Source of the DNA: Clostridia bacterium
Lineage (GTDB): Bacteria; Bacillota; Clostridia; RGIG6154
Direction: 5' to 3'
DNA length: 64,000 nt
NCBI GenBank assembly: GCA_045589295.1
Contig: JAZNOU010000013.1
Location: 1 to 64,000, forward strand
The notes beneath the pieces are model-generated. The model saw only the letters and a program-made list of their open reading frames with translations. It did no database searches and was not told where the DNA came from. Below, one piece after another: positions 1-64,000 of this stretch; within the stretch, counting starts at the first letter, position 1, and the number at the start of each line of letters is the position of its first letter. The position numbers and the translations under genes were made by a program.

Positions 1-150
1 TGCGATTTCCACAAGTTTTTCAAGTTCTTCCGGGCGCATCTTTAAATAGAAGTCCTGTTTTCCAGCTTCTTTATATATGCCAGCTACAAGACCGAGAAGT
101 TCAGAATCCCATTTATGTTCTTTGATTATCGAATAATTAAACATTCTCAT
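1..150 (-). CDS. Fic family protein, N-terminal 50 aa (runs off window edge)
   Basis: Not in the ORF track. AGGAGG RBS then ATG at 150; MRMFNYSIIKEHKWDSELLGLVAGIYKEAGKQDFYLKMRPEELEKLVEIA resembles the N-terminus of clostridial Fic proteins. Catalytic motif lies outside the window. Confidence 0.7.
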   Translation of the reverse strand, partial: MRMFNYSIIKEHKWDSELLGLVAGIYKEAGKQDFYLKMRPEELEKLVEIA

Positions 151-168
151 GCCCTTAACCTCCTTTCT

Positions 169-230
169 TTCCCTTAAATATTATCACATATTAAGGGAAT
201 TGTCAATGTTTTAAGTAAATTTTCCCTTAT
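169..230 (-). promoter_or_regulatory. SigA promoter of the Fic gene overlapped by TTCCCTTAA repeats
   Basis: TTGACA (206-201) and GATAAT (185-180) on minus; ttcccttaa 169-177, ttaagggaa 191-199, ttcccttat 222-230. Confidence 0.45.
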
Positions 231-290
231 TTATTGTTTCTTTTTAAGGTATGGTTATTCTGTCAAACTGTTTTATCATTTCATATATTT

Positions 291-322
291 TTATCTAACA
301 TTTTTCTAGCACTTTTCTAGCG
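291..322. repeat. Three 11-bp-period direct repeats, putative integrase arm-type sites
   Basis: ttatctaaca 291-300, ttttctagca 302-311, ttttctagcg 313-322, about 170 bp from the tRNA fragment. Confidence 0.55.
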
Positions 323-488
323 AAAACCCAAAAAAAGCATCAAAAAGTGGCAATACGAAATTTTAGAGAACAGCAAAGGCTTTGAAGGAATTTATCCCCT
401 CAAAGCCTTGATTTTATGCGGTTTTTATCGCTTTTTAAGTTCCTTTAACTTCCGCTTATTTCGTCTATCTAAAAAGAGTGTCTAGGAG

Positions 489-548
489 CTCGAAATCCGG
501 TAGGTCGGTTTTGCCGGCGCTAGGGTTCAAATCCCTACATCTCCGCCA
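489..548 (+). mobile_element. att site: 3' half of tRNA-Ser(CGA), displaced by an integrative element
   Basis: CT-CGA-AA anticodon loop, long variable arm, T arm taggg-TTCAAAT-cccta, acceptor strand catctcc-G-CCA. No 5' half (GGAGATG, D arm) upstream, so not a functional tRNA. Confidence 0.8.
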
Positions 549-610
549 AAAAAACCTTTTTTGTATAACAGTACATAAGAGGTTCTTTTTAGTTTTCGCC
601 ATAAATTTGA

Positions 611-826
611 CCAGAATATTTATTTAACGACGCGATACTGTTTGCGTGCGATATTGCATCCACGATTATAACAACGACTTTTAAAGATAAACATAAAGAG
701 ACAGTAAACTATTTTTGTCCAAGCGAATTCTTTGCCAAATTCTTTCGGTTAATAAAAAAGTTGCTGCCACCGTGTAAAGAAGTATCAGTAGCACTTAAAA
801 CAAATGAAGATTTTGAAGACGAATAA
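611..826 (+). pseudogene. Headless 71-codon reading frame, probable 3' gene remnant
   Basis: Open from 611 to TAA at 824-826 (...FKDKHKETVNYFCPSEFFAKFFRLIKKLLPPCKEVSVALKTNEDFEDE*). No start codon or RBS at its 5' end; followed by a hairpin at 834-861. Confidence 0.4.
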
Positions 827-935
827 GTATAATACCACCAAACTTAATAATGTTTGGTGGTTACTTTAATGTCTTAGGTGTGTAACTCTCTATGCAAAAT
901 CACATCAGTATTTTTTTGTTACTTTTATAGCATTA

Positions 936-2111
936 TCAGCCGTTGCATACCTGTATGATTTTATCAGCTGCACCTTTTGCACCCGAAGAGTTTTTAAATC
1001 CTATGGCAATTTTCTTGGCATTTTCTTTATATGTGCCATCACTTAATATTTCATTGATTGCACTCAAAACTAAAGCCCCGTCTAATTTATCAAGTTTTAT
1101 TCCTGCGTTAAGCTGAGAAACTCGCTCTGCAACACCTTTTTGCTCTGATGTTTGTGGTAGCATTACAAGCGGAACTTCAAAATATAAGCTTTCGCTGACG
1201 CTATTCATTCCGCAGTGCGACACAAATATATCCGCTTTTTTCAAAACGGCGATTTGGTCAACATATGAATAAACCAAAATATTTTCTGGTATATCCCCAA
1301 AATCCTTAATAGGCACCATATTACCAACTGACATAATTACCTGAAAATCCGTATTTGATAAAGCAGATATGCATTTCTTGTAAAATGGCATCATATCATT
1401 ATTGACAGTTCCCATGGATATATAAATCAGTTTGTCCCTCTTTTTGTCAATCTCATCGGTTGCAGGACGAATTGAGGGGCCGACAAATGCGTACTTTTCC
1501 GAAAAAGTTTCTGAACAAGGTTGAAATTCAGGAGAGGTATAGACGATGGTATTGGTGTTATCATCATTGCCGATAATATCAAGAATATTATTAACAGGAT
1601 ACCCCTTATCCTTTAGTCGTTTGACTTGCTTTGATGTTTTTGGCATTACGAAAATCATCTTAAATAAATCACCGATGCCTTGTTGCATAATCTTTGCCGA
1701 GTGCTGATTAAAGGCAAAGGTTGTTGTTGAAGAAACAAAAGGAATGCCGAGTTTAAGCGCAACTGCTTTTCCCCATAGTGCCATGGAATCTGCAACAATG
1801 CAATCAGGCTTAAGTTCTGCCATCTCTTTGCAAATCTTGTCATCAAGAGCCAATGTGGTATCTACAAGTATTTTTGTAGAGAACGCCAGGTCTTTTCCCA
1901 CCCGAGTAGAGTCTTTGGCACTCAAGTTTTGCTCCGTATCATAATCGTCACAGGATATAAATATAGCTCCTGTAGACTCGATTTTTTCACGCATAATGTT
2001 ATATGAATAATACCACACCTGATGCCCGCGAGAGATTAATTCTCGAACAACTCCCAAAGTGGGGTTAGTATGTCCGTGTGCCGGAATGCAAAAGAACACT
2101 ATTTTGCTCAT
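936..2111 (-). CDS. GT1 family (MGT/OleD-like) UDP-glycosyltransferase
   Basis: N-terminal AHGHTNP motif, YISMGT, and C-terminal donor box FVSHCGMNSVSESL...P..SEQ. Confidence 0.88.
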   Translation of the reverse strand: MSKIVFFCIPAHGHTNPTLGVVRELISRGHQVWYYSYNIMREKIESTGAIFISCDDYDTEQNLSAKDSTRVGKDLAFSTKILVDTTLALDDKICKEMAELKPDCIVADSMALWGKAVALKLGIPFVSSTTTFAFNQHSAKIMQQGIGDLFKMIFVMPKTSKQVKRLKDKGYPVNNILDIIGNDDNTNTIVYTSPEFQPCSETFSEKYAFVGPSIRPATDEIDKKRDKLIYISMGTVNNDMMPFYKKCISALSNTDFQVIMSVGNMVPIKDFGDIPENILVYSYVDQIAVLKKADIFVSHCGMNSVSESLYFEVPLVMLPQTSEQKGVAERVSQLNAGIKLDKLDGALVLSAINEILSDGTYKENAKKIAIGFKNSSGAKGAADKIIQVCNG

Positions 2112-2126
2112 GTTGCTACACCTGCC

Positions 2127-2336
2127 TTATTCTTCTATATCGCTAAAAATTCGTTTTATAAAATCCTGTTGCTTTGCTTTAGGTAGAATTGCTATTCCTT
2201 TTTCTTTATCACCTAAAACCAAGATCTCATCCCCCGGCTGCAAATCAAACAGTTCTCTTGCTTCTTTAGGAATAACAAACTGTCCCTTTTCACCAATTTT
2301 GACCATCCACGCATATTTTCCTGCGTTAATATTCAT
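2127..2336 (-). CDS. AbrB/MazE/SpoVT-type DNA-binding protein
   Basis: VKIGEKGQFVIPKEARELFDLQPGDEI swapped-hairpin signature; GAGGTG RBS. Confidence 0.88.
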   Translation of the reverse strand: MNINAGKYAWMVKIGEKGQFVIPKEARELFDLQPGDEILVLGDKEKGIAILPKAKQQDFIKRIFSDIEE

Positions 2337-2359
2337 ATCGCACCTCTATTGTATAATTA

Positions 2360-2397
2360 GTATGAATAATCATACCACAATAAGATATAAATGTCAA
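2360..2397 (-). promoter_or_regulatory. SigA promoter with palindromic operator over the -10
   Basis: TTGACA (2397-2392), TGG-TATGAT; palindrome GTATGA-ATAA-TCATAC at 2360-2375. Confidence 0.55.
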
Positions 2398-2460
2398 CAA
2401 AAAATACTTTACATAAAACAAAAGATGTGACCTTAGCCACACCTTATCATTTTATAAAAA

Positions 2461-4923
2461 TCATTCACCCAGCCCGTACTTAGTTTTTACTCTTTCTATT
2501 TTGCTAATCATCGGTAATGCAAAAAACCAGAGAAAAACTGATGTCCCAAGTGCCAAAATTATGTCAAAAGATATTCCTGCAGCATAAGAGGCGGATAACA
2601 TTTCCCATGTTATTTTATTTTGCCACATAATAATAGATGCAGAATTCATAATACCACCATGAATAATGACTGTTGACAAAAAACCAAACACACAAAGCGG
2701 CACCCTACTTTTTTTCAATATTCCTGCTTTAAAAAGCATTCCTGAAATAAATCCAACAACACCAAGAGCAACCATTTGCCAAGGTGTCCACGGGCCGTGT
2801 CCAAAGAAAAAATTTGAAATAAATGTACTTACTGCACCGACTAAAAATCCCGCTTCCCCGCCAAGGCATACCCCTGCCACAATCACAATAGCAACAACGG
2901 GCTTAAACTGCGGCAACATAAAAAATGCTGCTCTGCTCACTACTGCAAGTGCACATAAGACACTTATAACTATAACTTCTCTTCCCTTAGGTTTTCTACG
3001 CTCAAACATCATACAAAACGGTATAAGTGTTTCAAGTATTATTAAAATGCTTGTTAAATAATATTTTCTGTCTCCTAAAAATTCTGTGCCTATATAAATT
3101 GTGAAAGGAATCAAAAACAAGAACAAAATTATTGACATTATATTTGTTTTTGAAAATTTGGGGGTTATTTTTTCAAATTGGGTGTTTATTTCTTGTTTTG
3201 GGTTTTGTTGAACTATTTCGTTCAATTCAGTATTTTTATGTTTCTGCTTTGTTTTACTTTCAACTGTTCCTCCGCAAGCAAGTATTATGTCTTCTGGCAA
3301 AACTGCATCAGAAAGACAAGTTCTTGCCATACGGTTCGCTGCTGTTGTATAAAAACTGTTACCCTTAAAAAATTCTCTGGGGGTACCCATTGAGGTAATA
3401 CTGCCATCAAAGAAAAGAGCGCACCTATCAGCAAATTGAGCACAAAATTCTATATCATGGGAAACCAAAAGGATTGTTACACCATTAGATTTTAAATCCA
3501 TAATAATATTTCCAAATTTCTCTTTAAAGTGTACGTCCATTCCTTTTGTTGGCTCATCAAGAAGCAGTATCCCAGGTTCCATAAGAAGTATTTTAGCAAG
3601 TGCAGCTCTTTGCTGTTCCCCTCCTGACAAATCATAAGGGTGGCTGTCTAAGAGGTTTTCAATTCTGCAAAGCAGAGCGACGTCTTTGATTTTTTGTTCT
3701 TTTTCTTGATTTGAAAGCTTTGTCTCGGACAAAATTTCCATTAGATCAAGATAAACTGTCTTTTTAATAAACACACTCTGTGGATTTTGCGGCAAAACAC
3801 CCAAAATTCCCTTATACAGATTTTTAATTTCAGAATGGCTTTGACCGCTTATAAACACATCGCCTCTATATGGTGTGTTTATGCCAGAAATTAGTGAAAG
3901 GGCAGTGGACTTTCCTGTACCGTTACCACCAACCAAACAGAAAATCTCACTTTTTTTAATGCTTAAATTAAGTCCTTTTATGACATCTGGTAAATCTTTT
4001 TGATATCTAAACCACGCATCTTTGATCTCAATTATTATATTATTGTTGTACAGTGGATTATCATTTGGAATTGCATCTTGATTTAATAAATTATTTCTTT
4101 TATATTCTTCAAGCCAACATCTTCCATCCCTTACAGTTAAAGGACAAGGCAGAGAATTCTTAACACTACCATGGACTCTCATTGGAGTTGGCATTGCCTT
4201 ATACATATCGTGGTTTATCTCTTTGAGAATTCTGCCAACAGCTCTAGGTGTATCATTTGCTATAATTTCCCCGTCATCCATAACTATTACCCTGTCAGCT
4301 ATAGGAAGCACTTCTTCTAAGCGATGTTCGGCGAGAATTACAGTTATTCCTAATTCGTTATTAATTTTTTTTATACTATTTATAAATTCATTGGCAGAAA
4401 TCGGATCTAGCTGGCTTGTAGGCTCGTCCAAAATTAAAACAGAGGGTTGCATTACCATAACTGACGCAAGATTTAATAGTTGCTTTTGTCCTCCTGAAAG
4501 CTCCGCTACTTTTTTGTAGAACCAATTTTGTATGCCAAAAAACGATGCCATTTCAGACACCCTTGTTCTTATTTCAGCTGTTTTATACCTTAAGTTTTCC
4601 AGTCCAAATGCAAGTTCGTGCCACACCTTGTCGGTTACAATCTGGTTGTCCGGATTTTGCGTTACAAATCCAATGCCTGAGGCTTGTTCTCTGCTTCCGC
4701 AATCCGCAACAAGTCTTCCGTTAAAATAGACATTCCCGCTTATTTCTCCGTACGGTGACAAAGACGGTTTCACAAGCCTTAAAAGCGTAGTTTTTCCACA
4801 TCCTGATTTTCCGCACACCAAAACAAACTCGCCTTGATTTACAGTGAAATTTATATTTTTGAGCACAGCTTCACTTCTGCCAGGGTATGTAAAACTTATA
4901 TTTTCAAACCTTATGCTTTCCAT
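2461..4923 (-). CDS. ECF transporter fusion: two ABC ATPase domains plus C-terminal S component (CbrT-like)
   Basis: Walker A GKSGCGKT and GGNGTGKS, two LSGG and LDEPT sets; polar linker; then a hydrophobic S domain with FKPVVAI and GPWTPWQM. Confidence 0.85.
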   Translation of the reverse strand: MESIRFENISFTYPGRSEAVLKNINFTVNQGEFVLVCGKSGCGKTTLLRLVKPSLSPYGEISGNVYFNGRLVADCGSREQASGIGFVTQNPDNQIVTDKVWHELAFGLENLRYKTAEIRTRVSEMASFFGIQNWFYKKVAELSGGQKQLLNLASVMVMQPSVLILDEPTSQLDPISANEFINSIKKINNELGITVILAEHRLEEVLPIADRVIVMDDGEIIANDTPRAVGRILKEINHDMYKAMPTPMRVHGSVKNSLPCPLTVRDGRCWLEEYKRNNLLNQDAIPNDNPLYNNNIIIEIKDAWFRYQKDLPDVIKGLNLSIKKSEIFCLVGGNGTGKSTALSLISGINTPYRGDVFISGQSHSEIKNLYKGILGVLPQNPQSVFIKKTVYLDLMEILSETKLSNQEKEQKIKDVALLCRIENLLDSHPYDLSGGEQQRAALAKILLMEPGILLLDEPTKGMDVHFKEKFGNIIMDLKSNGVTILLVSHDIEFCAQFADRCALFFDGSITSMGTPREFFKGNSFYTTAANRMARTCLSDAVLPEDIILACGGTVESKTKQKHKNTELNEIVQQNPKQEINTQFEKITPKFSKTNIMSIILFLFLIPFTIYIGTEFLGDRKYYLTSILIILETLIPFCMMFERRKPKGREVIVISVLCALAVVSRAAFFMLPQFKPVVAIVIVAGVCLGGEAGFLVGAVSTFISNFFFGHGPWTPWQMVALGVVGFISGMLFKAGILKKSRVPLCVFGFLSTVIIHGGIMNSASIIMWQNKITWEMLSASYAAGISFDIILALGTSVFLWFFALPMISKIERVKTKYGLGE

Positions 4924-5789
4924 CTTCTCACCTCCAAAATTTCAATTATTACTGGACACATACAAAGCAGAAAATATGCCAAAAATACACTTATGTCAAA
5001 CACAGAATAGCCTGTGAATTTTATTGCCGGAAAATAACTAAATCGTGTTACTCCCATTATACTTCCGAAAAATGTATATATCCCCAATCCCAAAATACAA
5101 ACAAGCACTTTTTTGTCTCTCATATCTAATTTAAATATAGAAAATGACGTTCTTTTAGGCAAGCCATAACCACGGGATTTCATACTATCCGCCATTTCTA
5201 CAGAATTTTCAAGCGACCATGTTGTAAGAATTGATAAAATATTAAGTCCGTTCTTTACCCGTCTAATAATTCCACCGCTTCTTAAATCTCTGCCCATGCA
5301 CTTTTGTGAGTTTGTAATTATTTTAAGCTGTGCTAAAAAATTAGGCACAAACTTTAGCGTCATTGATATGATAAGTGACAAGGTAGGAATTATTCTACCA
5401 AACAAATATATAAATTTATCGCTTGTCATAACCTCGCTGTAACATGAAAAATGGCACACAACTGCAACTATCATCAACGCCGTGCTAACACCATAAATCA
5501 TTGATTCTAATGTAAGCGGATTTCCACTTGGCAGATAACCAACAACTGTAATCCCCTCATGGTTAAAGGCCGGATTTATCAATGCCATTATTATAAACAT
5601 CACAAGCATATATATTAAATTAATTCTAACTGTTTTTCTTCCCTTTAAAACCACTAAATATATAAACCCTGAAACCAGCGAAATACCAAGGCACACAGGA
5701 TGCATAAAAAAGCAAGAAAACCCTATAACAAATAAAAAATATGTAAAATTTACAACAGGGTGAAACGTTTTAAATTCATTCAATAGCAT
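4911..5789 (-). CDS. ECF transporter transmembrane T component (EcfT)
   Basis: HP at the N-terminus, TM helices, coupling-helix motifs QKCMG and ADSMKSRGY; overlaps the ATPase start. Confidence 0.85.
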   Translation of the reverse strand: MLLNEFKTFHPVVNFTYFLFVIGFSCFFMHPVCLGISLVSGFIYLVVLKGRKTVRINLIYMLVMFIIMALINPAFNHEGITVVGYLPSGNPLTLESMIYGVSTALMIVAVVCHFSCYSEVMTSDKFIYLFGRIIPTLSLIISMTLKFVPNFLAQLKIITNSQKCMGRDLRSGGIIRRVKNGLNILSILTTWSLENSVEMADSMKSRGYGLPKRTSFSIFKLDMRDKKVLVCILGLGIYTFFGSIMGVTRFSYFPAIKFTGYSVFDISVFLAYFLLCMCPVIIEILEVRRWKA

Positions 5790-6426
5790 AGTTTACTCCC
5801 AAATCTTTTCCCATTTCGCATGTATACAATATTTCTATATTATCACCGTTACTTACATAATATAAAGAACAACCCACATTGGGGATTTGACCATTTACTC
5901 TGTAGAGCCAACCCGACAATTCCCCGCAATCAAACTCATAGATATTTGCAATTCCCTTTATATAAGCAGTTTCGTAAACAGGTGTAAATTCAAATTCAAA
6001 GTGAATTTTATTTTGTTTCATTTCTCTTAAAAGTACATTAAAAACACTTTCACCTTCATAGAAAGGCACATCTTTTGAGTAATAAATTATTCCGTTTTCA
6101 GGAATTATTCCTGTTTTTTGTTCATCAAAACAATCTATATTTTTTAAAATTGTATCACATTTTACACTAATTGTGCAAGTTAAATTTTTGGTGTCATCAG
6201 GAGTCGAAATATCTCTTATCTCCACTTTGCTTTCAACTGCATTTTTCTCCTCGCGTTCTTCTTTAATCTCTATGTTATATGTAGTGTCTGATTTTTCTTT
6301 ATCATTATAGCTAATTGTTGTATCGTTTTTTTTGCTATCTTCGTGTGGAACAAAGATAGCGTTCCACACAAAGATAAGTGCAATTATAAAAATAACAGAA
6401 GTTAACGCAATAACTCTTTTTTTCAT
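5776..6426 (-). CDS. Membrane-anchored DUF4430 (transcobalamin C-terminal-like) protein
   Basis: N-terminal TM helix, charged linker, then GESVFNVL...YIKGIANIYEFDCGELSGWLYRVNG...YTC. Confidence 0.8.
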   Translation of the reverse strand: MKKRVIALTSVIFIIALIFVWNAIFVPHEDSKKNDTTISYNDKEKSDTTYNIEIKEEREEKNAVESKVEIRDISTPDDTKNLTCTISVKCDTILKNIDCFDEQKTGIIPENGIIYYSKDVPFYEGESVFNVLLREMKQNKIHFEFEFTPVYETAYIKGIANIYEFDCGELSGWLYRVNGQIPNVGCSLYYVSNGDNIEILYTCEMGKDLGVNYAIE

Positions 6427-8654
6427 TCAATCACCTGTAATAGCTTTGCTTTGAGCATCATATTGTATAGTAGCTGTGCTATTTCACCACGACAAACATT
6501 TTTAATTGGTTGTATTGTCATTTCATCCGATAACAGTTGGGTTTTATAACAAAATGCAAGTGCATCATTTGCCCATAACGATGCCGATGTATAATCACTA
6601 AATCCAGCTAAATAATTTCGATAATTTTTAATTGTTGTATCAATTCCACAAAGACTTGCTGCACGCATAATCATAACCGCTGCTTCTTCCTTTGTGATAA
6701 ATCCTTCAGGATTAAATTCGTTTTCAGAAATTCCTTTGATAATTCCGTATGCATAGGCAGTATTTACATACTCATAAAACCAATCATATTCAGAAATATC
6801 AGTAAACTCCCTTCCTTCCTTTGTCGGCAAATACAAACTATTTACAATTATTGTTGCAAACTCTGCTCTTGTCATACACTCGTTTGGTTCAAACTTTTGA
6901 TTATCCTTGCCGTGAATAATATTTCTTTTTGCCAGCTCCTCAATAGCAAACTGATTTCCATGACCATCAATGTCATTAAATGTCTTAGAGTCATCAATAA
7001 TTTCTCTTTCTTTAATGTCAGGATTTTTATTTTCAAGTCCAAACTTTTGCTCATTTTTATTATCCTTTTTATTTGCAGTTCCTGAAGATGGAGTAAACAC
7101 AGGCGCATTTCTTTCCAAATTATAATTATCTGTATAAAACCAAATCACAGATTGATTATCCGAAAGGATTGTTTGATCACTGCCCTTTTCTGAGAAGTTG
7201 CCATCAACAGTAAACATCCATCCCGAATTATTTCCGTGCTCAAATTCCTTTATGTAATTTATGGCTGATACATATCCGTTATTTTCAACAAAACTAATGT
7301 TATTTTTATTTAGCAATGATTTAAGCGCCTCTAATACACTGCTTCCTCTTTTAATTGATATCGTTTCATTTGCCAAGGCCTCGTAAGATGAAGCATTATT
7401 CTTATATGTAAAAGAATTTGAACACGAATTTTTGTTATGAGCCATAACTTTTATTTTTACGTTAATTTTCTTTTCAATACTCGGAGACTGACTGTTTGGA
7501 GATAAACTAACAGAAATAGTTTTAGGTATGTGAAATTCAGCCTCCTCAGGCAAAATCACCACTGTTCCTCTTGTAGTTTGATATACCGAATGTGATACTG
7601 TATAAGTATGTGTTCCTGCAGGCAAGTCGTATTTAAAATCTGCAACTTTATCAAAGCCTTCTACAATTACAGAAGAATCTTTTGGTACTACATCAAACGT
7701 AACAGGCGCATATTTTGACCATGTGGCATGTGCTTCATTATAAGGATATGATGAAAAATCGTAAATCCTGGTTCCTAAGGGAAGCATTGTTGACAACAAT
7801 CCTCTAAAACCTTGTTCGGTTGAAAACGAATTATAATCAGGCACAAATCCGTCCATGCCATCTGATGCCTGCGACATTATTCCGTCAAACATATTTTTCC
7901 CGTTGTTTATAACACTGCCTGAATCAATTCCAAGTGCAGACAATGCTGTCATTGCAAGTCCATGCGATGCTGCATTGCTGATAAGTCCTGTTTCATCCTG
8001 AAAGGCTGTAACAAGCGGAATGGTTTCGTCTATTGCTACTTTGATTTGCTCATTCGAATTATAATAAGGTGCAAGTGCCAAAAGCATTGGTGTTGCGGCG
8101 TCCGTACCCCAGACAGTACTTTGCCAAGCTGCTTTGTTTGTAATAGCCTCTGAAATTAAATATGCCATTTGCTCTGCACTTGCATAGTTATTGCCTTGTT
8201 GCAAAGCCAAAATTACATAAGGAAGTGTATACTCATTTCTTACACTATCTGAACCCTCATCAACCATATCAGTCAGCTTTTTTACTAAGTCAATTTGCTC
8301 AAAATCGGCTGTGTATAAATTTCTTGCATCATAGCCCAAAGCTCTTAAAGCAATAATAGATTTAGCAAAAACTGAAGGAGCAGTTGCAACACTTATATCA
8401 GCAATTATTTTATCAACACATGCCTGACGAACTGTGGGCGTAATAACTCTTTTTTGATACACGCTCTCATAAACAGCTAAATCAGCTACAAACCACGCCA
8501 TATTAGGATCGTTTACAAGTTCCTCACCCGAATATTTTTCCGCAATACTGTGAATAATCCCTTCTTGCTGTGCAGCCGCACTTATCGGTAAATTACATAC
8601 CCCTAAAATCACTATAGCTGCTAAAAAAATTGATAATAGTTTTTTTGTTTTCAT
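6423..8654 (-). CDS. Secreted SLH-anchored protein with helical alpha/alpha-barrel-like region, Ig-like region, DUF4430 and three SLH repeats
   Basis: Signal peptide MKTKKLL..ISA; helical repeats (IALRALGYD, LLALAPYY, ALSALGID, STEQGFRGL); SGWMFTVDG; SLH motifs FNDIDGH..MTRAEF, FTDI..ITKEE, FSD..CRGE. Start moved to the RBS-supported ATG. Confidence 0.8.
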   Translation of the reverse strand: MKTKKLLSIFLAAIVILGVCNLPISAAAQQEGIIHSIAEKYSGEELVNDPNMAWFVADLAVYESVYQKRVITPTVRQACVDKIIADISVATAPSVFAKSIIALRALGYDARNLYTADFEQIDLVKKLTDMVDEGSDSVRNEYTLPYVILALQQGNNYASAEQMAYLISEAITNKAAWQSTVWGTDAATPMLLALAPYYNSNEQIKVAIDETIPLVTAFQDETGLISNAASHGLAMTALSALGIDSGSVINNGKNMFDGIMSQASDGMDGFVPDYNSFSTEQGFRGLLSTMLPLGTRIYDFSSYPYNEAHATWSKYAPVTFDVVPKDSSVIVEGFDKVADFKYDLPAGTHTYTVSHSVYQTTRGTVVILPEEAEFHIPKTISVSLSPNSQSPSIEKKINVKIKVMAHNKNSCSNSFTYKNNASSYEALANETISIKRGSSVLEALKSLLNKNNISFVENNGYVSAINYIKEFEHGNNSGWMFTVDGNFSEKGSDQTILSDNQSVIWFYTDNYNLERNAPVFTPSSGTANKKDNKNEQKFGLENKNPDIKEREIIDDSKTFNDIDGHGNQFAIEELAKRNIIHGKDNQKFEPNECMTRAEFATIIVNSLYLPTKEGREFTDISEYDWFYEYVNTAYAYGIIKGISENEFNPEGFITKEEAAVMIMRAASLCGIDTTIKNYRNYLAGFSDYTSASLWANDALAFCYKTQLLSDEMTIQPIKNVCRGEIAQLLYNMMLKAKLLQVIE

Positions 8655-8681
8655 TTTTATCATCCTTTCCTTTCGCCGCAT

Positions 8682-8727
8682 AAAACAAAAAACTGCGGCA
8701 ATTTTTCTTTTTGAAAAATTACCACAG
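8682..8727 (-). terminator. Leader terminator T2, just upstream of the SLH gene
   Basis: 15-bp stem CUGUGGUAAUUUUUC/GAAAAAUUGCCGCAG followed by UUUUUUGUUUU. Confidence 0.65.
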
Positions 8728-8766
8728 CTGAGTTTTTCTGTGATTAATCACAATTTGGAAAATACC

Positions 8767-8804
8767 AAAAAAGCTACCTTGCAAACAAGTATTTGCAAGA
8801 TAAC
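8767..8804 (-). terminator. Leader terminator T1, riboswitch expression platform
   Basis: GUUAUCUUGCAAA/UUUGCAAGGUAGC followed by U6. Confidence 0.65.
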
Positions 8805-9018
8805 ATCAAAGCAGGTCTTGTGACTTGCACCATATAGACTAAAAATTCCGCATTTTTGTGTTCTGCCTTCTCAGTTTCCCAATGACCAGCTTTCGCTGAC
8901 GAAAACAAAAACATTTGGTGCATACACCGACAGTTATCGCAGGGGATTCTCACCCCATTCCCTCTCCACCAATTATGCCTTGCTTATACAGCTTTTACGG
9001 CATAACCGACACTTTGTG
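8805..9018 (-). promoter_or_regulatory. Cobalamin (B12) riboswitch
   Basis: Minus strand shows AGGGAA-tgg-GGTGAGAATCC, GTCATTGGGAAACTGAGAAGG and the B12 box AAGTCACAAGACCTGC; promoter TTGATT-17-TAAAAT at 9072-9044. Confidence 0.88.
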
Positions 9019-9135
9019 TGAATGTATTAATTTTTACTAGGACATTTTAACACAAAACTACAAAAAAATCAATATCAGTTTGTCAATTATTAAAAAGTAT
9101 GGTATAATATCAACAAAAAAATATGAGGTGTTAAA

Positions 9136-9657
9136 ATGGACTTTGAAACAGTGATTGCTAAGAGGTTTTCTGTGCGAAAATTTAAAAACGAACACTTAAA
9201 AAAAGAGGAAATAGAAAAAATATTACACGCGGGACACATTGCTCCTACAGGTTGTAATTTTCAACCCCAGAGAATTCTTGTAATAAACACAGAGGAAGCT
9301 ATAGAAAAATTAACCAAATGTACCAAATGTCATTTTGGCACTAAAAATGCCTTTCTTGTATGCTATAACAAGGACGAATCCTGGAAAAGACCATATGATG
9401 GTGCACTTTCAGCACCTATTGATGCAAGCATTGTTGCAACACATATGATGCTTGAAGCACAAAATATCGGTGTTGGTTGCTGCTGGGTAATGCATTTTAA
9501 CCCAAGCGCAATAAAAGAAGAATTTAATATTCCCGAAAACATTGAACCTGTTGCACTTCTTGTTATGGGATATCCAAATGAAGATTATGCTCCTCTTGAT
9601 ATGCATTTTAAAACAAGACCTATTGAAGAAACAGTATATTATAATAGTTTCAAATAA
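9136..9657 (+). CDS. Nitroreductase family flavoprotein
   Basis: RFSVRKF, APTGCNFQP, GVGCCWV, LVMGYP. Confidence 0.88.
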   Translation: MDFETVIAKRFSVRKFKNEHLKKEEIEKILHAGHIAPTGCNFQPQRILVINTEEAIEKLTKCTKCHFGTKNAFLVCYNKDESWKRPYDGALSAPIDASIVATHMMLEAQNIGVGCCWVMHFNPSAIKEEFNIPENIEPVALLVMGYPNEDYAPLDMHFKTRPIEETVYYNSFK

Positions 9658-9683
9658 AAAAAGGTGCAACAGCACCTTTTTTT
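9656..9683. terminator. Bidirectional intrinsic terminator
   Basis: A-run, GGTGC-aaca-GCACC, T-run between convergent genes. Confidence 0.7.
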
Positions 9684-9691
9684 ATTTTACA

Positions 9692-10546
9692 TTAACAAAC
9701 CATGTTTTTGTCTTTATATAACTCTATAAATTCTTCACACTCTTCCAGCGGAAGTGCTTTTGCGTAATACCATCCCTGAATAAAATCGCAATCAGTTAAA
9801 GAAACCAAACTATTTTGTTGCTCTGTTTCTACTCCTTCGCAAACAGTTTTTATATCAAGGCTGTGAGCAAGATTAATAATTCCTGTAAACAAGTCTTTGC
9901 CTCTCTTACTGCTTTCAGCTTTAAGAACAATATCACGGTCAATTTTTGCAACATCAATCGGATAATCACAAAGATTTGCTAAAGAAGTATAACCGCTTCC
10001 AAGGTCATCAAGATACACACGGAAACCATATTCTTTGCAAAAAATCACATTCTGCACTGCAATTTCAGCATTTTTAACCATAGCATCTTCTGTTATTTCT
10101 ATGGCAAGTTTGTTTCTATCAAATTTATATTTGTCTGCAATATTCTTTATTTTTTCAACAAAGCCATCCTCAGATAAGGTTATTCTTGTAAAATTACAAG
10201 AAAGTGTAATATTTTTATACTCAGTTGCAGCCCATTTCTCAAGCTGACGGCACACAAGCTCAAACATATAAAAATCATGTGCGCTTATAAGCCCCTCTGT
10301 GCGCATAGTTTCAATGTACGCGCCAGGACATTTAATTCCGTCGGAACTATCCCATCTTGACAACGCTTCTGCAGATATAATATTTTTGGTTTTATTATCA
10401 ACAATAAACTGCAAGTATATTTTAAATTCATTATTTTTAAGTCCGTTTACAATACTTTGCGTATTAGCATCGTGCAAAACTGCCTGCCTACTCTGTTGAA
10501 ATATCTTTTTTAAATTTTTATATTTCCCTACCATTCGCATCCCCAA
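9692..10546 (-). CDS. EAL-domain c-di-GMP phosphodiesterase
   Basis: AEALSRW, IEITE, LDDLGSGY, KIDR, EGVET, QGWYYAK all present. Confidence 0.88.
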   Translation of the reverse strand: MGMRMVGKYKNLKKIFQQSRQAVLHDANTQSIVNGLKNNEFKIYLQFIVDNKTKNIISAEALSRWDSSDGIKCPGAYIETMRTEGLISAHDFYMFELVCRQLEKWAATEYKNITLSCNFTRITLSEDGFVEKIKNIADKYKFDRNKLAIEITEDAMVKNAEIAVQNVIFCKEYGFRVYLDDLGSGYTSLANLCDYPIDVAKIDRDIVLKAESSKRGKDLFTGIINLAHSLDIKTVCEGVETEQQNSLVSLTDCDFIQGWYYAKALPLEECEEFIELYKDKNMVC

Positions 10547-10586
10547 ACTTTTTTAAATATATCCCTTTTCAACCTTTTGTTAAACA

Positions 10587-12905
10587 TTAACGTTTTGCAA
10601 AAACCCAAAGTGTATTATCAATTGTATCGTTATTATCCTCAAGCTTATGTATACTCAGCACTACACTTTCACCATTTGTCTTTTTGTATGTAACTTTAGG
10701 CGTTGTTCTCATCGAAAGTTGTCTTTTTATTGCATCATAATTCAAAAAGCTCTCAACCGCCCTTTTATAATCAGGGTGTACAAATTCTTCAATGTATTTA
10801 GATAAAAGCTTAGAAAAATAATCTTCTTTTTCGTTATAACCAAGATAAGATGGCATAAGGATGCGGTGCGCATTATCTGAATTTAACGAAACCTTGTAAA
10901 TGCCATTGTAATTACTTTTCATTACAGATATCATTGTATCAATTTCTGATATTCCTGTTTTAATTTGAATGTATGACTCATCATCTCCCGCGGCAGTACT
11001 CACTTTTTCTTTATTCTGATAATAACAGGATTTAGCTTCATACATTCTTATCTCTGCTTCTCTTACCAATTCCTCACAATTGATGTTTTTCTTTCTGTAT
11101 GAAAGACCAATCGCTACATGATAATCTTTAAGTTCAATATGGTTAATGAAAGTAGATATCAATGTCTTAATATGTTCCTGCGAAATATCTTTTGTGAATA
11201 CTAAAAACTCATCCCCGCCCATTCTATAAATGTGGTGGCCATAAAATACTTCTTTAAGTGTATTTGCGATATAAATAAGCATTTCATCGCCTGCTGCATG
11301 ACCATACTTGTTATTTCTCATATGCAATTCATTTACATCAATGTATATGCATGAAAAATCCTCAGGCTTTTGCTCATCAAACAACAAGATGTCTTTTTTA
11401 TATGAAACCCTGTTTGCTACACCGGTAAGCGAATCGGTTGTTGCTGCTGTTTCAGTCTGATGAAGATGCTTTTTATTAAAAATTGCGATAGAAAAACATA
11501 CTGCAATATCTTCAAGCAACATCCTTATGGTTTTATTCCTTTTAGGATTTAAAGTACCTAAAATACTAACATGATTATTCTTATCTGAAATTATTGCAAA
11601 AGGTATTTGTTTAATATTATGACTTTTGAGAAAATCATAAAATGCACCATTTGTCTTAAGTAAATGATTATTTGTCTTTATATTAATAAAACCTACAGCC
11701 GTATTACTTACTTTATGACGCTCTGCAGCATAATAAAATAGTTCTGACAATAAAAACTTTTTATCTTCACTGGTAAATATTGTATCTTCTTCACCGCGCT
11801 TAGCAAAATAGTAATCCTCACCATCTGTATCGACAAAAAATGCAGATAGTGATAAATAAAATTCACAAATTTTACCCAATGCTTCCATTATATTACTGTT
11901 ATTCTGATTTATTTCCAAAAGTAACTTTCTTATGTTAGATGCATACGCCGTTGTTATTGATACGCGTTTTTCTTTATTCATAATAAACAACAAATAAACC
12001 GCTATTATTAATGCCATGCCCATAAACGTTGTAAGAAGCATAACCGACACACGATGTGTTTTGTTAAACACCTGAGATTCATATCTGCCAAGCATAATTC
12101 CCCAGTTAAAATCTTCAATTGTTGAATAATGTAAATAAAGTGTTTCGCCGGTATAAATAGATTTATAAGCAGTATACCCATTGTTTGAACGTTTAAATCC
12201 TTCATACGAATATCCATTTATATACTCACGATTTTCTAGAAATGATATATCCTTTAAATCTTCACCAATTGAATTAACAACAAGGCTATCATCAGACTTG
12301 TTATAAACAAAAAGCTGAGCATTAAGTTCCTTGGCAATGTCATTGTATCTGTTATTAATAGTTTCAGGCAATATAACGCCATACAATATCCCTACCACTT
12401 TGCCATCAGCTTTAATAGGTACGGCACTTCTTATAATCTCATAACCATCTCTGGTAAGATCATTAACTCTACCGCTTATGTACTCGCCTTTTTGCACTTC
12501 TTCTTCAAAAGAAATTTTTCCTGTTAAATCAATACTGCCTTTTTTAGTTAGAAATACATTATTAGGATTAAGAACTCCAATATTTGTAAATAACCCTATC
12601 GGCTTAAAGGAATCAAACATAATATCAAAGCTATCTCCATCTAAATAAAGCTTTGAAGCAAAGTTTGCCATTGTTGCAAGATTTTCTCGATCGGATTTAA
12701 TCTGAAGAATCAAATCGTCCTTTATCTGCTTTGTCTGAATATGCAGTGTTTCGTAAGCTTCTTGTTCTGCGTCTGTGTAGAAAGTGCTCACCATATTCAA
12801 AAACACCACCAGCAACAATACTGCCACAACCAATGTATTAACTATATCGCTATGTTTTCCTTTTCTTTTTCCATATTTTATATTCATTTTTATGTCTTCT
12901 TTCAT
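10587..12905 (-). CDS. Membrane sensor diguanylate cyclase (two TM, Cache-like sensor, GGDEF)
   Basis: TDSLTGVANR, IDVNEL..NNKYGHAAGD, YRMGGDEF; two TM helices flank an extracytoplasmic region. Confidence 0.88.
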   Translation of the reverse strand: MKEDIKMNIKYGKRKGKHSDIVNTLVVAVLLLVVFLNMVSTFYTDAEQEAYETLHIQTKQIKDDLILQIKSDRENLATMANFASKLYLDGDSFDIMFDSFKPIGLFTNIGVLNPNNVFLTKKGSIDLTGKISFEEEVQKGEYISGRVNDLTRDGYEIIRSAVPIKADGKVVGILYGVILPETINNRYNDIAKELNAQLFVYNKSDDSLVVNSIGEDLKDISFLENREYINGYSYEGFKRSNNGYTAYKSIYTGETLYLHYSTIEDFNWGIMLGRYESQVFNKTHRVSVMLLTTFMGMALIIAVYLLFIMNKEKRVSITTAYASNIRKLLLEINQNNSNIMEALGKICEFYLSLSAFFVDTDGEDYYFAKRGEEDTIFTSEDKKFLLSELFYYAAERHKVSNTAVGFINIKTNNHLLKTNGAFYDFLKSHNIKQIPFAIISDKNNHVSILGTLNPKRNKTIRMLLEDIAVCFSIAIFNKKHLHQTETAATTDSLTGVANRVSYKKDILLFDEQKPEDFSCIYIDVNELHMRNNKYGHAAGDEMLIYIANTLKEVFYGHHIYRMGGDEFLVFTKDISQEHIKTLISTFINHIELKDYHVAIGLSYRKKNINCEELVREAEIRMYEAKSCYYQNKEKVSTAAGDDESYIQIKTGISEIDTMISVMKSNYNGIYKVSLNSDNAHRILMPSYLGYNEKEDYFSKLLSKYIEEFVHPDYKRAVESFLNYDAIKRQLSMRTTPKVTYKKTNGESVVLSIHKLEDNNDTIDNTLWVFAKR

Positions 12906-13024
12906 AAATATTTAAAAATATATATATTTATTATACCATGACTTTAAACATATTTCAAGTACAACATTTTGACATATAAAAAAACGAAAATGTATTTAAA
13001 ACACATCTTCGTTTTTAACTAATA

Positions 13025-14875
13025 TTACGCTTTTACGTGATATGGTGTTGCAATTTCTTTATATCTGTTATATGAAACTCTTTGGTTTGTAAACATAAGT
13101 TTTTCGTCTTTAAGTTCAGTAAGATCTTCAATTTTTCCATCTGCAAAATCATTTATTCTCATTTTTGCAGTTTTTAATCTTGTAATCTTACCACCATATC
13201 TGATATCTAAATTTTCAAAACCGTGCGGTTTGTATGAATCATTCCACAAATTATAGTGAGCGAGCCTTAATTCATCATAAGCATTTATTGCCGCATCAAA
13301 ATCTATACTCTTAAGAAGCTTTTTATCACCTTCATCATAGCCTTTTCTTACAGCACGCAAGATCTCCACATCAATTTTTGATGCTCTACAAAGTAGCGCA
13401 ATATAATTTAAGTGTTCCTTTAAATTGAGCGCAGTCTTTGAAAGTTCATTGTATTTATTATACAATCCGTCAAAGGTTTCTGTAAGCCCTTCAGTCATCA
13501 ATTCTTTTTCTACCTGATTAACAAGCGGATCAGAATAAATTAATTCTTTTACGAACATCTTTCTAGAACCGTCTTCATTTTGACTTCCTAACGGGAACAA
13601 AACATTACTGAGTTCCATGAAATCGTCATATGAAACACCTGTGATAAGCTCACAAATTTTGTTTATTCTTTCTAATGTTACATCATTTGTATAAGAATGC
13701 TCACCATATAAGATAAGTCCAGGCAAAGTAAACATTACATCTGTTTCACAACCATCGTCCCCCCAGCATGTAGCATAAATATCTTTTATGCCATTTTTTC
13801 TGCAAGAAGAAAGTCCTGCGGTTGTTGTTTCATATGTAATCTTTTCATCAGGTGCAAATCCGTACCAGATGCTGATTCCGCCAGCAAAAACTATTTTATC
13901 AGTAAGCTCTTTATGCTTCTGTATCATATTGTCATAAAACTCTTCATCGGTATGGTAATAGTCCCAGTATACAACACGCATATTATCTGGCAAAAGTGAC
14001 TTTGATTTTTCAGAAAATTCAAAATCAGTTTCATAGTACCCATGATTTTTAGCAGATAGTCTGAAATACATATCGCTCCACATCATTGGTTCAAGACCGT
14101 ATTTCAAAACAATCTCGTTAACCTTAACAATGTGCTCAGTAAATAATTCTACACCATCTTTGTAACCATTTTTTTTGAAATAATTACCAAATCCCAAATC
14201 CCATGCTTCATCCATACCTATATGGATTTTTTTTGTTGCAAAGCATTCACTTACTGTTTTAATCAACTGTTCAATAAATTTATAGGTATCTTCATTTTCA
14301 AGTAAAAGAACAGAACTAGCATCTCTTATTTCCCACGCCTCTGCCCATTTCAAATACTGTTCAAAATGACCAAGTGTCTGTATGCAAGGAATAACTTCAA
14401 TATTTAAAGCCGCACCATAGCTATCAATTTCTTTAAGTTCTTCTTTTGTGTATCTGCCTCTTAAATATCCAAAATATGGATACCCCTCAACCTCGTATGT
14501 ATCCTCCATATAAAGCATAGCAGAGTTAAGTCCCATGAGTGACATATACTCAAAATATTCTTTTACTTTCTCTACTGTCATGACACCAGCTCTTGACATA
14601 TCAAGCATAACGCCTTTTTCATTAAAATAGCTCTTTTCATTTACTGTATCAATATTTTCTTTAATCATCAAAGCAGCGTTTAAAATACATCTTCCTATCT
14701 GGCAATCGCAAACATATGTTGCTTTAATCTTGTCACCAGATTTTTCGAGTGCTATTTCGTTACCCTTGCAAAAAGAAATTGTATATTCCTTTTCAGAATT
14801 AAAAGGTATATGTGAAGCAACTTTTTTATAAAGCTGAGTTTGATTTTCGTTTAATCCTTCAAAAATAAAATTCAT
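13025..14875 (-). CDS. GH20 beta-N-acetylhexosaminidase (cytoplasmic)
   Basis: GVMLDMSR, LYMEDTY, IQTLGH, catalytic HIGMDE, MWSDM, WGDDG; no signal peptide. Confidence 0.88.
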   Translation of the reverse strand: MNFIFEGLNENQTQLYKKVASHIPFNSEKEYTISFCKGNEIALEKSGDKIKATYVCDCQIGRCILNAALMIKENIDTVNEKSYFNEKGVMLDMSRAGVMTVEKVKEYFEYMSLMGLNSAMLYMEDTYEVEGYPYFGYLRGRYTKEELKEIDSYGAALNIEVIPCIQTLGHFEQYLKWAEAWEIRDASSVLLLENEDTYKFIEQLIKTVSECFATKKIHIGMDEAWDLGFGNYFKKNGYKDGVELFTEHIVKVNEIVLKYGLEPMMWSDMYFRLSAKNHGYYETDFEFSEKSKSLLPDNMRVVYWDYYHTDEEFYDNMIQKHKELTDKIVFAGGISIWYGFAPDEKITYETTTAGLSSCRKNGIKDIYATCWGDDGCETDVMFTLPGLILYGEHSYTNDVTLERINKICELITGVSYDDFMELSNVLFPLGSQNEDGSRKMFVKELIYSDPLVNQVEKELMTEGLTETFDGLYNKYNELSKTALNLKEHLNYIALLCRASKIDVEILRAVRKGYDEGDKKLLKSIDFDAAINAYDELRLAHYNLWNDSYKPHGFENLDIRYGGKITRLKTAKMRINDFADGKIEDLTELKDEKLMFTNQRVSYNRYKEIATPYHVKA

Positions 14876-15018
14876 TTGAATACCTCCTTTTTGTTAATTT
14901 TAACACACTAAGTCACCAAAGTCAACCAAATATAGTAATTATTTGCAACAAAAAAACAACGCTCTATTGAGCGATGTTTTATCATTTAAAAGCTGTAATT
15001 ATATTACTTTGTGCTCAA

Positions 15019-15894
15019 TTATAAATCTACACCCAAAAACTTCTTTGCAAGTATACCCACAAAGAATGAAACTACTGCAACACCAACACTTATAAGTGTC
15101 ATTTCTAAAAATCTTGGTCTAAACTTTTCACCTTGAGCAACCGAAATATAATATGTAAATCCTGCTATAATTAAAATAACAATAGCAATCATTGCAAAAA
15201 GCGCAATCATATACTGACTGTTTCCAAGCAACAGATATGGCAATATCAAAAGTGCAACTGTTATCAGATAAGCTGTACCAGTATAAGTGCATGATTTAAA
15301 CGCATCAGTTCTGCCCTCACTTTTTGCAGCCAAAAATTCACTTGATGCCATGGAAAATGTTGCTGATATCCCCATAATAAGCCCCGAAAGAGCAATTAAA
15401 CGAGTGTTTTGCATTGCAAAAGTAAATCCCGCCAGTGAGCCTGTAAGTTCCACTAAAGCATCATTCATTCCAAGAACCATACTGCCAACATACTTTAGTC
15501 TTTCTTCATCAAGCATTTCTAAAAGCGATGCTTCGTGTTCTTCTTCCTGAGCTTTTATATGCTTACTTTCCTCTATTTCATTTGCAAGCAAATCATATTC
15601 TTTTTGTGCCATTCCTTCGCCGTTTTCCATCAATTTAACTGCAAATGTAAAACCTAAAATTCTAGCAATTATTTTATATTTTAAAATTTTAAGTCTTTGG
15701 GGTTTCATTTCAATTTTAGTATAATTCTTCCAGATTTCATAATGAGCTTTTTCTTCTGTGGCAAGACGCTTTAAAGTTTCCTTATTTTCGTCACCTTTTG
15801 CAAATTTAGCAATTTCTTCATAAATAACACTCTCGGTAAGTTCATTTTGCTGCATTCTTTTGATTATCTCAAACGCATTTTTTGATATTCCCAT
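15019..15894 (-). CDS. Rubrerythrin/ferritin-like plus VIT1/CCC1 fusion (MbfA-like metal transporter)
   Basis: N-terminal EEKAH and EEEH di-iron motifs; C-terminal VLGMNDALVE, SMASSEFL. Confidence 0.8.
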   Translation of the reverse strand: MGISKNAFEIIKRMQQNELTESVIYEEIAKFAKGDENKETLKRLATEEKAHYEIWKNYTKIEMKPQRLKILKYKIIARILGFTFAVKLMENGEGMAQKEYDLLANEIEESKHIKAQEEEHEASLLEMLDEERLKYVGSMVLGMNDALVELTGSLAGFTFAMQNTRLIALSGLIMGISATFSMASSEFLAAKSEGRTDAFKSCTYTGTAYLITVALLILPYLLLGNSQYMIALFAMIAIVILIIAGFTYYISVAQGEKFRPRFLEMTLISVGVAVVSFFVGILAKKFLGVDL

Positions 15895-15946
15895 TTTAAA
15901 ACTCCCTTTCAATTTTATAGCATAAAAATATTGGACAATACATAAA

Positions 15947-17170
15947 TCAAGGTTTACGAATAAATATATTAAGTATTAAAGCTACAAAGGTTAATAGCAA
16001 CAACATTACAAACGTTGTAGTATATCCGCCCGTAACTTCTAACACCTTATTAGATGCGGTTGCAACAAACGAACCAACCATTGATGTGAATGTCATAATA
16101 GCCATATTGTTGGAAAAGTTTTTCATACCAAAAAAGGATGAAGTAAAAGCGGTTGTGATTGTAGGGCAAGAGCCATAGGAAAGTCCTGTAAGACATAGAC
16201 CTACAATACAAAGACCAAGTGAATTTACATTTACAGCAATGAGAGTAACCGCGGCAGCACAGATTGTAAGAATGTTGGCACTAATCATTGTCTTGCGTCT
16301 GCCTATTACATCAAACACCGCCCCAGTTATGATTCTGCCCAGTCCATTGCAAACAGACAGTACACCAACAAGCGATATTGCCAGGTGTTCAGGAGCATTT
16401 ACCGACAGTGCCAGATCTTTGGCAAAGCTTATAACAGAACTACCCACAGCAGCAAGGAATGATATGCATATAAATGCCATCCAGAATGAAGTTCGGCGGA
16501 GCATCTGTCCTGAAGTATAATCATGTTGGTCAAACGATTCTACCTTACTATCCTTAACAAGCTTTGGCTTAGGAAGGATGACAGTAGAGTCAGGTTTTTT
16601 AAGAAGAAATCCCGAAAAGGTAATAACAACAAATATCGCAATGCCCAGTATGATATAAGTGGTACGCCAACCGAGCGTGCTTTTGAACATTGTATCTGCT
16701 ATATTTCCAATCACCAAAGCAGAAGCGCCAAAGCCCATCATAAGGCAACCTGAGCAGAGTCCTTTCTTATCAGGAAACCACGCACTAACAGTGGACACTA
16801 CCACATTGTATGCAATACCAATACCCACCCCGGCCAGCACACCGTATGTAATATAAAGCATTACAACAGATGTGTCATGCAAAAGTGCAGTCAAGATAAA
16901 TCCCAAAGACGAAAGAAGACCAGAAACAACAAGAGAAGTTCTGTGTCCTGCCTTTTTAGAAAGATTTGCACCAAGCAAACCACCTGCACAAAAGAATGTC
17001 ATTGCCAAAGTAAAGTTAAGAGCAAGGTCACTCTGCCCCCAACCAAATTCTGCCGACAATGGGGATTTTAATATCGACCAGGCATACAATACACCAGCAA
17101 AAAGCATAGCTATTACACCGATGGTCATATATACCCAACGTATAGAAAGATTTTTGTTTGTATTACTCAA
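15947..17170 (-). CDS. MFS transporter, oxalate/formate antiporter (OFA)-like
   Basis: YAWSI, WFPDKKGLCSG, NGLGRI; about 12 TM. Probable TTG start after the AAAGGGTG RBS. Confidence 0.85.
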   Translation of the reverse strand: MSNTNKNLSIRWVYMTIGVIAMLFAGVLYAWSILKSPLSAEFGWGQSDLALNFTLAMTFFCAGGLLGANLSKKAGHRTSLVVSGLLSSLGFILTALLHDTSVVMLYITYGVLAGVGIGIAYNVVVSTVSAWFPDKKGLCSGCLMMGFGASALVIGNIADTMFKSTLGWRTTYIILGIAIFVVITFSGFLLKKPDSTVILPKPKLVKDSKVESFDQHDYTSGQMLRRTSFWMAFICISFLAAVGSSVISFAKDLALSVNAPEHLAISLVGVLSVCNGLGRIITGAVFDVIGRRKTMISANILTICAAAVTLIAVNVNSLGLCIVGLCLTGLSYGSCPTITTAFTSSFFGMKNFSNNMAIMTFTSMVGSFVATASNKVLEVTGGYTTTFVMLLLLTFVALILNIFIRKP

Positions 17171-17232
17171 TTGAAACACCCTTTCTACTATATAATTCTG
17201 TGTAATTAGTATTATTAGAATTGTATCAAAAA

Positions 17233-17248
17233 TGACATAATATGTCAA
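17233..17248 (-). promoter_or_regulatory. Palindromic operator overlapping the -35 of the MFS gene
   Basis: TGACATA-A-TATGTCA at 17233-17247; includes TTGACA on the minus strand. Confidence 0.5.
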
Positions 17249-17270
17249 TAAATAAAGTATCTTTTTATAT

Positions 17271-17303
17271 AAAAAGCATCTGCCAAATAGCAGATGCTTT
17301 TTT
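17271..17303. terminator. Terminator after the PqqD-family gene
   Basis: aaaaaGCATCTGC-caaata-GCAGATGCtttttt. Confidence 0.7.
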
Positions 17304-17305
17304 TG

Positions 17306-17638
17306 TTATTCCAAAAAACCGTAGCTCTTTAAAATACTTATATATTTACTCAAGCGTTCATATAACGGGTTAGCTTTTTCGCCAAACTTTTCCTGTACAA
17401 GCTTGCCGATTTCAATAATGTTTGTTTTTCCATCTAAAAGCGTCCATATAAAGCTTCCCATTTCATCCAAGTGAATATAACTGATTTTTGGTTTTTTAAA
17501 AAATCTCTGAGCTAACCTATTAAAAAAACCTTTATTCTCTATCTCGAGTGTAACAATTTCATCTTTTACACTCCACTTAATGTTACTTTTCCTTAAAGGC
17601 ATTCTCTCTAAGAAATTTTCCTGATTATTTTTTTTCAT
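17306..17638 (-). CDS. PqqD family / RiPP recognition element (RRE) protein
   Basis: IHLDEMGSFIWTLLDGKTNIIEI....F......L..YI..LKSYGFL pattern; 3 bp downstream of the OPT gene. Confidence 0.8.
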   Translation of the reverse strand: MKKNNQENFLERMPLRKSNIKWSVKDEIVTLEIENKGFFNRLAQRFFKKPKISYIHLDEMGSFIWTLLDGKTNIIEIGKLVQEKFGEKANPLYERLSKYISILKSYGFLE

Positions 17639-17641
17639 ATT

Positions 17642-19546
17642 TTAGCTTCTTTTCTTCCAAAGTGAAAATTTAAGGACAGTTGCAATTATAATAGCAAACA
17701 GCACCAGTCCACCGATATTTATAAATGATGCTGAAAGTCCGAGTTTTGCAGACAAATCAATCATTTCACCCACACCAAACACTGCTAAAAGTGCTAAAAG
17801 TATACCAACAAGACCTTCGCCCGCAATCATACCCGAGCAGAACAATATTCCATCATTTATTATTGTTTTCTTTTCATCTTCACTTTTCTTAATCTTTTCA
17901 AGTGCCAGACGAACTAATCCACCCACCATAATGCAAGCATTAAGTTGAACCGGAAGATAAACACCAATTGCAAACGGAAGTACAGGCAGTCCTACAATTT
18001 CAACTGCAATTGCAATAAACACCCCAATAAACACAAGTGCCCACGGAAGATTTCCTTCCATAACACCCTCAATAATGAGCTTCATCAGAGTCGCTTGCGG
18101 AGCAGCAAGTTCATTTGAACCAAACCCCCATGCTTCGTTTAAGAGATAGAGTGTTCCACCAATTGCAAGAGCAGCAGCGCAAACACCGATAATCTCTCCG
18201 ATCTGCTGTTTTTTAGGTGTTGCACCTAAAAGAAATCCTGTTTTAAGGTCTTGTGACGTGTCACCCGCAATAGCAGATACAATACAAATAATTGAACCAA
18301 TTGCAATGGCACTGCACATACCTGCAATTCCTTCATAACCGGTAAGCTTAAGAATTAATGTTGCAATCAAAAGTGTTGCAATAGCCATACCAGATACAGG
18401 ATTATTGCTACTACCCACAAGCCCTACCATTCTTGATGAAACTGTTGCGAAGAAAAAGCCAAAAACAACTACTATAATTGCACCAATCAAAGTAACAGGA
18501 ATAGCAGGAACAATCCAAACTAAAAGTGTTAATACTGCAATTACAATCAAAACTATTTTTATGTCAATATCCTTTGCAGTACGTTCATTTGAAACCACAC
18601 CGCCAACCGAAGACATACTTTTCATAGCACCGCTAAATGTTTTAATTATCAAAGGCAATGATTTAATAAGACTAATAATGCCACCTGCCGCAAGTGCACC
18701 TGCACCAATATATCTTATATAAGTGCTCCAGATAGCACTTGCACCGCCCGAAGCATACATTTCGCCAATCGTAGCAGTTCCAGGATAAAGTACAATACCT
18801 TCACCAAAAAGTACAATCAAAGGAATAATCACAAGCCAGCTTAACACACCGCCTGCAAACATATATGATGAAATTCTTGCACCGCAAATATAACCTACAC
18901 TCATAACCGCAGGATAAATCTGTGTTCCTATTTCGCCAGCAAACCCTTTAACACTTGCAGAAATTTCTCCTGAAACAAGTCTTAAACCATCAATGATAAA
19001 TTTGAAAAATGCTGCAAACCCCATACCAGCAAATACGGTTGATGCCTTAGCGCCGCCCTCTTCTCCTGCAAGTAACACCTCTGCACAAGCAGTTCCTTCA
19101 GGATAAGGAAGCACACCATGTTCTTTCACAATCAAAGCATTTCTTAAGGGTACCATAAAGAATACACCCAAAAGGCCGCCTAAAAGTGCGATTAAAGTTA
19201 TTTCAACAATACTTGGGTTAGTTGTTTTTCCCTCTGCTGCCCACAAAAATAGTGCAGGAAGAGTAAAAATTGCGCCTGCTGCCAAAGATTCACCGGCAGA
19301 GCCTATCGTCTGCACGATATTACTTTCCAGAATTGAATTTTTACGCATAATTACTCTTATAACTCCCATTGCAATAACTGCAGCGGGAATTGAAGCAGAC
19401 ACAGTCATACCGACTCTTAACCCTAAATATGCATTTGCTGCACCAAACACAACTGCCAAAATAATACCCATAACAATTGATGCAACTGTTATTTCCGGCG
19501 TAACTTTTTCAGCAGGAATATATGGTTTAAAATTGTTATTATCCAT
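17642..19546 (-). CDS. OPT family oligopeptide transporter (YSL-like clade)
   Basis: ANAYLGLRVGMTVSASIPAA, LPYPEGTACAEVL, GSSNNPVSG, QDLKTG, APQATLM. Start moved to MDNNN. Confidence 0.92.
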   Translation of the reverse strand: MDNNNFKPYIPAEKVTPEITVASIVMGIILAVVFGAANAYLGLRVGMTVSASIPAAVIAMGVIRVIMRKNSILESNIVQTIGSAGESLAAGAIFTLPALFLWAAEGKTTNPSIVEITLIALLGGLLGVFFMVPLRNALIVKEHGVLPYPEGTACAEVLLAGEEGGAKASTVFAGMGFAAFFKFIIDGLRLVSGEISASVKGFAGEIGTQIYPAVMSVGYICGARISSYMFAGGVLSWLVIIPLIVLFGEGIVLYPGTATIGEMYASGGASAIWSTYIRYIGAGALAAGGIISLIKSLPLIIKTFSGAMKSMSSVGGVVSNERTAKDIDIKIVLIVIAVLTLLVWIVPAIPVTLIGAIIVVVFGFFFATVSSRMVGLVGSSNNPVSGMAIATLLIATLILKLTGYEGIAGMCSAIAIGSIICIVSAIAGDTSQDLKTGFLLGATPKKQQIGEIIGVCAAALAIGGTLYLLNEAWGFGSNELAAPQATLMKLIIEGVMEGNLPWALVFIGVFIAIAVEIVGLPVLPFAIGVYLPVQLNACIMVGGLVRLALEKIKKSEDEKKTIINDGILFCSGMIAGEGLVGILLALLAVFGVGEMIDLSAKLGLSASFINIGGLVLFAIIIATVLKFSLWKKRS

Positions 19547-19631
19547 ATTAAACTCCGTTCTGCCGCTTAAACGGCTTAAAAATACAAATTGTATTTTATC
19601 ATATTTTAAGAGAAAATACAACTATTTTGGT

Positions 19632-21074
19632 TTATTTGCACTTTTTCAATATTTGTAAAATGCATTCATAAATATTTTCAACAGAAGAAATATTTACTCT
19701 CTCTTGTGTTGTGTGGGCATCCAAAATTTCAGGACCTATCGCAACACAGTCAAGCCCCTCCATTTTGTCGGCAAACATTCCACACTCAAGCCCCGCATGT
19801 ATTGCAACTATTTCAGGTTCAAACCCAAGATTTTGTTTATATACATCCTTACATATCTCCTGCAACTGAGAATTTGCCTTATACTCCCACGGATAATACA
19901 TTCCGTAAACATCAACTTTACAGTCAACTGCCAAGAAAAATGTTTTTAATTTTTCAACCAAAGCATCAAGTGCAGACCTTTTGTTGCTTCTCAACATGAA
20001 ATGAAACATTATTTCTTCATATTCTGTACTTACAACACCAAGATTAAGTGATGTTTCAACCAGTCCATCTATCGAATTACTCATAGAAACAACTCCGTCA
20101 GGAACACAACTTAGAAGATAAACAATTTTCTTGCTTTTTTCAAAAGGAATAACATCAAACTCTCCATCTGATATTTCTATATCAAAGTCAAACGTTTCTT
20201 CACGATCAGCAATTTCAGATTTTACTTCTTCTAAATATTTCTGGGTTGACTCTACAATTGTTTCCTCTGCCAAAATGTTGATTTCGCATCTGTTAGTAAT
20301 TGCATTTCCTTTGTCACCGCCATTTATTGAAACAATTTCAAAATCGTAGTTTAAACTTAGATGATTTAAAACTCTTCCTGCCAAAACATCCGCATTTACT
20401 CTGCCTTTGTCTATTTCAATACCTGAATGGCCGCCTTTTAACCCTTTTAATATGATTTTAATGTATTTACCTTGTTTTTTAACTCTGTTTACAGGTATAA
20501 AAGATTTGAAATCACATCCGCCCGCACATGAAACAGTAACAGTTTTAGGGTCTTCAGCATCAATATTTATCATTTTTTTGGATTTAAGCTTAGAACAATC
20601 AATGGAAGCTGCCCCTATTAGACCTATTTCTTCATCAACAGTAAAAACTGCTTCTAAATTTGGGTGCTCTAGGCTCTTGTCTTCCAAAATCGCCATAACA
20701 ATTGCTATTGCAATACCATTGTCAGCACCTAGAGTTGTCCCCTTTGCCCTTACAAAATCGCCATCAATATATGGTTTTATTCCTTCTTTTTCAAAGTCAA
20801 ATTCTATTTCAGCAAGCTTTTGACACACTATATCCATGTGCCCTTGGAGCATAACGGTGTCAGCATTCTCATATCCTTTTGACGCCTTTTTAAAAACAAC
20901 TACATTCCCGTGCTCATCTTTATATGCCAAAAGCTCATTTTTCTTAGCAAAATCAAGGCAGTATTCACCGATTTTGTTCATATTGCCCGACCCTCTTGGG
21001 ATATCGCTTATTTCCTCAAAAATTTCAAAAACTCTTTTCGGACTTAACCCGCTTAAAGCCGCCACTACATTCAC
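19632..21074 (-). CDS. pepD: M20C aminoacyl-histidine dipeptidase
   Basis: IPRGSGN, LQGHMD, TTLGADNG, VDEEIG, GGHSG, HAGLECG. Confidence 0.88.
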   Translation of the reverse strand: MNVVAALSGLSPKRVFEIFEEISDIPRGSGNMNKIGEYCLDFAKKNELLAYKDEHGNVVVFKKASKGYENADTVMLQGHMDIVCQKLAEIEFDFEKEGIKPYIDGDFVRAKGTTLGADNGIAIAIVMAILEDKSLEHPNLEAVFTVDEEIGLIGAASIDCSKLKSKKMINIDAEDPKTVTVSCAGGCDFKSFIPVNRVKKQGKYIKIILKGLKGGHSGIEIDKGRVNADVLAGRVLNHLSLNYDFEIVSINGGDKGNAITNRCEINILAEETIVESTQKYLEEVKSEIADREETFDFDIEISDGEFDVIPFEKSKKIVYLLSCVPDGVVSMSNSIDGLVETSLNLGVVSTEYEEIMFHFMLRSNKRSALDALVEKLKTFFLAVDCKVDVYGMYYPWEYKANSQLQEICKDVYKQNLGFEPEIVAIHAGLECGMFADKMEGLDCVAIGPEILDAHTTQERVNISSVENIYECILQILKKCK

Positions 21075-21143
21075 TCCTTGTTTTTTTATATAACAAAACC
21101 GACGATATTGTTTTTTCGAATATCGCCGGTTTAATTTAAAAAA

Positions 21144-21827
21144 TTATCTGTTTAAAATTAACTTTGTAAGTTCAACAGGGTCAACGATTTTTCCATCTTT
21201 GTAAACTCTCATATTTCCTGATGCGATTTCGTCAATCAAAATAACTTCGCCGTTATTATATCCAAATTCAAACTTAATATCCCACAAATCAAGACCAATT
21301 GTTTTTAAATCATCAGCAACGATTTTTGTGATTTTAAGAGTCTGCTGTTTCATGCTTTCAAACATTTCGAGTGACATTACCCCAAGTGCTGCCAACCCTT
21401 CAGCTGTAACAAGCGGATCGCCCTTTTCGTCATTTTTGAATGTACATTCTACATATCCGCCATCAAGAGGTGTTCCATCTTCAATATATTCGCCATATCT
21501 TCTGATAAAGCTACCTGTTGCTACAAGACGGCAAATAACTTCAAGTCCGTGACCAAAAACCTTACCCGGAAGCACTTCCATTGTAGCATCTTCAACATCA
21601 GCGCTCACATAATGAGTTTTGATACCTGCTTCTTTAAGCATATCAAAATAATAAACAGATGTACGAAGATTTGCTTTACCTATACCTTCAATTTTAAGAC
21701 CAACGGAATTTTCACCCGGATCAAACACACCATCTTTTCCTGTGCAATCATCTTTAAACTTCAAAAGCACGTTGCCGTTTTCAAGCTGAAAAACATCTTT
21801 TGTTTTACCTTCGTAAATTTTTTTCAT
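21144..21827 (-). CDS. purC: SAICAR synthase
   Basis: [37 protein letters not shown]. Confidence 0.92.
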
Positions 21828-21913
21828 GAATCAAAACTCCTTTTCAATTTGTAATTTTTAATGAAAATATAATAACATATTTTTACAAAAAAATCAATAA
21901 TTTACTGTTATTT

Positions 21914-22270
21914 TTACATTAAACCTGGGATATTTAGTCCGCCAGTAATTTTACTCATTTGTTCAGATGAAATTTTCTCTGCTTTTGAAAGTGCTTCTCT
22001 TACGGCACTCAAAACCAAGTCTTCCAGCATTTCAACATCATCAGGATCAACTGCTTCAGGATTAATTTTAATTGCGGTAATTTCTTTTTTTGCATTTGCA
22101 GTAACTGTTACCATCCCGCCGCCTGCAGAAGCCTCACAGGTTAATGTATCAAGTTCTTCTTGCATTTTTATCATATCCTGCTGCATTTTCTGAGCTTGTT
22201 TCATCATCTGATTGAAATTAGCTCCTCCCATGCCGCCCATCGGAAATCTGTTTTTAGCCATTTTACTCAT
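21914..22270 (-). CDS. ybaB: YbaB/EbfC nucleoid-associated protein
   Basis: [26 protein letters not shown]; follows dnaX. Confidence 0.92.
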
Positions 22271-22274
22271 CCTT

Positions 22275-23903
22275 TCATTCTTCTTCTATTGTAACAATAT
22301 CAGGGAATTTTTGTGCAAGTTCTTCCAAAGAATGTGTTGTTACTTTTTTTGGTGCACTATCACCTAAGCTTGACTCACTTCTTAAAACAAATCTTACGCT
22401 ATATTCATTTCCTGTAATCTGTTTTAAAAGTCCGCTGATATATTTTGCATTTTCGAGATTATCAACCATATTTTTCAATATCTTTTTGTTATCTTCAAAA
22501 AGAATAATAAATAATCCGTCCTGTTCAACAGGTGCTGCAGATTTCATTGCACTGCTAAGTTGCATCTTTCTGTCTTTTAAAGCGGTATCTATCAGTTCAA
22601 TCCACAAATCAGTAAGTTTTGAAGCATCAACTTTTGAAGTATTTTCCTTTATTTCTTGTTTAGGTTGTACTTTTGGCTCAGGTTTCGTCTCTATTTGGAC
22701 ATCGCAAACTGTCTGTGCAGGTGCCAAAGGCTCATTCACTTGCGGTTCATAAACAGGTGGCTTATAATACTGCTGCGGTGGCATATCATAATATGCACTC
22801 TTTTCAGATACAGGTGCATCATTTAAATTGAGTGTAACAATTCCAGCTTCCAACATTACCTTTGGATTTGGACTTTCCTTTTGCACCTTATATAAACTGC
22901 TTAATTTATTTATAATGTTTGTAATTTCATCAGTTTTAAACATTTGAGCCTGTTGTTTAAATCTTTGTGCTCTTTCGGTTGCCATCTGAAGCACTGCTGA
23001 CGGATTTTTAACCAAAGATGCAATAAGAAGGCATCTGAAATGTTCTATTAAGTAGGTTGTAAGAAGCACAGGGTCCCTGCCCTCTCTTATGGTATCTTCA
23101 ATTTTTTCAAGACAAGTTCCCACATCATTTGAAGCTATTGCATCTGTTATTTCAAACAACGTTTTATCATCTGCAATACCTAAAATTTTGGTAACTGTTT
23201 GTCCCGAAATATCACCATTTGTAAAAGAAACACACTTGTCCAATATTGCAAGACTGTCACGCATAGAACCATCTGCAGCATAGGAAATAACATTTAAAGC
23301 TTCTTCGTCAATTTTTACATTTTTTTCCTGGCAAACATACGAAAGTCTTTTCTTGATATCTTCAGACGAAATTCTCTTAAAATCAAATCTCTGACATCTC
23401 GAAAGAATAGTTGCGGGAACTTTATGATATTCTGTTGTTGCTAAAATAAAAATAACATGTTCAGGTGGCTCTTCCAATGTTTTTAAAAGAGCATTAAAAG
23501 CTCCTGTTGAAAGCATGTGTACTTCGTCTATTATATATACCTTATATTTAAGCATTGTCGGTGGATACATAACTTCATCACGAATATCTCGAATATTTTC
23601 AACACTTGTATTGGAAGCTGCATCAATTTCAATGACATCAATCGCCATTCCGTTTGCAATACTTTTACAGGATTCACACTCGTTGCATGGATTTGAATTA
23701 ACCGGGTTTTCACAGTTTACTGCACGCGACAAAACACGGGCAGTACTTGTTTTACCCGTTCCTCTTGTTCCACAGAATAAATACGCGTGCGAAACCTGAC
23801 CTGATTCAATTTGATTTTTCAGTGCCTGTACTATATGTTCCTGTCCTATCATATCGTCAAATATTTCCGGCCGGAACTGTCTGTATAAAGCCTGATATTC
23901 CAT
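22275..23903 (-). CDS. dnaX: DNA polymerase III subunit gamma/tau
   Basis: [14 protein letters not shown], zinc Cys cluster, [11 protein letters not shown]. Start moved to MEYQ because the longer ORF overlaps SRP RNA. Confidence 0.95.
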
Positions 23904-23926
23904 TTTCTTCACCTTTGAGTAAAATA

Positions 23927-24197
23927 TGCTATACAACCCGACTTTGAAAAAGAAATATGCGCGTTTATTAAGTTCTTTGCTCAAACAGAGCTACCTTAAC
24001 GTCACATCACAGGTTTTACTTATTGCTGCTCGGTTCCCCGCCTGACAAGGTTCGTAAATTGCGATTGCGTAAGACTCTGCTCTCAACACAAATTACAAAA
24101 CAACAGCCACACATTCCAGTCCCGAGGTCGGGTATTCACCCTTGCTATAGCGGATTGCAAGTTCAGGGCACCGCTGCCTCCCCGGTTAGTATAGCTC
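23927..24197 (-). ncRNA. ffs: Large (Bacillus-type) SRP RNA
   Basis: Alu domain GGGGAGGCAGCGGTGCCCTG..GCAATCCGCTATAGC; helix 8 GAACC..TCAGGCGG-GGAA-CCGAGCAGC; terminal pairing GCTATAC/GTATAGC; upstream of dnaX. Confidence 0.92.
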
Positions 24198-24238
24198 TGG
24201 TTATTTAAGCCAATGTGGCATAAATACTGAATTATCAA

Positions 24239-24270
24239 CTATGACCGCTTTTTTAAAAAAGCGGTCATAG
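24239..24270. repeat. Perfect 32-bp palindrome between tRNA-Leu and SRP RNA
   Basis: ctatgaccgctttttt/aaaaaagcggtcatag. Confidence 0.85.
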
Positions 24271-24273
24271 AAG

Positions 24274-24356
24274 TGGTGCGGGCGAAGGGACTTGAACCCC
24301 CACGGTCTCCCACCAGATCCTAAGTCTGGCGCGTCTGCCAATTCCGCCACGCCCGC
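24274..24356 (-). tRNA. tRNA-Leu(TAG)
   Basis: GCGGGCG..GGAATTGGCAGAC, CCAGA-CT-TAG-GA-TCTGG, variable arm, GGGGG-TTCAAGT-CCCTT, CGCCCGC-A-CCA; promoter TTGACA-17-TATCAT upstream. Confidence 0.96.
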
Positions 24357-24410
24357 AAGTTACTTAAATATGATACCATATCATACTCATTTTGTCAAGA
24401 CTTTGCGGCT

Positions 24411-26480
24411 TTAAAAAAGCTTTGAAATAGTAGAAATTAAAAAGCAAACCGTCATTCCCACAATACTTGGGATTGCTAAAGACAAAAATGTCCATTTTAA
24501 GCTTTTGGTTTCTTTTTTTACTGTCATTAAAGTTGTTGCACAAGGCCAGTGAAAAAGCGAAAATACCATTGTGCAAACAGCTGTAACAGTAGTCCATCCA
24601 TTCTGCACAAACAAGTTTTTTATAATGCTTAAATCTTCAATTTTAACAAGACTTGCGTTTGACATATAAGCCATAATTATTATTGGAAGTACTATTTCGT
24701 TCGCAGGAAGACCTAAAACAAACGCCAAAAGTATTACTCCGTCCAACCCGAGCAATTTCCCAAACGGATCTAAAAATGTGCTTATATAATTAAGCAAGGT
24801 TATATCTTTTATTGTTATGTTTGCCAAAAACCAGATAATTAAACCTGCAGGTGCAGCAGCAGTTACTGCCCTTCCCAAAACAAATATCATTCTGTCCACT
24901 ACAGATTTCACAATTATCTGCGTAATCTTAGGCTTTCTGTACGGCGGAAGCTCTAAGGTAAAGGCAGATGTAGTTCCTTTTAAAAATGTTTTGGAAAGAA
25001 AACTTGATACCAAAAACGTCACAAATATTCCAATTATGATAAACGAAGTAAGAATAAGCGCTCCGAAAAAAGTAGAAAAACTACTGTTTGCAGTTATTAA
25101 AAACATCGAAATGATTGCAACTAAAAATGGAAATCTGCCATTGCACGGCACAAAACTGTTAGTTAGAATAGCGATAATTCTTTCCCTCTCAGAATCAATT
25201 ATTCTTGCTCCTGTAACCCCTACTGCATTACAACCAAACCCCATACACATTGTAAGTGCTTGCTTACCACATGCATTACACTTTTTAAAAGTTTTATCCA
25301 AGTTAAACGCAATTCTTGGCAAATACCCCAAGTCCTCCAGAAAAGTAAAAAGAGGAAAAAATATTGCCATTGGTGGCAACATCACTGAAACTACCCAAGA
25401 GAGCACACGATACATTCCAAAAATTAAAGGGTTATATATAATTTCAGGAATTTTGAGTTTTATACAAGCACTAAGCAAAACATTTTCAAATTCAAAAAGA
25501 ATATCGCCTAATAATTCTGACGGAATATTTGCACCCCATATTGTTATCCACAAAACAGTTGCAAGCAAAAGTGCCATAAAAGGAACACCCGTTATCTTTC
25601 CTGTCAAAATTCTATCAATTTTCCTGTCACGCATAAGATATTTTTCATCAGTTACACTCACTACGCCCTTAACACTTTCATCTGCCGCAGCACCAATACT
25701 TACTGCAATTTCGTCTTTGATTTTTTCTTTTGTAAAACCCGATTCTTTTAAAAAATTTTTCGCTTCTGCTACTGTATTTTTAATATTTTCATTTTCAAGA
25801 ACATCTTTTGATGTGTATTTTTTTATGCTTTCGTTTATAGTTTTATCTGCCTCTATAAGTTTTATTGCAAGCCACCTTGCATTTATATTAATTCCGAGAT
25901 TTTCTTTTTCAATTACTTTTTGAATTTTTTGTATTTGATTTTCAAGTATCGGTATGTACTGAACTTTTTTAACTTCATTGTTTTTTTTGTTTTTGGATAG
26001 AGTTTTAAGCAACTCATCTATCCCATCTTTTTTAGATGCATTTGTACCAACAACTTCAACTCCTAAATTTGACGAAAGTTTTTGCAAATCTACTTTAATG
26101 TGTTTTCTTTTTGCCTCATCTAAAAGATTTACGCAAACTACAACATTTTCGCTTATTTCAAGTGTTTGCAACACCAGATTCATATTCCTTTCAATGCACG
26201 TTGCATCACATACTACAACAATTTTATCAGGTGAAGAAAAGCAAAGAAAATCGCGCGCTATTTCTTCTTCCTTTGAGTGTGCAAGAAGTGAATAAGTACC
26301 TGGGATATCCACAAAAACAAATTTTTTATCCTTATATTTACTCTCTCCCTCTGCATTTCCAACCGTTTTCCCTGCCCAGTTTCCTGTGTGTTGTTTAAGA
26401 CCGGTAAGCGCATTAAAAATTGTGCTTTTTCCCACATTGGGATTCCCCGCAAGTGCCACTGTTATTACAGAATCAGTCAT
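24411..26480 (-). CDS. feoB: Ferrous iron transporter B
   Basis: GNPNVGKS, GNWAGKT, DIPGTY, gate motifs GFGC and PANE, C-terminal PC. Confidence 0.95.
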   Translation of the reverse strand: MTDSVITVALAGNPNVGKSTIFNALTGLKQHTGNWAGKTVGNAEGESKYKDKKFVFVDIPGTYSLLAHSKEEEIARDFLCFSSPDKIVVVCDATCIERNMNLVLQTLEISENVVVCVNLLDEAKRKHIKVDLQKLSSNLGVEVVGTNASKKDGIDELLKTLSKNKKNNEVKKVQYIPILENQIQKIQKVIEKENLGININARWLAIKLIEADKTINESIKKYTSKDVLENENIKNTVAEAKNFLKESGFTKEKIKDEIAVSIGAAADESVKGVVSVTDEKYLMRDRKIDRILTGKITGVPFMALLLATVLWITIWGANIPSELLGDILFEFENVLLSACIKLKIPEIIYNPLIFGMYRVLSWVVSVMLPPMAIFFPLFTFLEDLGYLPRIAFNLDKTFKKCNACGKQALTMCMGFGCNAVGVTGARIIDSERERIIAILTNSFVPCNGRFPFLVAIISMFLITANSSFSTFFGALILTSFIIIGIFVTFLVSSFLSKTFLKGTTSAFTLELPPYRKPKITQIIVKSVVDRMIFVLGRAVTAAAPAGLIIWFLANITIKDITLLNYISTFLDPFGKLLGLDGVILLAFVLGLPANEIVLPIIIMAYMSNASLVKIEDLSIIKNLFVQNGWTTVTAVCTMVFSLFHWPCATTLMTVKKETKSLKWTFLSLAIPSIVGMTVCFLISTISKLF

Positions 26481-26721
26481 ATTTCAACCTCACATATATT
26501 TTTTTACTGTCATCCTCTCTGATTGCGATAACCGCCCCCTTTATTAAAAAAGCAGTAGGATCACCGCTCGGTGCTTTTAAAACGCACTCTATTTCAGTTC
26601 CTGAAACCACCCCGATATCCTGAAGTCTGCGTCTAATGCTTCCTTCATTTTCAAGATATAAAATTTTTCCACAATCACCTATATTAAGGGTATTTAACCC
26701 GCATTTTTTACTCATATACAA
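26473..26721 (-). CDS. feoA: Ferrous iron transport protein A
   Basis: RRLQDIG..GT, APSGDP, IAIR; overlaps feoB. Confidence 0.92.
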   Translation of the reverse strand: MYMSKKCGLNTLNIGDCGKILYLENEGSIRRRLQDIGVVSGTEIECVLKAPSGDPTAFLIKGAVIAIREDDSKKIYVRLKYD

Positions 26722-26801
26722 CTACTCCTCAGTACCATAGTATGAAATATGAGATTAAACGTGCAACTGCACAAAAAAAGCAACCTTTCGGTTGCTTTAA
26801 T

Positions 26802-27218
26802 TTATTTTGCTTCTGCTTCGCAATATATACAACGGTAAATCCTGTTTTGTCTGTCAGTGAGTTTAAAAATGTGCTCGATGTCTTGTTCTGTAGTAGTAAT
26901 ACATCTTGGATTTTTACATTTGATTACATTTGTTACTGTTTGAGGAAGTGCTAAGTGCATCTTTTCAACAATTACACTGTTTTTTACAACATTAACTGTT
27001 GCATCAGGTGCAATATAACCCAAAACATCAAGATCAAGGTCGATATCTGCATCAATTTTGATGATATCCTTTTTGCCCATTTTACCGCTTACTACGTTTT
27101 TTATAATAGCAACTGGAAAATCAAGCTCATCAAGATTAAGATACTTATAAACCTCCATAGCATTTCCAGCTTTTATATGGTCAATAACAAACCCGTTTTT
27201 AATAGAATCTATATTCAT
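26802..27218 (-). CDS. pyrI: Aspartate carbamoyltransferase regulatory chain
   Basis: IKNGFVIDHI, GKKDIIK, zinc CKNPRC..CIYC. Confidence 0.93.
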   Translation of the reverse strand: MNIDSIKNGFVIDHIKAGNAMEVYKYLNLDELDFPVAIIKNVVSGKMGKKDIIKIDADIDLDLDVLGYIAPDATVNVVKNSVIVEKMHLALPQTVTNVIKCKNPRCITTTEQDIEHIFKLTDRQNRIYRCIYCEAEAK

Positions 27219-27232
27219 TATTTTATCTCCCC

Positions 27233-28147
27233 TTAATCAATTTCCAAAAGTTTCAAAATGAGCGCCATTCTTGCATATTTTCCGTTTAAAACCTGTTTAA
27301 AATAACATGCTCTTGGGTCTTCATCAATTTTTGTGGAAATTTCATTTACTCTTGGAAGCGGATGAAGGATAATTAAATCTTCTTTTGCCGTTTCAAGTTT
27401 TTCGGGTGTTAAAATATAACTGTCACGCAGTCTGATATAATCAGCTTCGTTGAAAAATCTTTCCTTTTGAACTCTTGTCATATACAAAACATCAAGTTCA
27501 CTCATCACTTCTTCAAGATTTGCAGTTTCAATATATTCAGAGTTTGATTTATCCAAAATATCTGTTTTGATGTAATCAGGGACTTTAAGTTCATTTGGTG
27601 ATACAAGCACAAACTTAACATTTTCATATCTTGTTAATGCTGATATAAGTGAGTGAACTGTTCTTCCGAATTTAAGGTCGCCACAAAATCCGATTGTAAT
27701 ATTATCAAGTCTTTTCTTTTCACGCTTAATAGTTAAAAGGTCAGTTAATGTCTGTGTGGGATGATTGTGTCCACCGTCGCCTGCGTTTATTATCGGCACA
27801 TCAGACTTAAATGACGCGACCATAGGTGCACCTTCTTTAGGATGGCGCATTGCAATAATATCGGCATAGCAAGAAACAACCTTAACAGTATCTCCTACAC
27901 TTTCACCTTTAGAAGAAGAACTGCTTTGTGCTTCAGAAAATCCCAAAACATTTCCACCCAATTCCATCATTGCAGCCTCAAAAGAAAGTCTGGTTCTTGT
28001 AGATGGTTCAAAAAACAGCGTTGCAAGCTTTTTATACTTGCATTTTTCCCTGTATTTTTCGGGATTTTCAATTATATCATTTGCTTTTTCAATTAACTCT
28101 TCAATTTCATCTGTAGTAATATCTCTAATATCAATCAGATGTCTCAT
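27233..28147 (-). CDS. pyrB: Aspartate carbamoyltransferase catalytic chain
   Basis: [27 protein letters not shown]. Confidence 0.96.
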
Positions 28148-28782
28148 TTTGTTCCTCCTATCCAGCTTTCATCAGATGGATTATTACGAAAAGCAATAAG
28201 TTTTGCAATATCCTCCGGTTTGATATATCCTGTCTCTGCTGCAACCCGTGCGATAACATCAAAGTTTGTAAGGCTGACATTTTTTACATTTGCTTCATTA
28301 AGTCTATCAAGACCTTTTTTCATTCCGTAGGTAAATATACTTGCAACACCTAAAACTTCTGCGCCTGCCTCACGGAGTGCATCTACAACATCAATAACAC
28401 TTCCGCCTGTTGAAATAAGGTCTTCAATTACAACAACCTTCTGACCTTTTTCTAATTTTCCTTCAATTCTGTTTGTTCTACCGTGGTCTTTATTGCTTGA
28501 GCGAACATATCCCATAGGCATATTAAGAATGTGACCTGTAATTGCAGCGTGAGCAATACCTGCAGTTGATGTTCCCATTAAAACTTCACACTCAGGATAT
28601 TCTCTTTTAACAACTTCAGCCAAACCTTCTTCAATCATTGTTCTTACATTTGGTGCTGTAAGTGTTAATCTGTTGTCACAGTAAACCGGACTTTTAATAC
28701 CGCTTGCCCAAGTAAATGGATCTTCTGGTCTTAAAAACACCGCTCCGATTGAAAGCAGTCCTTCTGCAATTTTTCTTTCCAT
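28144..28782 (-). CDS. pyrE: Orotate phosphoribosyltransferase
   Basis: [29 protein letters not shown]. Confidence 0.95.
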
Positions 28783-28795
28783 TTTGTTATCCTCC

Positions 28796-29497
28796 TTATT
28801 CACCGCAAAATTCTTTTAAGCATCTTTCATAAGCTTCAACAGGATCAGTTGCCTGAGTTATAGGACGTCCTACAACTATGTAATCAGAGCCAATTCTGTT
28901 AGCATCTTCAGGTGTTGTAACTCTAACCTGGTCGCCTTTTTCACCATCAGCAAATCTGACACCCGGAGTTACTGTTAAAAAGTCTTTTCCACAAACAGCT
29001 TTAACATCTGCTGCCTCTAAAGGTGAGCAAACAACACCATCAAGCCCTGCAACCAACGCATTCTTAGCATAATGAGCAACAACTTCTTTTAATGGTTTAT
29101 CTATTAAAAGGTCGTTTTTCATTCTTTCTTCGCTTGTTGAAGTAAGCTGGGTTACCGCAATGAGTAGCGGTCTTGTTCCGTCTTCTTTAGTTAAGCCCTC
29201 AACAGCAGCTTTCATCATTTCTATTGTTCCTGATGCGTGAAGATTTGTCATATCAACATCCAATTCAGATAAAACTTTCATTGATTTTTTAACTGTGTTT
29301 GGAATGTCACACAATTTCAAATCAAGAAAAATTTTGTGACCTCTCTTTTTGATTTCTCTTACGATTTCAGGACCTTCTGCATAAAAAAGCTCCATACCGA
29401 TTTTAACATAAGGTTTTCTTCCTGTGAACTTATCCAAAAAACTCAAAACCTGATCTTTTCCGTCGAAGTCACAAGCAATAATAACATCTTTACCCAT
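28796..29497 (-). CDS. pyrF: Orotidine-5'-phosphate decarboxylase
   Basis: [26 protein letters not shown]. Confidence 0.95.
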
Positions 29498-30407
29498 TAT
29501 GTGCCACTCCTATTATATCTTTCAAATTTTTTATATTATATTTTTCCATTCTTTCAGGAAGTTTTTCAATAATTTCCTTGCAGACAAAAGGATTTACAAG
29601 ATTTGCCGCTCCTACCTGAACTGCAGTTGCTCCTGCCATCATCATTTCTATAACATCGTCAGCAGATGAAACTCCACCCATTCCTATAACAGGAATTTTA
29701 ACCGCTTCTGTTACTTTATAAACCATAGAAAGTGCAACAGGGAAAATTGCATCACCTGAAAAACCGCCACATTTTTGTGCTACAACTGGTTTTTTGCGGT
29801 TTAAATCTATCCTCATACCAACTAAGGTGTTTATTAGGCTAAGTCCGTCTGCACCTGCATCTTCGCAAGCCTTTGCTATTGAAACAATATCAGTTACATT
29901 CGGGCTTAATTTTATATAAACAGGTTTTGTAGTAACCTTTTTAACCGCTTTTGTAACATCAGAAACATTTTTTTCACTTGTTCCAAAACTCATACCACCG
30001 TTATGGACATTAGGACAACTTACATTAACCTCGATAATTCCTACTTGTTCTTCTTTGTCAATTTTTTCACAGCAATATACATATTCATCTATTGAAAAAC
30101 CACTTATATTTGCAATAACTTTTTTGTTAAAGCACTGCTTTAATTTTGGCAACTCTTCAGATATAACTTTTTCAATTCCGGGATTTTGAAGTCCCACAGA
30201 ATTTATCATACCGCTTTTACATTCTGCAATTCTCGGAGTAGGATTGCCAAAACGGGGTTCTTTTGTTGTTCCCTTAAATGAAAATGAACCAAGACAGTTA
30301 ATATCATAAAGTTCTGCAAATTCATAACCAAAACCAAATGTTCCGCTCGCAGGGATAACAGGATTGTCAAGCGTAATTCCGCTTAAAGTTACTTTTGTAT
30401 CTACCAT
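29490..30407 (-). CDS. pyrD: Dihydroorotate dehydrogenase 1B catalytic subunit
   Basis: [29 protein letters not shown]. Confidence 0.95.
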
Positions 30408-31129
30408 ATTATCTCCTCCTTTACAAGCACAGGACCTTCTTTACAAATACGTTTATTGCCATATTTTGTTTTGCAGCTGCAACCCATACAAGCGCCAAAG
30501 CCACAGCCCATTCTTTCTTCAAAACTAAACTCTCCATCTGTTTTAGAAATGTCATAAATTGCTTTAAGCATAGGTTCTGGACCGCAAGCATAGGTATACG
30601 TGTACTCTAAAGTTTTAAGTGCTTCTGTCACAAACCCTTTAATTCCAAAACTGCCATCTACTGTTGTAACTATTGTGCTACAAACATTTGAAAATTCATC
30701 AAGGTAGTAAATCTCATCTTTTGTGTTAAATCCCATAATCACAGTAGGATTTTTGCCTTGTGCTTTTAATGCCTTTGCAAGATTATACATAGGTGGCACA
30801 CCTGCACCGCCACCTATTAAAACGGGACTATTTCCGCTTTTTGAAATATCAAAGCCGTTCCCAAGACCTGTCAAAACATCAAGCTGTCCGTCTTTCATTT
30901 CACTCATTTTTTCTGTGCCTTTTCCTACAACCTTATAAAGAATTGTAAATTCGTTATCTTTGTAATCACACACAGAAATAGGTCTTCTTAGAAAGTATCC
31001 ATCAAGCTTGATGTTTACAAACTGACCAGGCGCAGAAATTGCGCTCGCGTCACCTGTAAGCACCATTTTATACATACTTTCACTGAGCTTAATATTTTCT
31101 TTTATATCAAACAAACCTTGTTTTAACAT
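30401..31129 (-). CDS. pyrK: Dihydroorotate dehydrogenase electron transfer subunit
   Basis: PGQFV, RRPIS, GGGAGVPP, CGPEPM, MGCGFGACMGC..RICKEGPV. Confidence 0.93.
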   Translation of the reverse strand: MLKQGLFDIKENIKLSESMYKMVLTGDASAISAPGQFVNIKLDGYFLRRPISVCDYKDNEFTILYKVVGKGTEKMSEMKDGQLDVLTGLGNGFDISKSGNSPVLIGGGAGVPPMYNLAKALKAQGKNPTVIMGFNTKDEIYYLDEFSNVCSTIVTTVDGSFGIKGFVTEALKTLEYTYTYACGPEPMLKAIYDISKTDGEFSFEERMGCGFGACMGCSCKTKYGNKRICKEGPVLVKEEIIW

Positions 31130-31139
31130 TATTTTCTCC

Positions 31140-34100
31140 TTACGCATCTATTGTTGAAATTGTAAGTGTAATTTCTTCTAATACATCAAGCAATACTTTA
31201 ACTGTATCTAGTGCAGTAAAGATTGTAGCATTGTTTTCAGTTGCCAATCTTCTTATCTGGTAACCATCACTGGTTTCTTTACCCATTGAGCCTATATCCT
31301 GAGTATTGATGATGTATGCAATATGACCCTGTCTGATTGCATCAGGGATTTCTTCACTACCGTCGCTTATTTTCTTAAGAACGTGTGTACGGATACCATT
31401 TTCTTTTAAGAAATCAGCAGTACCTTGTGTTGCCTCAATATTAAAGCCAAGATTATAAAATCTTCTGATTAACGGAAGTGCTTCCTCTTTATCTTTGTCA
31501 GCAATAGTTGCAAATACTGTTCCATACTTCTGCAAATGCATACCTGATGCCTGAAGTGCTTTGAAAAGTGCACGATTTAATTTATCATCATAACCGATTG
31601 CTTCGCCTGTTGATTTCATTTCAGGTGAAAGATAAGCATCCAATCCTCTGATTTTATTAAATGAGAACACCGGAACTTTAACATACCAACGTTTTTTCTC
31701 TTCAGGATAGATATCGAAAATTCCCTGTTCTTTTAAAGATTTACCCATAATAACTTCTGTTGCAATATCAGCCAGGCTATATCCTGTTGCTTTTGAAAGG
31801 AAAGGAACAGTTCTTGATGAACGTGGATTTACTTCGATAATGAATACATTTTCATTTTCGTCAACAATAAACTGGATGTTGAACAATCCAACAATACCAA
31901 TACCAAGTCCTAATTTTTTAGCGTACTGCAAAATTATTCCTTTTACCTTGTCGGAAATACTAAATGCTGGATAAACGCTAATTGAGTCACCTGAATGAAC
32001 ACCAGTACGTTCAACGAGTTCCATAATTCCCGGAACAAACACATCTCTGCCATCACAAATTGCATCAACTTCAACTTCTTTACCCTGAATGTATTTATCA
32101 ACCAAAACAGGCTTGTCTTCATCAATTTCTACTGCTGTTTTAAGATAGTGACGGAGTTGCTGCTCATTTGCAACAATCTGCATTGCTCTGCCGCCTAATA
32201 CAAAACTTGGTCTTACAAGCACAGGATAACCAATAGCAGCAGCTGCTTCAATACCATCTTCAATTTTTGTTACTGCTCTTCCTTTTGGCTGAGGAATATC
32301 AAGTTCCTGAAGAATTTTTTCAAAACTATCTCGGTTTTCTGCACGCTCAATTGCTTCACAGTCAGTACCGATAATTTTAACACCTCTCTGCATCAATGGT
32401 TCAGCCAGGTTAATTGCAGTTTGTCCACCAAGTGAAGCAATAACACCTTCCGGCTTTTCAAACTCAATTATATTCATAACATCTTCTGTAGTAAGTGGTT
32501 CAAAGTAGAGCTTATCAGCAGTTGTATAATCTGTTGAAACAGTTTCAGGATTGTTGTTTATAATAATCGCTTCATAACCTGAATTTTTTATAGTTGTAAC
32601 TGCATGAACTGTTGAATAGTCAAATTCTACACCCTGACCTATTCTGATTGGACCTGCACCTAGAACAATAAGTTTTTTCTTGTCTGAAAGAAGTGATTTA
32701 TTTTCACCTGTATATGAAGAATAGAAATATGGGATATATGCACCAGTGTGACATGTATCAACCATTTTATAAACAGGGAAAATGTTATTTTCTTTTCTCA
32801 AATTAAATACTTCAAGCTCACTTAAACCCCAGAGTTTTGCAATAAACTTATCTGAAAATCCCATTTTCTTTGCAGAAATCAAGGTTTCAATATTATTTAT
32901 ATTTTCTTTTATTTCTTTTTCTTTTTCAACAATGCTCTTAAGCGCTTCTAAGAAATATGGAGTGATTTTAGTAACCTCGTATAATTCATCGATTGTTGTT
33001 CCAAGTCTTATAAGTTCAGCAATAGCAAAAATATTATCATCTTTAAATTCTTTAATATATTCAAAGAGTTCTGCTTTTGCCATATTATCAAACTTTGGCA
33101 AATGGAAGTGATATGCTCCTACTTCAAGACTTCTTACTGACTTAAGTAAACATTCTTCCAAAGAAGAGCCAATTCCCATAACTTCGCCTGTTGCTTTCAT
33201 CTGAGTGCCCAATGTGTTTGGTGCAGATGTGAATTTATCAAACGGAAATCTTGGAAGCTTTGCAATAACATAATCAAGCTGCGGCTCAAATCTTGCTGTT
33301 GTATTAGCTATTTTAATGTCTTCTAAAGCCATACCAACTGCAATTTTTGCAGTTACTCTTGCAATTGGGTATCCGCTTGCTTTTGATGCAAGTGCAGAAG
33401 AACGTGAAACTCTTGGGTTAACCTCAATGAGATAATACTCGCTTGAATTTGGATTAAGCGCAAACTGAACGTTACATCCGCCCTCTATTTTAAGTTCGCG
33501 GATAAGTTTAATCGCACTGTCGTTTAACATTTTAAGATCGTGGTCATTTAATGTCATAATAGGCGCTACTACAATAGAGTCACCTGTGTGGACACCAACG
33601 GGATCAATATTTTCCATACCACAGATTGTTATTGCAGTATCGTTTGAATCACGCATTACCTCAAATTCAATTTCTTTAAAACCTTTTACACTTTTTTCAA
33701 TCAAAACCTGGTGTACTGGAGATAATTTAAACGCATTTGTGCCGATTTCAACCAACTCTTCTTCATTGTTTGCAAATCCGCCGCCTGTACCACCAAGAGT
33801 AAACGCAGGACGGAGTACAACCGGATATCCGATTTCTTTTGCTGCTTTTTTTGCTTCTTCCAAAGAATATGTAATTTCAGAAGGAATTGTAGGTTCGCCG
33901 ATTGACTGGCAAAGCTCTTTAAAAAGTTCTCTGTCTTCCGCTCTTTCAATACTTTCACTGCTTGTTCCCAAAAGCTGAACACCGCATTCTTTTAAGATAC
34001 CTTTTTTCTCAAGCTGCATTGCAAGGTTAAGGCCTGTCTGTCCGCCAATACCCGGAACGATTGCATCAGGTCTTTCGTATCTTAAAATTTTTGCAATATA

Positions 34101-34316
34101 TTCAAGTGTCAAAGGCTCCATATAAACCTTATCTGCAATTGTTGTATCAGTCATAATTGTAGCAGGGTTTGAGTTACAAAGTACAACTTCATAGCCTTCT
34201 TCTTTGAGCGCTAAACAAGCCTGTGTACCTGCATAGTCAAACTCTGCAGCCTGACCAATTACAATAGGTCCTGAGCCGATAATCAAAACTTTTTTAATGT
34301 CAGTTCTTTTTGCCAT
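31140..34316 (-). CDS. carB: Carbamoyl-phosphate synthase large subunit
   Basis: GSGPIVIGQAAEFDY, duplicated ATP-grasp halves (EVNPRVSRSS, EVNPRSSRT), C-terminal MGS-like domain. Confidence 0.96.
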   Translation of the reverse strand: MAKRTDIKKVLIIGSGPIVIGQAAEFDYAGTQACLALKEEGYEVVLCNSNPATIMTDTTIADKVYMEPLTLEYIAKILRYERPDAIVPGIGGQTGLNLAMQLEKKGILKECGVQLLGTSSESIERAEDRELFKELCQSIGEPTIPSEITYSLEEAKKAAKEIGYPVVLRPAFTLGGTGGGFANNEEELVEIGTNAFKLSPVHQVLIEKSVKGFKEIEFEVMRDSNDTAITICGMENIDPVGVHTGDSIVVAPIMTLNDHDLKMLNDSAIKLIRELKIEGGCNVQFALNPNSSEYYLIEVNPRVSRSSALASKASGYPIARVTAKIAVGMALEDIKIANTTARFEPQLDYVIAKLPRFPFDKFTSAPNTLGTQMKATGEVMGIGSSLEECLLKSVRSLEVGAYHFHLPKFDNMAKAELFEYIKEFKDDNIFAIAELIRLGTTIDELYEVTKITPYFLEALKSIVEKEKEIKENINNIETLISAKKMGFSDKFIAKLWGLSELEVFNLRKENNIFPVYKMVDTCHTGAYIPYFYSSYTGENKSLLSDKKKLIVLGAGPIRIGQGVEFDYSTVHAVTTIKNSGYEAIIINNNPETVSTDYTTADKLYFEPLTTEDVMNIIEFEKPEGVIASLGGQTAINLAEPLMQRGVKIIGTDCEAIERAENRDSFEKILQELDIPQPKGRAVTKIEDGIEAAAAIGYPVLVRPSFVLGGRAMQIVANEQQLRHYLKTAVEIDEDKPVLVDKYIQGKEVEVDAICDGRDVFVPGIMELVERTGVHSGDSISVYPAFSISDKVKGIILQYAKKLGLGIGIVGLFNIQFIVDENENVFIIEVNPRSSRTVPFLSKATGYSLADIATEVIMGKSLKEQGIFDIYPEEKKRWYVKVPVFSFNKIRGLDAYLSPEMKSTGEAIGYDDKLNRALFKALQASGMHLQKYGTVFATIADKDKEEALPLIRRFYNLGFNIEATQGTADFLKENGIRTHVLKKISDGSEEIPDAIRQGHIAYIINTQDIGSMGKETSDGYQIRRLATENNATIFTALDTVKVLLDVLEEITLTISTIDA

Positions 34317-34335
34317 TTTTATTTCCTCCCGTAAA

Positions 34336-35556
34336 TTAAATCAAATTTCCATCCTTAACTGTAAACAAATGTTTTCCAAAGAGCTTGTCCCCTTCAAAAG
34401 GAGTTGCTTTTCCCATTGAAACAAATTCTTTTGGATTAACTTTAAACTCTTTATCTAAATCCCATACGCAGTAATCATTCCCAAGTGGTATGTCAAAGCG
34501 TTTTCTAGGGTTTATTGACATAATCTCAATAAGCTTTTCCAATGTTATAATTTCTGTTTTTACAAGATGTGTATATAAAAGCGGAAACGCAATTTCTATG
34601 CCTGTTATTCCAAATGCACTCTTTTCAAGTCCTTTCGATTTCTCATCTTCCGAGTGCGGTGCATGGTCGGTTGCTATCATATCAATTGTTCCATCTTTGA
34701 TGCCCTCAATAAGTGCTTCTTTATCCTCTTTTGCTCTTAGCGGAGGATTCATTTTAAATTTTCCGTCTTCTTTCAAGTCGGCATCAGTTAAAATAAGATA
34801 GTGCGGTGCAGTTTCGCAAGTAACGTCTACCCTTCTTTTTTTTGCCTGTCTTATAAGTTCAACACTCTCTTTTGTTGAAATATGGCACACGTGGTACTTA
34901 ACTCCTGTTTTTTCAGCTAAGCTCAAATCTCTTTCAATCTGCTTCCATTCACTTTCGGAACATATCCCTTTATGACCGTGCTTTTTTGCGTATTCGCCGT
35001 CGTGAATGTAACCACCATTTAAAAGTTCATTTACTTCACAGTGAGCAACTATCATCTTGCCAAGCGCTTTTGCTTTACTCATTGCGCTTTCCATCATTTC
35101 ATCACTCTGCACGCCTCTGCCGTCATCAGAAAACGCTATGCATAACTCATTCAAACCTTGCATATCGGAAAGTTCCTCGCCCATCTGTCCCTTAGTAATG
35201 GACGCATAAGGATAAACATTGATTACCGCGTCTTTTTCTATAATATCGAGTTGCTTTTTTATATTTTCCTTACTATCCGGTACAGGGTTTAAGTTTGGCA
35301 TACTGCACACCGCTGTATAACCACCTTTTGCGCAAGCCAAACTACCGCTTTTAATTGTTTCTTTATAAGAAAAACCCGGTTCACGCAAATGGACATGTAC
35401 ATCGCAAAAACCGGGGAAAATATGAACTTTTGAAAAATCGGAAATAGTGCCGCCTTGGGTTAAAGGCAGCTTACTTTCTCCACATGGAACAGTGATATCT
35501 TTAGTTATAAATTTGCCATTATCATAAACCATGGCATTTTTCAAAACAAAACCCAT
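34336..35556 (-). CDS. pyrC: Dihydroorotase
   Basis: DVHVHLREPG, MPNLNP, KMNPPLR, ATDHAPH. Confidence 0.94.
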   Translation of the reverse strand: MGFVLKNAMVYDNGKFITKDITVPCGESKLPLTQGGTISDFSKVHIFPGFCDVHVHLREPGFSYKETIKSGSLACAKGGYTAVCSMPNLNPVPDSKENIKKQLDIIEKDAVINVYPYASITKGQMGEELSDMQGLNELCIAFSDDGRGVQSDEMMESAMSKAKALGKMIVAHCEVNELLNGGYIHDGEYAKKHGHKGICSESEWKQIERDLSLAEKTGVKYHVCHISTKESVELIRQAKKRRVDVTCETAPHYLILTDADLKEDGKFKMNPPLRAKEDKEALIEGIKDGTIDMIATDHAPHSEDEKSKGLEKSAFGITGIEIAFPLLYTHLVKTEIITLEKLIEIMSINPRKRFDIPLGNDYCVWDLDKEFKVNPKEFVSMGKATPFEGDKLFGKHLFTVKDGNLI

Positions 35557-35571
35557 TTAACATTCTCCTGT

Positions 35572-35727
35572 TTTTAAAAAAAATCTTGTCGCACGACAAG
35601 ATTTTAAAATAGGCATAACGCACCCATTCCAACACAAAATTTTTAAAACCTTGTCGGCATCAATGTACCGCTCTTAAAGATTGTTTTTATCTTTATATAT
35701 TATAGCAAAGAGTAGTATATTTGTCAA
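35572..35727 (-). promoter_or_regulatory. pyr operon promoter and PyrR-type attenuator
   Basis: TTGACA-17-TATAAT (35727-35699); CTTTAA..GGTACATTGATGCC..AAGG binding loop; antiterminator CGACAAGGTTTTAAAA/TTTTAAAATCTTGTCG; terminator AATCTTGTCG-tg-CGACAAGATT plus U-run. Confidence 0.8.
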
Positions 35728-35734
35728 TAAAAAT

Positions 35735-36190
35735 TTATATATTTTCTTCAATATATTTTTCTAAAAGAAATGCTGCTTCATAAACAAGCTCGCTGCATGG
35801 TCTTTTCTTGTAAAACGAATCTGTTCTTTTTGTAGGAACAGGTGAATTTTCAATTTCTTTTAATCCTAAAAGTTCCTTACAAATATACGATCCATTGCTT
35901 AAAGCAAACTCTTTTGCAAACTGCTGAATTCTTGCGTAATGTTCCTTCTTTATGATATCATCCTTTGGGTCATCATAACCATAAAGGCAACCCAAAACCA
36001 TAAAAGCACCGCTGACTGCCCCGCAAACCTCTCTTAATCTTCCCATTCCACCACCAAAAGAAGAAGAAAGCTTAAGTGCAGTTGTTCTATCAATTCCCAT
36101 TACATCGGAAAATGCACAAAACACAGCCTGAGCACAATTATATCCTTCATTAAACAAATCTTTTGCAATCTGAGCATACATTTTTATCAC
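35735..36190 (-). CDS. C_GCAxxG_C_C family putative redox protein
   Basis: YNCAQAV, FGGGMG, VCGAVSG, ICKEL, RPC. Confidence 0.88.
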   Translation of the reverse strand: MIKMYAQIAKDLFNEGYNCAQAVFCAFSDVMGIDRTTALKLSSSFGGGMGRLREVCGAVSGAFMVLGCLYGYDDPKDDIIKKEHYARIQQFAKEFALSNGSYICKELLGLKEIENSPVPTKRTDSFYKKRPCSELVYEAAFLLEKYIEENI

Positions 36191-36192
36191 CT

Positions 36193-36711
36193 TTAAAACA
36201 ATTTAATATGAGATTTCAGTTTAACCGAAACTGCCGATGCAAGTATGATTTTCACAGCATCACCTAAAACAAAAGGCAACACACATACTATAATTCCCTG
36301 CACCAAAGTTGTTTTTGTAAAAATCACAAACCAAAGCAAACCAATTATGTAGCATAGAAGTGTTGCGATAAACATAGAAAAAATATAACCTGACAGTTTT
36401 TTCGTATTTTTACTAAAAGTTGCAACCACCACCGCACAAGGAACATAGCTTAATATAAAGCCCCCCAAAGGAGATGCAATTCTTTGAAGTCCACCTGAAA
36501 ATCCCGAAAACACAGGTAGCCCTGCCACTCCTAATAATATATACATTAAAACCGCAAATGCAGCTTTTTTACCACCCAGCACTGCGCCTGAAATATACAC
36601 AACGAAAGTCGCAAGTGAAACAGGCACTATACCTATTGGCAAACACAAAGGTGCAACCACGCACAAAACCGCTGTAAAAAGTGCAACAAAAACTATGTTT
36701 TTAGTTTTCAT
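36193..36711 (-). CDS. bioY: Biotin transporter BioY
   Basis: VPVSL, GLPVFSGFSGG, GGFI, PFVLGDAVK. Confidence 0.9.
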   Translation of the reverse strand: MKTKNIVFVALFTAVLCVVAPLCLPIGIVPVSLATFVVYISGAVLGGKKAAFAVLMYILLGVAGLPVFSGFSGGLQRIASPLGGFILSYVPCAVVVATFSKNTKKLSGYIFSMFIATLLCYIIGLLWFVIFTKTTLVQGIIVCVLPFVLGDAVKIILASAVSVKLKSHIKLF

Positions 36712-37432
36712 TATGAATGTCCTGCGCCATACCGAGCGCCACTCCTATCATCTGCGTAAAGCAAGTTTCTCTTTCTTCAGATGTAAGATACTGTTCCTTG
36801 ATAAGCTGATCTGAAACTGTAAAAATACCTAAGGCCTTTTTACCGGTAAGTGCCGCATTCATATAAAGTGCTGCACTTTCCATCTCTATTGCCAAAACCC
36901 CCATATTTGCCCAAGCATGCTTATCATTTGGATCAAAATCATAAAAGCTATCTGAGGAAACAACATTTCCCACATGATAATTCACACCAAGTTTTTCAGC
37001 ATTTGAAACCGCCTTTTGTGCGAGAGAAAAATCACCAATTGGCGCAAACGTGCCCGGAAGCTTAAATTTCTTTTCGTATCTTGAGTCAGTAGAAGCACCA
37101 AGTCCTATTACAAGGTCCATAACCTCAATATCTTTATTTATTGCTCCGCATGAACCAACTCTTATTATGTTGTCAACATCATAAAAATTAAAGAGTTCAT
37201 AACTGTAAATCCCCATCGACGGCATACCCATACCACTTGCCATAACAGTTACAGGTGTATCATTATAAAAACCTGTGTAGCCTTTAACTCCCCTGACATC
37301 ATTAACAAGCTTTGCATCTTTCAAAAAGTTACGTGCTATAAATTCAGAGCGGTTAGGATCTCCGGGCATAAGCACTGTTTTTGCAATTTCATTTTTTTGT
37401 GCCGCAATATGCGGTGTGGGACATTTTGACAT
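36701..37432 (-). CDS. deoD: Purine nucleoside phosphorylase, DeoD type
   Basis: TPHI, LMPGDP.R, SGMGMPS, IRVGSCG, IEMESA. Confidence 0.93.
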   Translation of the reverse strand: MSKCPTPHIAAQKNEIAKTVLMPGDPNRSEFIARNFLKDAKLVNDVRGVKGYTGFYNDTPVTVMASGMGMPSMGIYSYELFNFYDVDNIIRVGSCGAINKDIEVMDLVIGLGASTDSRYEKKFKLPGTFAPIGDFSLAQKAVSNAEKLGVNYHVGNVVSSDSFYDFDPNDKHAWANMGVLAIEMESAALYMNAALTGKKALGIFTVSDQLIKEQYLTSEERETCFTQMIGVALGMAQDIHNEN

Positions 37433-37442
37433 ATTTTTCTCC

Positions 37443-38315
37443 TTATTTAACTCTGTTTTCAAGTGATTTCACAAGTTCTTTTAAAAACTCGCCTTTCTCA
37501 CCAAAAATTTCAAGTGACTCAACTGCTTTTTGTGTGTATTCTGACACTAATGCCTTACATTTTTCATAACCATAAATCGAAAGATATGTACTCTTTCCAT
37601 TCTCAATATCGCTACCCTTGGTTTTGCCTGTATCAATATCAGGGTCATTATCCATAAGATCATCAACAAGCTGAAAAGCTAAGCCTAAATAATCACCATA
37701 CTTTGCCACTGCTTCAACTTCTTTTTCATTTGCACCGCAAGCTACTGCACCGCATACAACAGACGCTTTAAAAAGTGCACCTGTTTTTAATTTATTAAGC
37801 TCTGTAATAACTTCTTCACTCGCCTGTTTCCCCTCGTACGACAAATCAATCTGTTGCCCACCCATCATTCCGTGAACACCAGCAGCCTCTGCCATTATTG
37901 ATACAGCTTTAATCTGATTATGATTTTTTGCAAACTTTGTCATAATTTCAAAAGGTCTAACCATAAGAACGCACCCTGCTAAAATTGCAGTAGCCTCACC
38001 AAAAACCTTATGGTTGGTAGGCACACCTCTTCTTAAATCATCATCATCCATCGCTGGAAGGTCATCAAAAATAAGTGAGCTTGCATGAATCATTTCAATA
38101 GCTGCCGCAAAAGGTGCTGCATCTTCTATGTTTCCACCCGCCATTTCACTGGCCGCCAAAAGCATAACAGGCCTTATCCTTTTGCCGTTTGCGCCATAAC
38201 TATAGTTAACTGCATCCATAAGCTTTTTATACTCTGTATCGCCATTTAACATATAGTACTCTACTATTTTCTGTGCTGCATCATAATAACGCTTGAATTC
38301 TTTGTTAAAATCCAT
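37443..38315 (-). CDS. ispA: Farnesyl/geranyl diphosphate synthase
   Basis: GKRIRP, DDLPAMDDDDLRRG, GGQQID, KTG, FQLVDD. Confidence 0.92.
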   Translation of the reverse strand: MDFNKEFKRYYDAAQKIVEYYMLNGDTEYKKLMDAVNYSYGANGKRIRPVMLLAASEMAGGNIEDAAPFAAAIEMIHASSLIFDDLPAMDDDDLRRGVPTNHKVFGEATAILAGCVLMVRPFEIMTKFAKNHNQIKAVSIMAEAAGVHGMMGGQQIDLSYEGKQASEEVITELNKLKTGALFKASVVCGAVACGANEKEVEAVAKYGDYLGLAFQLVDDLMDNDPDIDTGKTKGSDIENGKSTYLSIYGYEKCKALVSEYTQKAVESLEIFGEKGEFLKELVKSLENRVK

Positions 38316-38318
38316 ATT

Positions 38319-38537
38319 TTACTCCTCATCCGGCATAAAATTTTCTTCGCCTGATTTGTTTGAAATTGTTATTTTTTGTTCCGCTTCATCAATGTATTTA
38401 TTACAAAGAGCTGCAAGCTTTACACCCTCTTCGTAAAGTTTAACTGCATTATCCAATCCTTCTTCTGAATTTTCAAGCTTTTCTGCAATTACCTCAAGTT
38501 TTTTTAAAGCCTGTTCAAAAGTTAACTTTTCAGCCAT
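38319..38537 (-). CDS. xseB: Exodeoxyribonuclease VII small subunit
   Basis: TFEQALKKLE..LE..L..AV.LYEEG; lies between xseA and ispA. Confidence 0.93.
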   Translation of the reverse strand: MAEKLTFEQALKKLEVIAEKLENSEEGLDNAVKLYEEGVKLAALCNKYIDEAEQKITISNKSGEENFMPDEE

Positions 38538-39739
38538 TGTTTTTTCTCCTTTTCAGTTACATTGGCACTTACAACGCCATCTTTAAAACAAAGTTTTACC
38601 TCGTCTCCACTATCAATATCATCTGTGCACTTAATGAGTTTATTATCTTTAAACACCGCACTGTATCCTCTTGACATAACTGCCAAAGGACTTAGTGCGT
38701 GAAGTTTAGCGCACGAAACTGCCAAACTTTCTTTAGCAAGTGAAAGTTTAATCAAAACTTTGTTTTCAATGCTTTTAAGGCAAGAATCTATATACATTCT
38801 TTTCTGATTGTAATTATTTAAAATACTCTGAACTGATATTTTCCCGCACACGGCTTTTAACGCCATAGATTTGCTTTCTAATATCTTTGCAAAACCAAAA
38901 TGAATTCTTTTTCGTTGCCCCAATATATAACCTTTCAGGTCAGCTACCGACATAACTGCAAGCTCTGCCGCCGCAGATGGTGTAGGTGCTCTTAAATCCG
39001 CTACAAAATCAGCTATTGTAAAATCTGTTTCATGACCTACTGCAGAAATGACAGGAATTTCAGATTCAAAAATTGCTTTTGCCACAATTTCTTCATTAAA
39101 AGCCCAAAGATCTTCTAACGATCCACCGCCTCTGCCGCATATTATTGTGTCACAATCACCTTTTTCGTTTACATCCCTGATAGCTCTTGCAATATCTTCT
39201 GCTGCACCATCTCCCTGAACGAGTGCTGGGTATACGCAAATATCACAAATTGGACATCTTCTTGATATTACATTTATAACATCCCTTACTGCAGCACCTG
39301 TAGGCGAAGTTATTACTGCAACCTTTTTAGGTAACAAAGGAATTTCCTTTTTATATTGCTCTGAAAAATAACCTTCCTGTTCCAGCTTGTTTTTAAGTTG
39401 CTCGTACGCAATGTAAAGTGCTCCTACCCCGTCAGGCTCTAAGGCATCGATATAAAGCTGATACTGTCCACCCTGCTCGTATACAGAAATTCTACCGTGA
39501 GCCAAAACAACCATTCCGTCTTCAGGCATAAATCTTAATTTAAAAGTGTTTCCTTTAAACATAACGGCTTTTAAAACAGCACCTGCATCTTTAAGTGTCA
39601 TATACATATGGCCCGAACTGTGATGCTTGAAATTGGAAATTTCACCTTTGACCCATACAGAAGACAAAATCACGTCATCTTCAACCATGCCTTTGATGTA
39701 AGTATTTACTTGTGAAACTGTTAAAGTATTACTCTTCAC
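38522..39739 (-). CDS. xseA: Exodeoxyribonuclease VII large subunit
   Basis: GEISNF, GHMYMTLKD, TSPTGAA, RGGGSLEDLW.FNEE, GHETD, APTPS; GTG start. Confidence 0.95.
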   Translation of the reverse strand: MKSNTLTVSQVNTYIKGMVEDDVILSSVWVKGEISNFKHHSSGHMYMTLKDAGAVLKAVMFKGNTFKLRFMPEDGMVVLAHGRISVYEQGGQYQLYIDALEPDGVGALYIAYEQLKNKLEQEGYFSEQYKKEIPLLPKKVAVITSPTGAAVRDVINVISRRCPICDICVYPALVQGDGAAEDIARAIRDVNEKGDCDTIICGRGGGSLEDLWAFNEEIVAKAIFESEIPVISAVGHETDFTIADFVADLRAPTPSAAAELAVMSVADLKGYILGQRKRIHFGFAKILESKSMALKAVCGKISVQSILNNYNQKRMYIDSCLKSIENKVLIKLSLAKESLAVSCAKLHALSPLAVMSRGYSAVFKDNKLIKCTDDIDSGDEVKLCFKDGVVSANVTEKEKKQWLKS

Positions 39740-40154
39740 TTTTTTCTCCGTCTGAATCTTTTTTGCGAACAATCGCCCTTAGTGTTCCATTAACAAATCC
39801 GCCTGCAGATTCGGTGTTATACTTTTTAACAAGTTCTACCGCTTCATAAATCGCAATACTGTCAGGAACATCATCTTTGTACTTAATTTCACAAAGTGCA
39901 AGTCTTAGTGCAGCCTTATCAATTTTTGAAATTCTGTTAAGTGTCCAACTCTTAAGACTTTTTGATAAAATCTCATCTATTGTTTCAATATTTTCATCTA
40001 CACCGAAGACAATCGCTTTTATATACTCCATATCATTTTCGGCAACAGTATTTTGCTCAAAAAAACTATCAATCAACTCTTGTGCTTTACATTTTTGAAT
40101 ATCTGCCTGATATAAAATTTTAAAAGCACTTTCTCTTGATTCTCTTCTTCCCAT
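39729..40154 (-). CDS. nusB: Transcription antitermination factor NusB
   Basis: RRESRE.A...LY, EAVELVKKY, FVNGTL. Confidence 0.93.
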   Translation of the reverse strand: MGRRESRESAFKILYQADIQKCKAQELIDSFFEQNTVAENDMEYIKAIVFGVDENIETIDEILSKSLKSWTLNRISKIDKAALRLALCEIKYKDDVPDSIAIYEAVELVKKYNTESAGGFVNGTLRAIVRKKDSDGEKSEE

Positions 40155-40312
40155 TGTAAACTCCTTCTTCGTTTTATAACGAAACCAAAATATATCAATA
40201 TAATTATACAACAAAAATTTATAAAAATAAAGGTTTTTAAGAAAATTTGTCTAATAAATATATTATTAAAAATTGCAAATACTATAAAAAATACTGAAAA
40301 GAGGTTTTTAAA

Positions 40313-40843
40313 ATGAATTTATGGCATGATATGCCGCAAACCCGTATTACTCCGGAGCAGTTTGATGCGGTTATCGAAATCTCAAAATACAGCAAATCAA
40401 AATATGAACTTGACAAAGAAACCGGACATCTTAAGTTAGACCGAGTTTTGCACACATCGACTCACTACCCTGCAAATTATGGTTTTATTCCAAAAACTTA
40501 CGCAGATGACGACGACCCGCTGGATGTTTTGGTTTTATGCTCAGAAACAATACTTCCGATGTCTTTAGTTTCATGCAGACCCATCGGCGTTATTTCAATG
40601 ATTGATAACGATTCATCTGATGAAAAAATTATAGCGGTTGCATCAGGTGATCCAACTTATAATGGCTATACCGATATATCCCAGCTCCCAAAACACATTT
40701 TTGATGAAATGGCACATTTTTTCTCAGTTTATAAAGCCTTGGAACACACAACTACCACCGTGGACAGCATTGAAGGAAAAGATGTTGCATGCTACATCAT
40801 CAAAAAAAGTATTGATAATTATGCAAAAAACTTTGGCAAATAA
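40313..40843 (+). CDS. ppa: Family I inorganic pyrophosphatase
   Basis: KYELDK, YPANYGFIP.T..DD.DPLD, DEKII, FF.VYK.LE. Confidence 0.92.
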   Translation: MNLWHDMPQTRITPEQFDAVIEISKYSKSKYELDKETGHLKLDRVLHTSTHYPANYGFIPKTYADDDDPLDVLVLCSETILPMSLVSCRPIGVISMIDNDSSDEKIIAVASGDPTYNGYTDISQLPKHIFDEMAHFFSVYKALEHTTTTVDSIEGKDVACYIIKKSIDNYAKNFGK

Positions 40844-40862
40844 TTTAAAAGTCAGTGTTAAA

Positions 40863-41657
40863 TTACACTGACTTTATTTTTATGCTTATTTCACCTGAAG
40901 ATAAAACACCTTTCTCACCGGAAGGATATTTTACAATTAATCTGCACTCATCATCAATCCCTATACAAAAAGCATCTTTTTCAACGCCGTTTGAAATAAC
41001 TGTTACCTCTTCTCCCACCACAAAAGATAGCGAAATATATTCTTTCACATATTCTTTTTTTGTTAAATTTTTATAATAATCATAAAAATTATCCAGAATT
41101 TTTGCCAATAGTTTATTTCTCATACCATCGGCATTATTATCAAAAACGGCACCAGCAATATCTTTAATTTCATTTTTAAATCCATTTTCGGGGTAAAACG
41201 CATTTATACCTATCCCAAGCACTGCATAATCAAGGTATTTCTCATTTTTTATTCCCGCTTCTGTTAAAATGCCACAAACCTTTTTGCTGCCAACAAAAAC
41301 ATCATTAACCCATTTGATTTTTGCATTTTTTCCTGAAACCTCTTTAATAGCCTTTGCAACTGCGGTTGCAGCAGCTGTTGTTATTAAAATCGAGTCTTTA
41401 GGTAAAAGTATTGGTCTTAAAATCACACTAAAATATAATCCTGTTGTTTCCTGAGAAAAAAAGTTTCTTCCAAGACGCCCCTTCCCGTTTGACTGTGAAA
41501 GTGCAACCAAAACTTTTCCTTCTAGCTCTCCTTGTTTTGCAACACTTTTCAGCACATCATTTGTAGATGTTGTGCTACGTATAATTTCGATATTATAAAA
41601 GTCTTTGCTTTTAAGCTCTTTTAAAATTCCTTCTAAGCTAAAATTCACTACAATCAC
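40863..41657 (-). CDS. birA: Biotin-protein ligase without N-terminal HTH (class I)
   Basis: STN, Q..GKGRLGR, KWVND, KVCGIL, GIGIN, SGEIS. Confidence 0.9.
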   Translation of the reverse strand: MIVVNFSLEGILKELKSKDFYNIEIIRSTTSTNDVLKSVAKQGELEGKVLVALSQSNGKGRLGRNFFSQETTGLYFSVILRPILLPKDSILITTAAATAVAKAIKEVSGKNAKIKWVNDVFVGSKKVCGILTEAGIKNEKYLDYAVLGIGINAFYPENGFKNEIKDIAGAVFDNNADGMRNKLLAKILDNFYDYYKNLTKKEYVKEYISLSFVVGEEVTVISNGVEKDAFCIGIDDECRLIVKYPSGEKGVLSSGEISIKIKSV

Positions 41658-41689
41658 CTTTTACATTTTAACACCTAACAACAAAAGTG

Positions 41690-42796
41690 TCAAACTAAAA
41701 GCAAAGATAACAACAGGTTAAAATTATCCCAAATTGTGGGTATATACAAAATTTCAACATTGTTTGCAGAAACAAGCCTCACTTCTTCAACCTTTTTTTC
41801 GTTTAAATATATTTCAGCAAAGCCTAGCATTTGCCCAGCAGATATTGGAGCTTTAATTTTTTTTGTGACATTTAATTTAACTTCAACTTTATCGTTTTTT
41901 AACAAAGGCAAATGTATGTCTTTTTCTGCTAATAACGTAACTGTATTTTCAGTTCCGTTTTCCACGAACATTTCTGACAAAATTTCATCTTTTTTAACAA
42001 CTTGTATGCTTTTTAAATTCTCAAAACCCCAGTCAAGCATTTTAGTATGGTCATCCCAATCATTGGGCGCATTTAATGTTACCGCTATAAGTCTTGTTCC
42101 ATTTTTTACAGCAGATGACACAAGACATCTTCCGCATTTTTTTGTAAACCCAGTTTTTACCCCGTCTGCCCCCTCATAAAGAGTAAGCAGTTTATTGTGA
42201 TTTTTAAGTGTTCGATCCCATTGATGATTTTCCCACGGAATAGTTTTTTTCTTGGTTTTTACAATTTCTCTAAATTGCTCGTTTTCCATTGCATAAGCTG
42301 TTATTTTCGCCAGGTCATAAGCGGTTGTAAAGTGTCCCTCTTCATCAAGTCCGTTTGGGTTTTTAAAAGAAGAATTTTTTGCTCCAGCTTTTTGAGCTGT
42401 TTCGTTCATCAAAAGCGCAAACTTTTCAGTATCCTCTGAAATGTGTTCTGCGATTGCAATTGCTGCATCATTTCCCGAAGACAACATAAGACCATAAAGC
42501 AAATTATAAAGTGTTTGTTTTTCCCCTTCTTCAAGCCAAACAGAAGAACCTTCAACATCTGCTGCTTTTTTGCTAACTGTAACAATATCATTAAGATTCC
42601 CGTTTTCAAGTGCAGTTATAGCTGTAACTATTTTAGTTGTACTTGCCATTCCACGTTTTTCATCTTTGTTTTTTTCAAAAATTACTCTACCGCTTACAGG
42701 TTCGTAGAGAACTCCGCTTTGTGCAGAAATTTCAAGTGCATTTACACAAACTGGTAACAACAAAACTGTTAAAAACAAACTCACAATATATTTCAT
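41690..42796 (-). CDS. D-alanyl-D-alanine carboxypeptidase (DacB/DacF-like, S11)
   Basis: Signal peptide, SxxK (STTK), SGN, KTG, C-terminal amphipathic tail. Confidence 0.9.
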   Translation of the reverse strand: MKYIVSLFLTVLLLPVCVNALEISAQSGVLYEPVSGRVIFEKNKDEKRGMASTTKIVTAITALENGNLNDIVTVSKKAADVEGSSVWLEEGEKQTLYNLLYGLMLSSGNDAAIAIAEHISEDTEKFALLMNETAQKAGAKNSSFKNPNGLDEEGHFTTAYDLAKITAYAMENEQFREIVKTKKKTIPWENHQWDRTLKNHNKLLTLYEGADGVKTGFTKKCGRCLVSSAVKNGTRLIAVTLNAPNDWDDHTKMLDWGFENLKSIQVVKKDEILSEMFVENGTENTVTLLAEKDIHLPLLKNDKVEVKLNVTKKIKAPISAGQMLGFAEIYLNEKKVEEVRLVSANNVEILYIPTIWDNFNLLLSLLLV

Positions 42797-42836
42797 ACAA
42801 ACAACTCCTGTTTTTATGAAATTATATGCTCACAAA

Positions 42837-43109
42837 CTATATTGAATACAATTCTTCAACAAATTCCTCACAAATTTCTTTAAAGTTTATTAAAGTAACC
42901 TGCTCATTACACAAAACATTTATAAAGTCCAATATTTCATTTTCATCATCCCAAATGTCCTGCACTTCTTCAGTTTGACATTTTAAAACATCTTTGACAG
43001 CAATACCATAAGTTGTAACGATACCATCTTCCGTTTCGTGATTTGTCTTTGATATGTAATATTCAAAGTCACCAACATTATCAACGTGACACGTGCTTAC
43101 AAATTTCAT
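42837..43109 (-). CDS. Small acidic protein, DUF6514-like
   Basis: YGI.V...E.V.DI..D...I..F...L....VT......I.EEF pattern; upstream of the dac gene. Confidence 0.65.
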   Translation of the reverse strand: MKFVSTCHVDNVGDFEYYISKTNHETEDGIVTTYGIAVKDVLKCQTEEVQDIWDDENEILDFINVLCNEQVTLINFKEICEEFVEELYSI

Positions 43110-43460
43110 AACATTTCCCCTTTAAAATTGTTAAATTTTGTAACACTTTTATTGTATAGTATTTCTTCACAAAAAGACAAAATCTAAATTCAGGGTATTT
43201 TTATGCGGTTAGCGTCTATATAAAGATATTTTCATACATTTTCTTGTTTTTTCTTTTAATTTTTATCATATTTATCATATTTTAATTTTTGCTATTGTTG
43301 TTTCACAGTCATAAAATGCTTTAAATAGCCATATAAACACATTTTTATATATTGTTAAACATTTTTTGACATAATATTATTTTTTTGTTATTTTTTCATA
43401 TTTTAACACTTTTTTAATATTTTAATAAAAAAATATGCGGCTTTTGGCCGCATATTCATT

Positions 43461-44834
43461 TTATTTTTTTCTTTTTTCTTTAATTCTTTGTATCTGAATA
43501 CTTACCGCATCCGGTGAAGGACCGCCCTCAGAAGTTCTTTTTGAAACACATGTTTCAAGACTTATTGCCTCAAAAACATCCTGCTCAAAATTATCATTGA
43601 ACTTTTTAAATGTATCTAGCGGCAAATCCTCTAACACTGTATCATTTTCAATACAATATGCCACCAACATCCCTGAAACCTTATAAGCGTCTCTGAAAGG
43701 TACACCTTTTTTGGTCAGATAATCTGCAACATCTGTTGCATTTATAAAGCCTTTTGATGCGGCTTTTCTCATATTATCCTCCAATACTCTTACAGTATCA
43801 AGCATAGGAATAAATGTAATAAGGCATTCTTTTAAGGTATCAACTGCATCAAAGATTGCTTCTTTATCTTCCTGCATATCCTTGTTATATGCAAGCGGCA
43901 AGCCTTTCATCATTGTAAGAAGTGTTATTAAATCACCGAAAACTCTGCCCGTTTTTCCTCGTATAAGCTCTGTCACATCAGGATTTTTCTTTTGTGGCAT
44001 AATTGATGAACCTGTTGAGAAAGCGTCATCAAGCTCTATAAACTTAAACTCTGAGCTGCACCAGAGAATAATTTCTTCAGAAAATCTTGAAAGATGCATC
44101 ATAACGATTGAAATACATGATGCAAGTTCTATACAAAAATCTCTGTCAGATACACCATCTAAACTATTTTGACACACGCCATTAAAACCAAGTGTATCAT
44201 TAACCATTTGTCTGTTTATCGGATATGTTGTGCCCGCCAAAGCGCAACTTCCCAACGGAAGATATTTAATTCTTCCTTTGCATTCTTCAAGTCTTTCAAC
44301 ATCTCTTAAAAGCATCTGAACATATGCTAAAAGATGATGCGCAAAAGTAATCGGCTGTGCTCTTTGAAGATGTGTATACCCTGGCATTACCACATTTTTG
44401 TATTTTTCAGCCTTTTCTACCAAAGTATCTATAAGTTCATTTACAAGTGCCAAAAGTTCATCAGTTTCTTCTGAAAGATACAGTCTTATATCAAGAGCTA
44501 CCTGGTCATTTCTACTTCTTGCAGTGTGCAATCTTTTACCTGCATCACCTATTCTTTTGGTAAGCTCAGACTCAATAAACATATGAATGTCTTCTGCGTC
44601 ATTGTCAAAAGCAAGCTTGCCTTGTTCTATATCTTCTAAGATACCCTGTAACCCATTTAATATTTTCTCAACATCTTCTCCGCTTATAATTCCTGTTGCA
44701 CCAAGCATTTTAGCATGCGCCATACTACCCTCAATATCATTTTTATACATTCTTGAATCAAAGCTTAATGAAGAATTAAAGCTGTTAACTCTGTTATCAG
44801 TATCCTTTGAAAAACGGCCTGCCCATAACTTCAT
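43461..44834 (-). CDS. argH: Argininosuccinate lyase
   Basis: LWAGRF, RSRNDQ, YTHLQRAQP, GSSIMPQKKNPD. Confidence 0.96.
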   Translation of the reverse strand: MKLWAGRFSKDTDNRVNSFNSSLSFDSRMYKNDIEGSMAHAKMLGATGIISGEDVEKILNGLQGILEDIEQGKLAFDNDAEDIHMFIESELTKRIGDAGKRLHTARSRNDQVALDIRLYLSEETDELLALVNELIDTLVEKAEKYKNVVMPGYTHLQRAQPITFAHHLLAYVQMLLRDVERLEECKGRIKYLPLGSCALAGTTYPINRQMVNDTLGFNGVCQNSLDGVSDRDFCIELASCISIVMMHLSRFSEEIILWCSSEFKFIELDDAFSTGSSIMPQKKNPDVTELIRGKTGRVFGDLITLLTMMKGLPLAYNKDMQEDKEAIFDAVDTLKECLITFIPMLDTVRVLEDNMRKAASKGFINATDVADYLTKKGVPFRDAYKVSGMLVAYCIENDTVLEDLPLDTFKKFNDNFEQDVFEAISLETCVSKRTSEGGPSPDAVSIQIQRIKEKRKK

Positions 44835-44892
44835 AATTAATCTCCTTTAAAAGTTATTGCACTGCCCTTTTTTAAAGAGCAGTGCTAAAATA

Positions 44893-46113
44893 TTAGTCTA
44901 ATTTACCTAATTTCTGATTGAGTTTTGCCTGAACCTTAATTGGAAGACCAAAGAGGTTGATAAAGCCCTGTGAATCCATCTGATCGTAATCTTCATCTTC
45001 ATCAAACGAAGCAGTAACTTCATCGTAAAGTGAATATGGGCTTTCTAATGATGCATTAATAATGTTACCTTTGTAAAGTTTTAATTTCACTGTACCTGTA
45101 ACAGTTTCCTGTGTTGAGTCAACAAATGCACAGATTGCTTCACGAAGAGGTGTATACCACTGACCGTTATACACAAGGTCAGCCATTTTCTGTGAAACAG
45201 TTTCTTTAAAGTGCATTGTTTCTTTATCAAGACAGAGTGTTTCCAAAACTGAATGAGCGTGATAAAGAATTGTTCCACCAGGAGTTTCGTAAACGCCTCT
45301 AGATTTCATACCAACCAAACGGTTTTCAACGATATCAATAATACCAACACCGTTTCTTCCGCCAATTTTGTTAAGTTCTTTAATCATTGAAACGCCATCC
45401 ATAGCCATGCCGTTAAGTTTAACAGGGATACCTTTTTCAAAATCAATTGTAACATATTCCGGTGTGTCAGGTGCTTGTTCAGGTGAAACACCAAGTTCTA
45501 AGATTTTATCATACATTGGTTCATTTTTCGGACTTTCCAAATCAAGACCTTCGTGTGATAAGTGCCAGAGGTTTTTATCTTTTGAATAGTTTGTTTCTCT
45601 GGTAATCTTAAGCGGAATATTTCTTTCTTCTGCATATTTGATTTCATCTTCACGAGATTTAAGTTCCCATGTTCTCCAAGGAGCGATGATACCCATATCA
45701 GGAGCAAAAGCTTTTATGGTAAGTTCAAAACGAACCTGGTCATTACCTTTACCTGTGCAACCATGAGCAATAGCTTCGCACCCTTCAGCTTTTGCGATTT
45801 CAACAAGTCTTTTTGCAATCAAAGGACGTGCAAATGATGTTCCTAAAAGATATGTTCCTTCATATTTAGCGCCAGCTTTAAGTGTAGGCCAAATAAAATC
45901 TTCAACAAATTCTTTTGTTAAATCTTCTATGTAAAGTTTGCTTGCGCCTGTTTTGATAGCTTTTTCTTCCAAGCCTTCAAGCTCCGATTCCTGACCAACG
46001 TCAGCTGCAACTGCAATAACTTCACAGCCGTAGTTTTCTTTAAGCCATGGAATAATGATTGATGTATCCAATCCGCCTGAATATGCAAGCAATACTTTCT
46101 TATACTGTTTCAT
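44893..46113 (-). CDS. argG: Argininosuccinate synthase
   Basis: [34 protein letters not shown]; start moved to MKQYKK. Confidence 0.96.
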
Positions 46114-46140
46114 TTTAACTCCTGCTTTCTTAAATAATTT

Positions 46141-46250
46141 TGAATAGAGTATACACCCTTTTTGCATAAAAGTCAAGTGTTTTTTAGAAAAATATGCAAA
46201 TTTTTTTACAAAAATTGTATATTTTATCATTTTTAGTGTGTTTTTATGCA
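46141..46250 (-). promoter_or_regulatory. argGH promoter with ARG-box-like sites
   Basis: TTGACT-17-TATACT on minus; TGCATAAAAGTCAA over the -35 and TGCATAAAAACACA (reverse complement of 46237-46250) resemble TGMATWWWWATDCA. Confidence 0.55.
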
Positions 46251-46311
46251 TATTAGTGCTACATATACACTTTTGTGAATAAAATTATACAAAAATTATA
46301 AGGAGTTTTTT

Positions 46312-47229
46312 ATGTTAAGGCTTTTAATTCCTGTTTTTATTTATATCGGAGCGATAGTTGGTGCAGGGTTTGCATCAGGCCAGGAAATTGCAGTTTTTTT
46401 CGGAACTGATTCATCAGGGTTTGGGATACCAATTGCAGGTTTTTTATTCACAATCTGTGCTTACAGAATTTTTTGTGATGTCAACAAGTATGGCATTTCT
46501 TCCTACACAGAATATCTTGAAGAAAAAACTTATTTCTTAGCACCTTTTTTTAAAACTGTTTCTGCTCTTTTTTGTTGTGCTTCGTACGGGATAATGGTTT
46601 GCGGAGTTAATTCCGTTTTACAAAACTACAATATGAATTATGGCGGATTAATTTTTGCACTCTTTTGCTTTGTGATTTTTATGTTTGATTTAAAAGGTGT
46701 TGCAGTAATTAACATAATTTCCACTCCAATTATTATTATTGGTATGCTTTCTGTAGGATTTAAAAGCATTCCTGTTTTTGCAGTGCAAACTTTAAAAACT
46801 ACATATTATGCCGCATACAACATGCTTGCCTGTCTCCCCGTTCTGTGTGGCCTTAATGTTTATATAAAAAATAAAAAGCAATCCCTTTTTATTGCACTTA
46901 CGAGTGGTTTTATTTTAACCTTTCTTATGTTAATTGTTAACATCATAACTCCCCTTGATTATGGTGAAATGCCTATGCTTGTTCAGGCAAGAAATGTAAA
47001 TATGGATGTTTTGTATTCTCTCGTCTTAATTCTTGCAATGCTCACAACCGCTGTTTCAAACGGATTCGGTTTTGTAAAATCAACAAACATAAAACCCATT
47101 TACTCAAATATCCTTCTCTTTGTAACTGCCCTTGTTATGCTGTCGTTTGGATTTGCACCGCTGGTTGAAAAAGTATTTGTTTTCTTCGGCGCATTAAGCA
47201 CTGCACTTTTATTTTTTATTTTATTTTAA
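46312..47229 (+). CDS. YkvI-like membrane protein
   Basis: YIGAIVGAGFASGQEI..FF N-terminal motif, YAAYN, AMLTTA; multiple TM. Confidence 0.8.
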   Translation: MLRLLIPVFIYIGAIVGAGFASGQEIAVFFGTDSSGFGIPIAGFLFTICAYRIFCDVNKYGISSYTEYLEEKTYFLAPFFKTVSALFCCASYGIMVCGVNSVLQNYNMNYGGLIFALFCFVIFMFDLKGVAVINIISTPIIIIGMLSVGFKSIPVFAVQTLKTTYYAAYNMLACLPVLCGLNVYIKNKKQSLFIALTSGFILTFLMLIVNIITPLDYGEMPMLVQARNVNMDVLYSLVLILAMLTTAVSNGFGFVKSTNIKPIYSNILLFVTALVMLSFGFAPLVEKVFVFFGALSTALLFFILF

Positions 47230-47236
47230 AAAGGTA

Positions 47237-47293
47237 TTGACAACTCCCGATTTTTGGTTTATACTCAAAGTGTACTATAGCATAATAGTACAC
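47237..47293 (+). promoter_or_regulatory. SigA promoter with YtrA-type operator
   Basis: TTGACA(47237)-17-TATACT(47260); palindrome GTGTACTAT-agcata-ATAGTACAC at 47270-47293. Confidence 0.8.
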
Positions 47294-47313
47294 AATAGAA
47301 AGGAGGCGATAAT

Positions 47314-47688
47314 ATGTTTGGAATTACATTGGAAGGAACAGAACCTATGCACGAGCAGCTGTCAAACTCAATTAAAAAGCTGGTCATAACAGGCATTTTA
47401 CAAAAGGACTCTCCTCTCCCATCTGTAAGAGAACTCGCTTTAGACCTTGCAATCAATCCAAACACAGTTCAAAAGGCTTATTCATTTTTAGAGCAACAAG
47501 GTATTACATACTCTGTAAGCGGCAAAGGCAGATTTGTTGCAGTAAGTGCATCTCATTTAAAAAAAATGTCGCAAAATGAAATATTGAATTCTGTTTCAAC
47601 TCAAATCAAGGCACTTAAAAACCTTGAAATGAGTATTGATGAATTAAAAGCCGAAATTGAAAAAATATACGAGGAGGAAAACAAATGA
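47314..47688 (+). CDS. GntR family (YtrA subfamily) repressor
   Basis: LPSVRELA.DL.INPNTVQKAY..LE..G...GKG.FV; short C-terminal helix. Confidence 0.92.
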   Translation: MFGITLEGTEPMHEQLSNSIKKLVITGILQKDSPLPSVRELALDLAINPNTVQKAYSFLEQQGITYSVSGKGRFVAVSASHLKKMSQNEILNSVSTQIKALKNLEMSIDELKAEIEKIYEEENK

Positions 47689-48584
47689 TTGAAATAAAAA
47701 ACGTAACACACAAATATGAAAAAGAAACAGTCTTAGAAAACCTGTGTTCCAGCATAAAAGAAGGCAGTATCTACGGGTTGATTGGCTCCAATGGTGCGGG
47801 TAAATCAACACTTTTAAATATAATTGACGGAATTTTCAAACCTCTTTCAGGCGAAGTTTTGATAAATGGAAAACCTACATATGAAAACCCCGTTTTAAAA
47901 GATAAAATTGCATATGTGCCTGACGATCCGTTTTTCTTTAATTCTTATACTATGGATGAAATGGCAAAATATTTAAGCTTGGTATTTGAGTCATTTACAA
48001 TTAAAAAGTATGAAGAAATAAAAGCCTACTTCCCTCTTGAATCAAATAAAAAAATGAACACATTTTCAAAGGGTATGAAAAGACAAGCTGCAATTATTTT
48101 TGCTCTTTCGCAAAGTCCAAAGCTTATGCTCTGTGACGAATGTTTTGATGGGTTGGATCCTGTTGTAAAACAACTTGTTAAGAGAATTATAATATCGGAA
48201 GTTGAAAAAAACAATATGACCGTTATTATTTCTTCCCACAACTTAAAAGAGATAGAAAACCTTTGCGATGTTATTGGGATTCTTCATAACAAGCAAATCA
48301 TTTTGGAAAGAAGTATTGAAGACATAAAAGAAGTTGTAAACAAGTTCCAGATAGCATTCAAAGAAGCCCCTGATGGCGATATTTTTGAAGGAATTGATAT
48401 TATTTCAAAGCAAACAAAAGGTAGCATTACAGAACTTGTAACAAGGGGCAACAAAACTTTGATAAAATCCCAGCTTGAAAGCTTAAACCCTGTTATTTTA
48501 GACACACTACCACTTAATCTTGAAGATATATTTATTTACGAAATGGAGGCAAACGGATATGACTTCTCTAAAATTCTCGTATAG
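47685..48584 (+). CDS. ABC transporter ATP-binding protein (YtrB-like)
   Basis: GSNGAGKST, FSKGMK, CDECFDGLD, SSH. Confidence 0.92.
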   Translation: MIEIKNVTHKYEKETVLENLCSSIKEGSIYGLIGSNGAGKSTLLNIIDGIFKPLSGEVLINGKPTYENPVLKDKIAYVPDDPFFFNSYTMDEMAKYLSLVFESFTIKKYEEIKAYFPLESNKKMNTFSKGMKRQAAIIFALSQSPKLMLCDECFDGLDPVVKQLVKRIIISEVEKNNMTVIISSHNLKEIENLCDVIGILHNKQIILERSIEDIKEVVNKFQIAFKEAPDGDIFEGIDIISKQTKGSITELVTRGNKTLIKSQLESLNPVILDTLPLNLEDIFIYEMEANGYDFSKILV

Positions 48585-50463
48585 CAAAAACCTATTTAAA
48601 GAAAGCCTGAAGCAGAATAGGCACATTATTATAATGCACACAATACTGCTTCTTTTAGCAACTATACTCCCTGCACAAATTACACTTGCCAACCTTGCTG
48701 AAAGAGTTAAGGAATATTATCCTACAATTATAAATATGCGCGCTGATTATACATACCTTATTTCAGGCTTCTCTGCATTTACTATGATTGTTATGTGCCT
48801 TGCCTCGTTTGCAACAACAAGTTTTTCTTATCTTTACAGCTCACGCTCTGCTATTTTTTACGGCTCACTCCCATATAAGAAAAGCACAATGTTTTTTGTA
48901 AGATACCTTTCGGGCATAATTTCCCTTTTAATCCCTGTTATTATTTGTTACATAGTTAACGCATTTGTATTTTTAGGACACAGCCAACTTTTGGGTGGTG
49001 TTGATTTTATTTGGTATACAAACAATTGGTTGTTTGTAACACTTACCTATATTTTAATTTACTCGCTTTGCACGTTTGCAGCAAATCTTTCATGTAACAC
49101 CTTTGCCCAGCTTATTATAATGGGTGCTGTGATTTTAGTTTACCCGTCGGTTGTATTCATTTTATCTGAAACTGTAAATGTAATGATGGACACTTATATG
49201 GTTGAATACTACCTAAACGCATTTTACCTGTTTCCGCCTTTTGCGACTGTATTTCACGGAAGCGATATAAACTTCACTGTTACAACAATAATTGCTTTAG
49301 CTGAGTGTGTAGTTTTAACAGCACTTGGATATGTTGGTTTTATCAAAAGAAAAACTGAAAAGGTCAACAACTTTTTTGCATTTTCTTCAATAAACGGAAT
49401 TTTAAAATATTTTATAACATTCCTCTGTTCTGCAGGCTTTGGACTTTTACTTGCAGCCGCAAACAGAAACAACAAAGAAATTGCATACATTGGCTATATA
49501 GTATTTGGATTTGTAGGATATGCTATAATTCAGATGATTTTTGAAAAAACTCCAAAAGCGATGTTTAAAAATATGAAAGGCTTAGCAATATTTTTGTTAA
49601 TTATCTCGGTTTTAGCGACAGTTCCTGTGTTTGACATTTTAAATCTTGACAAAAAAATGCCAAACCCTGAAAAACTTGAAAAAGTGAAAATCACCAAGAT
49701 TGACGCTGCAACTTCATACTGGAATACAGGAACAGAAATAACATTAACCGAACCTGAAAGTATCAAAGCTGCCTGCGATCTGTTTGCAAATGGCGGAGTT
49801 AAGAAAATCAACAACGGACATCAGTTCAGATTAACTCCTGACAACTCTGTTTTCACAAGACGCACATATAACTTAAGCATTGAAGATACTATTGAATTTT
49901 TAAATTCAGTTTATGACAACAAAGACTACAAAGAGGCTCTTACAATTGATAAGGACAAAATTTTCAATACTGCAATCGGTAATGGAAAAATTTACTACAA
50001 TTTCTTTGTAAACAAAAACGCTTTTTACGACAAGAAAAGACCTGAAGGCAGACAACCATATGAACAGCTTGTAGATGCATATAACAAAGACATTTTAAGC
50101 ACGAAAGCAAGCGATGTTGATTTTACGGAAATTTATGCAATTCTCAACACACCGACCGGTGATGCCGTGATATTCAAGGAATATAAAAACACAATAGCAG
50201 TTTTGGAAAAAGACTTTTTAACAACACCTGACTATAATTCATTCAAAAAAATCGAACTTCTGAATTCTGAAAATTCTTCAGTTGAACACACAATAACCGA
50301 TCCTGATAAAATCAAACTTATAGTTGACAACATCAGCGATTATTACTACAATGACGGCAGTTCAAAAGGTTATCATATTGGGTACGAAACTGTAACAGGT
50401 GAACAGGTTAAACATATTGCTTGGATCGATAAAGACATTCTTATAAAACACAATATTCTGTAA
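48559..50463 (+). CDS. ABC-2-type permease with large C-terminal soluble domain
   Basis: About 10 TM, FSYLYS...FY.SLP motif; GGAGG RBS before MTSLK. Confidence 0.75.
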   Translation: MTSLKFSYSKNLFKESLKQNRHIIIMHTILLLLATILPAQITLANLAERVKEYYPTIINMRADYTYLISGFSAFTMIVMCLASFATTSFSYLYSSRSAIFYGSLPYKKSTMFFVRYLSGIISLLIPVIICYIVNAFVFLGHSQLLGGVDFIWYTNNWLFVTLTYILIYSLCTFAANLSCNTFAQLIIMGAVILVYPSVVFILSETVNVMMDTYMVEYYLNAFYLFPPFATVFHGSDINFTVTTIIALAECVVLTALGYVGFIKRKTEKVNNFFAFSSINGILKYFITFLCSAGFGLLLAAANRNNKEIAYIGYIVFGFVGYAIIQMIFEKTPKAMFKNMKGLAIFLLIISVLATVPVFDILNLDKKMPNPEKLEKVKITKIDAATSYWNTGTEITLTEPESIKAACDLFANGGVKKINNGHQFRLTPDNSVFTRRTYNLSIEDTIEFLNSVYDNKDYKEALTIDKDKIFNTAIGNGKIYYNFFVNKNAFYDKKRPEGRQPYEQLVDAYNKDILSTKASDVDFTEIYAILNTPTGDAVIFKEYKNTIAVLEKDFLTTPDYNSFKKIELLNSENSSVEHTITDPDKIKLIVDNISDYYYNDGSSKGYHIGYETVTGEQVKHIAWIDKDILIKHNIL

Positions 50464-50550
50464 TTATTACGGGCGGCCGGCAGAGTCGCCCAAACATTTT
50501 GTTGTATTTTAAAGATTTTTTTGATATAATTAAAAAAGGAGGTTTTACTT

Positions 50551-51357
50551 ATGGAATTTTTAAAATCAGTACTGCTTGGAATAATCGAAGGTATCACAGA
50601 ATGGCTTCCTATTTCAAGCACAGGACATATGATATTATTTAATGAACTTACAAACACAACAGAAGGTTTTTTTACAACAGACGTGTTTTTGTATGTAATT
50701 CAACTCGGTGCTATTCTTGCTATTGCAACGCTTTATTTTAAAAAGCTAAACCCATTCTCACCATCAAAGTCATCACAGGAAAAGAAAGATACCTGGAGCA
50801 TGTGGTTTAAGGTTATTGTTGCATGCATTCCCGCGGCGGTAATAGGGCTTCTTTTAAACGACTTTATGGAAAACTTTGAAACACCTTTCGTTATAAGTGC
50901 AGCACTTATCATTTATGGTATCTTCTTTATTTTAATCGAAAACAAAAGAAAAACAGCAAAAATTTCAAATCTTAACGAACTTAATTACAAAACTGCAATC
51001 TTGATCGGACTTTTTCAGGTACTTTCAATTATTCCTGGAACATCGCGTTCAGGCTCAACCATTTTAGGTGCAATGCTTCTTGGTTGTTCAAGGGAACTCT
51101 CTGCAGAATTTTCATTTTTCCTTGCCATACCAGTAATGTTTGGCGTAAGCTTTTTAAAGCTTGTTACAAACGATTATGTTATGGCGCAAGCAGAATGGTT
51201 TATTTTAATTCTGGCAATGGTAATTGCCTACATAGTTTCCATAATTTCTGTTAAGTTTTTAACAAACTATGTTAAAAAACATGATTTCAAAGTTTTCGGC
51301 AAATACAGAATTGCACTTGGTATAATCATCATTCTTTTCTTTGCAATATTTAAGTAA
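50551..51357 (+). CDS. uppP: Undecaprenyl-diphosphate phosphatase (BacA)
   Basis: EGITEWLPISSTGH, IQLGAILA, PGTSRSG, EFSFFLAIP. Confidence 0.95.
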   Translation: MEFLKSVLLGIIEGITEWLPISSTGHMILFNELTNTTEGFFTTDVFLYVIQLGAILAIATLYFKKLNPFSPSKSSQEKKDTWSMWFKVIVACIPAAVIGLLLNDFMENFETPFVISAALIIYGIFFILIENKRKTAKISNLNELNYKTAILIGLFQVLSIIPGTSRSGSTILGAMLLGCSRELSAEFSFFLAIPVMFGVSFLKLVTNDYVMAQAEWFILILAMVIAYIVSIISVKFLTNYVKKHDFKVFGKYRIALGIIIILFFAIFK

Positions 51358-51359
51358 AC

Positions 51360-51392
51360 TAAAAGACGGCAATCAATGATTGCCGTCTTTTT
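51360..51392. terminator. Bidirectional terminator
   Basis: aaaaGACGGCAATC-aat-GATTGCCGTCtttt between convergent genes. Confidence 0.75.
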
Positions 51393-52065
51393 AATCTGTA
51401 TTTACAGCGCAGTCATAATTAAATAGCAAGGCAATTTGTTCCGCATCCACTTCTGGTGGTATTTCCAGTACAAATTTATAGTCTATTGTGCCATTTTCAA
51501 TGTTTTTTCTAAGCGAAACTTCACTGACAGTCACATGCAGTTCTTTTAATTTTACAACAGTGTTTTTTTGGAAATCGTTTTCTGTTACTCCCTTTACCCT
51601 CAAAATAGTAACTCTTGGTACTCTCAGCCATTTTTTATCCATATGAAGAATAATTTGCGCCAAGAGAACAAAAAGTGTTGCAACTATGCCTATAATATAC
51701 ATCCCTGCGCCTACTGCCATTCCAATTCCCGCAGTAGCCCATATACCCGCTGCAGTTGTAAGCCCGTTAATTGTATTTTTATGAACAAAAATCATACCTG
51801 CACCTAAAAAGCCAACACCGCTTACAATCTGTGCCGCTATTCTTGTTGGGTCTGCAGCTCTTATGGCCTCAGGAAAAATCGGATCATTAAAGCTATACAT
51901 TGAAACAATCATCATAAGTGCTGCTGCCATAGCAACCATAAAATGAGTTCTTACACCTGCACCTTTTGCTCTATTCTTTCTTTCAAATCCAATTGCAAAA
52001 CCACAAAGTCCTGCAATGAACATTCTTAAAATATAATGAAGTCCGAACCTAAAAACAATATCCAA
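51391..52065 (-). CDS. MgtC/SapB family protein
   Basis: IGFER, AGVRTH, DPTRIAAQIVSGVGFLGAG, GLTTAAGIW. Confidence 0.92.
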   Translation of the reverse strand: MDIVFRFGLHYILRMFIAGLCGFAIGFERKNRAKGAGVRTHFMVAMAAALMMIVSMYSFNDPIFPEAIRAADPTRIAAQIVSGVGFLGAGMIFVHKNTINGLTTAAGIWATAGIGMAVGAGMYIIGIVATLFVLLAQIILHMDKKWLRVPRVTILRVKGVTENDFQKNTVVKLKELHVTVSEVSLRKNIENGTIDYKFVLEIPPEVDAEQIALLFNYDCAVNTD

Positions 52066-52242
52066 TTTATATCCCCCTAATTTAAACAATATTCAAAATC
52101 ACCATAAAAATACTAAAGAATTTTGTTATAATTCGATATTATACAACGTTTTTTAATTTTTTGCAAGAAAAATAATCAAAAAAATTTTTAATGTATACAA
52201 ATGTACCTTCTTTATGATAAAATTATATAGAGAGGTGATTTT

Positions 52243-53037
52243 ATGTCAAGTATTTTAGATAGCGGTAAGCAATATCACATAAACACGACAAAAGGTGATG
52301 TTGGTAAATATGTAATTTTATGCGGTGACCCTGGAAGAGTTCCTGAAATTGCAAAACATTTTGAAAACGCTGAGCAAATATCATATAACAGGGAATATAA
52401 TGTTTACACAGGCTACTTAAAAGGTGTTAAAGTTTCTGCAGTTTCAACAGGAATCGGAGGACCATCTGCTGCAATCGCTGTTGAAGAACTTATAAAATGC
52501 GGGTGCCATACCTTTATAAGAGTTGGCACAAGCGGCGGAATTAAAGAAAGTGTTGCAGGCGGTGATATTGTTATTGCATCTGCCGCTGTTCGTTCTGAGG
52601 GCACCAGCAAAGAATACCTTCCCGAAGAATATCCTGCCGTTGCCGATTTTGAAGTGGTATCTGCCCTCAAAAATGCCGCACAAAAACTTTGCAGCGGCGA
52701 AGAATATGATAGTTATCACGTTGGAGTTGTTCACTCAAAAGACTCCTTTTATGGTGAAACCAATCCTGAGGAAATGCCCGTAGATTATATGCTTTTAAAC
52801 AAATGGAACGCCTATGTAAAGGCAGGTTGTCTTACATCTGAAATGGAATGCAGTGCAATTTTTTCTGTTGCTCTTACAAGAAATGTTCGTGCAGGTGCGG
52901 TGCTTTCTGTTTTATGGAATGTCGAAAGGTCTAAGAAAAACCTTCCTGATAAAATTAACCATTCAACCGAAAAAGCAATTATGTGTGCAATAGACGCAAT
53001 AAAAACTTTAATAGAACAAGAAAAAAACCGTCTGTAA
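52243..53037 (+). CDS. udp: Uridine phosphorylase
   Basis: QYHI, GDPGRV, NREY, STGIGGPS, RVGTSG, DSFYGE, SEME. Confidence 0.88.
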   Translation: MSSILDSGKQYHINTTKGDVGKYVILCGDPGRVPEIAKHFENAEQISYNREYNVYTGYLKGVKVSAVSTGIGGPSAAIAVEELIKCGCHTFIRVGTSGGIKESVAGGDIVIASAAVRSEGTSKEYLPEEYPAVADFEVVSALKNAAQKLCSGEEYDSYHVGVVHSKDSFYGETNPEEMPVDYMLLNKWNAYVKAGCLTSEMECSAIFSVALTRNVRAGAVLSVLWNVERSKKNLPDKINHSTEKAIMCAIDAIKTLIEQEKNRL

Positions 53038-53059
53038 ATCAGACGGTTTAATTTTTTAA

Positions 53060-53413
53060 TTATAAGCTTTTCTTTGCAGTTTCAACCAATGATGCAAATG
53101 CAGCAGGGTCGTTAACAGCAAGGTCAGCCAATACTTTTCTGTTTAATGTAATGCCAGCTTTTTTAAGACCATTCATAAATTTTGAATATGAAATATCGTT
53201 CATTCTTGCAGCAGCATTTATTCTTGTAATCCAGAGATTTCTGAAGTTTCTCTTCTTCTGCTTTCTTCCGATATAAGCATATACCAATGATTTCATTACT
53301 GCTTCGTTAGCAGTTCTGAACTGCTTGCTTTTCGCACCTCTGTAGCCTTTAGCAAGCTTTAATATTTTCTTATGACGCTGTCTTGTTGTAACAGCACCTT
53401 TAACACGAGCCAT
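53060..53413 (-). CDS. rplT: 50S ribosomal protein L20
   Basis: [23 protein letters not shown]. Confidence 0.98.
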
Positions 53414-53446
53414 TTATATTACCTCCTGAAATTTTCTGATATGTTA

Positions 53447-53644
53447 TTATTTGTAAGGAATCAACTTTTTGATTACCTTTGCGTTTGCAGGTGATGCATA
53501 CGCCATTTTTCTTAATCCTCTTTTTCTCTTTGTTGTCTTCTTTGTCAAAATGTGACTTCTGTAAGCACTGCCTCTTTTAACCTTGCCGTTTTTTGTAAGG
53601 CTAAATCTTTTAGCGGCTGCTCTGTGTGTTTTCAATTTAGGCAT
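53447..53644 (-). CDS. rpmI: 50S ribosomal protein L35
   Basis: [14 protein letters not shown]. Confidence 0.98.
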
Positions 53645-53672
53645 TTTTCAAAACTCCTTTATAAAAATTTGA

Positions 53673-54188
53673 TTAGTTCTTAGGTGTTATAAACATTGAC
53701 ATATTTCTACCTTCAAGCTTTGGCTTTTTATCAATGTTACCAACCTCTTCAAGAGCTTCGGCAAATCTGTCAAGCATTATTTCGCCGGCTTTTGAATATG
53801 CAACCTCTCTACCTCTGAAACGAATTGTAACTTTTACTTTATCTTTTTTACCGAGGAACTTTTTAGCCTGAGAAACTTTTGTATTGAAATCGTGTTCATC
53901 GGTTGTTGGTGAAAGTCTTACTTCCTTAATGTTAACAACACTTTGATTTTTCTTAGCTTCCTTTTCACGTTTTGCAATTTCAAAACGATACTTTCCGTAG
54001 TCCATAATCTTGCAAACGGGTGGAGCCGCGTGCGGAGCAATCATAACCAAGTCAAGGTTTTTCTGAGCTGCAAGACTGAGTGCCTCTTTTGATGACATAA
54101 CACCAAGCTGAGTACCTTCAGAATCGATAACTCTTACTTCTTTTGCCTTAATCTGCTCATTTAACATTACTTCCTGTTTACCGCTAAT
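53673..54188 (-). CDS. infC: Translation initiation factor IF-3 (ATT start)
   Basis: GGAGGTG RBS 7 nt before ATT at 54188; PPVCKIMDYGK, KVTIRFRGRE. AUU initiation is the known infC autoregulation. Confidence 0.95.
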   Translation of the reverse strand: MSGKQEVMLNEQIKAKEVRVIDSEGTQLGVMSSKEALSLAAQKNLDLVMIAPHAAPPVCKIMDYGKYRFEIAKREKEAKKNQSVVNIKEVRLSPTTDEHDFNTKVSQAKKFLGKKDKVKVTIRFRGREVAYSKAGEIMLDRFAEALEEVGNIDKKPKLEGRNMSMFITPKN

Positions 54189-54235
54189 AACGATACACCT
54201 CCAAAAAAATTTAAAATAACAATTACTTTTCGGTT

Positions 54236-54340
54236 CAAAAAAATTAGAGAACCGCAATAAAACAGTTCTCTACCATTAACTTAAGGTATTAACCCTTTCA
54301 TAAACTGAACTTAGGGTGAGAAGTAATCTTCTGCTTTATT
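54236..54340 (-). promoter_or_regulatory. L20 ribosomal protein leader
   Basis: AGCAGAAG-atta-CTTCTCACC motif, then terminator TAGAGAACTG..CGGTTCTCTA plus U-run, upstream of infC-rpmI-rplT. Confidence 0.8.
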
Positions 54341-54367
54341 GACCTGTATATAATACCATACTTTTTT

Positions 54368-55225
54368 TCACTTGTCAACACTTTTTTGTTGTTTTTTAAA
54401 AATAGCAGTCATAACCCTGTCATTACCGCCTATATCCTGAATAAGCTTAATATCACTATATCCATTTTCGGTTAAAATTCTATGAACAGCTTTTGCCTGA
54501 TTATGTCCTATTTCAAGGGCAAGCATTCCACCCTCATTTAAAATACCTTTTGCATACTGTGCAATTTTAACATAAAATTTAAGCCCGTCTTCCCCGCCGT
54601 CTAATGCAATATGCGGTTCGTAATCTTTTACAACGCTGTCCAGCTTTGAAACAACTTCTGTTTCAATATATGGAGGGTTTGAAACAACAATATCGTATTT
54701 AAAATCATAGTTTTCTGATGTTAATATATCATCTTGATAAAATTCAACACACACACCATTTGATTTTGCGTTTTTCTTTGCAATTTCAAGTGCTTTCCCA
54801 CTTATATCACATCCCCTCACAACAGAACAGTTAATATACTTTGCAAGCGATACTGCAATACATCCGCTTCCAGTGCAAATATCTAAAACTGAAGGATTGC
54901 TCGGTCTTGTTTTTAAAATTGTTTCAACCAGACTTTCTGTATCCTGGCGAGGTATCAAAACATCTTTTGAAACTTCAAATTCAAGCGACATAAACTGAAC
55001 ACTTTTTGTTATATACTGACACGGAACACCATTAATTCTTTCATCAAGTGCTTTATCAAGTTCTGAAATATCAATGTCTTTGCTTGGTGTTATTATTATA
55101 GAACTTAAATCTCCCTTCAAAAAATCGTTCACCAGAAAACGCGCGTCCGATTTGTATTCAGCTACTTTGCCGTCTTTTAATTTGTTTTCGGAATATTTTA
55201 AAACATCTTTTAATTTCATTACCAT
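54368..55225 (-). CDS. prmC: Release factor glutamine methyltransferase
   Basis: LIPRQDTE, LDICTGSG, SNPPYI, ALDGGEDGL. Confidence 0.94.
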   Translation of the reverse strand: MVMKLKDVLKYSENKLKDGKVAEYKSDARFLVNDFLKGDLSSIIITPSKDIDISELDKALDERINGVPCQYITKSVQFMSLEFEVSKDVLIPRQDTESLVETILKTRPSNPSVLDICTGSGCIAVSLAKYINCSVVRGCDISGKALEIAKKNAKSNGVCVEFYQDDILTSENYDFKYDIVVSNPPYIETEVVSKLDSVVKDYEPHIALDGGEDGLKFYVKIAQYAKGILNEGGMLALEIGHNQAKAVHRILTENGYSDIKLIQDIGGNDRVMTAIFKKQQKSVDK

Positions 55226-56148
55226 CTGTCCTCTTCGGGGTTATCAGTTAAAACCTCTTTCATTGACGCAATAGCAACTTCCAATTGACTGTCATCCGGC
55301 TCGTTTGTTGTGATTTTCTGCAAGCAAAGTCCCGGATAGCTGATAATTTTTGTTAAAAAATTATCATACTTACCCGCAAGCTTTATTATCTCATATGAAA
55401 CTCCTGCAACAACAGGTAAAAGTGCTATCCTTGTAAGGCTTCTTACCAAAACATTATCCCATCTTAAAAACGAGAAAAAGATTATGCTTACCACCATAAC
55501 AATAAGCAAAAAGCTTGTTCCGCATCTTGGGTGAAGTCTTGACATTTTTTTAGCATTTTCAGGTGTGAGTTCCAATCCAGCCTCATAACACGCAATTGTT
55601 TTGTGTTCTGCTCCGTGGTACTGAAAAACTCTTTTAATGTCTTCCATTTTAGAAACTGCCCATAAATACACTAAAAATATAACTATTCGTGTTACACCTT
55701 CTAACAGACTTTTTAAAATTGGGCTTTGAATAAAATCTTTTGTAAGTCCGATTATCCATGTGGGAAGCAGAATAAACAACCCTACCGACAAAATAAGTGA
55801 CAACACCACAGAAAAATAAATAACTATATCTTTTACTTTATCACCTAATTTATCTTCCAACCACTTATCAAATTTAGACGGTTGCTCTTCTTCCAAATCA
55901 ATAAACTCTGCTGAATACATCAAAGTTTTTGTGCCTAAAATCAACGACTGCACAAAATTGATACAACCTCTTACTATTGGAAGTTTTACAAACCAATTCT
56001 TCTTTTTATCAGGAATATCTTTTTTGTCAATTATTATTTCTCCGTCAGGCTTTCTTACCGCGACAGCATAGGATTTTGGTCCGCGCATCATAACGCCTTC
56101 CATTACCGCCTGACCGCCTATTGACGTCTTGTGAACATTTTTACTCAT
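55219..56148 (-). CDS. DUF1385 membrane protein
   Basis: IGGQAVMEGVMMRG, YHGAEHK, HPRCGTSF; usual prmC neighbour. Confidence 0.9.
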   Translation of the reverse strand: MSKNVHKTSIGGQAVMEGVMMRGPKSYAVAVRKPDGEIIIDKKDIPDKKKNWFVKLPIVRGCINFVQSLILGTKTLMYSAEFIDLEEEQPSKFDKWLEDKLGDKVKDIVIYFSVVLSLILSVGLFILLPTWIIGLTKDFIQSPILKSLLEGVTRIVIFLVYLWAVSKMEDIKRVFQYHGAEHKTIACYEAGLELTPENAKKMSRLHPRCGTSFLLIVMVVSIIFFSFLRWDNVLVRSLTRIALLPVVAGVSYEIIKLAGKYDNFLTKIISYPGLCLQKITTNEPDDSQLEVAIASMKEVLTDNPEEDRW

Positions 56149-56149
56149 A

Positions 56150-57166
56150 TTAATCTCCTTTTTGTGTTAACCACTTTACTGCAACCCTGTCTGCTGCATA
56201 CAATACTGATGCAAGCAGCACAGATGCCAGCAAGGTGAAATACACGTAAATATTTCCGTTTAGCTTTAAATATCCGTTTAAAAGTGTTATAACAATCCCG
56301 TGAACCATATAAAATTCAAAGGAAATCTTTCCTATGTATTTCAAAACAAAATTATGTATTTTAACTTTTTGAAGACACATCATCATAAATAGTTGAAACA
56401 CAATCGCTGTAATATTTGAACCTGCAACATAAAAATATTCATTTTTAAAAGTTGCAATCAAAAGTGCAACTGTTATACCAAACATTGTAACTACTTTCAA
56501 AAAGCCTTGCCTTCTTACAACCAAGGTCAATGTATCTTTAAAATGATACCAAATTACTCCACCAGAAAAACAAAATGCAGTTGTGTACCAATAATTATCA
56601 AATCCCGCCTTCTTTACAAGATATATATACAATATACTGATTGGCAAAGTTAAAAACACCGCAATATTTCTTTTAAACACATTAAATGTCATATAAAATG
56701 TGACATAAAAATAAATTATCGAAACAATATACCAACTAAAAGACACATACGGCTCGCCTGTTTTATATGAATTTATAAAACTCACAAAAGTAGTTTCAAC
56801 ACCAAGAGCCTGCCTTATTCCCAAATAAATAACATTAGCAAATAAATATGGCACAAGTAATGAAATTAACCTGTTTTTCAAGAAGTTTCTTAAATAACGT
56901 TTTTTATTAACCGTACCGTACATAAGCCCATATCCAGACAGAAAAAAGAAAATGCTTGTAGATAAAAAACCTATATACATAAACCCCGCTGTCCACTCAT
57001 CATGGTCGTATGCGGATATATGTTGCATTGTGACTAAAAGTGCACACATACCCCTTAAAGACGTTGTGTTTTCCAAAGACAAATAATCATCGTTATATGT
57101 CCCCTTAGGACTTATTTTAGCACAAAAAAATATTATTAGCAATATCGCAAATGGTACTGTTACCAA
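56150..57166 (-). CDS. Acyltransferase-3 family membrane O-acyltransferase
   Basis: LRG....V..QH, FFFLSGYGL, R...L.VPY, WYI, GKISFEFYMVH. Confidence 0.85.
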   Translation of the reverse strand: MVTVPFAILLIIFFCAKISPKGTYNDDYLSLENTTSLRGMCALLVTMQHISAYDHDEWTAGFMYIGFLSTSIFFFLSGYGLMYGTVNKKRYLRNFLKNRLISLLVPYLFANVIYLGIRQALGVETTFVSFINSYKTGEPYVSFSWYIVSIIYFYVTFYMTFNVFKRNIAVFLTLPISILYIYLVKKAGFDNYWYTTAFCFSGGVIWYHFKDTLTLVVRRQGFLKVVTMFGITVALLIATFKNEYFYVAGSNITAIVFQLFMMMCLQKVKIHNFVLKYIGKISFEFYMVHGIVITLLNGYLKLNGNIYVYFTLLASVLLASVLYAADRVAVKWLTQKGD

Positions 57167-57230
57167 AATCCATACCTCAAATCGATTATAATGTTATTAC
57201 GAATATTTAAATTCTTAAGTTAAGAACCAA

Positions 57231-57959
57231 TCACTGACAAATCTTTCTTCCAAGTCCCAACGCATTTAACAAAAGCTTAAATATAATTTCGTGGCCCTTA
57301 TCGTTTGGGTGCAATCCATCATCAAGCAGAGAATCAACTGATATATTCTTTATTTCACAATATTCTAAAAACAAAGAATACATACTAATAAACGGGAATT
57401 CATAAACACTTGCCGCTTTCATATAAAGGTTATTGATATCATCCATATGAATCACTCGCCAAAATGTTTCACTATCTTTTTCATTTTCAGCCGTAGCCGG
57501 AATGTTTGCAACAAAAATCACGCTCTTTTGTGCCTCAATAAACTTATTATGCAATTTAACAATATTGTTGTAAAAAGTTTCCATATGTTCACGTCTTGTA
57601 TGCTTAGGTGCATCCGTTAAATATTGATGACGGTTATTTGTTCCAATGGTACATATAACAATATCATCTTGTTTATCGACAAGTTTATCAAAATTATTGA
57701 TAATAAATTCTATTTGCGTACCAGAGCAAGCGTTATTTGTAACAACACAGTCAAACTGCGATTCCATATATTCCTTAAACATTTTTGCCCAACAGTACCC
57801 ATAATTATTTCGCGCAAAATTATCAATAATAATTTCACCATTCTGTTCAAATCCGGTTCCACCCACGCCATGTGTAATAGAATCCCCTAAAAGCTTTATA
57901 TGCACTGTACGTTCTGAAAGCACTACATTATTAATAATTTTGGCAATAACTTTATCCAT
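57231..57959 (-). CDS. SGNH/GDSL hydrolase
   Basis: GDSIT, NACSG, GTNN, DGLHPN; no signal peptide. Confidence 0.88.
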   Translation of the reverse strand: MDKVIAKIINNVVLSERTVHIKLLGDSITHGVGGTGFEQNGEIIIDNFARNNYGYCWAKMFKEYMESQFDCVVTNNACSGTQIEFIINNFDKLVDKQDDIVICTIGTNNRHQYLTDAPKHTRREHMETFYNNIVKLHNKFIEAQKSVIFVANIPATAENEKDSETFWRVIHMDDINNLYMKAASVYEFPFISMYSLFLEYCEIKNISVDSLLDDGLHPNDKGHEIIFKLLLNALGLGRKICQ

Positions 57960-58172
57960 TGCAGCCATTCTCCCTTTCACAAAACTCAACATCATACAGT
58001 TTAAAATTGAAAATAACATAAATCTGCAAATTTTCACACATAGTTATTATATCATCCAAGCCAACAATAGTCAATTGTATTATTAACGATTTACGCTCTG
58101 TTAAGCAAGAAAACGGACATAAAAAAGAGCAAACTGAAATCAATTCAGCCAGCTCTTTTCTTAGTATTTAAT

Positions 58173-58260
58173 GTTGCCAAATCGTTGCCATTTTCATTTA
58201 AAAATACCCGAAAACGGCGTGGTTATGCGGTTTTCACTCCGCAATTTGTTATTCCCACTC
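58173..58260. mobile_element. Probable att-site remnant at the guaA 3' end
   Basis: GTTGCCA direct repeats at 58173 and 58184 (11-bp period) and TTATGCGGTTTT at 58223, next to the guaA stop (GAGTGGGAATAA). The guaA 3' end is a known integration hotspot. No integrase is visible. Confidence 0.5.
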
Positions 58261-59229
58261 GATTGTTCCGATTGGCTTTGGTGTTAAGTCTAACAGAACA
58301 CGGTTAATGCCTTCAACCTCATTTGTGATGCGGTTTGTGATTTTGTGAAGAATTTCGTATGGAATTTCTTCAATTGTTGCGCTCATTGCATCTGTTGTAT
58401 TAACCGCGCGAATAATTGCAGGCCATCCTTCGTAACGTTTATCATTTCTAACACCTACGCTTTTGAAATCAGGAACTGCAATAAAGTACTGCCATACTTT
58501 TTCAGCAAGACCGCAGTTGTCAAATTCTTCTCTTAAAATTGCATCTGCTTCACGAAGAGCGTTAAGTCTGTCTCTTGTGATTGCACCTAAGCATCTTACG
58601 CCAAGACCAGGACCCGGGAATGGCTGACGATATACCATAGCATGAGGAAGTCCTAAAGCTTCACCTACAACACGAACTTCGTCTTTATAAAGAAGTTTTA
58701 CCGGTTCAACCAATTCAAACTGCATATCTTCAGGCAATCCACCTACATTATGATGAGCTTTTACGCCATCACTTTCAAGAATATCCGGATAAATTGTTCC
58801 CTGTGCAAGGAAAGAAATACCTTCAAGTTTTGATGCTTCTTCATCAAACACTTTAATAAATTCGCCGCCAATTATTTTACGTTTCTTTTCAGGTTCGCTT
58901 ACCCCTGCAAGCAAATCAAGAAAACGATCGGTTGCATCAATATAAATCAAGTTTGCATCAAGTTCTTTACCGAAAATTTCAATAACTTGTTCACTTTCAC
59001 CTTTTCTCATAAGTCCGTGGTTTACATGAACACATACAAGTTGTTTGCCGATTGCTTTAATCAAAAGTGCCGCAACAACAGAAGAATCCACACCACCCGA
59101 AAGAGCAAGAAGTACTTTTTTATCTCCTACCTGTGCCTGAATTTCTTTAACCTGCTCATCTATAAACGCATTTGCCTGCTCAAAAGTTGTTATACGTTCC
59201 ATAGAATCTGGGCGTACATTATTTTCCAT
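58249..59229 (-). CDS. guaA: GMP synthase, ATP-pyrophosphatase and dimerisation domains only (no GATase)
   Basis: ALSGGVDS, PEKKRKIIG, QGTIYPD, HHNVGGLP, PFPGPGL, KP..TIEWE; 326 aa with its own AGGAGG RBS. Confidence 0.9.
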   Translation of the reverse strand: MENNVRPDSMERITTFEQANAFIDEQVKEIQAQVGDKKVLLALSGGVDSSVVAALLIKAIGKQLVCVHVNHGLMRKGESEQVIEIFGKELDANLIYIDATDRFLDLLAGVSEPEKKRKIIGGEFIKVFDEEASKLEGISFLAQGTIYPDILESDGVKAHHNVGGLPEDMQFELVEPVKLLYKDEVRVVGEALGLPHAMVYRQPFPGPGLGVRCLGAITRDRLNALREADAILREEFDNCGLAEKVWQYFIAVPDFKSVGVRNDKRYEGWPAIIRAVNTTDAMSATIEEIPYEILHKITNRITNEVEGINRVLLDLTPKPIGTIEWE

Positions 59230-59355
59230 AAAGATTCCTCCTAAGTAATATTTCTAATGTTAATATGATACCATATTTTTCAAAAATTATCAATAGCCAA
59301 GAGTTTATTTTTTCAAAAAAATGAGCGGCAAGCTATTTGCTTGCCGCCTTATCAA

Positions 59356-60090
59356 TTACTGATTCTGATATTTGTTGATTATTTCATCAAGTTTTCCTGT
59401 TTCTTTGAGTGCTATAATTACTTCATTGATCTTTTCCAAAAGTTCTGCATTGCCTTTTTTAACAGCAATAGCATATTCTTCAGCTTCAAATGAAGGATCT
59501 TCAATTACTTTAAGTCCTTCGTTTTTATTAACAAACATTTTTGCAGGCTGAAGGTCGATAACAACAGCATCAAGCTTACCGTTTTTGAGTTCCATAACAG
59601 CATCTACACCACGTTTGAATGTAAGCATATCTTTAATCTGATATGTTTCTGTGCAGATAACTTCACCTGTGTAACCTGTGATAGCACCTACTCTTTTATC
59701 AAGAATATCGTCGATACCTTTAATATCACTGTCTTCTGCTACGATAATACCTTGTGTTGCTGTGTAGTATGTTTCAGAAAAATCAACTGATTTTCTTCTT
59801 TCGTCGTTAGCTGTCATACCAGCTGCAACAAAATCAACTTTATCTGTGCTGAGCGCTCCCAAAAGTGATTCAAATTCCATATCGTTGATGTTAAGTTCTT
59901 TGCCGAGCTTTTCAGCAATAGCTGCACCGATTTCTGCATCGATACCAACGATTTTGTCACCTTCGATAAATTCAAAAGGCTCAAAAGCTGCGTTTGTTCC
60001 CATTGTAACAACGTTAGCTTTTTCTCCGCCGCATGATACCAATGCAACTGCTAAAACAGCTACCATAAGTAATGCAATAATTTTTTTCAT
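59356..60090 (-). CDS. Polar amino acid ABC transporter substrate-binding lipoprotein
   Basis: Lipobox LVSC, TNAAFEPFEF, GIDAEI, GMT...R..SVDFS. Confidence 0.9.
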   Translation of the reverse strand: MKKIIALLMVAVLAVALVSCGGEKANVVTMGTNAAFEPFEFIEGDKIVGIDAEIGAAIAEKLGKELNINDMEFESLLGALSTDKVDFVAAGMTANDERRKSVDFSETYYTATQGIIVAEDSDIKGIDDILDKRVGAITGYTGEVICTETYQIKDMLTFKRGVDAVMELKNGKLDAVVIDLQPAKMFVNKNEGLKVIEDPSFEAEEYAIAVKKGNAELLEKINEVIIALKETGKLDEIINKYQNQ

Positions 60091-60141
60091 AATAAATCTC
60101 TCCTTTAATATTTAAAACTCTTTTTTGAGTTTTTTACAAAT

Positions 60142-60864
60142 TTACAAAACTGAATTTAAAAATGCTTTTGTTCTTTCGTTCTTTGGATTGCTGAAAAGTT
60201 CTTGCGGTGGAGCCTGTTCAACAATTACTCCCTCGTCCATAAACAAAACCCTTGAACCTACTTCTTTTGCAAAACCCATTTCGTGAGTAACAATAACCAT
60301 TGTCATTCCTTGTTTAGCGAGGTCTTTCATAACATCTAAAACCTCACCTACCATTTCCGGATCAAGTGCTGACGTAGGTTCATCAAAAAGCATAATTTCC
60401 GGTTCCATAGCAAGTGCTCTTGCTATTGCAATTCTCTGCTGCTGACCGCCTGAAAGCTGTGCAGGATAGCTTGATGCTTTATCTTCAAGTCCAACTTTCT
60501 TCAACAAGCTCATTGCTAAAGCCTCTGCATCCTGCTTGCACATTTTTTTAATTTTCATTGGTGCCAATGTTATATTTTCTATTATACTAAGGTGTGGAAA
60601 AAGGTTAAACTGCTGAAAAACCATTCCCATTTTCTGTCTTACCTTATTTATATCAACATTTTTACTGTTGATTACTTCACCATTTAATTCAATTGTTCCG
60701 TCTGTAGGCTCTTCGAGAAGATTAAGGCATCTTAAAAATGTGCTCTTACCTGACCCAGAAGGCCCAATAATTACAACTTTTTCACCTTTTTTTATTTCTT
60801 CGCTTACTCCTCTTAAAACCTTGAGTTTGCCGAAATCTTTATGTAAATCATTAATTTTAATCAT
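60142..60864 (-). CDS. Polar amino acid ABC transporter ATPase (GlnQ-like)
   Basis: [36 protein letters not shown]. Confidence 0.93.
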
Positions 60865-60876
60865 ATTTAATCCTCT

Positions 60877-61578
60877 TTATCTTGCATCAGCTTTACCAAG
60901 TTTTTTCTCAAACGCTGTAAGTGCAGCTGAAAGCAATTTTACAACTACAAAATAAATAACTGCAATTGACAAAAGCGGCCAGAATGAATTATATGTTCTA
61001 CTTGTAATAATCTGAGATGCCTTAGTAAGTTCATAAGCCCCGATATACCCTGCAACAGATGTTTCTTTTACCAGTACAATGAATTCATTTCCAAGTGCGG
61101 GTAAAATATTTTTTATTGCCTGAGGTAAAATGATATATCTCATTGTAAGACCTTCACTAAGCCCCAAAGATCTTCCTGCTTCGGTCTGTCCTTTATTTAT
61201 TGACTGAATTCCTGCTCTTATAATTTCTGCAATATATGCCGCACTGTTTAAACCAAAAGCAATTGATGCAACGATTGTTTTATCAATATCAACTGATGCA
61301 AACACTACAAAATTTATAATAAGAAGCTGAACAAAAGATGGTGTGCCTCTTATTACATCAATAAACGCATTAGAAAGCCATCTGAAAAATGCAATGATTA
61401 TATTCTTTGATTTTGAAATTTTCGCAAGTGCAAGAACAATACCCAGCACAACACCGATAATAACTGCAAATAGTGAAATTTCAAGCGTTATTCCAAGACC
61501 TTTTAATAAAAGTAACCATCTGTTACTTGCAACAACATTAGTATAAAATCCGTCGTATAAATTCTGCCAAAAGCTCAT
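60877..61578 (-). CDS. Polar amino acid ABC transporter permease
   Basis: IRGTP, SAAYIAEIIRAGI, GQTEAGRSLG, LVKETS. Confidence 0.92.
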   Translation of the reverse strand: MSFWQNLYDGFYTNVVASNRWLLLLKGLGITLEISLFAVIIGVVLGIVLALAKISKSKNIIIAFFRWLSNAFIDVIRGTPSFVQLLIINFVVFASVDIDKTIVASIAFGLNSAAYIAEIIRAGIQSINKGQTEAGRSLGLSEGLTMRYIILPQAIKNILPALGNEFIVLVKETSVAGYIGAYELTKASQIITSRTYNSFWPLLSIAVIYFVVVKLLSAALTAFEKKLGKADAR

Positions 61579-61623
61579 ACATACACCTCTCTTTGGATTT
61601 TTATAACAAAATCCATCTAGGTA

Positions 61624-61702
61624 ATTTTAGCATATATTGAAAATAATGTCAACAGCCCATTACTTTTTTGCATAAAAATACATTCTTTACATAATTTATT
61701 CC
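61624..61702 (-). promoter_or_regulatory. ABC operon promoter with ARG box
   Basis: TTGACA (61652-61647), TGC-TAAAAT; TGCATAAAAATACA at 61669-61682 plus a weaker adjacent copy. Confidence 0.55.
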
Positions 61703-61783
61703 TCTGTTAAGCCTTGCAAAAAATACATATATTTGATATAATAAGATAGATATTTACAAATTTATTTGAAACAGAGGTTTTTT

Positions 61784-63127
61784 ATGAAAAAACTTGCAAT
61801 AATACTTGCTTTTATGATAGCAATATCTTTTGGCAATACAATTTATGCTAAAGAGTTGCCCGAAACAGTAAAAATTGGTCTTTTTTACAGCAGTACCGCA
61901 AAGGAAACTGTTGATATTGTCTGTGATGGTGAACTTAAGCTTTACGATTCAGCTATCGGCACAATGGTTGTTTTATCAGAAGACGGATTGATGGTTTCAG
62001 ACCCCGTTATTGCCACTGCAAAAACTTTTTCTTTTTCTGTCGTTGACAGAAAAATATCCGCAACTGACAGCGTTAATACCTACATACTTGAAGGTGATGC
62101 TTATATATATGCTTCTGAAAGTTTTGTTCAGGTAGGTTCAAAAAAATACAGAGGTCATATTCAACTTAAAGTCGATAAAAACGGAAAACTTACAGTTATC
62201 AACGAAGTAAATCTTGAAGAGTACTTATACGGCGTTTTACCTTATGAAATGTCAACAGGTTTTCCTTATGAAGCTTTAAAAGCCCAGGCAGTTTGCGCAA
62301 GAACTTATGCAGTAAACAATATCGGACGCTTCAAAGAACACGGCTTTGACCTTACGGATAACACCCTTTCTCAGGTATACAATGGCATAAAAGGTGAAGC
62401 AAATGACTGTACAAATGCAGTCAATGAAACCAAAGGTCTGGTTGTAATGTATGGCGGAAAAATTGCAGAAACTTTTTATTATGCTTCTTCAAGCGGAGAA
62501 ACTCTGGACGTTAAAGATGTGTGGGGTTCTACAACTTATCCGTACCTCATTTCTGTTCCTGACACATATCAAAGTGTAATTTATCCTAACGGCTACACCT
62601 GGGAAGTTGCTTATACTCAGTCAGAATTAACCAAGCTAATGAACGACAAGGGATTTACTCTTGGTACTATAAAAGATATTACCATTGATAAAACTACACC
62701 ACAAGGAGCGGTAACTTCGCTTACATTTGTAGGTGAACGTGGTTCAAAAACTTACACTTTAGGCAACACCCGAACTGTGCTTAACCTTAAAAGTCAGGTC
62801 TTTAAAATTTCAAAAGAATACTCACGAAACGAATATAAAACTTATTTCATTACTTCGGAGGGCGTAGCACATTCAAGCAACCAGGGATATGTTCTATCTT
62901 CAAAGGGAATTGAAAAATCGGACAATCAATATGCAATATCATCTTCGGGAATTTCAAAAGTAACTCCGTCTTTTTCTCAACAGGCAGTTGACAAATATGT
63001 CATTTATGGTTCAGGATATGGCCACGGAATAGGTATGAGTCAAAACGGTGCAAAAGGTATGGCAAAATCAGGCTTTACTTTTGACCAGATTTTAACTCAC
63101 TACTTCCCGGGCTGCACGGTAGAATAA
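61784..63127 (+). CDS. SpoIID/LytB domain protein
   Basis: Signal peptide, YRG, LEEYLYGVLPYEM, ALKAQAVCARTYA, SQVY, GHGIGMSQ.GA, ILTHYFPG; usual queA neighbour. Confidence 0.9.
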   Translation: MKKLAIILAFMIAISFGNTIYAKELPETVKIGLFYSSTAKETVDIVCDGELKLYDSAIGTMVVLSEDGLMVSDPVIATAKTFSFSVVDRKISATDSVNTYILEGDAYIYASESFVQVGSKKYRGHIQLKVDKNGKLTVINEVNLEEYLYGVLPYEMSTGFPYEALKAQAVCARTYAVNNIGRFKEHGFDLTDNTLSQVYNGIKGEANDCTNAVNETKGLVVMYGGKIAETFYYASSSGETLDVKDVWGSTTYPYLISVPDTYQSVIYPNGYTWEVAYTQSELTKLMNDKGFTLGTIKDITIDKTTPQGAVTSLTFVGERGSKTYTLGNTRTVLNLKSQVFKISKEYSRNEYKTYFITSEGVAHSSNQGYVLSSKGIEKSDNQYAISSSGISKVTPSFSQQAVDKYVIYGSGYGHGIGMSQNGAKGMAKSGFTFDQILTHYFPGCTVE

Positions 63128-63148
63128 TTTTGAGCAGGAGATTTATAT

Positions 63149-64000
63149 ATGCAAAATTTACAACTTTCAGATTTTTACTATGAATTACCAAAAGAATTAA
63201 TTGCACAAACTCCGCTTACTGACAGAGCATCATCAAAGCTCATGGTATTAAGCAGGGGTACTAATTCTATTACTCACAAAACTTTCAGTGATATAACTGA
63301 TTATATAAATGAGGGCGACTGTCTTGTTTTAAATAACACAAGAGTTTTGCCTGCACGTCTTTACGGAATTAAAAAAGGTACTGGTGCACATATAGAATTT
63401 TTACTTTTAAAACGAATAACCGACACCGTGTGGGAAGTTATGGTAAAACCGGGAAAAAGAGCTAAAGTCGGCACTGAAATTGTTTTTGGTGACGGGCTCT
63501 TATCTGCCACTGTTTTAAGCGAAGATTCGGAGTCAGGACTTAAAACTGCACAGTTCCATTTTGACGGAATTTTTGAAGAAATTTTAGATAAGTTAGGAGA
63601 AATGCCTCTCCCACCTTATATAACCGAAAAACTTTCTGACAAAGAACGATATCAAACAGTTTATTCAAAAAATCCAGGTTCTGCCGCAGCACCTACCGCA
63701 GGACTGCATTTCACAGATGAACTTTTAAACAAGCTTAAAACAAAGGGCGTTAAAATTGCATTTTTAACTTTGCATGTAGGGTTAGGTACTTTCCGTCCCG
63801 TTAAAGTTAAAGATATCTCAACCCACAAAATGCACTCAGAATTTTTTGAAATTGACAAAGAAGCTTGTGACATTATTAACGAAACAAAAAAGAGTGGTAA
63901 TAAGGTTTTTTGCGTCGGCACTACCTCAACAAGAACCTTAGAGTCTGTTGCCGATGAAAAGGGCTTTTTAGCACCTAAGAGTGGTTGGACAGATATATTT
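63149..64000 (+). CDS. queA: S-adenosylmethionine:tRNA ribosyltransferase-isomerase (partial, runs off edge)
   Basis: Not in the ORF track. AGGAG RBS; [63 protein letters not shown]. Confidence 0.95.

Follow-up and report, generated by a model that had tools for sequence, protein, structure and literature searches.

The window, a 64,000-nucleotide stretch from the genome of a gut Clostridia bacterium (1.54 Mb, 97.4% complete), contains four minus-strand open reading frames (6423-8681, 5776-6426, 4911-5789 and 2461-4923) behind a cobalamin riboswitch (Table 1). As claimed in a preliminary description of this DNA, all four genes overlap, by 4, 14 and 13 nt in succession. The first frame is open from 8681, and its likely start is the ATG at 8654, the position given in that description, because this is where a 743-aa database form begins, with a purine-rich stretch ahead of the codon.

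The cobalamin riboswitch proposed earlier at the head of the operon exceeds the gathering score of its Rfam family and is followed by a terminator-like hairpin. It is the single RF00174 match in the genome, and the operon boundary drawn previously, 9018, falls within its aptamer. The aptamer's 3′ end and the 5′ arm of the hairpin share bases, and therefore the hairpin is likely to be the expression platform of an off switch. The two promoter candidates come from a pattern match only, which returned 38 sites against 29.1 expected in shuffled sequences.

Table 1. Features of the operon, listed in the direction of transcription
Feature	Coordinates	Strand	Basis
Second promoter candidate	9086-9113	-	Consensus scan
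Promoter-like site, TTGATT - 17 nt - TAAAAT with TG, 5′ of the riboswitch	9044-9072	-	Consensus scan
Cobalamin riboswitch aptamer	8793-9031	-	Rfam RF00174 (Cobalamin), 44.0 bits against gathering score 31.5, full model 1-189
Terminator-like hairpin, 14 pairs, then T run	8773-8804	-	Terminator scan; in MFE and centroid folds
Second terminator-like hairpin, 17 pairs, T run, just 5′ of the start codon	8691-8729	-	Terminator scan and fold
Gene 1, secreted, SLH-anchored transcobalamin-like protein, 743 aa	6423-8654	-	Pfam, AlphaFold2 model, Foldseek, VIA-align
Gene 1, α/α toroid (model residues 1-264)	7785-8576	-	AlphaFold2 model; weak PF01122
Gene 1, β-sandwich (Ig-like) insert between toroid and β domain (residues 280-357)	7506-7739	-	Model secondary structure
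Gene 1, fused (cis) DUF4430 β-grasp domain (residues 370-482)	7131-7469	-	Pfam; Foldseek 5no0, 5np4, 3u7z
Gene 1, S-layer-homology repeats, cell-wall anchor	6453-6989	-	Pfam SLH 2.7e-26
Gene 2, membrane-tethered DUF4430 protein, 216 aa	5776-6426	-	Pfam DUF4430 4e-15; AlphaFold2 model
Gene 3, EcfT (CbiQ family) transmembrane coupling subunit	4911-5789	-	Pfam PF02361, 1.5e-9, 38.2 bits, cut-off 25
Gene 4, EcfA-EcfA′-S fusion, 820 aa	2461-4923	-	Pfam, Walker A motifs
Terminator-like hairpin closing the operon, after gene 4	2422-2445	-	Terminator scan

Two surface proteins with transcobalamin-like domains

The product of gene 1 opens with a signal-peptide-like hydrophobic stretch, with none further along the protein, and carries both the SLH and the DUF4430 regions attributed to it earlier (the latter with a Pfam E value of 4.4e-15). 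What had been described as a helical barrel-like region is an α/α toroid in the AlphaFold2 model (pLDDT 88.6, pTM 0.63); the label Ig-like for the insert that follows is a reading of the model's strand pattern. The SLH region matches the Sap SLH structures 3pyw and 6bt4 (E about 2e-13), an NCBIfam NEAT-LRR match is confined to this region, and a genome search for the β domain returned a match within gene 1 at 7131-7346. The Pfam family Cobalamin_bind (PF01122) matches at E 4.8e-4 and 19.6 bits, under its 25-bit cut-off, and is precomputed in 44 of 120 homologues among the matches listed. Besides SLH, DUF4430 and this weak match, Pfam returned no family on genes 1 and 2.

The gene 1 model was compared with known structures by Foldseek, a check proposed in the preliminary description. 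Transcobalamin, haptocorrin and intrinsic factor make up the best 15 PDB matches (E 7.8e-10 to 5.4e-8), with both domains covered, and VIA-align gives Z of 18-20 to these carriers over 339-351 aligned residues. Class II terpene cyclases resemble the isolated toroid no less than the B12 carriers do (Z about 20); the match is specific only for toroid and β domain in combination. In the model, these two domains do not adopt the closed transcobalamin arrangement (rmsd about 25 Å over both).

The toroid might instead be an extracellular enzyme, resembling a terpene cyclase or a glycoside hydrolase, with DUF4430 domains that bind something other than a corrinoid. Its Z of about 20 holds for drimenyl diphosphate synthase and squalene-hopene cyclase, Z of 16-17 is reached with GH88, GH105 and GH76 enzymes (VIA-align), and some homologues carry prenyltransferase or cyclase Pfam matches. 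However, the DxDD motif is absent from gene 1, the match across toroid and β domain together is to B12 carriers only, and the riboswitch and the CbrT context described below also argue against catalysis; we consider this reading extremely improbable.

Gene 2 agrees with the earlier account of a membrane-anchored DUF4430 protein: its one hydrophobic segment, at the N terminus, serves as the anchor and is followed by a polar linker and the β domain (5779-6201), and the first Cys does not occur before residue 84. In Foldseek searches with its β domain (model pLDDT 89.7), the best 18 matches are all transcobalamin, intrinsic factor, haptocorrin or the DUF4430-type structure 3u7z, with E values from 1.5e-6 to 3.2e-5, after which the next match drops to 0.033; a profile of the separate β domain found no transcobalamin by sequence. 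The transcobalamin likeness first proposed for the operon is therefore borne out by the best structural matches of both surface-protein models. We infer that both surface proteins bind corrinoids.

An ECF importer and the need for B12

Genes 3 and 4 encode the EcfT subunit and the A-A′-S fusion that had been claimed. Gene 3 has several hydrophobic segments. In gene 4, Pfam identifies two ABC_tran domains (6.3e-56) and, at 2464-3171, an ECF S-component domain (PF07155, 1.7e-9); the Walker A motifs are at residues 38 and 332. This S domain is of the CbrT type: it matches 6fnp_A with E 1.1e-9 by itself and with E 3.8e-14 in a profile search, the next profile match being at E 0.0045, which makes CbrT in 6FNP its closest solved relative. 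Both cobalamin and cobinamide are substrates of ECF-CbrT, without competition from hemin (PMC5997447).

MetH and a B12-binding radical-SAM enzyme are both encoded in the genome. In the 97.4% complete assembly, searches for four marker families of B12 synthesis or adenosylation (CobS, CbiB, CbiD and a PduO-type adenosyltransferase) and for a BtuF-type binding protein found nothing. This gene content indicates that the source bacterium needs B12 and cannot make it, and that it probably has no other recognisable B12 uptake route.

Heme or another tetrapyrrole has to be weighed as the substrate, since heme is what the Lactobacillus sakei cluster lsa1836-1840 is reported to take up (bioRxiv 10.1101/864751). 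That cluster, likened here by layout and not by sequence, has the same general arrangement (genes for S, fused A-A′, T, β-like and α-like proteins, the last two separate), and our literature searches found no other cluster of this layout that has been studied genetically. Its deletion impaired heme accumulation, which complementation restored, and the authors assigned it to heme uptake. Against such a role for the present operon stand its cobalamin riboswitch, conserved among related loci, the indifference of ECF-CbrT to hemin and the genomic need for B12; the word 'riboswitch' appears nowhere in the preprint text available. A heme substrate is thus very improbable here.

Related loci and the roles of the two β domains

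Of 80 related loci, 64 have a cobalamin riboswitch shortly before the toroid gene and in the same orientation, a conservation that upholds the B12 control of the operon claimed earlier. Among the 16 loci that lack a match, 12 start at a contig edge and one (L046) is preceded by less than about 430 nt; in the other three (L026, L027 and L030), upstream DNA is present without a riboswitch match.

Where the toroid protein has no β domain of its own, a separate β gene follows in every case (40/40 loci with at least 800 nt of room). Where a β domain is fused to the toroid, a separate one is encoded too in 17 of 26 loci with at least 2600 nt of room. In a quick tree, the fused (34) and separate (61) β domains part on one branch with 99% SH-aLRT support, and the separate β domains intermingle irrespective of whether their loci have ECF genes. 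Fused and separate β domains thus appear, from this tree, to form two old paralogue groups.

These observations bear on whether the tethered β domain of gene 2 closes on the gene 1 toroid in trans to form the B12-binding sandwich. Both proteins would then be one heteromeric binder at the boundary of wall and membrane, with the fused β domain as an extra or alternative lid. The 40 β-less toroids with an adjoining β gene imply that trans pairing must be the rule in those loci, and the single intermingled group of separate β domains is consistent with the same role here. Surface complexes of paralogous SLBB proteins were suggested by Burroughs et al. (PMC1796856), and the separate α and β proteins of L. 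sakei were modelled as a heterodimer by their authors (bioRxiv 10.1101/864751). However, gene 1 already has its own β domain. Moreover, EcfT is present in 16 of 17 loci with both fused and separate β domains and in 7 of 33 toroid-only loci, kin among these loci not being independent. Loci with a fused β domain thus retain a separate one mostly where ECF genes follow, which suggests that the separate domain works with the transporter. We regard closure in trans as unlikely, while giving it appreciable weight.

Surface hoarding or storage of corrinoids, which would withhold them from competitors or the host or buffer their supply with no obligatory hand-off to the ECF module, was also considered. 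Among 50 related loci with room, 27 have the toroid and β genes as a two-gene riboswitch-controlled unit that no ECF genes follow, so a transporter does not invariably accompany the binders; in five such loci, the ten downstream genes that were checked have no relation to B12 transport. In Bacteroides, surface binders reportedly outcompete intrinsic factor (review PMC13616437). By contrast, the four genes here overlap under one riboswitch and one terminator, and B12 repression fits uptake better than storage. Hoarding is improbable as the function of this operon.

Proposed function and comparison with known systems

We propose, with a probability of roughly 80%, that the operon, repressed by B12, lets a B12-auxotrophic gut Clostridia bacterium scavenge and import complete cobamides; corrinoid capture coupled with ECF import has good support. 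With ample cobamide in the cell, the aptamer would bind it and the overlapping terminator would halt transcription; under shortage, the four genes, which are translationally coupled, would all be expressed. Gene 1 would be exported and held in the wall by its SLH repeats, and a corrinoid would be clamped between its toroid and its own DUF4430 domain, as in transcobalamin. The anciently diverged second β domain, on its flexible tether at the membrane surface, may take part in capture near the transporter. EcfT and EcfA-A′-S, through the CbrT-like S domain, would then move the corrinoid across the membrane with ATP, where it would serve MetH and the B12 radical-SAM enzyme. A strict relay from wall protein to tethered β domain to S domain, suggested by anchoring and gene order, is a tentative elaboration whose odds fall somewhat short of even. 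The competition with host B12 carriers that the preliminary description raised as a possibility is conjectural.

The animal carriers transcobalamin, intrinsic factor and haptocorrin (for example 2bb5, 2pmv, 4kki, 8ixu) have an α/α toroid followed by a β-grasp domain, as does gene 1. Identity is 11-18%, however, with PF01122 below its cut-off; an Ig-like domain lies between toroid and β domain, an SLH anchor fixes the protein to the wall, a second β domain is supplied as a separate tethered protein, and binding is a prediction here. RUMGNA_00854 of Ruminococcus gnavus (3u7z), a solved DUF4430-type β-grasp, matches both β domains with TM scores of 0.65-0.67 (target-normalised); it is a structural genomics entry for a 'putative metal binding protein' whose title names no ligand.

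To our knowledge, classical ECF transporters have no separate binding protein. ECF-CbrT of Lactobacillus delbrueckii (6FNP; Santos et al. 2018, PMC5997447) has a homologous S component, EcfT and two ATPase domains, and is described as one of the group II systems, where a single ECF module is shared among S-components. Here, by contrast, the operon brings its own ECF module, with A, A′ and S in one polypeptide, and two surface binders are co-encoded. In the BtuJ/BtuH/BtuG-BtuB system of Bacteroides thetaiotaomicron and the Isd heme relay, surface binders pass a tetrapyrrole inward to a transporter, with riboswitch control (PMC13616437); the likeness is in concept, without homology, and the present system has no outer membrane.

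The same review calls the cell-wall-associated cobamide binders of Firmicutes 'entirely uncharacterized'. Our literature searches found no binding study of such systems, in agreement with the preliminary description, which held that the arrangement was not biochemically characterised. Systems of this kind are common, and the idea is not new: Burroughs, Balaji, Iyer and Aravind predicted in 2007 that surface toroid-plus-SLBB proteins scavenge B12 in bacteria without B12 synthesis, from operons with a second paralogous SLBB protein and CbiO-like ATPase and CbiQ-like membrane genes (PMC1796856). That paper, in the text available, is a prediction without experiments in which 'riboswitch', 'S-layer' and 'ABC transporter' do not occur and ABC/ECF S components go unmentioned. 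To its scheme, the present analysis adds the SLH anchoring and Ig-like insert of gene 1, the fusion of A-A′ with an S domain of the CbrT type, and the division of the β domains into two apparent paralogue groups.

Architecture and surroundings of the operon

The preliminary description had claimed a B12-riboswitch operon in this region, and the operon proved to be real and correctly read: a cobalamin riboswitch, four overlapping genes and the expected domains are all present at 2461-9031 on the minus strand. The riboswitch scores above the gathering score of its Rfam family over the full length of the aptamer, and the successive ORFs of genes 1-4 overlap by 4, 14 and 13 nt. Gene 1 probably starts at the ATG at 8654, since a 743-aa database form of the protein begins there. 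Homology and context argue strongly for on/off control of the operon by the riboswitch. Two terminator-like hairpins lie in 8691-8804 (minus), of which only the first overlaps the aptamer.

Features of the operon and its immediate surroundings
Feature	Position	Strand	Remarks
Adjoining EAL (284 aa) and GGDEF (772 aa) genes	9692-12905	minus	c-di-GMP turnover; just upstream of operon region
Nitroreductase-family gene	9136-9657	plus	divergent from riboswitch promoter region
Cobalamin riboswitch aptamer	8793-9031	minus	RF00174, 44.0 bits against gathering score of 31.5; model 1-189 (full)
Terminator-like hairpin with T run	8804-8773	minus	5' side overlaps 3' end of aptamer
Second terminator-like hairpin with T run	8729-8691	minus	between aptamer and start codon
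Gene 1 ORF	6423-8681	minus	
Gene 2 ORF	5776-6426	minus	
Gene 3 ORF	4911-5789	minus	
Gene 4 ORF	2461-4923	minus	
Operon-closing terminator-like hairpin	2445-2422	minus	

The operon is flanked by nitroreductase-family, EAL, GGDEF and glycosyltransferase genes, none of which is related to it. For the nitroreductase-family gene, the top NCBIfam match was BluB (5,6-dimethylbenzimidazole synthase; TIGR02476) with 53.2 bits against a cut-off of 150; because this score is far under the cut-off, the gene probably encodes a generic nitroreductase. Elsewhere in the window, a large bacterial SRP RNA (173.4 bits) adjoins a tRNA at 23929-24356 (minus).

The toroid and beta domains of genes 1 and 2

The gene 1 product carries an SLH domain (PF00395; 2.7e-26, 91.7 bits against a Pfam cut-off of 20.8), which Sap SLH structures match at E about 2e-13 in a search of PDB sequences, and a DUF4430 domain (PF14478; 4.4e-15, 56.3 bits against 23.8). 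Cobalamin_bind (PF01122) was reached at E 4.8e-4 with 19.6 bits, under the curated cut-off of 25. When gene 1 and its family profile were compared with PDB sequences, significance was obtained for SLH proteins only, with intrinsic factor at E 0.087 in the profile search. NCBIfam contained no specific family for gene 1, gene 2 or the S domain of gene 4. Pfam returned no NEAT family for gene 1, and the NCBIfam NEAT-LRR model matched residues 563-743 only, which are the SLH part, with 43.7 bits against 1275; the protein differs in this from Isd-type NEAT heme relays.

A structural model of gene 1 was calculated with AlphaFold2 from residues 36-560, aligned with 44 of 120 listed homologues picked for coverage (mean pLDDT 88.6, pTM 0.63). 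In this model, residues 1-264 form a helical toroid, 280-357 a beta-sandwich and 370-482 a beta-grasp domain, and a linker is disordered. A predicted N-terminal alpha6/alpha6 toroid and, C-terminal to it, a beta-grasp domain of the SLBB/DUF4430 type thus share one chain, as in the transcobalamin family. Transcobalamin, haptocorrin and intrinsic factor fill the top 15 places in a Foldseek search of the PDB (E 7.8e-10 to 5.4e-8), and the model also matches the beta domain of transcobalamin on its own (5no0, 5np4) and the Ruminococcus gnavus DUF4430 structure 3u7z. The suggestion that the N-terminal region forms an alpha/alpha barrel is borne out by the AlphaFold2 model.

Alignment with VIA-align extends over both domains of the B12 carriers (model 1..484, chain 6..409), with Z of 18-20 and 339-351 aligned residues; the rmsd of about 25 Å across both domains indicates that the model is not in a closed, ligand-bound arrangement. 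The toroid (1-264) on its own aligns equally well with class II terpene cyclases (Z about 20, rmsd 3.0, about 243 residues), so it is the combination of toroid and beta domain, rather than the toroid fold, that is diagnostic. An enzymatic role for the toroid was rejected, as gene 1 lacks a DxDD motif.

Gene 2 encodes a single N-terminal hydrophobic segment, a polar linker and a DUF4430 domain (PF14478; 4e-15, 56.4 bits against 23.8); it has no early cysteine and hence no lipobox. The model of residues 76-216 (pLDDT 89.7) resembles the isolated transcobalamin beta domain with a TM score of 0.72-0.74, and Foldseek ranks 1-18, as listed, are all transcobalamin, intrinsic factor, haptocorrin or 3u7z (E 1.5e-6 to 3.2e-5), the first match beyond these being a generic beta-grasp protein at E 0.033. 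A profile of the separate beta domains (the gene 2 type) gave chance-level matches only against PDB sequences: cannabidiolic acid synthase came first (E 0.0045), and transcobalamin was not among them. The link of gene 2 to transcobalamin comes from Pfam DUF4430 and the fold. Across residues 76-216 of gene 2 and 21 relatives, cysteines are invariant or nearly so at positions 9, 15, 111 and 128 of the aligned fragment, a hint of disulfides, or of residues that contact a metal or a ligand, in a domain that anaerobes carry outside the cell.

The genome also encodes a solitary third DUF4430 protein, a 143-aa ORF (Pfam 1.3e-9) at G000:C1:67849-68034 of the window's own genome (1468-1899, minus, of locus L004). 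It lies among genes for a short-chain dehydrogenase, a PLP enzyme and a fragment of UxuA, and the 3.2 kb examined contain no gene for a transporter.

The ECF importer and related loci

Gene 3 encodes the transmembrane subunit EcfT/CbiQ (PF02361; 38.2 bits against 25). Gene 4 combines two ECF ATPase domains, recognisable by two Walker A and two LSGG motifs, with a C-terminal S-component (PF07155; 38.3 bits against 26.7) that has six or more hydrophobic segments in residues 590-807. The ATPase part is matched in two stretches by NCBIfam TIGR04520 (357.7 against 315) and, slightly under its cut-off, by TIGR04521 (328.9 against 330). As a single sequence the S domain matches 6fnp_A at E 1.1e-9, and as a 22-sequence profile at 3.8e-14; chain A is the sole strong solved relative of this domain, the next chain in the profile search following at E 0.0045. 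From its length of 182 aa and its name, 'Membrane protein', we infer that chain A is CbrT, and sequence comparison thus points to homology of the S domain with this characterised transporter component. 6FNP is the ECF-CbrT complex of Lactobacillus delbrueckii, a transporter of cobalamin and cobinamide that hemin does not inhibit (PMC5997447). Taken together, homology and context strongly support import of cobamides by an ECF transporter of the CbrT-like kind. Complex prediction for the S domain with the gene 2 beta domain gave a score of 0.00 in two runs, for which controls were not folded, and speaks neither for nor against such a complex.

Relatives of the operon were collected by scanning one genome per species, which yielded 80 loci; by record title all are from Clostridia-type Bacillota, nearly all are MAGs, and many come from gut or rumen. 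Domains were called by blastp of the window domains against all stop-to-stop frames. A fused beta domain is present in 33 of the 80 toroid proteins and absent in 47. A separate beta gene follows every toroid-only protein whose locus extends 800 nt or more downstream (40/40), and it also occurs with 17 of the 26 fused-beta proteins that have at least 2600 nt of room. In the 50 loci where a separate beta gene has 1500 nt or more of sequence after it, EcfT follows in 23, in 16/17 fused-beta versus 7/33 toroid-only loci (Fisher p 7e-7, a significance overstated because the kin are non-independent). An S domain was identified in 21 loci, in 19 of them as a fusion with A-A'; ten genes inspected downstream in five two-gene loci are unrelated. 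In a quick IQ-TREE analysis of 95 beta domains (100 or more aligned residues, plus identity of 40% or more where the domain is separate), all 34 fused domains fall to the same side of a branch that has 99% SH-aLRT support, and the separate domains from ECF and non-ECF loci are intermixed.

In 10 of the 80 loci (L014, L015, L018, L019, L027, L029, L030, L040, L049 and L071), the toroid protein is directly followed by a further SLH protein of about 530-600 aa, whose gene lies between the toroid and separate beta genes wherever the locus reaches that far; three of the ten have weak toroid similarity (about 30%). Loci L059 and L088, from Peptococcaceae MAGs, encode giant toroid-plus-beta proteins in open frames of about 2080 aa; both are preceded by a riboswitch, and neither locus contains a separate beta gene. 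The closest related locus, L009, contains two T-box leaders, at 1260-1501 (+) and 7111-7363 (-), one of which adjoins the cobalamin riboswitch of this locus on the upstream side, in divergent orientation.

A cobalamin riboswitch lies just upstream of the toroid gene, on the same strand, in 64 of the 80 loci (Rfam, 8/8; nhmmer profile, 62; an Rfam recheck of 6 added 2). Among the 16 loci in which none was found, 12 begin at a contig edge and one is short of upstream DNA; L026, L027 and L030 have upstream DNA and gave no riboswitch match. In L. sakei, a five-gene cluster with the same layout was deleted and complemented, and its authors attributed it to heme uptake (bioRxiv 10.1101/864751). By analogy of layout, heme would be a rival but improbable substrate here, and the conserved B12 riboswitch control argues against it. 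By fold, riboswitch control and the strict pairing of alpha and beta domains, the gene 1 protein would bind corrinoids, and the same evidence suggests corrinoid binding by the gene 2 protein. On its sequence and models, the operon is typical of a widespread, predicted B12 capture-and-import system, of which it is a complete and clean case.

Cobamide supply and comparison with known systems

The genome (1.54 Mb, 97.4% complete) contains one cobalamin riboswitch, that of the operon, and has genes for a methionine synthase of the MetH type and for a radical-SAM protein that binds B12. Searches of this 97.4% complete assembly gave no match for CobS, CbiB, CbiD, a PduO-type adenosyltransferase or a BtuF-type binding protein, absences that fall short of proof because the genome is not closed. 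With neither CbiB nor CobS found, cobinamide could presumably not be completed, and the useful cargo would be whole cobamides. No uptake route other than the operon is recognisable in this auxotroph genome. At least half of the sampled words of the operon sequence occur in each of five sequencing runs from four studies, all labelled gut metagenome.

In the mechanism that we propose, ample B12 would close the riboswitch and terminate transcription, and scarcity would turn the operon on. The toroid and beta domain of the SLH-anchored gene 1 protein would trap a cobamide between them, the tethered gene 2 protein would work at the membrane surface, and the ECF module with its CbrT-like S domain would bring the cobamide in. 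The gene 2 beta domain may receive B12 from gene 1, close on the gene 1 toroid, or dock on the S domain. More specifically, the beta domains of the two proteins could be non-redundant paralogues: the wall-anchored gene 1 protein would be a full trap of the transcobalamin type, and the gene 2 beta domain would act as a shuttle, docking on the CbrT-like S domain. We regard this reading as tentative, with roughly three chances in ten of being right.

Gut communities are shaped by cobamide competition, and the mechanism would apply widely, because the separate beta profile matches 168 of 400 genomes sampled from the class; for the family to which the window belongs the figure is 13 of 15. With one riboswitch, two candidate binders, one single-module importer and an auxotrophic host, the operon is suited to binding, transfer and transport assays, and is of moderate interest as an experimental target. 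The statement that such proteins are not biochemically characterised agrees with full-text searches, in a collection without most subscription journals, which turned up no study of binding or transport by these bacterial proteins.

Burroughs et al. (2007) described the class, predicted B12 scavenging and proposed that the animal B12 carriers derived from such bacterial proteins (PMC1796856), a question on which the operon bears. A 2026 review of the Bacteroides relay calls Firmicutes cell-wall-associated cobamide binders 'entirely uncharacterized', and its accessible text never mentions transcobalamin (PMC13616437). If the trap-and-shuttle arrangement holds, the operon would be the equivalent, in a Gram-positive bacterium, of the B12 relay of Bacteroides, in a fold that animals later adopted for their B12 carriers. 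ECF transporters are defined as not needing extracytoplasmic binding proteins; the same arrangement would make this one an ECF transporter with dedicated extracytoplasmic binding proteins.
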